From: Hydrolagus colliei
Taxonomy: Eukaryota
NCBI GenBank assembly: GCA_035084275.1
Contig: CM068750.1
Span: 7,130,001-7,194,000, forward strand
Direction of reading: 5' to 3'
DNA: 64,000 bases
In this document: in pieces, positions 1 through 64,000 of the stretch
Position numbering within the stretch: the stretch's first letter is position 1
How the letters are laid out: every line of letters starts with the position of its first letter
The notes under the pieces: model-generated
The model's database searches: none
What the model saw: only the letters and a program-made list of their open reading frames with translations
Told to the model about the DNA's origin: nothing
Made by a program: the position numbers and the translations under genes

Positions 1-1285
1 CCTATCTAGCCTCTCCTCATAGCTGAAGTCCCTCAATCCTGGCACCATCCTAGTAAATCTTTGTTGTACCCTTTCCAATGCCTTCACATCCTTTCTGTAG
101 GGTGGTGACCAGAATTGAACACAGTATTCCAACTGAGGCCTCACCAAAGTCTTATAGAGGTTAGTCAGCACTTCCTGACTTTTGTACTTTATACCCCTAT
201 TTATAAAGCCTAGTATCCCATATGCCTTCTTAACAGCCTTGTCTACCTGTCCTGCCACCTTCAACGAGTCACTAACACAAATCCCCAGGTCTCTCTGTTC
301 CTTCACACCATTTAAAATTGTACTATCTAGCCTATATTGCCTCCCTTCATTTCTTCTCCCAAAATGCATCACCTCACACTTCTCTGCATTAAACTTCATC
401 TGCCATGTGTCTGCCCACTTTACCAATTTGTCTATATCCTCTTGCAGATGGCTACTATCCTCCTCACTATTTACTATTCTCCCTAACTTAGTGTCATCTG
501 CAAACTTGGAAACTGTACTCCGTACACCCAAGTCCAGATCATTGATGTAGATTACAAACAGCAATGGTCTTAAAACTGATCCCTGTGGCACACCACTGCT
601 CACTTCCCTCCAATCTGAAAAACAGCCGCTCACTACAACTCTCTGCTTTCTGTCTCGCAGCCAGTTGTGGATCCATGCTGCCACTGTCCCTTTTACACCA
701 TGGGCCTTTAATTTCATAATAAGTCTCTCATGTGGCACTTTGTCAAATGCCTTTTGAAAGTCCATGTAAACTACATCAACTGCGCTACCATTATCCACCC
801 ATTCCGTTACCTCATCAAAAAATTCTATCAGATTTGTAAGGCAAGATTTGCCTTTAACAAATCCATGTTGACTGTCCTTTATTAGTCTATATCTTTCTAA
901 ATGAAGATCTACCTTGTCCCTGATTATGGACTCTAGAAGTTTGCCCACTACCGACATTAGACTGACTGGTCTGTAGTTACCAGGCTTGTCCTTCTGCCCC
1001 TTTTTATACAAGGGAGTAACATTAGCTATCCTCCAGTCCTCTGGCACGACCCCTGTGTCCAAGGAAGATTGAAAGATCGTGGCCAGAGTCCCTGCTATTT
1101 GCTCCCGTGCCTCACTTAGTAACCTAGGGTGCATCCCATCCGGACCAGGTGACTTATCCACCTTGAGCGACGTCAACCTTTTTAGAACTTCCTCTCTGGT
1201 TATAATTATTCTATCCATTTCTCCTACCCTCTCCTCTAATACCATGGCATTGGCTATATCCTTTTCTTTTGTGAAGACAGAGGCG
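1..1285 (-). mobile_element. CR1-clade LINE, 5'-truncated ORF2 (reverse transcriptase), running off the window start
   Basis: Manual minus-strand translation reads ASVFTKE...KSPGPDGMHPR...PEDWRIANVTPLYKKG...PGNYRPVSL...SQHGFVKGKSCLTNL...YMDFQKAFDKVPH...SGVPQGSVLRPLLF...KFADDTKL...LVRPQLEYCVQFWSP, with no stop seen. Confidence 0.96.
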
Positions 1286-1334
1286 ATTATTACTACATTT
1301 TGGGAGGACAAGTTTTCCCACTACATTTGGGGTG

Positions 1335-1463
1335 GACAAGTTTGCAGGGTTATGCGGAGAGAGTCAGAGAGTTGGATTCACTTTGAATCTCTTTTCAAAG
1401 AGCTGGCACAGACACGTTGGGCCGAATGGCCTCCTTTTGAGCTGTAAAATTCTATGATTCTAT
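1335..1463 (+). mobile_element. CR1 3' UTR/tail fragment
   Basis: gagctggcacagacacgttgggccgaatggcctcct... ends in attctatgattctat, the typical CR1 (ATTCTRTG)n terminus. Confidence 0.8.
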
Positions 1464-1499
1464 AAATGACAGCTTTGTGATGCACTGCTCCAAACAAGA

Positions 1500-1680
1500 A
1501 CCTCAAATGCTGAAACAATTCAAGTGTTTAAAAGGGATACACATAGACACTTTGGGGGAAGTAAAGGTATTAAGAGATATGGAGCAAACACAGAGAAATG
1601 AGATTGGAAAGATAAAGAGCTGCCATAAACTAATAAAACGGTGGAACAGGCCTGATGGCCTCTTCCTGTTCCTAACTGTG
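1500..1680 (+). mobile_element. Degenerate CR1 3' end
   Basis: ...agagatatggagcaaacacagagaaatgagatt...cggtggaacaggcctgatggcctcttcctgttcct resembles a CR1 3' UTR. Confidence 0.55.
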
Positions 1681-1842
1681 TTTTTGGAAATTGAAGCAGG
1701 TTGATAAATATCAGCTCTGTGTCTAAACTTATTGTTGGGTTTTTGGGAGGGCGAGAAAGGTAAATTGGGTCTCCTTTGGTGCGGAACTGGCTCTGAGGAG
1801 ATATGCCTGCCAAATCAAGATATGACCATAAAAATCCAAGGC

Positions 1843-2152
1843 AAATAATAATAATAATCCTTGCATTTGATTGTAGTGCTTTTCATGTCTTCTATATGTC
1901 TCAAAATGCTTCACATGATATACTGTAAAGTAACTGTATTATGTGTGGGCGAACAATGGTAGTCAATTGCGCAAAGCAGTGTCCCACAAACTAATAGATT
2001 GAAATGACCAATTGATTATTGTTTTTTTTTAAAGGGATTATTATTGGGCATGTGGAGTAAGAAAACTTGCCCAAAGTTTCACCCAAGCTGGAATTGAACC
2101 CAGGTCTCTCAATTGTAAGGCGAGTGCTCTAAGCACTGAGCTACAGGCCTCC
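1843..2152 (-). mobile_element. tRNA-derived SINE family A, full length, short form
   Basis: Pol III A/B-box head (GTAGCTCAGTGCTTAGAGC...GGTTCAATTCC), body gggcaagttttcttactccacatgcc, tail caaatgcaaggatt(att)n; matches the copies at 36340 and 51652. Confidence 0.9.
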
Positions 2153-5136
2153 AAATGTGGAGATATTTGACATGTTCTCAATCCTGTAAACCAAAAGCCC
2201 CCCAAAATTGGATATTCCTAGCTGGGCAAGGATGATTGTTAATGGTTCCCTGTTTTGTTTGATGCAGAAAAGCAGCTCCGATCCTCAACGGGTTAATGAA
2301 AACCCCCTCATTGCGTGCCATAATAAAAACAGTTCTTTCACAGAAAGTTAGAAAAATAAAGACAAAGTACTGTCTGTACTTTTGCATTTTATTATTCTTG
2401 CCATGAGTATGGGAACACAGATTTTTACAGATGGTAAAATGACAGCTCCAATCACTGTGCAAAATGTTCACATTACCGATGAAATCAAGAATCATGCTTC
2501 TAACAGGAGTGTAAATTACTCTTCTATTGGGATTGACGTCAATGCTTGTGACAATGAGAAACAGAATGCGTACACACAGATAATCATTTGGAAATGTTTG
2601 TGGCTTGGGAAACCGGGAGAGAAATTGTTTGTGGAACTGACCTCAGCTGAAAGCAAAATCGTTTCTTCCTATATTTCCCAGAAAAAAGATAAGTGATATC
2701 TCATTAAATAACAGTCTTTAGCAAGATGTATGCAATGGATACATTCAAAGAACCCAGTGTTGTATTGTTGTCCTGAAATCTTTGTTTGTAACACGCTTTC
2801 ATAGCCTGAAATGTGCACAGCGTACAACAAATACACTTTGCACAGAGGACAACCTCGCAGTAAACATGAAAGTCAAAACGTTAAATTTTCAGCCAGACCA
2901 ATGTTCACTTTACAAAGCGAGCACGTTTCAGAGTTGAATTAAAAAAAACATTTGCGCTAATTTGCTTGATAGTTTAAGAATTATCCACCAGCAGCCCAGC
3001 TACTGTCTGGCAAAGAACTAGTTTTATAAAGTTGGCTAACTTACAATGCATGATCTTAATAAAATGCAGCATACTCCTTCTGTTAACGTTTAACACAGTA
3101 CAGTATATCTGTAACTACTGTACAATGCCACATATAATTTTGGCAGAATACTTAGCTAAATTGTAGCAACCAACTGTACATTTTGAGTCAAGTGGACTTT
3201 TCTTTTAAAAAAGATAAACATTAGCTTTATCTTGTTTACAGCTGTACACTTTGGGTAAGGTACATTTTAGCAAAACTACATATACAACTACAAATAACAA
3301 ATCTGTTATAAAAAATCTCCAGGATAAGTTGTTTGAAGTATCTAGCCTGATTATGATACCAAAGAGTATGAGGTTTCAAAAACATTTTTTTAAAAAAACA
3401 TAGCTCACAACACAAGTTCAAAACACTTTTCCCTACGTTTCTCACCTAATGTTTCCCGCAACAATAGGTTGGGAATATTGTAACTTAATCATTAAATTGG
3501 TCTCTGACTAACATGCTTTGAAGAGCCAAAGCACACAATTGATCTGGTGAAGTAAGAGAAGATTGACTACGTGAAAGCCATCAATAGGGTGGACAAAGGT
3601 TTGATAACCACAACTGCTCTTTGCCATTGCTGGAGTTGTTATTCTGGGAGGGTCGTTGAGCCACATTGAATCAACCATTCACTTAAAAAAAGGCAATTGT
3701 CTATCACCTTGAGAACTGATGCAATTAAATTACTGTAAGTTATCAGGATGACCCAAATGGAGACAGTTGGGCACGTCTGACCCTTTACATCTGTTAATGT
3801 TTCTTTCTTGTAACTAACAAATTGATCAAACAAGCCCTGGTGTCAAATTCATGGGAGGATTTCAATTTACGAGTAGCTGATGTGCAGAGTTCATATGTTC
3901 GGCAATTCACGACAGACACTGGCAAAGGAAACGGGAAATAAATGTTTACTTGCTCTTTCCAAACAGGGAAGAAGGAAAACTCCCAACGCCGACTAATTTC
4001 CATGAAGAACAGACGATTTTACAAATGGTTATGAAGCAGCATTAATCACACGTACTGTTCACAGGCCATTGAGTCAGAAACTTCCTCTCGGTGTAGATCT
4101 CAATCAGAAAGGTACTTCAAAGCCATAATAATTAAGATTCACTGCAGCTGGCCTTTAAAAAGAAAAAAATAAGAGAGGAGTAAAGTATTATCTTGATCAA
4201 GTCCATTAAACAGTTTATCTTCACTTTGGTAGGACAGTTCCTGAGGAACGTTGCAGATAAAAAGTTTTATCTTTTGTAGATCATTTTCTTGCAGCCCACA
4301 CAGAATAACCTTATGGATAAAAAGGTTAATAGCTTTTTATGGATGGCGAATATTAAATCTTAAAATGCAGAGCTTTGCTGTGTAGTTAAAATATTTGTAC
4401 TTGCATGGGTTGAGTCACCCTCAGCCTCTTTGTAATCATTTTCACATGTTCGCAGGATATTTTATGGGTGGGGAAGTGTTCAGTTAGTTTCAAAAGTTTC
4501 TGAACACGGCTAAAAAGGTAAAGCAATTCACATGCATTTCTCATAACTAATATCAGCATTAAGATTAGGATAGTTCGAAGTCACTGGAAACAATAAAATG
4601 CATCCCAATGAAACTAAAGCCAAAGCTAATACCATTTGTTTCTTCCTGACTTCAGTGACAAAATCTAATCATGAATCTAATGATTTAGAAAATCTAATTG
4701 TTAAGAACAACATACAAGGCTTCTTGAAGAAACTACGATTTGCAAACTGGGATTATGGTGTTAGACACTTTTGGTAAAAGAGTCAGAAATCATGACTATG
4801 GCATTCATCACACACCGATGAATTTTAAGCTAGTTTCTATAACTGGAGCCACAAAAATTCAATGAGGCAAAAAATATTGATACTCCAAGAGATAGGAGCT
4901 GTGCATTTCAGGCAATAACTGGTTAATTTGTTGGTCATTTGCCTTATTGTCTCACGCATCTTGATTACAATTAGAGTTAGAGTAATGGATAGAATGTGTT
5001 TCTCAATACTATGTTAAGGTCGTTGGACAATCTTTTTTTTGAAAAGGAGCATCATGAATAATTTGGAAATGTTATTTCGGGTCATATTATTTTATAACCA
5101 AGTTCAGGCAATCTGGCTAAATCTGAAGCTGCTATA

Positions 5137-5515
5137 TGTCAGTTGGTAGCACTCTCACCTATGGGTCAGATGATTGTGAGTTCAAGTCCAGTGTTGCGGG
5201 CTATGAGTTTATGTTCTAGCCTGACATTCATCGTAATTTGGGGGGAGCGCTGTAGTGTCAGAGATTCAGTCCTATCGATGTGGTATTAAACTGAGGTCCC
5301 AAATGCCTGTGAATGTTAAAGATCTCATGACACTATCTGAAAAGAGAAGGGAGTTCCTCCCAGTCTCCTTGCCAACAATTCTCCAGTTAATTGATTTACC
5401 TCCTGGCAGTTTGTGAGATATTACTGTACACAAATTGGCTACTGTGACAAATACACAGTCGCTATGGTTTATAGAAAACTGAATCACTTCTGAGACATTC
5501 CAAAGACGTAACGTC
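5137..5515 (+). mobile_element. Deu-domain SINE (SacSINE1/AmnSINE-like), family B
   Basis: tRNA-like head tcagttggtagcactctcacct...gagttcaagtcc, then central ttaaactgaggtccc...aaagatctcatgacactat...gggagttcctcc and ctgtacacaaattggct. Family named from memory of the Deu consensus. Confidence 0.75.
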
Positions 5516-5516
5516 A

Positions 5517-5712
5517 AAGCAACTTAGGATGACCTCCCGATGTGAAAGGTGATATATAAATATGATTTTATATTGTGAAAAGACACTATCTATGTAAAAA
5601 AAAATTAAAGGGTCATTTCAATCCACGACTCTTTGTGGGACACTGCTGTGCGCAATTGGCTGCCACTTTTTGCCCAGAAAATATAGTCCAGTCCAAGGAT
5701 TATTATTATTAT
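5517..5712 (+). mobile_element. L2 tail fragment followed by a family A SINE 3' fragment
   Basis: 5517-5575 matches the L2 tail at 61150; 5608-5712 reads ggtcatttcaatccacgact...ctgctgtgcgcaattggctgcc...ggattattatt. Confidence 0.7.
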
Positions 5713-7469
5713 ATCACATGCAAGGAATTTATTATCTGAAATAGTTTTTTGGTAACGGATATGGGATATACTGACTAAGCATTGTTGGTCAGCAACTTAC
5801 TTGCATAAAAGATTATAGATAACGCAAATACCAGTCAAGTCTTTGCAGTCACATTTCACCATAACTAGACTGGACAAAATGTTGCAATTCATGTCAATTC
5901 ATTCCTAAAATGGTACATGTTCCAGTAGGGATTCCCCAGCAATGCATCGGTGGATCGTAAGATAAAACTGATGTTCAAAGATTTAACCTACATTATCTCT
6001 GAACCTTCTTCAGCGGTGGAAAATGAGATGGCTCCATTAAAGAAATTACCTTGAAATAAGTACAATGGGACACTCAACCTCATGAGGGGTGCCATACGAA
6101 TGCAAGTTGTTGTTGTTAAAGGCCTGTAACCCAATTTCCTCTATCAGCAGGTGTCTCACTGAAACACTCTATAGGAACACAATGGGAGGCCTACAATTTG
6201 TTTCATTTACCTACCAAAAGTCATAACCACAGAAGAGGTTGAATGTTTAGGTTTGCGTGACTCGGCCCGGTTCCTTTGTGAGTATTACTAAAGCAAAAGG
6301 TTTGTGATGTGTGCCAGGACTTACTGCAAGATCAAAGCTTAGAGCAGCTCATAATGAGGCAAGATGGTAAAGCCCAGAGAATAAAGGAAACAAAGGAAAT
6401 GTTTAGGAGATAAAGATCTGTCTCTGAAATGACTTTCATCCAGACCAGATCCTGTGCAGAAGTTAAATCGCAGACGATAATTCAAACAGATCAGATTCAA
6501 GGCTCTTCTGATGTTCATCTCATGGCTGCCCTGCTGTTTGTTGCCACCATCTTGTAATATACATTGTTTCTATCCCATTTGTTATGTTTGATGAAACTGG
6601 CATTATTTAGTACTGTACTATGAGACAAGAGTCATCAGAATAAATTTAAACATTCTCTCCCACAAAATATAATCAATTCACTTTCCAGTATATTCTGTGA
6701 AGGGCGTTCAGGTCTTTTGAATAAGTGATAAGGTGTAATATCAAATGCAAGGATTATTATGAATGTTAACCTATATTTTGAAGAAATCAGTAATAAAATA
6801 ATTGGCACGATTTAGACAATTGTAAGCAGTAATGTCTTTTGTTTGACAGGACCTCAGAATGTTATCCAAGCATATTAAGTGGGGAGCAATAAGTGGGGAG
6901 AAAGCCGTTGCAGTTACATTTAAAGTATAGAATTGGAATTATTTACTTATTCTGTAATAAACAAGCTATGTTTCCAATCAACCTCAATAGCATGAGAATA
7001 TATCTCAATGCACTTGGAAATAGATCAGCTTGAAGGATAAAGTTCATCTGAATCATAAAACCACAATGACAGTGATGATTTGATTATAAACCATAAAGTT
7101 TCAAAAGGTTTATATTGAAAAAGTTAAGTGAAATTGAGCCAGCTTGAGAATAATAAAAAGTGGACTAACAAGACCTCAGAATAGCAAAAAGGTTCAAGTA
7201 CATCTTAAAGAAATCATTTAGAAACTGTAAATGAATGCATAAGCTCTGTGTAAAATGAGTTTACGAGTGTTAAAGTAAGGACACATGGAACAAGCAGAAA
7301 TGAAGGAACACTTGGCTTATTCAGGGGATTATTGCAAAAAAGATATTTGATGGCTTAGTGGATAAAGATGCCATGCAATGAAGAAGCGAGCCATATAATC
7401 TAGATCAGAAAAAGGCATCTTCTGTGTTGTGCACTGATTCAAATCAAGGAAATTACATTTAGACCCTAT

Positions 7470-7645
7470 ACTAGGGAGGGTAAAAACAGCGAGGGTTCTT
7501 AGTCCTGATCCCAACCCAGTTGATCCAATACTGAAAAGTCTGCATTAGGATGTCAGACGAGGGCAAGGTCAGCCTTGACCGACTTTTGCCGGACCTGCAC
7601 ACTAAGCTCACACATGGAGAACAGTCATTATGTTGAGTTACCCAA
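7470..7645 (+). mobile_element. Ancient SINE-like family C fragment
   Basis: ctagggagggtaaaaacagcgagggttcttagtcctgatc...gatgtcagacgagggcaagg...aagctcacacatggagaacagtca, similar to 20160 and 57470. Confidence 0.55.
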
Positions 7646-9048
7646 CTTTGCTGAGACAGCTGGCAAGTGTCAGCAGAGACAAAGTGTCAGCAAACAAAAT
7701 AAATGGTCAAATGTAAGATAATCCTCACAGTTGTTCTAATATAAGGAGGTTTATTTAATCAGTTTGCATGAATATCTTTACTGAATGGCATAGGTACAAT
7801 AATAGCTGATATATGCACTGTAAAATATAATTATTAAGGTACTAACTTACTAAATGTTGGAAGGAGTCAAAAGTCCCCAGAGTATAGAGGTTGGTGTAAA
7901 ATAAATACAGACGTTTGCTTCGCAAAAGAAAATCTACAATACCAGAATCGAAAATAATTAATAGTGCAAAACAAATTGTGACTAACTGCATTTGTTTTCT
8001 GGGCATCATTAGGAAAGTTATTACCCGTAACGCTGACATTTAGAAAAAAAACTAGATGTTATTCCTATATGAACTAACCCAATTGGGTCCACAGTACCCA
8101 AGGCTTTAGAGAATTAATTTAAGATACACTTAAGTTTTTATTGGGTGACATGCTACTTTAGAACAAACAGAACAGCTCACTGCTGATGGAGGCTTCCAGG
8201 CATTCTTTTGTTCGGGCAAAAGACCATCATAATTCACTGGCAAGTCAAAAGGTCTTTCATACTTGTGAAAGTACAGTGATAACTCAATGCTAGGAATGAT
8301 AGAGATCCTCTCTAAAGTCCAGTTAGATTTGGCTGCCAAAGTTAAACTGCATCTTTTCCATCAGGTTATCCAACACTCAAACAACAACAACTTGCATGTA
8401 TTGTACATAGCACCCCTCGCACAGGGTAGCATCCTAGTGCACTTAAAACAGCAGCTGTGAAAATTATATAACAATTAGCCGTGGAAAACCAGCACCAGTA
8501 GTTGCCATATATTACATAAAAATATATAAAGTATCTCCTACCAGCATGCTTTGCTTTTTCTTTGATTAGCTGATAATATTCATTCCCAAATTGCTGTCTT
8601 CAATAGAATATGAAGTTCACGCAAATTTAGTCCACTACTGTTAAGTGAATGTAATAAGAGATATAATTCCCATATACAGTATTTCATTTACAAAGCACTG
8701 TGCATATCATAACATAATTTAGGCCAAACTCAAGATTTTTAACAAAACAAATTCAAAAGCAGAAATTCGCAAATAAAAGTACTGAATTTAAATCACATCC
8801 ACCTTTTGTGAGATTTTGTTTATGTTTAGTGAAGTACGCTTTCCTCAATCAACAAGGAACATGGAAATTTATCTATCAAATGACTGTTGTGCAGCCTGCA
8901 TACAAGAGTGGTCAATTATTAACCGAAATTGTCAGTGGAACTGTGAGCTTTTTGAAATGATGCAACACAAAAATGTACATTGCCACGAGACAGTTTCTTG
9001 TGAACAAAAAAGAATCGGTTGTTAACTAAAATTCACATGCGGTACGAA

Positions 9049-9222
9049 GGAGTCCTATAGCTCAGTGGTTAGAGAACTTGACTCGCAAGTGAGTGAGCTG
9101 GGTTCGATTCCTGACACAGGGCGCAACCTTGGGCAAGTTTCCTTCCTGCACACGCCTGATAATAATCCTTCAAGAGAAAAAAATATTGGTCACTTCAATC
9201 CACGACTGTTCGTGGGACACTG
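9049..9222 (+). mobile_element. Family A SINE, 5' half
   Basis: ggagtcctatagctcagtggttagag...ggttcgattcc head plus gggcaagtttcctt body; stops at gtgggacactg. Confidence 0.88.
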
Positions 9223-10859
9223 AAAATCAGATGGCTTTCAATATTTGTGTTGGGGAAAGTAAATCGATATAGACAACAGGATTTAGTGCGTTGATCATAA
9301 ACATCCATCCGCGCTTTGGTTTAAACTGAATTTTGGTAGATTTGAAACATCAAGCATAAAACAAGAAAACTGCAGCAGGTGCGTTACCTGATCCAGATGT
9401 GATCATACTCCAGGTGTTACTGTTTGATGGTGGCCCATCCAGGTTTGATGCATCAAAGATCAACCAGAAGAGGTCTTTGATGTATAACCAAGTCATTCTT
9501 CAGACTTCAAAACGTTCACAGATTAGGAAAAACAACCTTTGAAGCCAGAATTCGACTGGAAAGCAATATTTTGGAAGGTGCTCCACAGCCAAAATGATCC
9601 ACCAGAGTCACGAGGAAGAAGACAGGAAAGTAAAAGATTTTCAAAGCTGTTTTTAAGAAATTAGAGCAACGGTGGAGAGGTTACAGGATATACATTAGGT
9701 TTGGTAGCGAAAAGTAAAACTTTTTTTTAACTGGGAGAAAGGGAGCAAATGGGCAAGTAAAGAGCAAAACATTTGAGTTTTTAATAAATGTTATTTCAAA
9801 TATGTGTCATGTTTTGGTTTCCGTTTCTTTTGTTTGGCCAAGACCTTTTCCAGTTTTTCCTTCATTTTATTTTGGATTCCCTTTCCTGTTCCTTCCTTTC
9901 CAGATTCAATTTCCCTTTCCTCTGCCTCACAGTAAAATGTTGTTTATTGTTAATGCAATACCTACTCTGGGAGCTGATGTCAGAGCAAGTATAGGACAAG
10001 TATACATGACCTTCAAATATACTTGCACTATGCCATGCCTTTTCCAAGTTCTAGGTTTGAAAACATGTGAAATAGTCCAATATCACTTTCTAAGCGTGCA
10101 TGAGGAACAATCCTTGCAGTAAAGGTAGCAGCAAAGATCCCACCACAGTCCCTTATTACCTTATTACCTGCTCCACTAAATTAAGATACACATGTCCTCT
10201 CCTTGTTTCATGTTAAGTAAGCCACAAGAGAGAGCAGAATGAGAAAAGCTCATTTAGTATGAGCATGTGCTCACACTCGAAGTCAAACAGCCTATGACAC
10301 CATCTACACTATTCAGTACTTAGGCTTTCTGAAGTCTATCGAGCTCACTGTCACTTACACACCGACAGACACTGGCGTAGACATCACATGTCTATGCCCA
10401 AAGAGGCTAGCAAGATGTCGCAGACAATTCAATTTTATCCCAAACTAGAGCCACAGCAAGATCATTGTCAGCTACTTTTTAACAAAACCTAAATTACAGG
10501 CTATGAGAGAGCTAAAAGGTCACTTGTTGCAACAATCAGATTTTGTTTGTGTTCAGCTAAATCCGTACTATGCCCATCATTAGATAGTCCTGTTAACATG
10601 TGTTTTTCCCCCCATTTTGGTTGACAGCGGGAAGAATGAGGCTGCTGCATAATCAAACAATTAACAAGATAGTTTTGGGCGTAGTCAACAAATATGTTTT
10701 GTTTCAATCTGCTGACTGAGAGTTTGAGCTTCATTTTATCACTATAAGACAATATTGGTAAATGCTTTGTGACTTCGCGCACCACCAATCTAAAGGAAGA
10801 GAGCACAGTGACAGCAATTAGGAGGCAATGGTAGCAGAGGTATTGGAGATGATGTATAA

Positions 10860-11385
10860 GAAAGCTACAACACTGACTGCTGGAGCAGAGCTAATGGGAC
10901 ATTTAAAAAGGAATTAGATAAGGATATGGGTATTAAAGGATAGGACAGGCAATAGAAGGGGTGAAGAGGAGATTTACTTGGATGAGTGGTCCATGAGCAG
11001 GGACACCAAACAGAAACTTTCGCCACTGGAACAAAGGTCAATTATGAGAGGTTTTAATGAAGTCAATATGGAAACAATATTTCCACTGTCGCCATTCAGT
11101 GACTAGAGGGCCTCAATTGAAGATAGTTATCAAACAAACATAAGGAGAGGTTAGAAGATTTGGTAAGAACATGGAATAACATGCTGGGAATGCTAGTTGA
11201 GGCAAAATCAATACTATCTTTCAAAAGGGAACTATTATGGATAGATATCTAAAAAAAAACTACAGGTGTATATAGGGAAAGGGTAGGTAAATGGGACTGA
11301 AATTATTTTTTCTTTAAAAGAGTCAGCACAGACACAATGGGCTTAATGATACTCTTTTGTGTGGTAAATGCCTGTTGTTCTAATA
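10860..11385 (+). mobile_element. Degenerate CR1 3' fragments
   Basis: gactagagggcctcaattgaagatag..., ctttcaaaagggaact...gatagatatct, agagtcagcacagacacaatgggcttaatg. Confidence 0.65.
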
Positions 11386-14344
11386 GTTCTAAGGAAAGAG
11401 GAAGAGACGGCTTTATTAGAGGAGCAAATACTGACATGAATGCAATGCCCTACTACCAATGTTGGTGCTGTATAGATTTCCATTGTTCCAGGAGTCAGAA
11501 ATGTTATAATAAATGTTATAAACAGGATTGTGATGTGATCTTTTAAATTGTTGGCAATGTTTCGGATCAATGCACTTCAGAACAGACAATAAAGCCACTT
11601 TTAAAAAAAAACTAATAAATCAAAAAATTAACTGCTAATTTATTGCTCCACTAGAGTTCTCCGAGTCACAAGAAAGATTTGTAGAACAGAATGTGGCCTT
11701 TCAGTTCACCTGCAATAATCATGTAATTTATGATAGATACATGTCCAGACACAAATACTAATAATAATTCCATCTATCCTGAAGAGTTATTAGGGCTCTG
11801 GCTCTGGCCCCCTTCACTATGCCTCAATAAACTCCATCAATCGACTAACCAATCCACCTACTCCAACACATAGAGGTGTAAAATTCCTAGACATTTGTGG
11901 AGGCGGTGGGGGTGGTGTGGGGGGTGGGCGGTGTGGGGGGGATGGAAGAAGAGGGGGAAGAAGATAAACGCATTCCTAACTCTTTCAAGTATTGAATACA
12001 TCAAAATTGAATAGAAACAGAAACTCACTTTTCAGGATGGAAGGTAAACAAAGGTGGGTAGAATTACAGCTTTCACTTCCCACGGCATTATCACCAGGAT
12101 CCCATAGCCATGTTCTGGGCAATCCTGGAATCGGTGCCAACAGCAGCAAACCAATCTTGTTAACAAGCTGCCCTGTACAACACCAGTTCTTCATAGAACT
12201 GGCAACCCTCAGTTGTAACAAAAGGTACAGCATCATGTTCCCTTATTCTCCCCTAACTTTAAACTTCTCCAACACTGATCCGCGCCACCCACGGATCTCC
12301 CCATGATGGATGGTATACAAGTGCAAGTTGTTGTACAGAGAGTTGCAATCTATTGAGTTCCTTAAAATAGACAACTGATGCTATGTCATTTAACTACTTT
12401 GAAAAAATGGCTCAATAAATATCCGCTTGGGAAAAAGTATTGGGGGGATTTAGGGATGGGTTCAAACTAACATAAACGATTAAGGGTGTCACGATTTCTG
12501 TGTCCAACTTGAGTTGAATACTCTTACGTATGGTGATCACTTTCTGCTTGTATCAGACACCCAACTGACCAATAAAAATAGTGGAAAAGGAGATTGTGAC
12601 ATCTGGAGGAAGCACAGATGTGGAGTTGGAGGTAACAGGATACATATTCATTTTCTTTGTGGATCAGGGAATATCGGCTATCGCTCCTGTTCGGATTGGT
12701 AATACACTACAACAGTAGACTTACTTCATTTTATAAGCAATACACTGTATTTTACTGCACATACATACGAACAGCCAGTTAACAAATCATCCAGGCCTTA
12801 AATAGCATACATTTTCAAAAAGAGCTACGTTATAAGGTTTGGGTGTGAACGGGTTAAGTGGTTGAAAGCCTATTGCACTTGTCAGCTGGATTATCCAGCA
12901 TCACATGGCTGCAAGAGCAGCTGAAGTTTTACAAGTCAATGAGAACACAGTGTTTCAGCATCTGGAGATGGAAAAGTAAAGCAAATGCAACCATAAGCAC
13001 AGAACTTTCGCATTTCCAGTTGACCAGAGGTAGCCACTCATGTTTAGAAACAATAGCAAACTAATGACTGACCTGGATATTTTCTATGCAGCGGAGTGTT
13101 GACAGAAACACATGGCTGGTGAATGACCCCTTACAGTTTTCTCACCATGCTAAATATATCTTGCACAATGCATTCTTTGTTACATGTTTATAAATGAAAC
13201 CTGCAGTAATTTGGCAGCAATTGAAATTCCTCTTGTCTCCTAATCAGTTCAATCAAACCCAGCAGTTTAGAAGAACCTGGGAAATCATTAATGGAGCACA
13301 CCTGTTTGGTGGAATAATGTGAAAAATTGGAGCTTTTTTTGTGTTCAACAGGTGAAATTCTCCCAAGAATTGTCCATTTTAAAAGGCTGTAAATTTCCCA
13401 GTGTCTAATTTTATGTGGTCAACTGTGAATAAAAGCTTACCTGATCCAAATGTAATTTAATCGGAATACAACATCAAATCTCAACAAACTAAATCACTCC
13501 CCATTCATTAACTATTATATAGGATTTCTAATCCAAGCAGAATACTTAACTGTACAGTCCCGATCAAACCACATAAAATGAATTCTCAATTACTTGTTTT
13601 CTCAAGTTTAGCCCACTGAATAATGTTTGGCTTGATGTTTCACGCACTTTCTGAAAGCAGTGTATTACAGGATTAATTGGATTCAGGACCAAATATATAT
13701 ATATATATAGTTTAAAAAGTAAAAGAAAATGCTCACCTCTAGATGCTGTCAGCCATCAACATGTGCTGATTTAAGTGAAATACGCAAGTGCAAAAGTTTG
13801 TGGGATGTTTGCCCCTTTAAGAGGCTTCAGGGTAGGACCCTGTGATTTTCTATTCTTGCAGCATCTTTGTATTTTCAACCTGAGGAAGTACTGAGACTTC
13901 GACGAGTTCCAAAGATCTAGTTGTTATGATCTTTAGAAAGACTCCCCCCACACCATCATCCCCATAAACTTGGAAATACGTGTTCAGCAAAGACATTTAA
14001 TAGTTATATTTGTTACCATGGAAAGAATATTGAATATCTGAGTTATCACAAGAGTGTAACCTGACCTGCAGGTTCAGATAACTGTAATCTAAACTTTGAG
14101 ATGAGATTACAACCTTGAAATCACTCCAGGATATTGTGCTGTGTTCGTAGGATAGGTTTATTCTATTTAGATCTGAACACAAGTGTCACTAGTGTGCTCT
14201 GTTTATGATGAATGATTGCAACCAGTGCAAATGCAAACATGTCATAAAATCCCTATCAAAAAAGGCTAGAAAACAAGAAGTCCGGAAGGTTGATTGACAG
14301 AGAATAACATAACCAGTGTAAGAACAATATATTTACTCTGAGCT

Positions 14345-14500
14345 TAAGAGTAAGTCATGAGACTTTTAACATCCATCTGAATGGACAGAAAAGTGTTCCC
14401 CTTTACTATATTGCGTGCAAGCCTCAAAATTCCAATATGGGACTGGAACCAACAACCTTCTGAGTCAAAGGTTAGAGGGCCATGAACTGAACCAGGCTGA
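14345..14500 (-). mobile_element. Family B (Deu-type) SINE 5' fragment
   Basis: Reverse complement reads tggttcagttcatggccctctaacctttgactcagaaggttgttggttccagtccc...cagatggatgttaaaagtctcatg, similar to 5137. Confidence 0.6.
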
Positions 14501-17244
14501 CATCTGATGGAAGTCCCATGCCAGTAATGGGACAACTAATTCTGTGGCAGTGCATTAGAGTTCTACATCTTGAAGCATCATTGGTGGTTCTCAACTCAAG
14601 GCAACATAGTGATTTGAGATGTACCTATGCATCCGATATCATGGAAGTATCATGGAAATTATTTCCCTGTGGAGGCGAGTTAAGAGTTGTCTCTCACCCG
14701 CTGAGGAGAATCCACTGTTATATTCTTTATGATTTCCAGATAATCAACAACATTGTGTGTTCTTATCATTGTCCTATCCCTGTGCTGTCCAAGCATATAA
14801 TCCCAAAACACATACCTCTGTATGTATTCTTGTAATAGGCTACCATTGTGTTGCACATCCATTAAAGCATTCAAACCTTGATTAGCTTTTTGTGAAACTT
14901 CCAATGTACCTCTACTTACTGGGTATATTTTAATTTATCCTGATAGATTCAAGATTCAATTTGAGATTCAATTGGTTGCATTCATTGTTTCCTAACCTTC
15001 TCCATGGGACACATATGTGATAGTCACTCAAACTAAAAGCAGATGATAGTAGAAATTTGCATTGGTTGAATCCTGCCTAGGAAATGCTGAACACCCCCAT
15101 TTCATGTTTCTGTAACTTTGCCCGGACTGACCTTAGCTGCTCACCTCACTTATACGACCTCCCAAATTAACTTAACATCACAAGAAGATATTCGATTTTG
15201 AAAATAAGCATTTTTAATTGTGTCTAAGCACTTCCTTAAGAAACTGAATTAAACCAAATCTCACAGCATTGTAATTAAATAGGCAAAGCCTCTTAGCTAT
15301 CCAGTTCATGATTAAAAAAAATTCTGTCCAACATGATCACCTAACCCCATCATTCACTGGGGGAAGTTTTCCCACCCAACTTAACCAGTGAAGAGTAAAG
15401 TGTACGCAAAATAGGTTTAAAAAAATTAATGGTGGGGGAGGGGAGGCATCAATGATGGAGGAGTATCAAAAGATGGAGGAAAAGTATCTGCAGTTTATCA
15501 TGTATCCTGCACTGGTCCACAAACCTGACAGCCTACACAACTGGTAATGACTAACACCCTCTAGGGCATGTCTATGCTCAACTGTAAATTAATCAAAATC
15601 AGCGCATCTTCCTCACAGAAATACAGCTCATTATTCCATAATCAGTGATTGGTCCCTAGTTTGTAGAATGCCAGAGCGAATATCACCCTTTCAGTTTCAT
15701 TCGTTCCTTTGTTTGCGATTTAAGTACCAAGAGGTTCTTGATCAGTTACCAGGTGGCAATTATAGGAACCATATGCCACAGAAAGATAAAGGGGACAGAC
15801 ACCTTCAGAGTGGAATATCGGAATAATAACCATTGCATCACTCTTGTCCCAAGATTGATGTCGGAAACAACAACATCAACAACAACAACAAAAAATAAAA
15901 TGACATTCCATGAATACTGTCATCTTCCATTCTACATTGAGAAATTAAATTACATTCTTCTCCATGTTTACTGTGTAAATTCCTGCAGAAAGACACAGCT
16001 CTCTGTTATTCTTATTAACCTAACCTTTAATTTGTCTCCCACAAGTCTTGTAAATGCTATTATGTATTTAACATTGGTCAAGTAAATTTTAACAACCATA
16101 TTTATAGAGTGAATACTAGAAAGCACAATAAATACTAAAGCACGTAAAGAATACTAGCACACATAAATTGGGTAATGTTATCGATCTGATTCCTAAGACC
16201 TAAATATTTTAAGAAAATGTTGATTGGAATTATAATCCCAATCCTGGAAGAGGAACCATTGTTTGCAGTGGGTACATTCAGTCTTATTAAGATATAGTAA
16301 AGACCTTTCTCTCATCATCCATATTTGTATCCTGGTTTGCATGTTGGACAGCAGTGCTGGTTGTTTCTGTTCTCTTGGCCTGATCCCAACCAATTTTCCT
16401 GCTTGAGTAAATTTTTTGTATCTGCCATATCTATTCCTTTATCCATGTTAAATTGTGAAGGCTTAACAAAACCCTCCAGGCAAAACAGTTTTCACCTGCT
16501 GCAATCTTTTGAAATGTTTTTTACATTATGGATGAAATATGTATATATTTAACATTGCTTTTGCTTTCAGCAACTAGCAGTTGTTTTTAATGTAATATTC
16601 ATCCAAATTCTTTGAGTGGTAAGTTGGGATAACTTTTTACAGTGCTAGACTTTTTCGTATTCACAAGAACTTTATAGAATATGTTACTTTGATTCAAAAT
16701 TAAGTATAAAGGTTCTGGGGTTAAGTATAAAGGTCCTGAAAGTTTAGATGATAGGTAATGGTACACACTCTCTCCAGTCCTTCTGGATGCAAGATGTTGG
16801 CAATTAAGTTTTTTTTCCATAAAAGGAACATTCATTAACCTCTACTTCCACACAGGCGCAAAAAGCCTTCAAATTGTTTATGGATGCTGCCTGACAATTC
16901 ATATACATTTTTTTCGGTGCTATAGCTGGTTTCTAAATCAGACATAATTTTGGCAGCATTAATAATGTCTTACATTAGATTAAAAGTTCACATTCTCACT
17001 ATATAATCTCCCCCAAATCGATACTCTGTTGTTTACGAATTTTACCATCAAAACACAAAAAACCTGATTTGAAATTAAAACCTTGGCAGAGATGTGGTTT
17101 AAAAAATTCAGCCTCAGCCAACGTCTCTGCAGTAGGTGGTAATGAGCAAGAGATTCCAGATTCTGACAGTGTTGTTTTTTGTTTAAGTTGCACATATATT
17201 TCCTGCACATTACAAAAATGTAATTTAGCCAATGTGACATGTTC

Positions 17245-17365
17245 TGATGAAAGGTTGTCCATTCTGGCGAAGGGTTGTGGACCCGAAATGTTGACTCATG
17301 TTCCTTTCTCCATAGATGCTGCCTGGGCTGCTGAGTGTTCCCAACGACTTCTGTTTTTGTTTCAC
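17245..17365 (+). mobile_element. Penelope-like short interspersed repeat of shark genomes
   Basis: ctggcgaagggttgtggacccgaaatgttgact...agatgctgcctgggctgctgagtgttcc...ttctgtttttgtttca; recognised from memory. Confidence 0.6.
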
Positions 17366-17394
17366 CTCTGCAGGGATTTGACTAGGGCCGTGAG

Positions 17395-17575
17395 ATTCTT
17401 AATATCCACCCGAACATGCTAATGGGACTCAAGTTTAACGCCTCATCCAAAGGACTGCTCCTCCTACAAAGCAACACTCCCCCAGCACTGTAATGGAGCG
17501 TTACCTAAACTATATGAGTTCAACGTCCACAGCTTGCTAACTCAAGAGGCAAAAGTTCTATTAATTGACCCAGAA
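17395..17575 (-). mobile_element. Family B (Deu-type) SINE fragment
   Basis: Reverse complement contains cagtgctgggggagtgttgc...ctttggatgaggcgttaaacttgagtccc, the same block as 5235-5300. Confidence 0.6.
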
Positions 17576-20159
17576 TCATACCTGAATCTTTGAAGTGTGC
17601 ATACTATAACTTAAATATAATTAACGATACCACAATGCTTCCTAAAAAGAAGGGACTCTCTCCCATGGCTGCTTATCAAGTTTGCACGAAATGCACACCA
17701 GTTTTTGCCTAACAGAAACAGTCTCTACACTCCACAGAATTTACTGTAAAGCATTTTGAGATGTTGTATATAACATGACAAGACGCTGTAAAAGTGTTTT
17801 CTTTTGGTGCTGTTTTGCACGATTTAGCTTCTCAATCATTCCCCCAAGGCTTTAAAATCAACTTGACTGAAATGTGATATAATCTGTTATCCAATTTGCG
17901 TCATTGTATCAAATTTAAGTATACTAGGATCACTACAATGATGTCAAATCTTCACATAAGTCTCATTTTCCCACCAGTTCAGGCTTACTGCTAAACAGTA
18001 AGCATATTACCCCTTTCCCATTCCCTCCCAAGTGTACTGTCTAGAAACAGTCCTCCATTTCCTCCTTGCACTGACCTTTTGGAAGATCCCTTCTCCTGTT
18101 CCATTTTAAATTAGAGTAATTAAAATGCCCTATAATTATAAAGCCCCTTTCATTGATGCTCTTTTTATTTTCTCATGTAATTCCATATCAACTTCCTCCT
18201 CTTTTGTAGTCAGTCACAGCAATTTCCATGTGTTAAACTTCCCCCACCCCCCCATTAGGACAGATTTCCACCCACTCTGGCTCAGATCTCTAATTATCAA
18301 AAGCTTTCAATAACATTCATACCATACCCTCTTTTGCTGGAGATACTCCTCTCGAAGCTGTCTGTCTGTCCCTCCCTCCTTCCTCCCCCACCCGCTCACC
18401 CAGTCCATTTGATTCTTCTATCACTTTTGAATATTTTACACCTGGCAACAATGAAAACAATGGATGGAGCCATTTCAAACTTGCTTTAGATGATGTTGGC
18501 AGTGATCTGCTTCAGGTGGACTTACACGCTCTTTCATTATTTCTAGTATTCTTTGCAACTGGGCCAATGTTTTGTTGTACAAGCTGCCTGACCTGAAATG
18601 CTCAGGTTTGTGAGGATGCAGTGTGAAGAACATTGATCTATAAGTAGAGGGTCTGCCAGTGCTTTGCTTTTACCCTATGTACCTTATTGAATTTCCAGAT
18701 CCTGAGAAGCTTCGCCTCCACACATACACAAAAGGAATAAACTAAAATAACCATGTGTGCACTTCCTGTTCAAGTTTCCCTCCTGGGGGCCTCGATGAAA
18801 GGAAAATAATGCGTGCGGTACACCATGCGGGACACTTGTCCAAAATACAATTTACAACTCTGCTGCAATCTGTCATAAGAGGCTACCGAGGCCAGAGAGT
18901 GTAGCTTTTTTGGGGGGTGTAGGGGAAATTGTCTTTAAAGCATTTAAACATATATTACTTGCATCCATCACAGAACAGTTACAATCCAAGCTTGGTTCAC
19001 ATTTTACACAAAATACAGTCAAATAGACTTTGCAAGTGCTTGGAGACATCACAACTCTAATATGCTTTATATCAAATGCAAGGATCGTTGTTATTACTAC
19101 TACATAGTCCTGTGCATCACTGCAAACAAAATGTAGTACTCAAGAGGCCAGCCTTTCTGCTCCCACTTTTTCCATCCGCACTGAGATACATCATGTGAAG
19201 TTGTCCACATCTTCTGTTTCTTTGACGGAATTGCAACCCCGCTTGAGGCTAGCCTCAAAATGGGTTAAGGACTTTAAATAGGATTTTTGTTTTCTTTAAG
19301 TCTCCTCTCTCATTGAGGGCAGTAGCCACTGCTGCGGAAACTACTTTAGATGAGACATGCCAATTACAAAAGGAAGGGAGAAAAATGTGATCAATTTACT
19401 GTCTTCCAGACAGCGAGTGTCTGCTGAGCGATCGGAAGAGAATTAAATACTTTTCATATCACCGTGTATGGTGTATGCATCAATTATAATGCTGAAGTGT
19501 GCACAGATTTGTACTGTATTTTGCTTGTATACTGTTGGAAGATTTTATATCTATTTGGTCTTTTCAAATTTTTTATATATATTATATATACATAGAAAAA
19601 ATAACACACTATATAAATGTTTTTTTGGGTTAGTCCAGTAACCAACAACAACTTGCATTTATATAGGAGTGTTGAACCAATGTTAAACAAAAGTATTTGT
19701 GCTATTTGGGATATTTCCAGTGAATTGCAGGTATTGTTTAAGCCATTGTCAAGGGCAAGATTAGAACACTGTTCAATACTGAGTACTGCATTGATTTCTA
19801 TTTGGTATTAAAGTTTTCCTGCTGAGTATTGATGTCAGCAGTGGGAACCATATGCTTCTATTTTACTGTGAAATTTGGAATCTATTTCTGTACACAGTTA
19901 TGCTTATCAGCAATGATCTCTCATTTTAAGTGTGCAAATGTTGCTTCTTCAAATTGCATAGACTTGAATTTCTGATTTTTGAAAGCAATAAACAGATACC
20001 TCAACAAGAAATGTGTTTGTTTTCATGTGAATTGAAGAAATGGTAGCTCAATAAATGGAGGAAAAATGATATATAACATTAATACAATTTATTTCGACTG
20101 GCAGAGATGCACAACTTTTCCCCAATGACATAGTGAATAAAGGTAAAAGAACCAGTAAG

Positions 20160-20465
20160 CCATTCCGGATCAGAGAGTTATAGGTTTGATGATCTCGGAC
20201 GGGACACCAGATATGACACTACAATTGGCTTTGATATTCTTAGGTTAGGGAGGGTAGAAAACAAATCTGCCAGTATTCCCACTCCTGATTACTGACCAGT
20301 ATGCCTGCAAAATTAGCGCATACAGACGTGAACTGAAGGCAAGATTGGGTTTGACTGTGATACCTTTCACATCCACATTGTGTGCTGGAGTCTACCTTCA
20401 GTGAATGGCAGTTTCGGAGACATACCAAAGGCATGCCTCTGGTCATGGAACATTACCCCAGCAAC
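20160..20465 (+). mobile_element. Ancient SINE-like family C copy
   Basis: cactacaattggc...ggttagggaggg...ccagtattcccactcctgatt...ggcaagattgggtttgactgtgatacc...catggaacattaccccagca, shared with about 10 other loci. Confidence 0.6.
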
Positions 20466-23400
20466 GGTCAGTGAACGTCAGGGAAGAAAATTGGAAATAA
20501 CAAAAAAGGTGAGGTGCAAAATTGAATCTGAGGGAAATTGTTACAAATTGTTGTGATTGCTTGGAGGATGTGCTGGCTGAGCAATATCACATGCAAGCAA
20601 TTCGAAGGGAGTTGCGCCAAACCAGTTCTGTACAAAAAAATCAACCACAAATGTTTATTAAATGCATATTACTCCATTTTCTATTATAGAAGTGGAAAAT
20701 ATTGTATAGTACAGTACTTGCATCGCTTGGAGTCATACTATGATTATACAAATTACATCTTGGTGTTCTATATTTTTCCTAAAACTCCCCAAAACTAGTT
20801 TGAGCCCTGCAAGTGGTTTATTGCTTACATGTGGTGATGTAATTATTGGTTGAATTTCTCCAAAACATTGAGTTTCCATTTCCACTGCTTCAATTGCGGG
20901 GAGTTGCTGAGGTCAAGCGTATCTCAGGACATTCTTATCCACTTCCTAGTGGGCAACATCAGTGAGTCTGTGAGCAGGTGATTTGGCCTATTATCTGTAG
21001 ATGACATGGCAGTGTGATAAGCAAGAAAAAAGTTTGACCAAGAGGGAGACTTCTATCTCAAAAATAAGGCCTATAATCCAAAGAACTTTCTTCAACATTG
21101 AAAGCCACTCTACGATGATAGGCAGGATAAGGTGTAGTGCATGGAATGACAAAATATTCTCTATGTAAGTTGTTAACATACCAAATCTTACCACAAACTG
21201 GGTGGGCGAGTGGGGGGGGGGGGGGGGGGGCGGGAGTGGGGGGGAGCATGGAGTGAAGATGATGAATCGCAGCAAGATTTGAATGTAAACATATATGTTT
21301 TGGGGCTGGTTGCTTTATGGTACTGTACCTTCCATAATTCCCATTGGAAAAAAATTCCCCCAGAGAAACTCAGTAAAACAATTAAATCCTAGGATTATGA
21401 ACTCTTAAATAACTTGCTTCCTTTCTCCTTCTAAGACATTAGGGCAATGGATCACATTGAGAGCAGAGTTTGAAACTCACGGAAAACTTTTGTCATGCTG
21501 AATCAAACTGCATTGTTTGATTTGTCCTCTGCTAATTACTAGTGACTAAGGTTTTCTTTTTATGTTTCAAGAAAACATCTTTCTGCTGCAGAAAGCCCAA
21601 GAGCAGGGAAATTCCTTCCTCCCCCTCTCGACATCCCAAGGGACGGGCACATGCTTTAGTCTTGAGGAAACCTGGCCAATGACCCTTTAGAAACGTTCCT
21701 TGGCTAGGAGAAGAGAAGCAAATAAGAACATAGGGAGGAGGCTTCTCAGGGCAAAGTGCCAGAACTGGTACTTCTGGGAGAAGCAGCTAAGTTTTTGGAA
21801 TGAAAGGAATTTCATACTATGCACACTGAGAAGATATAGGATCTATTCCAACTCTCAGACTTGTGCAAGGGCTTATCCCATGATTAAGAGAGCTTGTTCT
21901 GCTGCTAATTTTTTTGGAACTGTAAAGATCTTTCATAGGCAGGTTGGGCCGAAACAATTTACATTCCTGAAAATTGAGACAGAAGAGGCAAGCCTAAATT
22001 GGCAAATACACAGCCTATTAATCCAGACTTTACATCAATCTGCGCTGTTCATCTGGGCCTGTCAAATGTTGCAAACTTAAAAAGCTGCTGTTTATTAGTG
22101 GTCCCTCAGAATGAATACTCCATTTTACACAAATCACTCTCTTGTGTAATGCAGAGCTGGAGAGTATCAGGAAACGCAACCAGCCCCAAGACTGGATTCA
22201 CAATGTCTCAGTGATTTGTATCTCATGTGCAAGGATTCAAACACCTTGAAGAGAATACCCTCCACCATCCCGCCAGTATCATTCAGTGGTAACAAAGAAA
22301 GTGGTGAAGGATTTCACGGAACTCCTTTATGTTTGACTTGGCTGTCGATAGCCAGCTTCATTTATTGTACATCAATTCAAACAGCTTCAGTGTTATAGGG
22401 GCAAAGGCAAGTAGGGAAAAATAGGAAAGGAGGATTACAAAATTCTGAAGCAGTGTGGGAGAAGATTTCCACCTCCTGCTCCTGGCACCATAATATAATT
22501 TATGGCACCATATTGTGTATGTGGTTGGGAACAAATACAAAATCTGCTACACTACGATGACCACATAACTGGCTATAAGAGAGGGAAAGACCTGATAACA
22601 ATTGTCTACTCTGCAACCTTGAAGGTACAAGGACAGCTTGAGCTTGTTTTTTTTTCTCCTAAAGTAGTTTGTTTTGGCCTTTGTTGTTTCATCCATGGTT
22701 CATGGTGAAAAGGAAGCAAGCTAATGGCTGCAATGCCAAACCATTACTGGGTGGCTTCCTTAGACAGTCACAGCATAAAAAGCCATAGGCATTCCAGTAA
22801 TTGGATCAACAGGAAGAAAGATGTGTGAGAAATTAACAAAAGACAGTCCACAGGAAAGACACAAGGAAGTTATATCATGGCCATGGGGTAAGAAGCATCA
22901 ACGTGCTCCAACTCAATTTTTTTTGCTTCATTGCCTTTGGTCATGTATGTGGTCAGCCACACAACCACGTTCAGTGGTGAAGATTATGAAGATTAATGAT
23001 CTCATTGATGCTTACAATACTGGTCAGTAACAGTACCATTTAATGTCAAGCATTTTCTAGAATAAGTGCACGTCAGTTGACCAGAGGCAATCCAAATTTA
23101 ATACATATCCCCAAATCATTTCACACCCATCTAGATGTGAATTAGCTTGTCATCAACCTCATTGATATCTGCGTTCAATTATCATTCAATTAACAATGTT
23201 TCAACCCCATCCCACCTGGTTTGCAATCTTTCTTTCCTCCTTTAAACCTTTTACAATTTTTCATTTCCTTTGAAATTATATTTTAATTTTGTTTCTTCCC
23301 TTTTTAATTTAGTTCCACGGTTTAATTTAGTTCCACTGGGTCTGTTTAATGTCACAGTCCATATAACAAATTTATCTGGCAAAAGGAACAGACGAGCGAA

Positions 23401-24084
23401 ACTGCTCTAGGGCTGAACTGCTGGATCTGAATGTTCTGAATGTTCAAGTATGTCTGAATTGAACCTGTTGAGATTGGTTGAGACAAAGCCCCTGCTTCGT
23501 TTTACATTGTATATGTTTTTAAAAACACAAGTTGCATTTCAAATAAAATCTGAAGACCAAAGGCAACTTGACCTGGTAAAGATTCAGAATCCAAACTTTG
23601 TGAATATATAGGTTTACCTGTGTTTATTCTGAGCGAGCTTCACTGAACAGGTTGCAACAAGATGGGACAATATATACCAGTCAATTCATGGATAATACCA
23701 AATGCACAATAGTTAGGAATAACAAGTTTATCGCGCAGATTAAATCTTCTCAATGTTAGAAAATATTTCTTGTGCATTATAATACAATTTACACTTATAC
23801 AGTAAATTTCACACAACTTCTATAAGCATGTACATAGCACCCTCTGTGTCAGGCAGTTTCTCAGAATTGGGTCTGTACATTTAATGACTTCTGCAGAGAA
23901 TCAGTTATGTCAAAATTACATAGATAATAAACTCTTGAATGGGAATTTGGCAGATGTATGATTTAGGTGATTATACAATTTATATGGATGAGACTTATGC
24001 AAGTTTTATTGTATAAAGTGCCTTTCACACCTTGAAGGTCATGACACTGGTGGTAGGATACAAATGGGAGGGGAATGGGAAACA

Positions 24085-24200
24085 TAATAACCCTTGCATT
24101 TGATGTAGTGCCTTATCATGACTTCGAGAAGTCTCAAACCACTTCACAGAACACATTGCAAAGTGAATTGTCTGTATATTTTGTGGGCGAAAGATGGCCG
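24085..24200 (-). mobile_element. Family A SINE 3' fragment
   Basis: taataacccttgcatttgatgtagtgcc...cacttcacagaac...aagtgaattgtctgtatattttgtgggcgaaa. Confidence 0.75.
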
Positions 24201-27200
24201 AAAACACAATCATAGAGGTACATCTTGTAGGAAGCTGCTTTCAGCTACAAATGAGAATACTTTTGTGAAAGAAAAATGTTCCATGCCAAACTATCTCTAT
24301 GATAAAGATTTTGAACTGGCATGAACAACTTGGATGGGGGGAAGAAAAATATATATTTTGACAACATAAAATCCTGAAAAGCGCCTAAAGATTATATACA
24401 GTTATGTGGGGCCAACCTGACCTAATTAATTTCAAGGACGTACACATTGCATTGTCACGGAGGATAGTTTTGGCAGATTTCCCAAACATCAGCTAAGAGT
24501 TCATTTTATTAATAAGCAGTAAAATGCATGGTCAGAGATCTTGAACAAATCCATGTAGATTAGTTAAAATAACACCACAGCACCCGCAACATGAAAGTCT
24601 GTATCTGCTGATATATTGCTGCTAGTGCTTAGTTAGGACTGAGAGTTACTAACTTAACCTGCAGATACCTACAGGTGCAGAATGCTAGCTGGTAGTGTGA
24701 TTTTGCTAAAGGTTTTTCAGAAATATTCTCTGCTGTTTTTTAAAAAAACTGATGAATGGAACTTTGGAAATGCAAAATAAGTCAATTTAAATCATCCGAT
24801 TAGATTTTTTCTAAAAATCTGTCCAATCTGTCCAATCTACAGTCATTGGTTTAAGTCCTAGCTAGTAACTGCTTACCTATATTCCCTTTTAGAAGATACA
24901 TCACTCTTCTTCTGACAGACTATTGGATGGAATATTCCACCGAGATGTAAAGTGGACAGCCTTCATGTTCCTAGAAGTGCATTGAGTCTCGATTTCAACA
25001 CAGGGAAGTGGAAGAATACATTGGACAGTGCAATTGGAGCTTGAGAAGGGGTGGGGGGGTGGGGGAGGGTGTTGGTTGGGTGGAAAAACAAGAGAGGGCT
25101 TTCAAAAGAGCAAGGAACATACCTATAGTAATATTGTTCTCTTAGAGAAAAACAAGAACAGTCGTGACGGAAAGAGAGAGAGAGAGAAGCACTACTCAAA
25201 TGACATGACATTTCTTGAATTCTGCCTAGGGCTGAGAGAGAGAGAGAGAGAGAGAATTCCAAATCCGATGTAGCTTAATTTTGAACTTTAAGCTTAAAGA
25301 TGATTGAGTACACACAGCCACACATTAACTCGTGCAATTCCAGTGTTGTAAGACAAAAGATGCTGGGGGGTGATGGGTTTTTAGGAAGATCGAACATTTC
25401 CTTGTCCATTGGCTTGGTGACTGAGTGCATTGAATGCCGAGCAGAAATCTGTGAGAAACACAGAGGTGGAGGTCCCCAGATCTGGACCAAGCTCACTGGA
25501 CAGCTACAACTGGGTTTATCACTCTGGATCAGCAAGGTGAATAGTAGGCAGGGCTCCTGCCCCATTTCCCACCTGGTGTAGCTTCCAATACATTGACATG
25601 CTGTTCAATTCTGCATGGCTTCAGAACTGAGCCCTCCGAGACATCACAATGACATGATTAAGCTCCATATCAAATCAAAGGATTATTATTATTATCATCT
25701 TGTTCCATGTGATAGCCACACAGCAGGCACCATTTCATAGCTGCAACCCTACTGGTCAATATATGGCTTATGTTTGGTTAGCTTATAGGTTGGCTTGTGA
25801 AGGCTGCCCTGCCATTGTAGGCCCAACTGCACATAAAGCCTTTGTGTACTTGGAAACACAAGACACTAAACTGGTTTAGTCACTGGCTGCTGAGTGTCTA
25901 AAGCAGGTACATAATCTTATCTTGTTCCATACGAGATGCTATCACATGTATATGGATGTTAATGCGCATGCAATGCGATGACATCTGCATCCCTTAAAGG
26001 CATGGAAATATGTGAGTGTCACTTTCTGCACAGCAGGAATCAATAGCTAAACCTCGTGTTACACACCTGGCAGTGCCTTAACCACAGAGTCATTGGGAGG
26101 GAGAGCAATGCTTTGTTCTTTACTTGAAACACATGAATGGTTCTTGGAAAAAGTGCTCCATATGAATCATTGTCCATGAATTTTGAACTCTTAGGCTCTA
26201 GATAACAATCTAAATTGCCTTTTGCCAGCATACAAATACGTGCATACCCAGTGTATAAGCCATGAGTTACAACCCAAACTACCTTTTACATGCTTTATTG
26301 TGATGAGTGGCTCTGTGTGCTTACTATGGAAGACTACTTTTGAGATTAGCTCATCACATCTTCATGTGTTGCCAATCCCAAGGAGCCTCTCCCCATTTCT
26401 GTCCCCAAATGCTTGGGTGATTACAAACTCTAATGCATAATTCAATGGCAGTTCAATGGCAGGTGTTCCTCACTACATTTGCAAGGCAAGTTATGATAAG
26501 CAAATAGCGCATGACCACAGGCACAGCTTTTTGGGTTTATTTCAACAAAACTAATGGGAAATGCTTACATAAATTCTGAATGATTTTGGCTGAAGAAGTT
26601 CTGAATAAGGTGGAAGGACGCACACTGTGGGATAACGTGAAATGAAGTACAGGAAGGTCAACATAGTCACTTGTTTCATCATGAAGCATTGGTATGTCCT
26701 GAGTTTTGTTAGAAAAAGGCCCCAAGCAATTTCCCCATTTGTGATTTCAAGTTGTTTATACAATTGAACAGAAAACCTCACTGATACTATGCATGGAAGA
26801 TAAACAAATTCCCTGTGACAAACTCATAGGAACAAAAACTAAACATTAATAAGGATTTAAAAAAAATTTTTTTACAAAGAATTTGGTTAAATCATTCCTT
26901 AGGACTCACATCATGGATACATGCTAGTTTCCAAATATCTTCCTTCAAAATAAAGAGCAGCCAAAATATGTTAGAGCTCATGTGATATAAACTAAAGTAA
27001 TAAATCAAAGGTTGAGGATTTGTTTAACTGTGCACTGAGAAATGCAATTTTCTGAACCTATTAATCTTACGGTTAACAATCTATTCTAGCAGTGTGGTTG
27101 ACCTTATGGATATTAATAAGATATACTGTAAACTTAAGTCATCCAACATTAATAATGCCATAGTCCACTTTTAACAGTCAGGAAAACTATCAGACACCAA

Positions 27201-27539
27201 GCAGTCAATAGCTATACAGTGTAGCATGAATAATTTTATCATTGCATCAACTAAACTAATCTTAAATTCACTGATACTTGAGCATAAAACGTTTGCTGGT
27301 GCCTCCATTTGCTTTACTATTCTGTTGAACGAGTGGTGGGATTCCAAAAGGGGTGAAGTTGAACTGGAAATGGCAGCCTGTCATCTGAATACAGGCCCGA
27401 CGAGAGAACTTCAAAAATGGCTTGAGAAACATAGCAAATGCTAATTTTACTAAAATTAGCAAATTCAAATTTTTAAGCCGTTAGTGGGGGAACCCAGTAA
27501 CAATATGGTACTGTTAAAAAGTGAGCTTTGTACTTGTTA

Positions 27540-27720
27540 ATTTCCCTCCACTCAGCGGGCTCCGGCCTGCTTCACGTCCCGTGTCACCTGCCCATAGTGA
27601 GCCTGCCTTCTGAACCTCAGTCCCTCTGCTTTGTGCCCTCCCTTGCTTCCTTCAAGATCCATATCAAGACCCTCTTTTTCAACCATACTTTCCATCACCT
27701 TCCATCTCCTAAATTCCTAA
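27540..27720 (+). mobile_element. Degenerate L2 3' fragment
   Basis: ccctccactcagcgggctccggcctgct...ccttgcttccttcaagatccatatcaagaccctctttttc is similar to the reverse complement of 61300-61480. Confidence 0.55.
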
Positions 27721-28850
27721 CCAAAACAACAGCAGAGAACTGCTGGGCAATTGTAATCTGTGGTTCCCAGCTGTTGTGCAAAATAGACTAAAGCAGCACA
27801 TATGTCAAGTTACTGCCCTTTATGGCTACTATCCATCTGCGTGACTGCTGATGCAACTTCTTATCAACTCCCACAACAGGCCAGGAATGTGATGGCACGG
27901 CTGCTACAAGTTGTTTGGCTGAAAGAAAATATTGAGCATTAGGTGCGACAGGCATAATGCATCTCATGATAACATGAATCACAACTTCCTCCAATATCGC
28001 AATAGTGACCAAAAGATCAAGCACATGATGCTTGACCTTACTGCAGCAGAACGCCAGTATAAGGCGCTTTACTATAGACACAGGTTCACTTATAGTTCAG
28101 GGCTGAGATATGGGCACTGACATTTGCCTACCAAAAAATTCTAAAGTGTGGGAAGAAAGTTTACTTTAAAAAGCCTGACACTGCCCCGCAAGCTAAAAAA
28201 AAGGTCAAAATACAGGTTTTCAAATGTCCACCAATGTGACCTCAATTGCTTTTGTGCCGGGAAACTGAAATGGACGACTTCTGTGGCTTCCTGCACAAGT
28301 GACATCAGCTGCAACAATACTAATAATCCTTGCATTTGATAAAACAACCCAATTATCCAGAAATTGTGGGTTGTATTTGGTCTGAGCTCCTATTCTTAGC
28401 TCTTAATCTAATAGTAGCTAATATAGGTGACAATGTGTAGGTGAACAGAGAGCATTTACTAGCCCCTCCACCCCCCACCCCCCCATATCCATGTGCATTT
28501 ATATAACCCGAGAGATATTCACAGTCCAGGCTTACATATCAATAGTGGACAGAGAACAACCGATTCCTGTTCACCCATTCTAGTCAAACACAAACCCCCA
28601 CAGGGGAGGAAGAGAAGGGATAAAATTAGAGAAGATTGGCAAGAGGTGGGGGGGAAAGAAAATATTACACAATACAGACGAGGAGGAATGTATTCTTTCA
28701 ATGGAATGTGACTCCTTACAGGATATACATCTGCAAACCTGGCAGAAATGCTCATTGTTCCAATTCCAAAAGGCAAGCACAAGCTGCAATTTCTCGTTTT
28801 ATTCCACACTATTAATGCCATTGTGAAGTTAACATCCTGCCAAATTCAGT

Positions 28851-29158
28851 GGAGTTCTGTAGCTTATATGTTAGAGCACTCGCCTCACAAGTGAGGACAT
28901 GGGTTCATTTCCCAGGCAGGGCGAAATGTTGGGCAAGTTTCCTTACTTCACATGTCTGTTTACCTAGTTGGAACCCAGCTATTGACGATTGGCAGATGCC
29001 TTTAAAAAAATTAATTAGAACAATTTAGTCACTTTATCTACTACTGTATAAAATCAGCTGCCATATTTTACCCACAAAACATAGTCAATTAACTTGATAG
29101 CATATTCTGTGAATCGATTTGAGACATCTAGAAGATGCGATAAGGCAAGAATTATTAT
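28851..29158 (+). mobile_element. Family A SINE, long form, diverged
   Basis: Head ggagttctgtagct...ttagagcactcgcctcacaagtgagg...ggttcatttcc, extra internal block at 28955-29000, tail ...ggcaagaattatt. Confidence 0.8.
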
Positions 29159-32100
29159 ATTGTTACCTGTCAGTGTCAAGCGCTTATGAATCTGGTTTCA
29201 GATTCTCCAAATTACCTGGATTTACAAAGAACACTATAAAAGTTTGCTTCTAAGTCCTCACGCTATCTTAACATTCCCCTCTCCTTTTAGTGCCTTCCGC
29301 CCCCACACCCACACTCCACGCTGCCCTTCCCTCTCATGCTAGCACACTGCTGGCACAGTCTGAGCTGCAATTGCTACCAACATATCTCAGTGTTGCTTAA
29401 CAGGACACATGCTTTATGGAAGCAGGTCAGGTCTCACTGACAATTTTGTTTCTGACCATAGTATGAGTAGACTGTGCAATCCCAAAATGCCCCGTTTAAC
29501 ATAGCCAAGAAATACTAAAACCGACTAAGTAGCTCACAATACAATAGTTCTCAGTGTAATCCTATTCCATTTCAAATCAGTAATAATGCATTTTAGGTTA
29601 AATTAACAATCATTACTTGTTGAAAACATAATGTAATATAGTGAAGCCAGACAGCTATTCCGAAAAACAAGATAGACACATTTTCCCCTCTCACCTTGTG
29701 GTTGTTCTGATATAAGATTTTTTGTCAATGCATTTGCAATTTTGGTGCTCATTTAGGGTTTCAGCTTTTTTTTAAGGTGACAAAAAAAACTCACATCAAA
29801 CACACGGGGGACAAGAAGGAAATGCTCCTCTCTATAGACACAACTCTACCCATATTCTATATCTCGATCCCATCTTAGAATTTCTTTTAAGAGCTATGAT
29901 GGTACCAGAAGTGGTTGAGACACTCAGTCTGGCTCTCTTCCTGACGTGAATCATTTAAAGACCAGAAACCAAATGAGGTTTGGGATGTTGTCCTTGGTGT
30001 GAATGAACCATTCAAGGTTTCAAGAACAAAATACAGCTTTGGTTTCAGCGTATACACATAGTACAATAAGAATTTACACCAACTGCAAAGCAGAACATTG
30101 CCTTAGTTTACAGCATGTTTGTTGCACATTTATCATTGTGTCCTTTCATTTTATTGGAGCAAAATTCTCAAATGGATTCACATTTTATCAGTCTAGTTGT
30201 GTGTGTGTATGTGGGATTGTGAAATACCATGTCTATTCCATAACTATGAACTAATAATTTCACAAGTTCGAGTTGTTTTGCATACGCTAATGTTTGTAAC
30301 AACATTTAGGGTTAGGCCTTAGTTACTGATGGCTTAGTCTGGGATCCGCAATAGACCACAACTCTCCTTGGATGCCGGGGGTGGGGGGAAGAGAAGGGTG
30401 GGGAGAGAAAGCATACAAAGTAAAGGGAACGGATTAGGCTTGATTGTCATGTTCTCACAAATAATGTTCCGCCAACACTCCCTTTTAATTCTGTGTTGCG
30501 TTGGAGAAACATGTTCAACTCATTCTCGTTCGGTCAATGCACATAAAACGAGTGAGTGTCTCTCTATCTTTGCAATGTTAGGGGCACTGCAGAATCCACA
30601 GTGGAATTTTCCAAATAGAGTTAAATAGTTACAGACACACACATGGGACTGATATAAATAGCAACCATATCAAATCCACTGATTTTTTTTCAAATTGACC
30701 TTTACTGTTAAATACTAACATAGCTTAAAAAATAGCAACCCAGCTGTAGAGAATAATAAAAAAACTTGAACAACATATCTGCAAGTGCAAAGGCTATAGG
30801 AATTAGATTTTGAAAGAGACAATCTGGAGAAATGTGGGTAGCCTACTTCTGAGAACTTAGTCAAGGAACAATGGAGTAGGTGAGATGAAAATAAGGGAAT
30901 TTCCCCATAGTTGCAAAAGAAACTAACAACAGAAGTGGCTGAAATACAGACTGCCAAGTGTGTCAATGTAGGTGTAAGATGTTTATTGCTGGGTTAGCTG
31001 TGAGAAGGATAGGAATATGCAAATGTCATATCTTACATCAAGTTCAATAACAAACTGTACAGGGAATTTTACAAAGACTTCCTAGAACTTCGATACAATC
31101 TCTGTGGTTCATCCCCAGAAGCAACTTGATATTTTCTCCAACCGCTGCCCTTGCTTAGCCCAAGTCCATCTAATAACATCAAAGATTTCAGTCCACCTTT
31201 TGTACTTGTGGGCACCTCCCAGTCGCATTGTGCTCTCTAAAACTTTGAATCCACCTGTTCCACAAACGTTTCATGTTGATGGTTCTAGGAAACTTTTTTC
31301 CTAGAACCATAACATGCAGAAAATTAAATGCTGCTTTTAGTTTCTTTTTGAAAAAGACACACAAAAAAAGCACTTTGTAATTGAAGTCACAGGATATCAG
31401 CAAGTTGGCTATAGAATTGGATATCTTTACTGATTTTTTTTTTCCTCCCTTGCCATGGACACTGAAATTAGTAATTAATAATAATTTGCATTTGATACAG
31501 TGGCCTATTAAGTCTGCCAGACATCTCAAAGTTTTTTTATATATATATATACATACATACACACACACACACGCGCAGTCCAACTACTGGACAGTGATTA
31601 TGAGTCTTAGTTGATTTTTCCTGCTCAATTCTATAGCCAACTGCTGCCTGGTTCAGTTCAGTGAACACAACACAGCCTTTTCTTAGAAAAGGCTTTATTC
31701 TCACACAGGCACAGTTAGTCGGTGATACTGTACAAATAAAGTAGGTGCAGTGTGGATGACTGTGTGTCTACAAACACTTCCAGCAAGAACAATGGCCTTT
31801 TAATAATGTTGCAACATCACCTAATGGGTAATTTAGGGAAGCCAAGTGTGAAACAGTCATACAAATGCAGAAAATCCCAGATTCAGTCTCCGGTCCATGA
31901 TGAATTAGTCTGATATCCTGACTGTCACACTTCTGGTTGATCTACACACGTGGAAAATGGGTGAGGGATGGACTGAGATTAATTGTGTTGACCTCCTGAG
32001 TAAAATATTCTCTAGGCACTCAATTATCTAGACTCACACGTAAACGGTGGTCACTTGCATGAAATAAAGAGAGCAATCAGCAGTGCCCCCAGAAAACTAA

Positions 32101-33719
32101 AAAAAATTCCCCCACAATGAGCATTTAGCTTGAGGGCAGAAATGAGTTTCTACCAACATTTGTACTGTAAACAACAACTCTACTCAGATTAGCTAATAAA
32201 TTATGCATTTTCCAACCACACTTGATAGACTTGTCCTACTCCATGACAGACATGCTGTTGGAACTGGCAAATTAATTGTGTAACTATTTACAATGAATAT
32301 ACAGTAAGTTAAAGCTGTCCATTGATGTTGTCTGTAATTGCAGACCCAAGTACTGCTGCTCCTCATTCAGTGAAATCATAGTTAAGTTGCATTTCTCTCC
32401 TTGGGCACTGTCAATGGCAGCTCTGTAGTAACTGACCACATGCAGTGGCATAATAAAGGATGGTCCTATTGATTTCCTCAAGCCCCTTCCCAATGATATA
32501 GAACTCTGGTATCGCAAAGGGCTCCATCTAGTGGATTGATTGAAGCTAGCAAACTATTGAACTGGTGCAAAACTAATGAGTCAACGTAGATTTGTACCTT
32601 GCTCTCAAATAGGAATCCAGCCACAAACCATCCAATCAATATTATTGCACTGTGTAATCATAAAGGCTAGGCACTGAAAGTATTTTTTAATGGGTTTTCT
32701 TCCCTTTTCCTTATGAAATCTCAAAGGAGGTTAAATAAACACGCGTGAATCAACCAAGTTGAAGAGCAAGACCATTTTAAAACAAAAGTAAGATTGACAA
32801 ACCAGAGGAATTCTCTGCTGTCAAACCTAACAAAGACAGGGATGACTGAGTGAACTAAGGGGAAAGGGAGCAGCGCAATATGAAATTTAGACTTGCTAGA
32901 AGGATGGATGCCTTCTCACTATCCTGAAAAGCTATAATCTATAAAATAAGAATTATTTAGTATGTTTTATGAGTGAATTGAAAGGAAGATAAATATAATA
33001 TTACATCAGGAAATGCAGACTAGTCATTAAAGGACATGATAAAAGTCCAATTGACATCTCCAGCAACTAACTCAAGGTAAGAGAGGACAATGATATACAT
33101 TTTTAAAACCCTCTATATAGAAGAGAACTCTCTTACTCTAAACAAAATAAACAAAAAAGGATTATGAAGCTAGTTTTCAGAAAGAATGATCTCCTGTTTA
33201 TACCAGACATCCTACGATAATTGGATTTGCAATGTGGATAAGCCTTAACTACAGTAGTTTACAAAATATAAACTGAAGTTTTCTCCACACAACACAAGCA
33301 CCCACATACACACCCCGTGTGTGTGTGTGTGTGTGCGCACGCGCTTTGGTGCTGATGCAGTGATATAATATTATTGCATTGCCATATCAACAAAGTATCT
33401 GACTGACAAACTGCCCAGCAGCTTCACAGCAACTGGAGGCAGACCACCCACCAAGATCGGTCTGTTACAATCCAGACCAGTTTGCTACCAACCTTCCTGC
33501 TTGTCTTTTAACTGGCAACTTGAAAGCACATTGTCTGGGGAAATATTCAGAATACAGTACAGTACTGAAGTTTACAACCACCATTATAACTAGGTTAGGT
33601 GTGATATGACCGGGTATACAGCCCAATTAACTCTTAGAATTCCAACAGGTTGAAGGAAATTGTTGTCTCACGATACCAGACATTCTTCCTGGGGTATAGT
33701 TCCACAAATACTGAATGCC

Positions 33720-33990
33720 CTCTAGTATCTTGACTAACTGATCATTCCTTACGAGTGAGTTCAGACTGCAGGCGTTGCCAGACTTTGCAATCGTGGGAGG
33801 CATCACGGTCAATTCCAATGTGGTTTCAACCCAGCGTCCGCACACGTGCACTTTCCCAAAAAGGTCACTGGATAGCGATCAGGAATAGGAATTCTCGCTG
33901 GATTTTGTTCCCCCTCCCTGGCCCACAGCCACTGTGTGAAATTGCAGAATCTCCTGTCTCAGATCTGCTAATTCAGTAAATACTGAAAAT
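33720..33990 (-). mobile_element. Ancient SINE-like family C copy
   Basis: Plus strand ggaggcatcacggtcaa...cgtccgcacacgtgcactttcc...ggtcactggatagcgatcaggaataggaattctcgctgg...cccctccctggccca is the reverse complement of the family core. Confidence 0.6.
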
Positions 33991-35832
33991 TCAACCCAAA
34001 CCCTCTCGCTTCACATCTGATGGATATCTTTACCAAATTTGAGCCTCGCTCCAGAACCTTTTGGTTGCCACTCTTCCAATGGCCAATAATTTTAAAACAA
34101 GACATTCCTACTGTTGGAAGTATCATTTATTGCAATTCATGTACTTTATTTCTGGAACTAGTTACAACAAGGAACACTCCAGCTTTTTAGTTTAGATTTC
34201 CTACTATTTAAAATCCATAACAGCTGGCTCTCCTGGCGTTCATTATAAAGCTCCTTCTCTGCAACAGTACTGTTGTACTGCCTCCCAGGAGTTGTATTAG
34301 AAATGAGGAAGGAGAGGGGCTGCCTGTTCCCTCCATCCCTCCTGCCTGCCTGCCCACTGGCTGGTGCTGGGGTGCAGTTCCAAAGATGTCATCAGTACTC
34401 CAGTAACCAGTAAACCCCCACCACTACTTTCATGGGTAGCCTGGGCAGTGTACGTCACTAGACTACTCAACCTTAGGGGACATTACAGCCAAGTCAAACA
34501 CAGTTTTCACCCATTATTCATGCACACACACTTTCCAGAAGGTGAACGAGAATGAGGGCACTGGTTGAGTTTTTTTCTTCCTCCCCCACCAGCCAAAGGA
34601 TGCTGAGGTCCTTGAACTCAGTCAAGACCAGGAATTGAGTCTGAAACATGTGTAGCTTATTGGTATTGATACATCAGAACCCACTGAAACCATTCAACCT
34701 TTCAGATAAACATTGATTACCCATCGATAACAGAACTGTACATTTGTACTTTTTGCCACGAATATTTCTGGAATTTCCATATGGGGCAGCCATTAAACAG
34801 GTTAATTTGAAATGTAATATATATTAAACATACTTTACCTATATCTGAACTGTAGATTAAATGCCAAGATACTATACAACATGAAGGCCACAATACACAT
34901 GTGAGTTGTTGATTTATTATGAAACTTTTAGAAAGTGATTATAACAGTTCTATTTGAGCATTTAATTTTCCTTCATGGTTAAAGGCCTCTGAGCATAAGA
35001 TTTTTCTTCAACTTTTGAGAAAATGGCCCAATTCAGCAATGTCTAGAAGCTGCAGTAGCAATACTTTGTTATTACATTGTTAGTACAAATATTTCTATAC
35101 ATATATATTTCTATATATATTTCTATACTATAGTCTATTCAGACTGTTAGAATTATTGTGTATGCTGAAAGCTTCCATCAGATTATTTCTCAATGGTCTT
35201 ATACATAAATGGAAATAAATTAACTCTGAATAGGTTGGTTCCAATGGACCTAATGAGGATATATCCAAATGCAGCCACTTCATTTTCTCACCTTCATTAC
35301 TCACAACAGGAGATAAAAACAAGAATCAATACACCCCTACTGACCTGATACATCCTGTACTTCTCCCAAACCTGCTCTTCCTTTAGAACATTTATATTCA
35401 ACACTCCCTGGTGGGTTCTTGGGAATTCAATTAATAGACTCCAGGTTTCCTGAATTATACCATTTGAATAGGATACCTTTGCAACACTTTGGTGCAAGTC
35501 TTTCGACGTGCAATAAAATGTGCCCATTTTCACTCCATTTTGTTTGGTCAAGTAATTAACCTCTTCAGGTGGTCTGAAGCCAACAACTAATATAATAACA
35601 AATAGTTCATTCAGGTTTAAAGTCTTCTGAATGATAGGCTGCAGTCCAGTTGTATTCACACCCACTGTTAAATTAACACTCCATTAAATTACTCTATCCT
35701 TTCATTGTCCACAGCATCTTTAGAAAAGACACAAACTACACATCCCCCCACCCTCCAACCTATTACTTCTATACAAGTGTAATTTTGTTGTTGTTGTTGT
35801 TGTAGAAGTATGTTATTTTATTCTTGCCTCAA

Positions 35833-35945
35833 TGATAATAATCATTGCGTTTGATATAGCGCTTTTCACATCTCTAGACATCTCAAAGTGCTTCATAGAA
35901 TACGTTGTGAAGTGAATTGACTATGTTTTGTGGGCGAAACGCACG
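35833..35945 (-). mobile_element. Family A SINE 3' fragment
   Basis: aataatcattgcgtttgatatagcgcttttcacatctctagacatctcaaagtgcttc. Confidence 0.8.
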
Positions 35946-36339
35946 TTGCTTCACAAAAGTCCATTGAATTATTTGGGGGGCATCTACAGTAAAGCATAAT
36001 CAGATTGCCAAGAACCAAAGACTCTTGCTGCTTCTTAGGAAATCAGAAGCTAACATTCATAATGTTTAGGATTAAAAACCGTAATACAAACTTCACTTCA
36101 ATTACCTCACTTCAAATCTAATTTAAAAATGCATGAATGCACTTACAGTAGTAGGGTTCATAGACCCTCTCTTCCTCTGATATACACATTTTCCAGGCTT
36201 TATTGGTAAGCGATCAGAAGATGGAATTATGGATGTTATTTTCCCCTCCCTAGATCAGGGATGCTGAAATAAATTGCACTTCCCCAGCTAGGATCAAACA
36301 ATACCAAACAAGAATCAAACTACTCTCCACCATTCAGTA

Positions 36340-36698
36340 TAATAATAAATAATAAATAATAAAAATAATAATAATCCTTGCATTTGATATAGCGCTTTTC
36401 ACATCTTATCGACATCCCAAAGTGCTTCACAGAATATACTGCAAAGTGAGTTGACTGTATATTTGTGGGTGAATCGGGGCAGCTAATTGCACACAGCAGT
36501 GTCCCACAAACAGTCGTGGATTGAAATGACCAATTTTATTATTGTGGTTTTTTTTGGAGGGATTATTATTAGGCATGTGGAGTAAGGAAACTTACCCAAG
36601 GTTTCGCCCTGACCTACCTGGATTCGAACCCAAGTCTCCCCAGCTTGGTCTCCCCAACTTGCAAGACAAGTGCTCAAATCACTAAGCCACAGGAGCTC
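36340..36698 (-). mobile_element. Family A SINE, full length, short form
   Basis: Very similar to 51652-51986; long (AAT)n tail; 14-bp internal tandem duplication gtctccccagcttg/gtctccccaacttg in the head. Confidence 0.93.
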
Positions 36699-39600
36699 CA
36701 CATATAATTTATGTATCATTTCCACGTATAATTTCCCGTGCTCATTGTGAGCCCATCTGCAAGATTGGAGGAGGAAGAGGAGCTGAAAGTAAAATCAAAA
36801 GAAGAAAGAAAACACATAGCGACTACCTATAAAGTTGATATAACTTATAGGAAACAACTTGAGCCAGCCCAGGATATTTCCTAAACAGACAGGACAGCCT
36901 TTGTGTGGCATTACCCACAGGAATGAATTGAAAATGCTAAACATTTTGCTTCTGAATGCATCTCCATTGATAATGAACTGACCAGCACATCTGATTTAAA
37001 ATGTATTTTTGCGTCGCAAAATCAAATTTAGATATGCATAGGTGAATGAGTAAAATAGCTTAATTACACGGTTGTTTACTGGTCTGCAATTGATTTGTAT
37101 TTATCAAAATCAACTCCCAAGGATTCAGCGCCATCTGAGTCCTGGGATGCAGAAGGCTGGTGGTTCTGTTGTGCTCTGCTGGCATTTCATGTCAAATTCA
37201 GCTCAATATGACATTATTGACTACATCAGCCTAGTAGATAACAACAACAACTTGCATGTGTTCTGAAGGTTGCAGGTTTGTCTTATGGTGGGCTTGATCT
37301 GAATTGGAACTGTAGTTGTCTTAGCTAACCTGTGCTAGGAAGGAAGAGAGAGAAAAAAACAGGCAATTCCCATTCCAAATTACTGTACTATCTTATCATC
37401 TCTACTGGAAAATATATGTGTGTGGATAGTGGGTGAGAACAAATTTGAACTTACTTGTGGCAGCAACCAGCAAAGCCGCCTGTTGACATTCACTGTTTTG
37501 GCTCAATGTACCTGTTTAAGCTTTTTAATGCAATATGAACAGTGTAACCAGATGTGCTTTTCCCTTAAGATAGGATCTAAAGGCGATAGACAACAGTAAC
37601 ATCCCTAAAGGTTGCAAAATAATTATTTTCACAGGATCTAACTTTCAAATTAATGTCCTCTAGATACATACAGGATGTACCTTAAGGAAAATTATTTTTA
37701 CTTCTGTAAGCAGGAAACCATATAAATCCCATGAAGAGAAAGTTACTGCACAGTAGTTGGTTACCGGCAGTTTAAGGATAGGAAATGGATCTCATCACTA
37801 GCTTGTGTAAACATAATGCTTTTTTTTGTAACACAGATTACATTTAAACATGGATAAACTGGATCCTTCCAATAGGCCACCTCATCTCTAACTTAGTTAC
37901 GCAACACAAGTGTTTCATTGCAAGACTTAAATGCATAACCTACTACAGTATATGCGGGTTTCACATTGTCTCATGATGAAAAAAACATTATAAAAAGATA
38001 ATGTTCCTATAAAAAAAGACACTGCTGCTTTGATATATGTTAGATATATTTGAAAAGCATTTTTGTGATGTATGCTGGTTATAGAATTTCCTAGGAATTT
38101 ACTATAAATTATTTGGTAATAATAACTTGCATTAATGGCACAATTCATAATTCTTCAGCGTGAATGTTATCATATCCACATGAACAGCCTCTGCTAACAG
38201 AAAACAAACGTATAAGTACCTGCAACACACATTACACTAATAGCAAATACTTTAGGCTGAATTCAAAGCATACTGATGAAATTGTAGGTCTCGGACATCC
38301 ACCAAAATACTACATGATGAATTTTGAATCTCTTGAACAGTAATATTCTTCGGTATTCATTTCTCGCTATAATTATTATCCTTTAACTTCCCACTCTGAT
38401 GTCAGAGAATATTATGGCAGTATAATCCTATCATCCTCCTGTACTCCACTTATAGGCTACTAATCCAATATGCACCCATTTTTCACTGAAAAAAGCAAAA
38501 GTGGTTTCTATAAATTTCCACAATATAACAGACAATCGGGGGATGTACTACAGACTTTTGTTTTTTGGGCTGCTGGCTGGGAGCCCAAAACCAACTCTCA
38601 ACCACATACAGTACATGTCTAATTCACCCCCAGCCATCCATTATTCTATATAAATGTCTTACAAGGAAAAGCAAAGTGTAAGTAGACAAATGACTCTTGC
38701 TTAAATGAAAGAGTAATTTAATTGCAGCCTCAAAGTGTGTATGCGTCATTGAATAAAATACTTTTTATATTGTTTCCTAAACTGCTTTTCTGCAAAATGA
38801 ATAACTGGAGGCATTTCATTATGTAATCAATCATGCGCCACTGGTTTATTTGTGTAAGTTTGGAGACTCCACATTGTAGAGGTTTCAAATATGAACTAAC
38901 AAAAACAAACATATTACAGAATGGCATGTAAGCACTGTGTCATTCCATTTCACTTCATAGCCTCTAATGCAGATACTGTGTCAGCATTACAGTTATGAGG
39001 CATGACTGAAGATGCAGTTGGATGTGTTAACATTATCTTACTGTTCGGCAAATTGTTACAAAATAATGTGAATTTATAGATTGATGAGTAGACTAATTAT
39101 CTACCACCTAATGAAAAGATGTTATGCCAAGCAGAATGGAAGGGGAATAAGATGTCCTTATTAAGCAATTACAGACATATGTACATCTTGAAATGATCCT
39201 GCTAAGCTTGAAAAAAGAAAACAGTGCTTAACAGAACGTAGGGTACAGTGATTACCTTTGTACCATCCTCAATATAAAGGGAGGGAATTAAGTGTACACA
39301 AACAACATTAAATGCCCTTTACATTTGAAGGTGAACTCACTTATTACCCTGGCCTGGCAACGCCTGTCACTTGTCAAGGTCCTGCTCGCCTCACATGTAT
39401 ATTATTAATATTATTATTTTACAATGGCATCCTTCTTATGCGCTCAGGATGGAGTTCAATGAAACGCATTATCTAAATATAGAATGATACAGTACACATA
39501 CTCGTTCACTCCCAAGAATCCCCATCCATAACTAGAAGACGCGAAAAAGGATTATTATTATTATCTTCGCTGGTTGAACGCTTTATGCATTGACGTTATA

Positions 39601-42387
39601 AGTATAGCAGCAAAAGTGGTTCTCCCTTCAGTTTCAGTGAGAAGTCGCCACGTTGTTTCTCTTCTATCTTGTGATATGTGAAAGTCATTTGTGCCGAGGG
39701 CAGTTTGAGGGAGTATATGTGTGTGTGTGTGTGTGTATAAAAAAAAACCCATCGATTGTTACAGATCAGAGCCCAAGTAATCATTTGAGAAAATGTAAAT
39801 GGTACCTGACGGGAATAAAACTTTATCGAACCGAAAATGATCTCCACGAACAAGTCGGTGGTTTTGAAATGTTACAAGGCAATGAATGATCTTCCTGTGA
39901 TCATCTTGCAGTGGTAGTTTTGAAATGAACCAGGATATATATAGATAGATATATATATATTTTTACACACACATGTTGGAGCCTGTTCAACAGAATAAAA
40001 TTGGAACAAAGGAAAGATTTTGAAACTCGGGGTTGATTTATAAAGTAGTGATTTGATTTGGGTGTCCATACTTCTAGAAGGTGGGGGGTTTGGTTGGTGG
40101 GGAGGGGAGGGGAGGGGGAAGGAAGACTGGAGAGGAATTCTAGAAGCAGATGAATGAGGCACAGACCAAACGAGACATATTTTTTTAAGCGAAGCTCAGA
40201 AAAAAGCTGCGATACAAAAGGGTAATGTTACAATGGCTTTTGAGGTCTTATTAAGACGGGACAGCGCTGAGAAGCTTTAGATAAGAGCACCCATACAGGG
40301 CGGTTTGTAGTTTCATTTCCTGAAGCGTTTTAATAAAACGTTGGGTTTGCTTCTTTCCAACTCCTTACCCCCAAGTCGCACAACGTGTGTTAAAACTCGA
40401 GAGAGAGAGAGAGAGAGAGGAGACTCACTGAGTGTTGGGGTAATGAGCTATACCAGACAATTACCATTCCAGGTTCTGTTAAAGGGAAGGCTGATGTTAT
40501 CTGAGTGAAGCGTATCAGTTGAAATGTGTGTAATTGCACTGTCAAACAGCTGAAAAGTACTCCCCTTCAGCTTATTGCCACTTCAAAATGAAATTCTTTC
40601 TCTGGCATGGTTATGCCTGATATGCAGGCATCAAAGAGGAGGCAGCAGGTCGCAGCCTCGGGCTATACACCTTTTTTAAAACACACACACACACAAGAGA
40701 GAGAGAGAGAGAGAGATAGCTCAACGATTGTTGAGGCAGTGAGAGGTGGTGGATTCTGAGAATTTTCTTTCTTCTTTCGTGTATTTTTTTTAAAAAACAC
40801 ACACACACACACACAAAATAAAGCACATTCAGTCTAAACAGCAGAAAGGAATTTTTTTTTCCGCTCACACGTTACGATTTCAGTGGCGAGATAGATTGCG
40901 AGTCTTTTTTTGGGGGGGTGGGTAACAAGAGACTTAATTAAGTGAGTGGGTGAGTGAGTGAGCAAGAGAAGAGGCTTTTGCTGCTTGCGACAAGGGTCGA
41001 GGGATAAGGTTTGCTCTGATCTTGTTCAGTAAAGCGGCATCTGATGGATGGTTTCCATTTATATATTTCAATCCGTCTCCAAAGCTAGCAACCGGAAACA
41101 AACCCCTCCTGAATTTATAGTCCAGATAGAAGCTATCAGATATTTCCATACTTACATGTGTATGTATAAATATCTCAAAAGCTTTATAAATGTATAAAGC
41201 TAAGAGATCTGGTTGAATGCTTTGTGCGTTCAAATATACAAGTATGCTTTATGCATTCAAATATGCTTTATGTATATATAGTATGCATATATGTATGTAT
41301 ATATATATATATATACACACACACAAAATAACTTAAATATACTTCCATGCCGCATCGTGACATTCACAGTAGCAAGAGCGACATTATGTTTGGGATTACA
41401 TTTTTAAATATACAATCTGGCGATGAGAAGGGGTTATTGTCCCTGGAAACAGACATAGCAGAGGGGCTGGTCTACAAACAGAAATGATTAGTTTGTTTAC
41501 TGGCTGTCTTCAAATGTTTAGAATTCATATTTAAAGCATCGCAGACCACACAGAAGCTCTGGATGTAGAGTCCAGCGACATTTAAACACAGAAAACTTGT
41601 CTTCCCCCCTCGCCCCCCACCCCCCCACCCCCCCCCTCCCCTTCCTCTCCCGAGTTCGGGCGTCAAACCCAGCATTGTTAAATGTCCCCCAGAAGTATTT
41701 AAAATCAATACATTTCATGTGTGCTCCCTCTGCATTCATCGCAAAATAAGTCATGTACTGCCTTTGCATTCACCAACGCACAAAAAAAACTGGGGTAAAG
41801 TTACCAGCATTACAAACTAAATATTGCTCGAGGCAGAATCAGTTTACTTAATAGTTTAAATGTTTCAGACTTGAAGTCGATTCCCTCACCCCCCCCCCCC
41901 CCCCCCACTCCACCCCAACCAGTGGTATACAGTTTAGGGAGATATTTGGAAACTGATGTGGAACAAAAAACAAATGTTGCCCAAGGGGATGTAATCATCA
42001 ATCCTTTTTTTTTAACGATTTATCCAAGCTGACCACAAGCCTGAAAACTGTTACAGGGTCGGGAGTAAAACTGTGTGGACTGCAGCTGACTGTTCCTGAG
42101 GCTTTCTCTGATCTGTGCTCTCTCCACCTGTGGACTCCAGGGAAAGTAACTTTTGGCAGGGCTCACAGTTTCTGTTGGGAGTGCTGAAGCCTTGCTGTGT
42201 GTGTGTGTATGTATATATATATATATATATATATCCCTTTTGGGCCTAGGCAGGCTGGATTTCAACATCTCCAAAAAATTAAAGTCTACATACAACCTTG
42301 ATTAACATCTGCTAACCCTCTTGCTTGCCTTCCTTCCATTTGTTTGACAAACAATGAATCGCTCCGAGGCAAGTCATGGGGGAGGGA

Positions 42388-42423
<36 letters not shown>

Positions 42424-43189
42424 AAGGGGAGAAAATATCCCAGTACAGTAAATGCTGGTAAGAAATATACAAAAAAAAGGATGATTTCATTTTTACAGAG
42501 AGAAAAAAAAACAGGCAAAAGTTTAATCAGGGGAGAAATTCGGTTTAATATATTAGCTTGGTACATGAACAGTTTGTTGTAATAGGGATCTAATATATAT
42601 ATTATATATATTATCATTTTTGGTTTCGTTTTTTTCTTAAGATGTTCTTCTCAGGGTTTGAAATGCCTGTAAAAATGAATAACATGCAGCCCACGATTAC
42701 TATATTTATATAAAAAAAAGTAGGAAGACAGATCAAGTCATTTGGAGATGATATTTCTCCAGCTCCCTCCCCCCCTCCTCCCCCCCCATTTCCTTTCTGG
42801 GCTGTTCTTTTGGCATTCAACAGCTTTCTGGAATCAGATCACCTATTTTCACCTGCAGTCTTAGCATGAGAACTCGATTCATTCACACGTTGTTCATATG
42901 TATATCCTAACCTCCGTTTTACACCTTTTGCAAATCAAGTTCTTTCTCCCCATAAAAACAATGACAACACCCACGCTTAAAGCGCTTCCTTCAGAATAAA
43001 GAGACACATTAGTAAGCCTCCTATATTTCTAATTGCGTATACATTTACACACTGTGATCTTACTATTTTAGAAGTGAAAAATAATAAATAGTACACATTT
43101 ATGAACAAATTTTCTATATTCCCATTTAAACATATACATTCTAATATACAAAGTTAACAAAGACGTTGTACAGAAATTTCTTTTTTTAC

Positions 43190-43410
43190 GTTTAAAATAT
43201 GACTCACTTTTATTTTTTTCCTTTTATATGTAGTTATAAATATATTTTGTCAAAATATATGATCATATGGTCAACATTTGCACATAAGTCATAAATAATG
43301 TAATGGTGAACGTCTGTGTTACGAATAGTGTCCAGACATCATAAAAAGTTAATTATTAGTAGTATTTTTGTTTTCTCTCTCTCCTTCTCTCTCTCTCTCT
43401 CTCTCTCTCC
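43190..43410 (-). promoter_or_regulatory. BMP4 3' UTR with AU-rich block and polyadenylation signal (AATAAA 43214-43209)
   Basis: mRNA sense ...uuauuuaugacuuaugugcaaauguugaccauaugaucauauauuuugacaaaauauauuuauaacuac...aaauaaaagugagucauauuuuaaa closely matches my memory of the mammalian BMP4 3' end. Confidence 0.8.
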
Positions 43411-44297
43411 TCAGTGGCATCCGCATCCCTCTACCACCATCTCCTGATAGTTTTTCAACACAACTTTGTCGTATTCGTCCAAGTAGAGCATTGAGATAGG
43501 GCTGAGTTCTGTGGGGACGCAGCAAGCCTTGGGGATGTTGGAGTTTACAGAGTTTACAAGAGTCTGCACGATGGCGTGGTTGGTTGAATTCAGGTGATCT
43601 GCCAGTGGGAATGGGCAGTCGCCGTGACAGTAAAAGGCTTGGTAGCCAGGCGGTGCCACTATCCAGTCGTTCCAGCCCACATCGCTGAAATCCACATAGA
43701 GCGAGTGCCTCCTGCAGTGCGATTTGTTCTTCTTGCGTCTCAGGCCTTTGCCGCTGCGTTTCACCCTCCGGGTGAGAGCGTGTCCCTTGCCATCGTGGCT
43801 GAAAGTTACAAGCAAAGGCCTGAGCTGCGACCAATCGCCTCCAACAGCACCTCCTCCTCCTCCTCCTCCCTCACCCCTCCTCCCTCCGGCTCTCTGGTGC
43901 AGCGATCTGCTAATCCTAACGTGCGAGCCTTGCTGGCTTCTCGTCTCGTTCAGGTGAATCACTTCGACCGCCAGCCCGTGGTTAGGCTGTTTGTGCACCG
44001 TCCATCTCAACACGGCCGGGCTCACGTCAAAGCTTTCCCACTGTGTCCTGTTCTGATGGACCAACCTGGTATCCAACAGCCTGGTGATGAGGTCGCCCTG
44101 TTTGCTGGGGGCCCTCATGATCTCATAGACGTTGATGCGGTGGAAACCTTCATCCCAGTTCAACAGGCTGTCGATCCGCTCCCGGTAAACTCTCAGCTCG
44201 GCAGAAGAAAGCACTTCGTTCTCGGGAACCGCGCTGATATTAAACACAAAACGAAACGTGAAGTCTTGCCTCCAGCCTGGCACCAACTCCAAGTGGT
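43411..44297 (-). CDS. BMP4: Bone morphogenetic protein 4, last coding exon (C-terminal prodomain, furin sites, mature TGF-beta domain)
   Basis: Acceptor ...tgttgcgaaacag|AC; RISR (43917-43906) and RRVKR (43770-43756) cleavage sites; 114-aa mature domain with 7 Cys ([38 protein letters not shown]...ACCVPTEL...[23 protein letters not shown]); TGA at 43413-43411. YQAF, EYDK and YQEM favour BMP4 over BMP2. Confidence 0.97.
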
Positions 44298-45251
44298 CTG
44301 TTTCGCAACAGAAATGAGAGACAACCCTTAAAACAACTGATTCATCAAGTGTATGTGAGGTGGAGAGGGGTGGGGGGGGTGGGGAGAGAGGCAAACACAC
44401 ACACACATACACACAAACATGTACTGTATACCCATTCATACACACACACAGGACCCGAGTAAATACCCTTTAATTAAAAGATATGATACAACTAGACTAA
44501 ACCGAGGCCAAACAAAAGGTGACGCCCGCCTCTAAACTTATTACACCAAAAAACTAGTGTTTTTGACTCAAAAATGTCGAATCGACCACTTAATAACGCA
44601 AAACCAGTTTCACACAAGAGCTAAACACACAGCAGGAAAAATAACCTTGGCTCGTTTCTTCGAAGTACTTTTGTCACCTGCCACAACTGCCCACCCCCCA
44701 CCCCAGCCCCTCACCCACAACCCCAACTGAGACTCGACTATTAATTGAAATCTGCAATCCTCTCCAGGTTACAGAAAGTCTAAATGCGCCAGCCACTCGA
44801 GCACATTGCACTCACCCAACAATACTCCACTAAAATAATATATATATTTTTTTAAAAAACACGTCTATCTCCCAATACCTGTGCCTGGATTCCTGAACAT
44901 TCAACATTCAAATGACCTGATCTGTCTGGGACTGTAAATACACAACTGTAAATACCCATTTCCCCCCCCCCCCCCCCCCTTCTAAAAACAAAACATTCAG
45001 AAAGTCCCTTCTGTATATACAGTGTACTCCATTATTTGTACCCCCCCCACCCCCCAACTTAGCCCAGTCCACTCCCCACTATTGGGGAGAGTATCATTAT
45101 CATCATCAACAACAACAACAACCATAAGATTGGTAAGTGAATGGCTCGAAAAAGACAACACAAACGAGTCATCAAAGTGAGAATCTCAACACTCGCTGCT
45201 ATATATACATTATATACACACACATACACATAATATACACACACATAACAT

Positions 45252-45399
45252 NNNNNNNNNNNNNNNNNNNNNNNNNNNNNNNNNNNNNNNNNNNNNNNNN
45301 NNNNNNNNNNNNNNNNNNNNNNNNNNNNNNNNNNNNNNNNNNNNNNNNNNNNNNNNNNNNNNNNNNNNNNNNNNNNNNNNNNNNNNNNNNNNNNNNNNN
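45252..45399. other. Assembly gap (148 N) inside the BMP4 coding intron
   Basis: Run of N flanked by (CA/TA)-rich low-complexity sequence. Confidence 1.
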
Positions 45400-45441
45400 A
45401 CACACATCGCCAGGGCAAAATAAGAAAGAGAAGCCCCTGCC

Positions 45442-45472
<31 letters not shown>

Positions 45473-45503
45473 CCCCACCTCCCAAGTGAAGTGTGTTTAG
45501 TAC

Positions 45504-45855
45504 CTTCGTGATGGAAACCCCTCACGGTGTTGGCCCGACTCGCCGATATCTCGGGATAATCGAAGTTGATGTCGTGGGTGATCTCGTCCCCAGACTGAAG
45601 CCTGTACAGATCCAGCATATACTGGGGAATGACGGCAGATTTGCTGGGCTGTGGGCGTCGTTGCAATCCGAACATGTTAAGTAAAGTGGCCTCGAATTCC
45701 CGTAGCAGTTCATGGTTTTGCGGAGAGCGACGTCCACCCGCCTGGTTTTGCTCAGCGAACTTCTTCCTTCCTTCCTCGGGTATTAGACTAGCATTACCTC
45801 CCAGTAAGACTTGGCATAATAAAATTACCATCAGCATTCGGTTACCAGGAATCAT
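45504..45855 (-). CDS. BMP4: BMP4 first coding exon (signal peptide and N-terminal prodomain); exon begins at 45862
   Basis: [20 protein letters not shown]...[41 protein letters not shown]...[13 protein letters not shown]; acceptor ccgtag|AGACACCATG, donor GAAG|gtact. 352 nt + 887 nt = 413 codons in frame. Confidence 0.97.
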
Positions 45856-46789
45856 GGTGTCTCTACGGAGCGCAAAACACACACACACACACAACACACA
45901 CACACACACAAAAAAAAAGGAGCGAGAATTAGAGTAATCTTCAATCAACGCCCCAGAGAGAGCGAGGGAGAGAAAGAGAGAGAAAGAGAAAGAGAGTAAG
46001 CAAGAAAGAGAGCGAGAGAGAGAGAGAGTGAGTGAGAGGGAGAGAGAGCGCTACACAGAGCAAAGAAAAGAAGAGTGAAAGAGGTATAATTACTTGGTCT
46101 GACTCGGTTACAGTTAAATAGCCCCATAATCAGTCAGATAGCACCATCATGTTACTCTTTGTGTTCCTGGGATCTCAGTAATTACCTCAGGCTGATTTTT
46201 CTTTCAGAAGTAAACAGTATAAAAATATTTGCAATGAATTTCTCCCCCTCTTGGCTCAATCGTGTTATTTTTTTTGAGGGGGTTGGTGAAGAGGGTGAAG
46301 AGTGTTTATACATTGCTCTACAAAACTACTGTCTAAACCCCGTTTAATTTCTTCTTCCCCACCTCCCCACCTCTCACCCTTCCCCCGTGGGCTCCTTTTT
46401 GATAAGACTTGTCCGTAGCGTGTGGCTGGAAACACTTTGCTTCTTGACAGCCAAGGTACAACAACAACAACAACAACAAAACACAGACCCGAGGAAGCCA
46501 CTCCACATTCAACAGGGTTTCAATGATAAAAACCATGTCGGAAAAAAGAAGGATCGCGAGTTGGAACTCTCGCTGGGAAAGAGACTGTCCAGCGCATCTT
46601 CTACACATCGCTATCTCTCTCTCTCTCTCTGTCTTTCTCTCTTTTTTTTCTTTTTAAAAAAAATCCTGCTCCAACAATTCAAAAAAAAACCAGGAACAGA
46701 AAAAAAAATGAAATTCTCCCTCCCCCAACTTATTTAGGAAGAAAGGGGCTACTCACTGACAGAAAACAAGGCAGGTGAAAACAGTCCAT
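45842..46789 (-). CDS. Spliced overlapping uORF2, 17 aa [17 protein letters not shown] (46789-46757 joined to 45862-45842)
   Basis: ATG in AUCAUGG context; runs through the main ATG out of frame and stops at TAA 45844-45842. Translation itself is inferred. Confidence 0.6.
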
Positions 46790-46882
46790 GATTCTTGACA
46801 GCCCGTACTTGGGGACAAATTCTTGAAAAGCTCAGGGACTCTGGAGCTGTGGTCGGCTCGGCTGCTTATTATCGGATCCCTC
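46757..46882 (-). other. BMP4: BMP4 5' UTR exon (126 nt)
   Basis: Acceptor ttcttccag|GAG, donor CTGTCA|gtgagt. Its 3' part ggctgtcaagaatcatggactgtt..tgccttgttttctgtca matches my memory of the human BMP4 UTR exon. Confidence 0.85.
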
Positions 46883-46974
46883 CTGGAAGAACATTTGAAT
46901 ATAATGAGCTGAGAGACTCTTCTTTCTGCGCTTTCCTTTTTCACTTCAGTCCGCAACGTCAGCGGGCCCGCCTT

Positions 46975-47215
46975 TCACACCGGTCAATCATTGCTTCCCC
47001 TTCCCCGAGCGCCCGCCTTGTCTGAAATGTCCCACCAAAAGTGCAGCGGTGCAATTGGCGGCCCCCGGGCCGCCTTGTCAATCAGCCCGGCAAGCCTCAC
47101 CTCCCCGCTGTCAATCAAACGATTAAGACCCCGCCCTCTCTCCTCGACACGCCCACCGTGGGAGGAGGGGCCTGGCGTGTGGCCCCGCCCTCCGCCTGTC
47201 CATCAATGCGAGGCA
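46975..47215. promoter_or_regulatory. GC/CpG-rich proximal regulatory block (GC boxes, CCAAT, four TGAT[T/G]GAC motifs)
   Basis: ccccgccc at 47129 and 47183, ATTGG at 47054, and gtcaatca/gtccatca at 46983, 47077, 47110 and 47198. Confidence 0.65.
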
Positions 47216-47405
47216 TTGAGCCCAAGGACTCGGGGCTGATGCTGGAATAACTCATACACGCACAACACACACACACAAAAGTTCACCACCGCTCCTTACT
47301 TCACACTGCACACAGAGGCTTGGGAATCCAGCAGCATTCATTGTAGAACTGCCTACATTAGGAACCCAGGCATTTATTCACTCACTCACTCAATCACTCA
47401 CTCAC

Positions 47406-47565
47406 TTCCACTCAGACGAGTCCACCAAGAGCAAAAGTCTCCTCGCCTTCTTCCTTCATCTTACAGATGCACCAGAGGTTTTCTTATCTCCATCCCCCAC
47501 CCTCCACCCCCCAAACTCCCACCTCTCTCCCTCTCTCTCTTTCTCTTCCTCTCTCCTCGTCTCAC
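47406..47565 (-). other. Possible alternative first exon (purine-rich) with a TATA-like element at 47597-47591
   Basis: TTATATAG about 30 nt upstream, GA-rich body, and a GGAA|gtgagt donor at 47405. The donor lies in a (GTGA)n repeat, so it may be chance. Confidence 0.25.
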
Positions 47566-47942
47566 TACATCCATCACAGGGTCACACAGACTATATAACA
47601 CGACACACCTTCAAACCACCACACGCACAAGCAGAATTGTGATACCAGCGGCGCACACTTGGATTTTGTCCACCTCAGCCAACACTCAACGCCAGGTTCA
47701 CATTTAGCAACAACATCTTAAAAAATATATTTTTCAAGGGAAAAATACTACAGTTTCTCTCATAGCTTTGGTAAACAGACACACACACTTTTTTTTTAAA
47801 TGGTGTTTTCTCAGTACTTTTTTAATCTCCGTCGCGAGTTTGCAAACTGCAGGCTATTCGCCCGCAAACTCTTCCAATCGCGCAGAGTGTGTAAAGGTTG
47901 TAGCATCACATAACTAGACCTGTCACAATCCATATTTTGACC

Positions 47943-47973
<31 letters not shown>

Positions 47974-48379
47974 AAAATACATGCCACAATGCTGTTGGAA
48001 GGGATGGATACACACCAAAGCCCAGCGTGGCAGAAGCATTTGTACAATTATCTAAACACACTCAACAGTGCAAATGTACAAACATTTTATTTAGTCGAAT
48101 GCATTCGGATATGACTTTAGAAATCAGCGCATTTTCACTTGCAGGTAAAATGCGTTAAAACGACACAATGGATGATTAACATACCCCATTCTCACCTTTA
48201 TAGTTATGCAAGGAATTGAATTGTTAGTTAATGGGCTAACGTGTACTTTATAAATTTCGGATTCCAAACTGTCTCCTGATTATATATATATGTGTATATA
48301 TATCTCCATTTCTATCTAAGTCCGTGACACTACTGACACAGAATGGGAAACTAACTAAAAACTATTATTTTTAGTCTCT

Positions 48380-49200
48380 GTGCATAGTATCCGCGGTACA
48401 ATACACTGCCCTCGAGTCTTCCGATAAAATATATAGGGATAGGAGCTGGACTGCGCAGAAACACAGCAGCCGTTTTTACGAACAGCCCTCACACACACAC
48501 ACACACACAAAGATGCGCTTAAAATGAAATAAGTTCCCAGCACACCAGACAAAGCACCGCCTTGAATATCGTCCTTTTGCAGCACACGGGGGTCATGCTG
48601 GAGCAGTAAGAATCAGACGTGCGGCCAAAATAACACATGCATTCATTTACACTACAGAGAAGCCACAGTATACACTGTACGCAACGATCTCACTGTTTGC
48701 AAACGCACGGTGACAAAACACAGGGTCCGAACAGAAAGTTAGCGACGGACTTACCATACTGCAGTGCCGAGGATTTATCGCATGTTTCCCTGTAATCGTG
48801 TCTAATTAGTTTGCACGATCGCCTCAGTTCGCCATCCTACTTGCTCTCGCTCTCTCTCTCTCTGTTAAAGAGTCTATCGCCTTGAAACGCACAGGAGCTG
48901 CACGGGTGGCGCCTGGTGCACAAGAGCAAGCGCGCACAGAAATGCTCCGAAAAGGTCCATTTTAAGAAACATCGCCGAGGATCAATGGGAACCAACCCAA
49001 CCTGGTCTGCGGGCCGCCCAGTCCCATGCAATTTGTTGGGAAGGACGCACGTCACTGGCATTTTAACACGAGTTCATAAAGCCTCGACTCTCTGATCTCT
49101 ATAATATTTCACTTCCTTCCCGCTGAAGTGGGTGATAGTTAAGACATGTGCGCAGCAGTGGTCCTGCAAGTTGCCGGCGACTCGTGGTGTTACATACAGT
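48380..49200. promoter_or_regulatory. CpG-rich region, candidate distal BMP4 promoter
   Basis: Visibly high CpG density against CpG-poor flanks; TGGCGCC (Smad1/5-type GC element) at 48907-48913; CACGTCA at about 49048. Confidence 0.5.
48755..48870 (-). other. BMP4: Probable BMP4 upstream non-coding exon 1 (5' boundary unknown)
   Basis: Consensus donor CTGCAGTATG|gtaagt at 48754 in CpG-rich DNA; ends in ATG, as I recall human exon 1 does (...ACCTATG|). Confidence 0.6.
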
Positions 49201-50723
49201 GTTTATACAAATATATATATTTATATATAAACACGTAAGTATTAAAGGACGACTGAACCCCCCCCCCCCCCCACCCCCCACCACCTCCTCTCTTCTTCTC
49301 CTCCTCTCTACAAGTTGTCTCATATGGTTTACATCACATGGGCTGGGAAGGACATTATTCCTTTACTGTGGGAGGGCAAACATAATTCCACATCAATTAG
49401 GTTGGGTTCCTTTGCAGCAACCAAACTGTTTCGTGGGGCAAAATAGAGTAAAGTTAAGCTTAAAACAAACAGGAGTGGCAGAGTATATATGTGTGTATAT
49501 ATATATATACACACACACAGACAATTACATATCAGGAATGGAACGAGAATGTCGAAAGGATGGATGTGAAATTGAATGGACATGAAAAGTGCATGAGACC
49601 CTGGTTTGTACCCAAAAAAACACTGAATAACAGGGCACCAGGTCTCGACTGGACATGACATGACACGGGGTGAAAGTTTACATCCAATGCTAATCTGTAC
49701 TCTTCCATCTCAAACACTGGGGGCATCTTCCAATCTGTACTGTACATTATGGCCCTCCAAATGAATTTGCAAAAATATTAATGTTACGAACAGTTTGAAG
49801 TCCGGCATTAAGTTTTCTTAAAACTCTTGTGCTATTTGAACTATTGTGTTCACAAACACAGCTATAAGCAAACAAGCTGCAGTTATTCGGTGGCTACCTG
49901 TACCTGTTTTCAGGATGGGGGCATTGAATAAGTAGTCCACTGGCATCTTTCTTTAAACCCTGGAAAAGCAGAGTACAGTGCATAGCTTACTTGTTCTGCC
50001 AGGTCCACTAAGAAACCGTTAAGACTCTGGGTTTTTTTAAAATAAAAAAAAGTTTCAAAGTTTAAAAAGTAGCTTCAGAGTTATAGTGCATCAGTTACAA
50101 AGATATTACTGTAATTGGAAGCAGAAATTGTTTCAGTTTGACACCAAAATGCACAGTATATCTACTGTATAACACAATATAGAATAGTTATTTGGGCAGA
50201 TCTAAACCTCAGTCGTTCAAGGAAGGGCCAAGGAAACTCTTTGTATCATATAACTCGGATCAAATGGTTTCAATTATGTTAAATGGTCCTATGGTTAGTC
50301 AGTGTGCTTGTAATTTTATCCAATAAGTAGGTCACATTTATACATATTCATTCTTTGTTCTTATCAGTGGATGAATGATCTCCTATCAACAAGGGTGTAA
50401 GTTCAGTTTCAAAACTTCGTGTATGGGTGGGCGTGGGAGAGGGCTTGGGGTAAGTAGCCTAATTAAATTGCGGGTAAAATAATACAAATACTGTAGATCA
50501 TAGTTTATTTACTAAACAAATAATATACTGAATTGGCAGAAGTTTGTGAATCTGTCACTTGCTCCCTCCCCCCCCCTCCCCCCAGTCAGGGAGTGGTGGG
50601 CAATGCAGATGACTTGAAAGAAAGAGAAATTAGGCAAAAATAGATTAAAAACAGCTGCTGCCACCCACAGAACCAGACCCAGCGCAAGCAACCAGCTTCA
50701 AGAGAAGATAATTATAAAAATAT

Positions 50724-50860
50724 TAATAATAATCATTGCATTTGATACAGCACTTTTCACGTCTTCTGGATGTCTCGGAGCCGTTCACAGAATACTACTA
50801 TAAAGTGAATCGACTGTAGATTTGGCATGTGGCAAACGTGGCAGCCAATTGCGCACAGCA
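50724..50860 (-). mobile_element. Family A SINE 3' fragment
   Basis: taataataatcattgcatttgatacagcacttttcac...ggcagccaattgcgcacagcag. Confidence 0.82.
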
Positions 50861-51651
50861 GATGCACAAGAGGAGAAAATCAGAGGGGCTAAAATGTTAA
50901 AGAAACACAGATGAGTGCACACACGCCCTACAAGGGTTGTGTAGGAGAAATCAGCATCTGCTCCAGCGCAAACCAATGTCATTGGCCAGGATTCAGCTGA
51001 ATATTCTGCAGTGAGCATTTCCTGCCAGTTACAAGAACATAGCCACACAACCGATGGTGATAACCTTCCGTTAAATTTCCTAAATACTTAATATTTCCCG
51101 ATCAGCAAATGCTTCCAGACCAACTAATGCTTATTATCTAAGAGGGGATAATCTGCTTACTGCTTGATTGGTGTTGTGATATTTGGCAATGTGTGAATAT
51201 AGTTAGAAATTCACGTCATAAGATCACGTTGCCAACATCACTGCTGTGACTGGAAGCATGTAGGATATCACCTGGCTAACATTTTAAATGGGTTTCTCCT
51301 CTTAGCTTTAGTTCCAAATCAATAAACGTCCAAATTATTTATACAAAGGAACCCAATAATTTTCTCTTTATTCAGTGTTACAAAGTTCAGACAAAGTCAC
51401 CTAATAAATCCTTAAGCTTTACCATTTGAAGCTCTATTTTAGATTCTCCCTAATTCTATGATGACGCATATATGTAATTTACAAATTGAAGGGAACCCCA
51501 CCCTGGCTATACAAATAGAGAGCATTAGATTTTTTTTAGTCAGCCGGGTGTCTGACACATGTGGAAACCCATCACCATGCTTAAGAATATCCAAACCAAA
51601 CTGAGAATTCCATGCGTGCTACAGAAAGCTGGCTTGATTCCGACATTCCCT

Positions 51652-51986
51652 TACTACTACTACTACTAATAATAATCATTACATTTGATATAGTGCTTTT
51701 CACATCTTATCGACATATCAAAGCTCTTCACAGAATATACTGTAAAGTGAATTGACTGGATATTTGTGGGTGAATCGCGGCAGCCAATTGTGCACAGCAG
51801 TGTCTCACAAACAGTCATGGATTGAAATGACCAATTTTTATTATTGTGTTTTTTTTGGACGGATTATTATTAGGCGTGTGGAGTAAGGAAACTTGCCCAA
51901 GGTTTCGCCCTGACCTGCCTGGATTCGAACACAAGTCTCCTCAGCTTGCAAGACAAGTGCTCTAACCACTGAGCCACAGGAGCTCC
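51652..51986 (-). mobile_element. Family A SINE, full length, short form
   Basis: Head GGAGCTCCTGTGGCTCAGTGGTTAGAGCACTTGTCTTGCAAG...GTTCGAATCC; tail (ATT)n(AGT)n. Confidence 0.93.
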
Positions 51987-54807
51987 CTTGCGAAACATGT
52001 TACCTTCGAATCAATTCAGTTTCAAAGACATCCCACTAATCTCCTCCCCAAAGAGGATAGTCACTAGTAGGTTGCTTTACATCCAACAAGCATTGGTATA
52101 AGCCCTCACTTGGTAGGTGGAACTCCCTGCAAGCTTACCAGAACATTTTATGGAGTGGCAAAAGCTGGAAATTGTTTATGGCGCCTTGTTTTGAAGTTTT
52201 AGGCTATCACTCCTGTGTCCACCTATGTATAGAACAAGAAAAACACAATACTGATTATAAAATCGAGTGTATTGTGGGATTAAGTTGAATCTCGGTTCAT
52301 TCCACTGGTTAAATAAATGTTACCTTTACTTTCTCTCTCCTCCATCCGCCACCATCCCAAACAAAAATCTGCTTCAAGCAACAGGTAACAATGTAGACAC
52401 ATTACCAACATAGAGTATTGTACATTTTTTGAGCTTATATTTATTTCTGTGGAAGCTATTATAACAGAAATGTTGGCATGACATGAAAAAAGTACTGTTG
52501 GACATTTTCCATGTATCATCCCAAAGCTTCCCCAACTATGAAAAGGAGCTTTGAGTATAGCAGCATTCCAGATGAATTTATGGATCTCGTCAACTACTAT
52601 TACCTCTTTCCTGTCCTTTCTCCTAAGTAGAAAATACAGGATTAAAGATTAACATTCTTTTATGTAAAAGAAAAGATTGTATCTTATTCAGCCTGGTTTA
52701 TCCTCTACCTTTATATTAATACAGTACATTGACTGCAATTTATTACATGAAATAAGATAAGAGCGCATTATTTAGCAAATGATCAATTTGAATTGAACAA
52801 TCAGTTTTATTCACGAGCTGGATTAACATTGTAACTATACAGCTCCGATCATTCGCTTGTGGAAGATTACTTGTTGTGCTTCTGGCTTTTTACTAAACAT
52901 CTCATTTTGAATCAGCTCAAGTATATATTTGGCTCATGTCTACAGAATACATTTACTAGTCCTGCTGGTCAACACAATACTGTAATGCTGCTTTGTGATG
53001 ACTGTGCAGAGTTTCAAGGAGTGAACGGTCAATCTCTTTTGGGACAGTGTAGTTTACCAGTGATTTATACTGGTAGTAGCAAATATATCCACCTTAAATG
53101 ACCTTATTTGCCAAAGCTGGGTAACGCTATCACAACAGTCTAACCTACACTTCTCTCTTTCTGTCATCTTGGAGTTCAGCACTTTAGTGAATTGAGGATT
53201 TCCAAAGCCTCGGGCCTGATCCTGGGTGTTCTCCAGAACCAGCACTGCTCCCCATAGAGTTAAACATCAACTTGAAAAGGGGATGATAAGAATGTCAGTC
53301 ATGCACAGATCACCCTGTAAAACCATAAGACAAAAAAAAAGTTTGGGAGAATTCATACCTAGTACAGAAGTTCAAGGCCAAGGATGAAATTTTAAAAGCC
53401 ACCTATAAGGTTTAAATTTCTAGTGTCAACAGAGATATCGATGCACCCTGTAGACAGAAAATGTCAAACTACAGTACTGAGCGAGTTTTGTTTAACACAG
53501 CGAGTTGTACTCCTCCCATTCCCTTAAAAAAAACTCACGATTTCCTCGGGGGACAAGATGTCTGAAGGGTGCATTGTAGCAGGAGGAGTAATTCAGAACC
53601 ATCAAAGAGTATGTGTATGATGGACAAGCCCTTATCCAGGAGAACTAGTTTAGCCCCTAATTAGAAGTTAATTGCAGCTCTTGATATTAGATACAGCAGG
53701 AATTTAAATGCTGGGACAAAAGGGAAAGAACTAACTACAAAGCACTAATTTAAGAAAACACTAACAAGCGCTGAAACATTTTATTAAAGTAAATAAGGCG
53801 AGTTTGTGTTGTCGTCTCGAAAACTTGGTTCTTTTCATGGAATCTTGCTTCTTCAAGAGGTTTTATTGTTCGTAATGGTAAGTTGGGATATCAGAGGTTA
53901 GCTTCCTGACTTAAAAGATTATCTTTTGAAACAGAGATAATTCCAGCATCTCTTTCCACAGTTTTTAACCGACTGCTTCAACCAGTTGAGTAAGGCTCAC
54001 AGGAAGTACTCTGGCTATCTTTACTAATCTGCGTAAAAATACCCCTTTCCATATACAGCACAGGCTTGTTCTTCTCTCTCTTTTTTTTGCTGCTTTTATT
54101 GGGAAGACTTTTCTTGCATGATATTGTCTGTAGCAAGCGTTCCATTCTTTGTGAATGAATTTGTGCTATCTTTGTAAATGATTACACCTGATCATAATGC
54201 CAAGGATCTCCTTCTCAAAACAGATTTGGCTTGTACCAAAAATAAATACAGCATGAACTGAATCACAGTTGAAATGCACTGCTGAAATGCCCATCATCTG
54301 CTAGGAAAGAATGCTCAAACATTGCATCACAATGGAATAAGGGGCCTGAAAATACTCAAGGTCTTCACTTTAAGATTTGGAACCCGGATTTTCACAGTTC
54401 ATCGAAAGAATTGAAAACTTTGAAATTAAGACTGGATTCTTTCAAATTTCTGAAAATTAAGAAATTTTAGGATAATGGACTCATGCACCAAACTGAAGGA
54501 TTTGGGTCAAAAGTGTAAACGCTTTCTACTAAAATCATTCTAGTGCCGCCATTAATGTGTCATCTTTATAAAACAAACATCACTTGTTTGCTGTCAGAGC
54601 AACAGAGCTAGGACATAATTGGAGGCAAGACACACCGAAGTTCTCTGGTGTCTCAGCATTCACTATATCCACATGAAATCTTTGGTAATCTTTCACTCCC
54701 CATAGAGCCAATCAAACTCTTTCTTCAACAGGTAGTATTAGGAAAGGGCATAGCAAGGAAACGAGAGAGAAAACCTGGGTGATGAGCAGTAAGGGCACAG
54801 GAGGCTA

Positions 54808-54915
54808 CAACAACAATAACAAAATTACATTTGTGGAGTGCCTTTCACATCAGCAGGACGTCCCAAGGTGTTAAGGCCACAAGGATGGTGAACTGTAGGT
54901 AGGGGGAGAAAAGAT
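54808..54915 (-). mobile_element. L2 3' tail fragment
   Basis: caacaataacaaaattacatttgtggagtgcctttcacatcagcaggacgtcccaaggtg matches 61150-61210. Confidence 0.7.
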
Positions 54916-56349
54916 CATACCTACTATTCATACACCTGCAGCCTTCTTATTGGAATATTCACACGATGTCAGGTTAATTCTAATTTGCTTACAGTGTTTC
55001 TGTCAGGTATGCGGGTTGGGGCGGAAGCCTGCCTGGGCAAAACATTTCTTATCAATATACAAGGGAAAAAGGAAGCTATTGTTTCAACAACAGCCTAATA
55101 TCAGCAATTATGACATATGCTTATTGCAGACAATTATGTAACCGATTTATCAATGGCTGCAATCAGGTGAGAAATCCCTTGAACCAGATAGAGAGTTGAA
55201 TGCTGTGACAATCACTGACTAAATGTCCACATGGAGGTCATGTTACGAGATTAGCTCCATGGAAACATAGAAAGAGGAGTAAGACATTCAGCCCCTCAAG
55301 CCTGTTCCACCAATTGTATTCTGGGTGAGCGGATCAAGTTGTGCAATGGACCCATGTTCTCCAGACCCATGCTTTCCTATGTTTAGCTCCTGAAACACAT
55401 GTCAACTAAGGAAGACCATCCCCTTCATGGGCTGAACCCAGCAGGATGGCCTATGCCAATAGTACTACAGTATTTGGTTTACCTGATCGCTCAGGTTAGA
55501 GAGCTTCTAATGAAACCAAAAGTGTTTTATGGCATTAATAGAACATTATGGAGGAAGCAGCAAATGTATTTTACTCTGCTAAGTTCTGATTATTTTATAG
55601 CAAGCAACGCACCTTTTTGAACCTCTCCCCTTTGTTGCTTTCTCTGAACCTCAAACCCACCACCCCACCTCCCTCCCCACCACCCCTCCCCGCCACTGCT
55701 CCAGATTTCTACGGAGATTATGAAAGAAAGACTAAAAACAAATGTATTTCCTGTATGAAGCAAAGTGCATTCAGCATTTCAATCGCAGACGTTACATAAA
55801 ATGACAGATGGCTAAAAGAGCATTAGACAGAGGAAAAAAATATAGAGGGATTGGAACTGGTGACAAGGTTCCAATACACTTAGGATGATGTCATAAAATA
55901 TGAGAGCAAACTTGAGGAGTTTGTAAAAATTGCTCCAAACGCCAGGAGTGCTGGTTACACATCTGAACACATTCAAGCCATCTTTTACTTTATAATGTAC
56001 TGTACAGTACCTAACTTTGCTTTTCTCCAGCTGGGTGGTAAACTAGTCGGGATGGGAGGTGGGGGGGGGGAGGTTAAAAGTTTATGACTCTAGTACAGGG
56101 ATGTGTGGTCTTCTCACAGAAGAGGAAGAGAAGGCTTTACTGAAAAATTGAATAATATTTTTATTAATAAAAGTATTAATACGCTTCCTGTCATATCACA
56201 GTGCTCCCTTACAAAGACCAGACTTTTCCCGTGAACGACTTATGTCTTTTAATGAAAGACTATCCCGTGTGCCCCATAACAGCGAACACACCACCTAGAA
56301 AAAACTTGAGAAGAGTATGGCCAGTTATTGAAAATAATTGCATGCCAGC

Positions 56350-57035
56350 TCCCCAGTGGCTCAGTTAATAAAATCACTGCTTGGTGTGAAACTGACCCAT
56401 ACAGAAATGGAATGTCCAAGGCCAAACCATGGTCTGTACTATCTAATCTCAGAATGCCGGGGATTGGGGAAAGTTTGGGCAGACACGGGTAGTCCAGGGC
56501 TGCATTGTCAGAGGTGCTGTCCTTCTGAGGAGATATTAAACCAAGGAGGGCTCATCTGACTGTTCAGGTACACGTGGTAGGTAGGTACATACACACACAC
56601 ACACACACACTTACGTATGTACATACACACATAGATACATATCCCATGGCACTATTCAAAAGGGAAAAACGAGATTCTAGCCAAATATTCCCCAGATAAA
56701 ATCAGTCATTTTCATGGCTGTGTGTGGAACATTGCTGTGTGCAAATTAGCTTCAAGTTCGCCTACAAATACATTCATTACTGTCACTTTGAGATGTTGCA
56801 ATGACGTGATAATGTACCATATTAAAATCTTAAATGCAAAGATTGTTATATTATTTAAAACAGCCCGGGTTCCTGCTCCTGTCACTATCCCAGTGATGCT
56901 GTGGGATAGTCTGTGTGGGTGGATGCTAGGGATGGCAGGATTATGCTCAGCTGTGGTCAAATAGTCTGCTGATATGAACAATGGCTTCTTGGCTGGGGTA
57001 CTGGAAGAGACATCATCCCCATGAAACATTACCTC
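56350..57035 (+). mobile_element. Nested element: family C SINE interrupted by a 5'-truncated Deu-type SINE (about 56495-56852)
   Basis: Family C head, then Deu core (gctgcattgtcagaggtgctgtcc...atcccatggcactattc...ttgctgtgtgcaaattagct...aaatgcaaagattgtt); family C resumes at cagcccgggttcctgctcctg. Confidence 0.6.
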
Positions 57036-57469
57036 AGTGTGAGTCAACAACTCCAGGGGAGGAGAGAGAAAAGATAAATAATTGAAGCTGTACATCAGGT
57101 TTTGGAACCAGCAGTTTGCACCTATATATATGTTATATATATATATATATAACATAGCTAATAGTGCTCTCTATATAAGAATGTAATTCTTCTATTCCGC
57201 GATAATGTAATTCATTTCCTACATGATAATTGCTTATAATAGTTTGTCTAACACATTGGATTGAGTGTGGGATATTGTACTCATTGGACACCTATCCCTA
57301 TTTTTACACTTAATTTAAAAATTGAATTATTGTTCATCTATATTTTGGTTTGTGGAAATTGATATTTTTTCTAAATTGAGGCTTCCCAAGGTCAAGTATA
57401 GCTCAGCCAGAAAGAGATTATAACATTCTCTTTCTTCATCCAATATGTTGTCTAAACCCCAAAGTTGAA

Positions 57470-57835
57470 TCCTTAGGCTGTGTTGATTTAGCTAGGTTTA
57501 GCTAGGGCACTATAATTGGTTTCAGAATACTCAGGTTGGGGAGAAGCACAATAATGCAAGGTTCCCACTCCTGGTCATTATCTAAGGATGTTTACTTTGG
57601 ATCTAGGGAAAGAAACGGTAACTGGACGAGGACAGGGTTGGACTCAGCAGCGATGAAGATCTACCTGTGGTCACCTCCCCATTGTCCCTTGACTAACCCT
57701 GCCACTGTGCAGCAGATGATATCCTGCGTGAAGATCATTATATTAAAAGCAAGTTGTTATTGATGCCCTTCCTAGTGGTAAAGCTTGCCAACACTCACTA
57801 TCTCAGCTTTACACGTGAAGAAGGGCCACCCAATC
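57470..57835 (+). mobile_element. Ancient SINE-like family C copy
   Basis: gggcactataattggtttcag...aggttcccactcctggtcattatc...gacgaggacagggttgg...gccaacactcactatctcagctttacacgtgaagaagggccac. Confidence 0.6.
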
Positions 57836-58844
57836 CTTCAGATCATTGGCCAACGCACCTGGACCCATACCAAAGAGAAGGAAACAAACATTTGCACTAT
57901 AAAAGGATGCAACCATGGGCTGAATTTTGCTCCTGGTGGGGATAAAAAGGAATTTGATAGTAAATCTGCTGATCTACCAGCCAAGCACTAGCGTAGCATT
58001 TCTTTCCTTGTGGGACAGTGGTAAATTTACTTGTGGTAAATTCAGCTGCACAAGCAGATCCAAGTTGAAATCATGCTAAAAGACCCATAAATGAGCTACT
58101 TGACCTTTGCAAGTGAGTCTAGCATAGTTTCCGCAGGCAGTAAGCTCAGAAAAATGGCAAGGAAAAAGTAAGGGAAAAAACACACCCTTGGGAGGCTGAG
58201 GTCAATATTCTGGTGAAATTGGTTCACTTCACACAAAACATACAGCAACACCTTGCGTGGATCATGCAGTTAAGCAGACACTTCTCCCCACCCCCTCTCG
58301 CAAACACACACATACAAATCGTTCAAAATGGGTTCAGAAAACCTGCATGAATCGTTCAAATTATGTCACAAACCACTATAGAAAATATTGTACAATTAGA
58401 TGATACTGCATAAGTGAATTTAAAAGACAATAAAAGGTATCTCTTCTACTAATGTAGAAATACCCACAAATGTTTAGTGCGGTGAAGTGTCCATGGAAGT
58501 CTCAAACTCAGCCATACAGACACATGGTACCTTGTGAGAGGCTGATATAACATAATCTATACTGAAGGTATGATACCTCCATATTTTAAGGGTCTCTAAT
58601 CGCAAGTTACCTGCTTGACAAAACGCAGCCTAGGAAACCTGAATCAGTAACAAAGATATGTGATAATCCATTGTGGAACTAGGGAGAGCAGAAGGGGTGG
58701 CTTAACCACTTTAGTCAATAGTCTGGGCGTCTAGTTATAGAAAGTTTTGCAGCTTAAACCCAATCAGACAAATATGTTTTAAAAACTGACTTTTTCTTTC
58801 CATTAGGATATGATCCCAAGGATTGTAGGCACCCTCCAATAGCT

Positions 58845-59125
58845 CATAAAAATGGCCATTGTTCACTTATGGCCTATGAAGGTCACTGTGAGCAGGATAA
58901 GGGTATCACAGCCAAACCCCTCCCATTCTTAACCAGTGCCCACACCACCTGGTCGCTCAGCTGGGTTTTCTGGATAGAGATGAGGAGCAGATCCCCAGGC
59001 TAACTATCCCGATTCCAACCTAATGATATCAAGTTCAATTATAAACTTTAGTTGAGCTTGGCTGAAGTCAGCTAACTCAGCATAGACTGGGACTCTGTCT
59101 TTGGTGTGGCCCATTTAGCCATTGT
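58845..59125 (-). mobile_element. Ancient SINE-like family C copy
   Basis: Plus strand aatggccatt...gggtatcacagccaaaccc...ctggatagagatgaggagcag...cagctaactcagcatagactggga is the reverse complement of the family layout. Confidence 0.55.
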
Positions 59126-61147
59126 GTGTGAGTCTGTGGGGTGGGGAGTGGGTGGGGTAGGAGCAGACTCAATGGAATAGATATACGGTACTGTACATCT
59201 AAACCAAATACTGTACATGGAGCTATACAAGTAACTATACCGACTGGCACATACATCATCTGCATGCACCTTAAGAGAACCTCTAAGTCAGAGCTTCCAC
59301 AGAGATAACAAATGTTTCAGTGCTAAATTGTTGGAGGAGCTTCAAGAACTGCAGCAAGTAAAGTGTTCCTCAGCTCTGGGTTTGATTCCATCTAAGGTTT
59401 CAGCCTCATTCCAAGTAGTCAAATTGAGCTATAATCAAAAGAAGTAGGTTAGGCAAAAATACTGTACTTAAATGTTATTATAAACAGCTATTTTCTCAGA
59501 GAAGTAGCAAGCAAGCTGTTGACCTTTTTTCCACGGAACCTTGTAACCTAGAAATGGCTGCAAAACAAATCTTGCACTTATTTTGTTTAACAATTCCAGT
59601 GGTATCTCTGTTTTTTTTATTAAAAAAAGTTCAGTGACTGCAGATTATTTTGAGCCAAGTAATTACTAAGGGACAAGAAAATTGGTCTTTGCTCCTCTCC
59701 ACTGCCTTTCTGTGTGCTGCTGCTGTTCGAAGGGCATATGATACTGGGATAGGCACTTTTAGGGCGTAATGGCGATATTAAAACAAACTTCAAGTTCCAG
59801 TATATTAAATAGTCTAAGAGCAATATACTGTATTGTGATTTGGCTCTTGTCCTTGCCTTTCCATCCCTCAATTATTAGCTGAATTGGCTTTTCTTTTAAT
59901 GATTCTTGCACTGCCAGTGATTAATGCCAAAATGGAAATGTAAAACTGATGGTAATTGGAGCACAACTATACATCTCCTTTCCAAAAAATAATTACCGAT
60001 GGTGTCAAGGCTACCCAAACCTACTAAATTATAAAAGCTAGGTCCAGGCCATTTATAATTTAGGCCCAGACCCAAATCATCCGAGAGAGAAAAATTTCAA
60101 AACTCTCACTTAATGGAATAACAGATGGAGACCTTTAACAAATGGTTTATCTCACTAGCAGTGAAGATTAATTTTAAAGACACATTGCATACAGTTAACT
60201 CTTCAAAGAGCTTACAAATATGGTTATGGAATAATAAAAGATCATGCTTTACCATTGAGTTCCATCAACTCTTTTATGGGGACACCAACCAACCATGAGT
60301 GAATGTCCAAGAAGATTAAAGTTCTGTGAAATTTCTCCTGGATCTCCAAAATTAATCAAGCAAAACTCCAATAATTCATCTACAATTTTGTCACTATTCC
60401 TTATTCTCTATTTATGAATGAGAGAAGCAAAAACCTTGTGCTTTAATTGAGAAATATCATCCAATTGAAATGATAGAAGAATAGTTGAGCCTGTGGGAGT
60501 AGATGTCTGTTCACTTCATTCATAGATGCTGTAAGAGTTGTCTTGGGTAGTGTGCAAAGATTATTATTTTCATACTGTCTATACAGTTCCTAACTGCCAT
60601 AACAAGAAATTGATCATAATTTGTCGTTGGCTGGTGGTTGATTCAGAGACCACAAGCCTTGCTGGCTGGTGCAGAAAGTGGAAATGTCCCACTGGTGTAT
60701 TAGGGGCAATTTTCAGAGGTTGTGGTTTAGTTGAGAGCACTTCACATTGCATCCAAGCCATTCAACACATGCTTGATGCTTATATTAGATAGCAAAGAGA
60801 GAAATGTTTTCCATTCCTCAGCATAGATATCCCTCACCCTGTCAAATGCATAACAATGATTAGATAAAGCTGTAACTTGCTTTTGTTGCGATTGTTGTTA
60901 AGTAGAACAACCTGTATTTTTATGTAATGATTTCAGTAAGTTATATTCTGTGAATTTAAATGATCACATACAATTTAATTTTAATCACGATTTGAAGTCC
61001 GCATAATCTTTTGGGGTCTTAGTGTATAACAATCATTATGGCATCAACCAATACTAGAGAGTTCCCCATTTCATAGTCAGTTGAAGCCTTGTGGGTTGAT
61101 ATATAGTATTGGCAGTAATGCCATTGATTTAGCACTAAACCTCTACT

Positions 61148-61625
61148 AAAACAACAATAAAATTATATTTATATAGCGCCTTTCACATCAGGAGGATATC
61201 CCAAGGTGCTGGACAGTCAATGTTTCAAACCCGAGCTGGAGTCGGGAACGGGGAGGGTGGAGGGAGGGAAAGGAGGGGATTTGGGGTGACCGATGGGACC
61301 ATGAAAGAGGATGGTCTTGAGGCGGGATTTGAAGGAGGCCAGGGAGGGGGCGAGATGGAGGGACTGTAGGATGGAATTCCAGAGGTTAGGGGCAGAATGG
61401 CTGAAGGGTCGCCTACTGGCGGTGGGGCGGGGGGGTCAGGGGACATGGAGCGGGCTGGAGCCCGCTGAGCAGAGTGGGCAGATTGGTAGGGGGTCAGGAG
61501 GTCACAGAGGTAGGGTGGGGCAAGGTCGTGGAGGGCTTTGAAGGTGAGGAGTAGGATCTTGAAATGAATCCTCTGGGTGATGGGGAGCCAATGGAGTCGG
61601 GTGAGAATGGGGGAGGTGGGGATAT
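61148..61625 (-). mobile_element. L2-clade LINE 3' end (ORF2 C-terminus, 3' UTR, tail)
   Basis: Translation SPILTRLHWLPITQRIHFKILLLTFKALHDLAPPYLCDLL is the classic L2 ORF2 C-terminal motif; tail gtgaaaggcgctatataaatataattttattgttg. Confidence 0.92.
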
Positions 61626-62039
61626 GGAGCTTAGAGCAATAGAGGACAGGGACCGCAGTACTTACACTTACATTAAAATCATCCAATCCCTTACTCTTTA
61701 CCAGGTGCAGTAAGGAAACCTAATTAGTTCAATGAACCAGAAATGAGTCACTTGACCTCTGAAAATGCACTGAAAGGGTACTACTCTAGCCGAAAGCTTT
61801 GGAAAATGTTGAGATCCAAAGCAAGGAAACCCCACTTCAGAGAAGCCAAAGGAGATCTTCTGATTAAAGTCTCCTTGTGATGAGCAACATTCACAATCCA
61901 AGCCAAACCCCGACCACTGGGACAGCCTGAGAGCAAATCACAACATTTGTAATTACAGTCTTAAAGAACTAAAGGGGACTGAGACGACTGCCAAAAGTGA
62001 TTTAATATCAAGAAGCCAGCAAAGGAAAATACAGCTTAT

Positions 62040-62190
62040 ATTGGCAGTGCAGAAGAGCAATTGCAGTAGAGTCCCTGAAGGCAGGAAGGGACAAACCAAG
62101 TAACTATAGGCCAGTGAGTTTAAAGTCAGTAGTGGGAAATTTGTCAGAATCCATCATCAGGTTGGAGTAAGGAAGCACTTGAATAAGTAA
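62040..62190 (+). mobile_element. Degenerate CR1 RT fragment
   Basis: aagggacaaaccaagtaactataggccagtgagtttaaagtcagtagtgggaaat encodes DKPSNYRPVSLKSVVG. Confidence 0.7.
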
Positions 62191-62427
62191 AGGGCAACCC
62201 TGTTATTAAGCTTCTCGCTTGAATAAAATATTGCTTGGAATACAGAGTTCCTATGGATACTGTATCCATGTTTGTAGAATACACTGAGCAATGGGCTATG
62301 GGTAACAGCTGGCCATTTTACAAACCTGGTTCTTCAGATTTCATTGAATGGACCTTAAATGTTACCTAAAATTTTCCAAACCAGGGATTACCGACTTGAT
62401 AGCTGCAAGTGGAGACCTGTAGCAGGT

Positions 62428-62793
62428 GGAGTTCCCATAGCTCAGTGGTTAGAGCACTCGCCTCGCAAGCGAGAGACTTGCATTCTATTCCTGGGAGGGC
62501 AAAATGTTGGGCACGTTTCTTACTCCACATGCCTCTGCTTACCCAGCAGTTACTAGGAACCCAGTTGGTAGTCGATTGGTTGATAGTTTTTCCGGAGATA
62601 ATAATCCTTTTTAAAAAATTATAATTTGGTCACTGAATCTCTGACTATTTGTGGACACTGCTGTGCACAATTGGCTACCACTTTGTGCCCACAAATAAAC
62701 AGTCAATTCACTTTACAGTATATTCTGCAAAGCTCTTTGAGACATCGAGAAGACTTGAAAAGCGCGATATCAAATGCAAAGATTATTATTATT
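62428..62793 (+). mobile_element. Family A SINE, full length, long form
   Basis: tRNA-Ala-like head with an intact anticodon arm ctcgc-ctcgcaa-gcgag, extra block at 62535-62597, tail atatcaaatgcaaagattattattatt. Confidence 0.92.
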
Positions 62794-63814
62794 AATTAAT
62801 GCAGCAAATCTATACTATGAACAAACGAGACCCTGTTGTCTTGAATCATATTAAAACCAGTCAGGGAATAGCACTGCAATCCACCTAGCCCAGTGAATAG
62901 ATTCATAAGAATTCCCCTTTTAATGCTCTTGTCTAAAATTTGCAACAAGTTTGAAATAAAAGAAACCCTATCAATCTAAGAACATTTGTACGATAACTCA
63001 CTTGTGGAAAGAAAATGTTTTAGAAATCCATGCAGTATCTTGCAATGTCACTATCATATAGATTCTTCGAAAGGCAGGTAACAAACTGGGTAATTTGTCA
63101 GAGAATGAGATACATTCTCTTTGGACTTAAGGTTAAAAAAAAATTGATCAAGTGTAACATCTGTAAAAATGGACTGTAAATTGTCGAGCTTCACAAGCAA
63201 AAGGTAACATCAAAATGTACACTATCTTTTGAACATTGGCATTGAATACATGGAAGTAAATCATTGTGGGAGCTGTTATTCAGTCAAGAATGTAATTACA
63301 TACCTTCAAATAAAACTTAAAAGGACACAACAAGTTATAAAATGTATGTTTTCAGCAGGAGGCATAAAGGAATGTCAAGAAGGTAAAAAAATGCTAACAT
63401 CCTCATGTTGGCTTCTATCTGAGGATTAAAAGCAAATACTTAAATTCCAAAGGAATATGTAGCTAAGTGCAGGTATGTAAATACAGTACCTCTCCGGTAG
63501 TCATTATAGTGTATACTCTGTGGTTAAAGTTTTAGTTTTATTATAACATAGAAAAGTTCAAGTTATTTGTTTATCATTTAGAAATATTTTTACTGTTTAC
63601 ACCTTCAACTAGAAGAGCTCAATGGCCTGGGCCCCAAACACCTTCACCTTTCTCCTCAATGCTGCTCTGACTTTGGTTGGCAGAAGCCTCTGGGAGGCAG
63701 GACTGATCATGTATGGTTATTCACTGTGTTGCCTCCAAAAGCCAAAATTGCTGAAGACAGAACTGGAATGTGCATGATCTGGTCAACCCCAACTGAGATC
63801 AGCTAATTCATCAT

Positions 63815-64000
63815 AACAACAAACAACAAAATTACATTTATAGAGTGTCTTTCACGTCGGGAGGGAGCTGAACGATGCTGAAAGCGCTGTACAGTCAGAT
63901 CGGGAATCGAGCACTGGGTAGGGGGAAGGGGAAGGAGAGTAAGAGAGGTGGAAGAGTTAGGAGGGAAGTGGAAGGCACGGTCGAAGAGGAAGGTCTTGAG
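63815..64000 (-). mobile_element. L2 3' end running off the window
   Basis: aacaacaaaattacatttatagagtgtctttcacgtc... and gaagaggaaggtcttgag parallel 61150-61320. Confidence 0.75.

Follow-up and report, generated by a model that had tools for sequence, protein, structure and literature searches.

The window, a 64,000-nucleotide stretch of the genome of the chimaera Hydrolagus colliei, carries the BMP4 gene on its reverse strand (Table 1). ORF computation on the spliced sequence gave a main BMP4 coding sequence of 412 aa, and the last BMP4 exon is 94% identical to that of Callorhinchus milii BMP4 and 86% identical to those of sharks and rays. A glycine-rich insertion in the prodomain (43885-43840, reverse strand), ahead of the first cleavage region, brings the protein to this length, compared with 396 aa for its shark counterparts. 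The signal peptide (45855-45796) is unusually invariant among vertebrates, including the part beyond the stop of the upstream frame described below. The coding exons are preceded by a short leader exon, from which they are separated by an intron of 894 nt (1046 nt in the human equivalent); in one Callorhinchus model (P0254, matching from 46934) this exon is reached unspliced from a nearer promoter. Five placental models (P0021, P0145, P0146, P0149, and P0151) splice the proximal donor of the leader exon to an acceptor within the signal-peptide code, and the candidate inner acceptor found at this place in the chimaera may add nucleotide constraint on that code. Farther out, the stretch 48127-48262 (intronic or upstream) has a ∼87% match in a contig from run X7 (organism A).

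Table 1. Features of the BMP4 locus in the window, on the coordinates of the whole stretch
Feature	Position	Strand	Remarks
BMP4 coding exon B (prodomain, mature domain, stop)	43411..44297	-	
BMP4 coding exon A (signal peptide, prodomain start)	45504..45855	-	exon runs 45862-45504 including leader bases
Candidate inner acceptor within signal-peptide code	45809..45811	-	AG position; of a type found in long-isoform models of placentals
uORF codons 12-17 and stop	45842..45862	-	overlaps main ATG (45855) out of frame
Acceptor of first coding exon	45863..45864	-	AG, 7 nt before main ATG; 7-nt arrangement shared by in-genome paralogue
GYNNGY tandem donor (GT-CA-GT)	46755..46760	-	distal GT 46760-46759, proximal GT 46756-46755
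uORF codons 1-11	46757..46789	-	3' end of leader exon, uATG at 46789
Leader exon, 126 nt	46757..46882	-	similarity of models P0003 and P0183 starts at 46881-46884
TGA 42 nt before uATG	46832..46834	-	closes ORFs from ATG 46894 or 48757
Candidate upstream exon end	48755..48835	-	strong donor 48755; three ATGs (3-, 2-, and 17-aa ORFs)

Joining the leader exon to the first coding exon (46757 to 45862) bore out, in the spliced sequence, the proposal of the initial annotation that a 17-codon upstream ORF (uORF) overlaps the BMP4 start out of frame. Its ATG (uATG) lies 40 nt before the main ATG and is thus out of frame with it, and its stop falls inside the BMP4 coding sequence at 45844-45842, as in overlapping uORFs (uoORFs) generally. 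The start contexts were also as had been described, with A-3/G+4 at the uATG and A-3/A+4 at the main ATG, of which the former ranks as the stronger by the -3/+4 rule. The further argument that ribosomes using the uATG could not simply re-initiate on BMP4 held in part: the stop does lie within the coding sequence, but the barrier had been overstated, since the stop ends 13 nt past the A of the main ATG and backward re-initiation could still occur across so short an overlap. When the 126-nt exon was mononucleotide-shuffled 5000 times, 257 of the shuffles (∼5%) also yielded an overlapping uORF with a strong start context, so the presence of the frame is by itself modest evidence, and the case rests on its conservation. 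The contigs of runs X7, X3, and X6 (organism A, presumed RNA; filtered set) left the leader exon uncovered and have no bearing on its expression, and a 22-nt pattern from the leader had 0 matches in a scan of metagenomes.

A human uORF of the same frame and length, which the initial annotation had described, was located as c14riboseqorf37 in row 2010 of supplement file 2 of PMC10032668 (this and the other papers cited for their content are drawn on in their accessible portions). The entry is assigned to BMP4 as a uoORF of 17 aa in pieces of 33 + 21 nt and is labelled "conserved"; the chimaera peptide is identical to it at 14 of 17 residues, with differences at residues 4-6 only. The same entry belongs to the 2,199 uORFs detected by at least two studies (PMC11578521, supplement file 5), and the human BMP4 uORF is intact in four further human genomes (PMC11578521). 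The human uORF is thus known as translated, as a catalogue entry, and any functional role lies outside that catalogue. The initial annotation was incomplete, in that the human uORF had already been catalogued and a second donor 4 nt upstream of the first had been missed. No published work on this uORF or on the donors that form it was found in the accessible literature (subscription papers and several supplements were outside reach), and the searched supplement files of PMC4568590 (part) and PMC8055015 held no BMP4 row. BMP4 figures as a culture reagent in the accessible portions of PMC11473369 and PMC12076418. PMC7530721, a catalogue of conserved-peptide uORFs, could list BMP4.

Conservation among vertebrates was followed in predicted BMP4 proteins with N-terminal extensions that translate the leader, and the cross-species evidence apart from human consists of predicted protein models, many of them ab initio. 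A BMP4-type start was matched by 287 records, 24 of which read the leader in the main frame via the 46757/45862 junction and cover 22 named genera, from sharks to teleosts and marsupials. The 40-nt spacing was kept in all 24 readings, as were Glu or Gln at -15 codons and Trp at -13, the latter being a residue that the search pattern itself required (the remaining extended records were without leader similarity by eye). Glu or Gln at -15 implies a purine at -3 of the uATG, and the Trp fixes the spacing and the G at +4. Main-frame readings do not reveal the A of the uATG, but combining the two frames available for a gadid pair leaves A-T-G-G as the only solution, and the uATG is explicit in 17 records that read it in frame. 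At the other end of the uORF, residue 5 of BMP4 was Asn in 260, Ser in 24, and Lys in 1 of 285 records, each of which residues allows the uORF stop, a regularity that rests on few independent changes; in 33 records of BMP2 the residue was Arg, Met, Val, Thr, or Ile. Residue -3 was Arg in 13 of 14 teleost readings, where a CGA codon (one step) keeps the overlap and AGA stops the uORF before the main ATG. DNA of organism A (run X12) showed 0 listed differences in the 47 nt from 46757 to 46803 versus 13 (11 substitutions and two one-base deletions) in the 99 nt from 46804 to 46902, a contrast with a Fisher P of 0.01 for boundaries that were picked after seeing the data. The earlier claim that the uORF, its frame, its length, and its strong start context are conserved thus stands on the human catalogue and on 24/24 database leader readings. 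Judged from these sequences, the 17-codon frame overlapping the BMP4 start is real and has been kept across jawed vertebrates.

The leader exon ends in a GYNNGY tandem donor. Splicing from the proximal donor (exon end 46757) produces the overlapping uORF, whereas splicing from the distal donor (exon end 46761) places the uATG in frame with BMP4, joined without a stop and at near full length in the manner of a uORF-connected transcript, and gives a protein of 424 aa instead of 412. Callorhinchus record P0256 has the same length of 424 aa and is identical in 59 of the first 60 residues. The 12-residue extension is present in 17 of the 287 records, all database gene models (Callorhinchus, 2; shark, 5; frog, 5; Podarcis, 2; bird, 2; possum, 1), and in none of the 132 ray-finned-type records; it was also absent from the 16 full-length placental records among the matches listed (15 of 486 cluster members). 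Models of the two forms exist side by side for Callorhinchus, Scyliorhinus, Xenopus, and marsupials, with readings that are compatible with each other. XP_ isoforms are generally based on RNA-seq introns, and aligned proteins may propagate a gene model between species. The computed U1 duplex was -2.1 kcal/mol for the distal donor versus -7.3 kcal/mol for the proximal donor. The leader exon of most teleosts ends in G, a base that would make their proximal donor stronger, in line with the absence of the distal form.

With moderate confidence we favor a reading in which the conserved 17-codon frame brakes BMP4 through its start codon and frame, not through its peptide, and in which splicing at the distal donor, 4 nt upstream, is predicted to bring that start into frame and would thereby release the brake. 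The context of the uATG has an efficiency of 88 (81-96) in mouse cells, compared with 83 for the Kozak reference (PMC4299517, file 4). In a model that multiplies k = 0.86 (PMC4299517) by 0.88 and assumes an efficiency of 0.70-0.86 for the main ATG, ∼76% of scanning ribosomes (0.86 x 0.88) would start at the uATG, terminate just beyond the main ATG, and produce no BMP4, and the proximal-donor message would yield BMP4 chiefly by leaky scanning. Each distal-donor message would, in the same model, give ∼4 to 8 times more BMP4, and a distal share of 10-20% would supply ∼30-65% of the BMP4 protein. On these modelled values the uORF is a plausible brake on BMP4. The 12-residue extension leaves the hydrophobic core intact and changes the net charge before the core from +1 to -1; the longer signal peptide of the 424-aa form would likely still be cleaved. 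Messages translated at the uORF alone would in addition be candidates for nonsense-mediated decay, because the uORF stop sits 338 nt before the last junction and the usual stop-to-junction rule exposes such messages to decay. A more ambitious proposal, possible if rather unlikely, is that donor choice constitutes an ancient regulated switch of BMP4 dose, in which one strong start flips between a brake and a productive form with a several-fold effect on output per message and an unchanged mature protein; the switch would have originated in the last common ancestor of jawed vertebrates and, in most teleosts, have become locked into the brake form through the G at the last exon base.

Alternatively, the overlapping uORF might be a real brake and the distal donor splicing noise or annotation carry-over devoid of any role, a view that agrees with the weak U1 pairing of the distal donor, with its GT being kept regardless by a frozen nucleotide block, with the known preference of gene predictors for variants that lengthen the ORF from an upstream ATG, and with the absence of the distal form from teleost records and from placental records among the matches listed. 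We regard this view as unlikely, since the distal form is modelled in six lineages from several source types (XP_, KAG, KAM, and CAI accessions), transcript models with it outnumber those without it in both Chiloscyllium plagiosum (three versus one) and Trichosurus (two versus one), and even a minor distal share would, on the model above, supply a substantial part of the protein. Alternative splicing at GYNNGY sites is indeed mostly noise and more frequent in UTRs, with 0.65% of human sites alternatively spliced, but the strongly regulated share is higher among the UTR sites, at 38.7% of testable human cases versus 14.7% (PMC4267661, accessible part).

The nature of the constraint bears on how the favored brake would work. 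Main-frame residues reveal the second and third positions of the uORF codons, and changes at these positions were counted by parsimony on the accepted tree for 18 records plus the window (one duplicate was dropped and five later records were left out). Third-position changes numbered 12 and second-position changes 7, a difference of low power (P = 0.18). Between the chimaera and either marsupials or Xenopus, only 1 of 12 third positions differs; when BMP4 is compared with its in-genome paralogue, a somewhat older divergence, 81 of 167 third positions at identical residues do (P = 0.004 for the contrast). This pattern of change indicates that constraint acts on the nucleotides, the start, and the frame. 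The frozen third positions also suit a different explanation, namely that what has been preserved in this block is a DNA or RNA element (splice signals, protein binding, or the repeated CTGTCA sequences, which we take to be TALE-homeodomain-type sites) and that the ORF is translated incidentally, with little influence on BMP4 dose; conservation reaches 14 nt upstream of the uATG, and the 12-mer preceding the uATG has an exact second copy in the intron. We nevertheless consider this explanation quite unlikely: changes cluster in codons 4-9 while the start, its context, the length, and the stop-compatible residue are fixed, indels are present upstream of the uATG and none inside the uORF, RNA structure in the uORF region did not exceed that of shuffles (z = 0.48, 0.25, and 0.20), and a strong overlapping ATG would reduce output whatever preserves it. 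Last, the option in the initial annotation that the peptide itself matters, by ribosome stalling or as a micropeptide, can draw on the close identity to human, on invariant residues 1-3, 7, 8, and 10 in 17/17 in-frame records, on the lean of changes toward third positions, and on a PhyloCSF score of 6.95 for c14riboseqorf37 in primates, but is very unlikely, given that this lean is short of a significant synonymous excess, that the PhyloCSF score in mammals is -16.30 (a measure with low power on very short ORFs) and the count of mass-spectrometry studies 0 (PMC10032668, accessible part), that residue 5 takes five states among the records and teleosts vary at residues 7 and 8 too, and that the last six uORF codons are fixed by the splice site, the Kozak context, and the coding sequence.

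Upstream of the favored brake the leader holds a further, candidate layer. The ORF from ATG 46894 comprises 20 aa and has a weak start context, and that from the candidate exon-1 ATG 48757 comprises 17 aa and has a strong one; the human c14riboseqorf38 stops 41 nt before the human uORF ATG, compared with 42 nt for the TGA shared by the two chimaera ORFs. Neither tblastn of database extensions nor the organism A contigs provided confirmation of the candidate upstream exon (48755..48835). A P/S/T-E-L/P-F block before the uATG is kept in 11 models. The intronic copy of the pre-uATG 12-mer (46452-46441, reverse strand) is not followed by an ATG, and 3 matches to the 12-mer were found at no more than one mismatch versus 0.42 expected. 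Near the proximal promoter, four TGATTGACA-like sites, presumably PBX/PREP- or CCAAT-like, lie within 230 nt (46982-47205, reverse strand); they are locally enriched and not enriched window-wide, for a motif that was picked after it had been seen.

The in-genome paralogue is a BMP2/16-like gene (G000:C3:94872359-94875757; L003, L005, and L010) with a 7-nt leader on its first coding exon. Its last exon is 75% identical to shark BMP2, and it was the sole other BMP2/4-like hit among 36 matches; it may be BMP16, with BMP2 missing or missed. A blastn search of 50 kb at this locus returned no leader exon homologous to that of BMP4, and one candidate exon there carries a non-overlapping 16-aa uORF. 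A GDF1/3-like gene (G000:C3:94887493-94887798; L012) lies in tandem ∼12 kb upstream of the paralogue, and a linkage between Vg1/univin and BMP2/4 is known to be ancient. In Heterodontus, isoform X1 of BMP2 (P0394) is extended in frame by 16 residues, the last of which resemble the main-frame reading of the BMP4 leader, and a related upstream start may exist for BMP2.

Work on the control of BMP4, a dose-sensitive morphogen, has centered mostly on transcription, processing, and antagonists. A brake shared by chimaera and human would be a concrete place for non-coding variants to alter BMP4 dose and a possible handle for raising that dose in haploinsufficiency. The tandem donor accounts for a family of odd BMP4 isoforms in the databases that are 12 residues longer, and if donor choice were regulated it would be a rare case of a leader tandem donor, usually dismissed as noise, that sets protein output.

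Several known systems resemble this arrangement in part. The ATF4 leader has a short first uORF followed by an overlapping out-of-frame uORF, and the likeness lies in an upstream ORF that ends ∼40 nt before such a uORF. The first uORF of ATF4 is 3 aa long, compared with 17 to 20 aa for the candidates here and 59 aa in human BMP4, and the overlap between uORF and coding sequence is much shorter in BMP4. The human c14riboseqorf37 is of the same gene, exon split, and length, and the chimaera uORF is its orthologue; in the parts of the catalogue examined, the entry gives no function, no depth of conservation beyond its label, and no mention of the tandem donor. The repressive uORFs of Ptch1 and other signalling genes are a case of uAUGs that lower the translation of a dose-sensitive developmental signalling gene; repression there was tested by reporters and deletion, with no splice switch in the accessible part of that paper (PMC5316868), whereas the BMP4 brake is predicted. 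In uORF-connected transcripts a donor inside a uORF joins the downstream coding sequence in frame, as the distal donor does here; in the accessible part of PMC11578521, BMP4 appears only in a conservation table, the predicted route found or kept none for it, and the GTEx route required an acceptor inside the coding sequence, whereas that of BMP4 lies outside it. The conversion of the uATG to an in-frame start by a tandem donor is the part that we did not find described in the literature. GYNNGY tandem 5' splice sites share with the BMP4 leader two GT donors 4 nt apart, and BMP4 was not found in two of the three supplement files of PMC4267661. In the accessible part of that study the shift is mostly noise or, inside coding sequences, coupled to decay, whereas in BMP4 it would turn an inhibitory start into a productive one.

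Follow-up and report, generated by a model that had tools for sequence, protein, structure and literature searches.

A junction-built upstream ORF in the BMP4 leader of Hydrolagus colliei as a candidate constitutive damper

The leaders of ATF4 and GCN4 carry a non-overlapping upstream open reading frame (uORF) followed by an out-of-frame uORF that extends over the main start (PMC5972666), and the BMP4 leader has the same layout. ATF4 combines a uORF1 of 3 codons with an overlapping uORF2, and permissive uORFs in mammals usually have fewer than 30 codons, according to the sections of PMC5972666 drawn on here. The BMP4 leader differs in its 17-codon uORF1, its 42-nt spacer and its 40 nt between uORF2 and the main ATG, and orthologue data show no induction of ATF4 size. 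Re-initiation has been described as best at 80–90 nt and as declining beyond 13–18 codons, but the same source also found it to be efficient at a distance of 42 nt following 58 codons (PMC6614817).

In human, both BMP4 uORFs, c14riboseqorf38 (uORF) and c14riboseqorf37 (overlapping uORF), are among the 7,264 GENCODE Ribo-seq ORFs listed in supplement file 2 of PMC10032668; their rows give neither a function nor conservation to fishes. Leader choice alters uORF content and main-ORF output in MYCN exon 1b and other alternative-leader cases, as it would here. Unlike in MYCN exon 1b, the BMP4 uATG lies at the exon end, and a 4-nt donor shift forms a second switch. Such shifts between tandem donors (A5E delta-4) are the commonest short donor shift; about 94% of 171 cases lie in coding regions, where they usually create premature stops, and half of 14 tested events were confirmed (PMC2423196). 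BMP4, which is absent from the main text of that paper, likewise has two GT donors 4 nt apart, but its shift lies within the 5' leader, where it brings an overlapping uORF into frame.

A search by titles and abstract openings found no study devoted to BMP4 uORFs or the 4-nt donor, although it left the older BMP4 promoter literature mostly outside, and no BMP4 uORF rows were found in the searched supplements of PMC11473369 (11 of 14 files) and PMC4568590 (9 of 16 files). Since signalling genes often have uORF pairs and the catalogue already contains both human ORFs, the present analysis is a modest extension of what is known, the additions being conservation to fish and a donor that re-frames uORF2. 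BMP4 acts as a morphogen whose dose matters; the retention of its leader from chimaera to human therefore points to a translational control that has gone unexamined, and variants in the 5' UTR are worth testing.

Architecture of the leader

The window, i.e. the whole stretch of 64,000 nucleotides that was analysed (assembly GCA_035084275.1, contig CM068750.1, positions 7,130,001 to 7,194,000), carries BMP4 on its minus strand. In protein comparisons, the product of the second coding exon reached 94% identity with BMP4 from Callorhinchus, 86% with BMP4 from sharks and rays and 61–64% with BMP2 entries; its pro- and mature domains are nearer to BMP4 than to BMP2. The pro-domain contains a glycine-rich insertion derived from a GGA repeat (43900–43840, minus strand), and the Callorhinchus entry exceeds those of sharks and rays by about 16 residues in total. 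A single paralogue match to the first coding exon was obtained (49% identity, contig C3, 94875477–94875704), around which nothing matched BMP4 exon 1 or exon 2 except GA repeats.

The features of the leader, all on the minus strand, are as follows:

48757–48755: last three bases of putative exon 1, forming the uORF1 start codon, with A at −3 and, once spliced, G at +4
48749–48754: putative exon 1 donor GTAAGT (sequence motif)
46883–48754: predicted intron 1, 1872 nt, whose acceptor TTCCAG ends at 46883
46757–46882: non-coding exon 2, 126 nt, as in read-through gene models of many vertebrates
46832–46882: uORF1 codons 2–17 and TGA (46834–46832), 51 nt, the same length as in human
46790–46831: spacer from the uORF1 stop to the uORF2 ATG, 42 nt (39–42 nt in other vertebrates)
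46757–46789: exon-2 part of uORF2, 33 nt, ATG at 46789, with A at −3 and G at +4
46751–46760: tandem exon-2 donors 4 nt apart, proximal GTCAGT (46760) and distal GTGAGT (46756)
45842–45862: exon-3 part of uORF2, overlapping the BMP4 start by 14 nt
45855–45853: BMP4 main start ATG
43411–45855: BMP4 coding region in two coding exons (protein comparison)

The original prediction that an ATG at the end of exon 1 is spliced into a 17-codon uORF1 proved exact when the junctions were joined in silico, and uORF1 is confirmed as a reading frame across the predicted 48755/46882 splice. Exon 2 supplies the G at +4, and an in-frame stop blocks any 5' extension. The human counterpart of intron 1 spans about 3.1 kb by catalogue coordinates. 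With the distal donor (junction 46757/45862), uORF2 likewise comprises 17 codons. The uORF1 stop lies 82 nt from the main ATG, from which uORF2 is 40 nt away, and 75 nt upstream of the exon-2/exon-3 junction. Exon 2 folded no better than shuffled sequences (z 0.48), and the seven Rfam matches all scored far under the gathering score.

The 48754 donor is the sole G/GTRAGT motif on the minus strand from exon 2 as far as position 80183 in the extended region, where 84 kb contain 4 of these motifs, and lies within a CpG-rich stretch, which speaks against a chance motif. Runs from another organism, taken as RNA by guess (4 of 11), matched 46740–49250 with nothing but short chance pieces, bridged no splice junction and left exon 1 uncovered, and so speak neither for nor against use of the donor. 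The region contains these further minus-strand elements:

48600–49230: CpG-rich stretch with TATA-like motifs at 49225 and 49207, candidate exon-1 promoter (sequence motifs)
48824–48835: 3-codon uORF in strong context, included if transcription starts upstream
48775–48783: 2-codon uORF
46883–47250: candidate internal promoter or 5' extension of exon 2 (motifs and a Callorhinchus model)

Five more uATGs occur in the exon-1 region, up to 49077, and the number present in the mRNA depends on the transcription start site. The uORF at 48835, 162 nt before uORF2, resembles the 3-codon ATF4 uORF1 more than the 17-codon uORF1 does. The original prediction had omitted the uATGs at 48835 and 48783, the five others and an ATG in intron 1 (46894–46892, minus strand). 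The latter, in weak context in the acceptor region, is in the uORF1 frame and would give 20 codons with the same stop. Judged from the DNA, the exon-1 uATGs and this in-frame ATG indicate that the leader is more complex than a plain pair of uORFs.

An internal promoter is plausible because one Callorhinchus model maps 47018–46883 into exon 2 without a splice and the interval 46883–47250 holds GC boxes (47190, 47136), a CCAAT motif (47058) and a CRE-like motif (46961). The class of exon-1-less transcripts proposed earlier is thus plausible, but their expected loss of uORF1 does not follow: as the 46894 ATG shares the uORF1 stop, promoter choice would weaken uORF1 rather than delete it. A 5'-extended exon 2 would also include a 10-codon ORF starting with the ATG at 46991.

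Conservation and selection

In the catalogue, c14riboseqorf38 consists of 129 nt of exon 1, the last codon of which is Met, and 51 nt of exon 2, and c14riboseqorf37 is a 17-codon overlapping ORF of 33 and 21 nt (PMC10032668); the intervening spacer, computed from the catalogue coordinates, measures 41 nt. Human and H. colliei therefore share the junction Met, the 51 nt in exon 2, a spacer of 41–42 nt and the 17-codon overlapping ORF with its 33- and 21-nt parts. They differ in that the catalogue starts the human ORF at an ATG lying 42 codons before the junction Met, giving 59 codons in total, an extension that the in-frame stop blocks in H. colliei. The human uORF1 peptide given in the original prediction is correct in its residues, but the catalogued ORF begins 42 codons further upstream. 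The longer exon-1 frame, with Met at its end, also occurs in a hamster model.

In Callorhinchus, two models read exon 2 in different frames, and their intersection left 8 of 121 bases ambiguous. In this reconstruction, the third frame is open, the stop is forced at the same codon and the spacer is 40 nt; compatibility with the window amounted to 43/51 nt in uORF1 and 33/33 nt in uORF2. The spacer was 39–42 nt in 16 read-through models matching an anchor pattern, five rows of which form one cluster; the pattern itself includes the Glu under the stop, which is therefore not evidence. Teleost models did not fit this pattern, and the stop position could not be fixed in them. Homologue searches with the read-through N-termini returned 2 and 5 proteins. 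In metagenome DNA, the exon-2 pattern had no matches, and a protein-based scan gave four loci, none of which extended to exon 2. As a separate observation, in five models from placental mammals exon 2 is spliced to an acceptor that lies within exon 3, so that they skip the usual BMP4 start and miss the first part of the signal peptide.

Compared with eight mammalian models, uORF1 showed minimum differences of 6–11/17 at codon position 2 and 3–5/17 at position 3, a substitution pattern that appears to be unlike coding selection and indeed the reverse of it; Callorhinchus alone had one difference at position 2 and four at position 3. The start, stop and spacing of the uORFs appear conserved from cartilaginous fish to human. 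The proposal that selection acts on the position of uORF1 and not on its peptide is borne out at this level, since stop and spacer are kept in Callorhinchus and human while the peptide has diverged.

The residue at the exon-2 junction, an indirect readout of the upstream exon, was scored in 22 predicted proteins (Trp 8, Arg 7, Gln 1, Met 1, unplaceable 5). Trp at this point requires an upstream exon ending in TG. It was found in Callorhinchus, catshark, Xenopus (if two extra codons are allowed) and five otophysan fishes, and the preceding residue permits a third-position A in 8/8 models. The Callorhinchus first exon with the Trp junction was not located in 37 kb upstream (best 22/32) and scored 15 against the end of exon 1 in the window, where the background mean was 12.6. 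As it could not be placed, it may be a different exon.

These data bear on the view that uORF1 is a passenger whose ATG and TGA are kept because the donor and the exon-2 sequence are constrained, only uORF2 and its splice switch being of consequence. The lower conservation of the uORF1 part (43/51) relative to uORF2 (33/33), the different ORF length in mammals, the teleost stop that could not be placed and a toy model (see below) that permits a net effect near 1 are all consistent with it. However, the usual exon-end consensus before the donor G is AG, and AT is kept at this site in both H. colliei and human. A passenger origin is also hard to reconcile with Trp (TG/G) in 8 of the 22 models, always after a residue allowing a third-position A, and with the indels in the uORF1 part of a ray and of Xenopus, which are multiples of three. 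On balance we consider this view rather unlikely, but the most credible of the alternatives.

Proposed translational role of uORF1

The reading that we favour, by a narrow degree of confidence, is that the junction-built uORF1, with start, stop and spacing conserved to human, serves as a constitutive damper that re-initiation can bypass, and not as an ATF4-type switch. Directly observed are the ORFs with their contexts and distances, the conservation of these features and the catalogue entries that list both human orthologues as translated. Owing to its strong context, uORF1 would capture most scanning ribosomes, a minority of which would then resume scanning. With uORF2 at a distance of only 42 nt and the main ATG at 82 nt, some of the re-scanning subunits could cross uORF2 before reloading and initiate at BMP4 in unstressed cells as well. 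A drop in ternary complex would then alter BMP4 output little, and output would be low and roughly steady. With the proximal exon-2 donor, uORF2 would cease to be an overlapping repressor and would act as an in-frame start, and splice choice would thus alter output more than stress.

At 17 codons, uORF1 is under the 30-codon limit for mammals and within the range of 13–18 codons where re-initiation declines. In mammals, uORF1 may exceed the length that allows re-initiation, given the human catalogue form of 59 codons and the longer frame in hamster. The 42-nt spacer falls short of the 80–90 nt at which reloading is best, a shortfall tempered by the efficient 42-nt case (PMC6614817). That same case would weaken the basal bypass and thus counts against a damper.

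In a one-parameter toy model, for which parameters were assumed and ATF4 distances were taken as background, basal bypass of uORF2 was 10–28%, and a drop in ternary complex changed output 0.5–2.3x for BMP4, with induction capped near 1–2.3x, vs 1.4–20x for ATF4-like spacing. The net effect of uORF1 was 0.46–4.4x, its sign depending on the leak and re-initiation rates.

In arsenite-treated cells, the translation efficiency (TE) of BMP4 fell to 0.49 (Z 2.67, under the authors' cut-off of 4), compared with a median fall of 5.4-fold and an ATF4 value of 1.3 (Z 8.16), which corresponds to a relative resistance of BMP4 of 2.6x (PMC4383229). With tunicamycin, the TE ratio was 1.62 (0.99–2.65) for BMP4 vs 6.3 for ATF4, and with tunicamycin plus ISRIB it was 1.31 (0.85–2.02) and 0.88, respectively, as normalised on nine control genes hand-picked from the first part of the table; BMP4 is absent from that study's list of changed or induced genes (PMC4341466). 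In mouse ES cells carrying eIF2-alpha S51A, Bmp4 was unaffected in LIF (log2 TE 0.003, padj 0.999) where Atf4 changed (log2 TE −0.95, padj 0.029), and neither Atf4 nor Bmp4 was significant in 2i (Bmp4 1.20, padj 0.96; PMC10962698). Across the three sets, which are mammalian, have low BMP4 counts and leave the leader isoform undefined, the resistance of BMP4 was 1.6x, 2.6x and none, and that of ATF4 about 2–7x. An induction of ATF4 size was not seen in these orthologue data, which leave open mild resistance at most.

An ATF4-type mechanism would have eIF2-alpha phosphorylation allow ribosomes coming from uORF1 or from the uORF at 48835 to skip uORF2, thereby inducing BMP4. The order of a non-overlapping and an overlapping uORF, the 3-codon uORF in strong context upstream (48835) and the relative resistance of 2.6x in arsenite and 1.6x in tunicamycin would suit it. 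Set against these are the mere 40 nt between uORF2 and the main ATG, the lack of significance in both human sets, the absence of BMP4 from the tunicamycin-induced list, the lack of effect of S51A in LIF and its non-significance in 2i. In addition, the TE ratio was still 1.3 (0.85–2.02) with ISRIB, so that reversal is not clear. The ATF4 analogy thus largely fails, because the spacer reaches only half the optimum for re-initiation and BMP4 stayed under the induction threshold in three data sets. The response of BMP4 translation to stress that the original prediction had drawn from this analogy was not upheld in the mammalian orthologues, where 0/3 eIF2-alpha sets call BMP4 induced or resistant, and such a mechanism now seems improbable. 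Two of the three sets nevertheless lean towards mild resistance, which speaks against a damper.

The uORF might instead set mRNA stability, its termination exposing exon-1 transcripts to nonsense-mediated decay. By the 50–55 nt rule, a stop 75 nt before the exon-2/3 junction would qualify, but short 5'-proximal uORFs and re-initiation often escape decay, and we give decay as the main role only a slim chance. In one case re-initiation stabilised a transcript (PMC6614817). A functional micropeptide, for which 7/17 residues shared by eye with the last 17 of the human peptide could be cited, is highly improbable in view of substitutions without third-position enrichment, a mammalian PhyloCSF score of −719 for c14riboseqorf38 (−16 for c14riboseqorf37, both tagged 'conserved') and a catalogue row that names no MS study (PMC10032668).

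Tandem donors of exon 2

With the distal donor (46756), uORF2 is out of frame and overlaps the BMP4 start by 14 nt, as in an ATF4-type leader; with the proximal donor (46760), this overlap is lost and the uORF2 ATG is in frame with BMP4, adding 12 amino acids. The match to U1, by a crude score, was 5.5 for the proximal and 6.5 for the distal donor. The in-frame N-terminus occurred in 14 of 425 listed proteins (Callorhinchus 2, shark 5, frog 4, bird 2, possum 1) but in no teleost or placental entry among those listed, and distal-junction read-through occurred in 18 others, so that the annotated models of relatives imply use of both donors; the set holds predicted models, at most 15 members for each of 28 clusters plus search matches, and is no census.

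The 4-nt donor shift may be splicing noise. It is possible, if doubtful, that since the split of cartilaginous and bony fish BMP4 dose has been set by promoter choice, which turns uORF1 on or off, together with a regulated 4-nt donor shift; this reading includes the flip of uORF2 from a repressor to an in-frame start, which would yield an isoform of high output that carries 12 extra residues ahead of the signal peptide. The re-framing tandem donor is the part likeliest to surprise.

The end of exon 2 was also met in a 69-letter contig (depth 32.5) from another organism, taken as RNA by guess, which contains the last 39 nt of the exon (46757–46795) with 0 differences and repeats them in tandem or cyclic order. 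It may have arisen by template switching, from a circle or through a duplication in that organism. In the spliced mRNA, the 39-nt unit is flanked by a 9-nt direct repeat (46801–46793 and the exon-2/3 junction).
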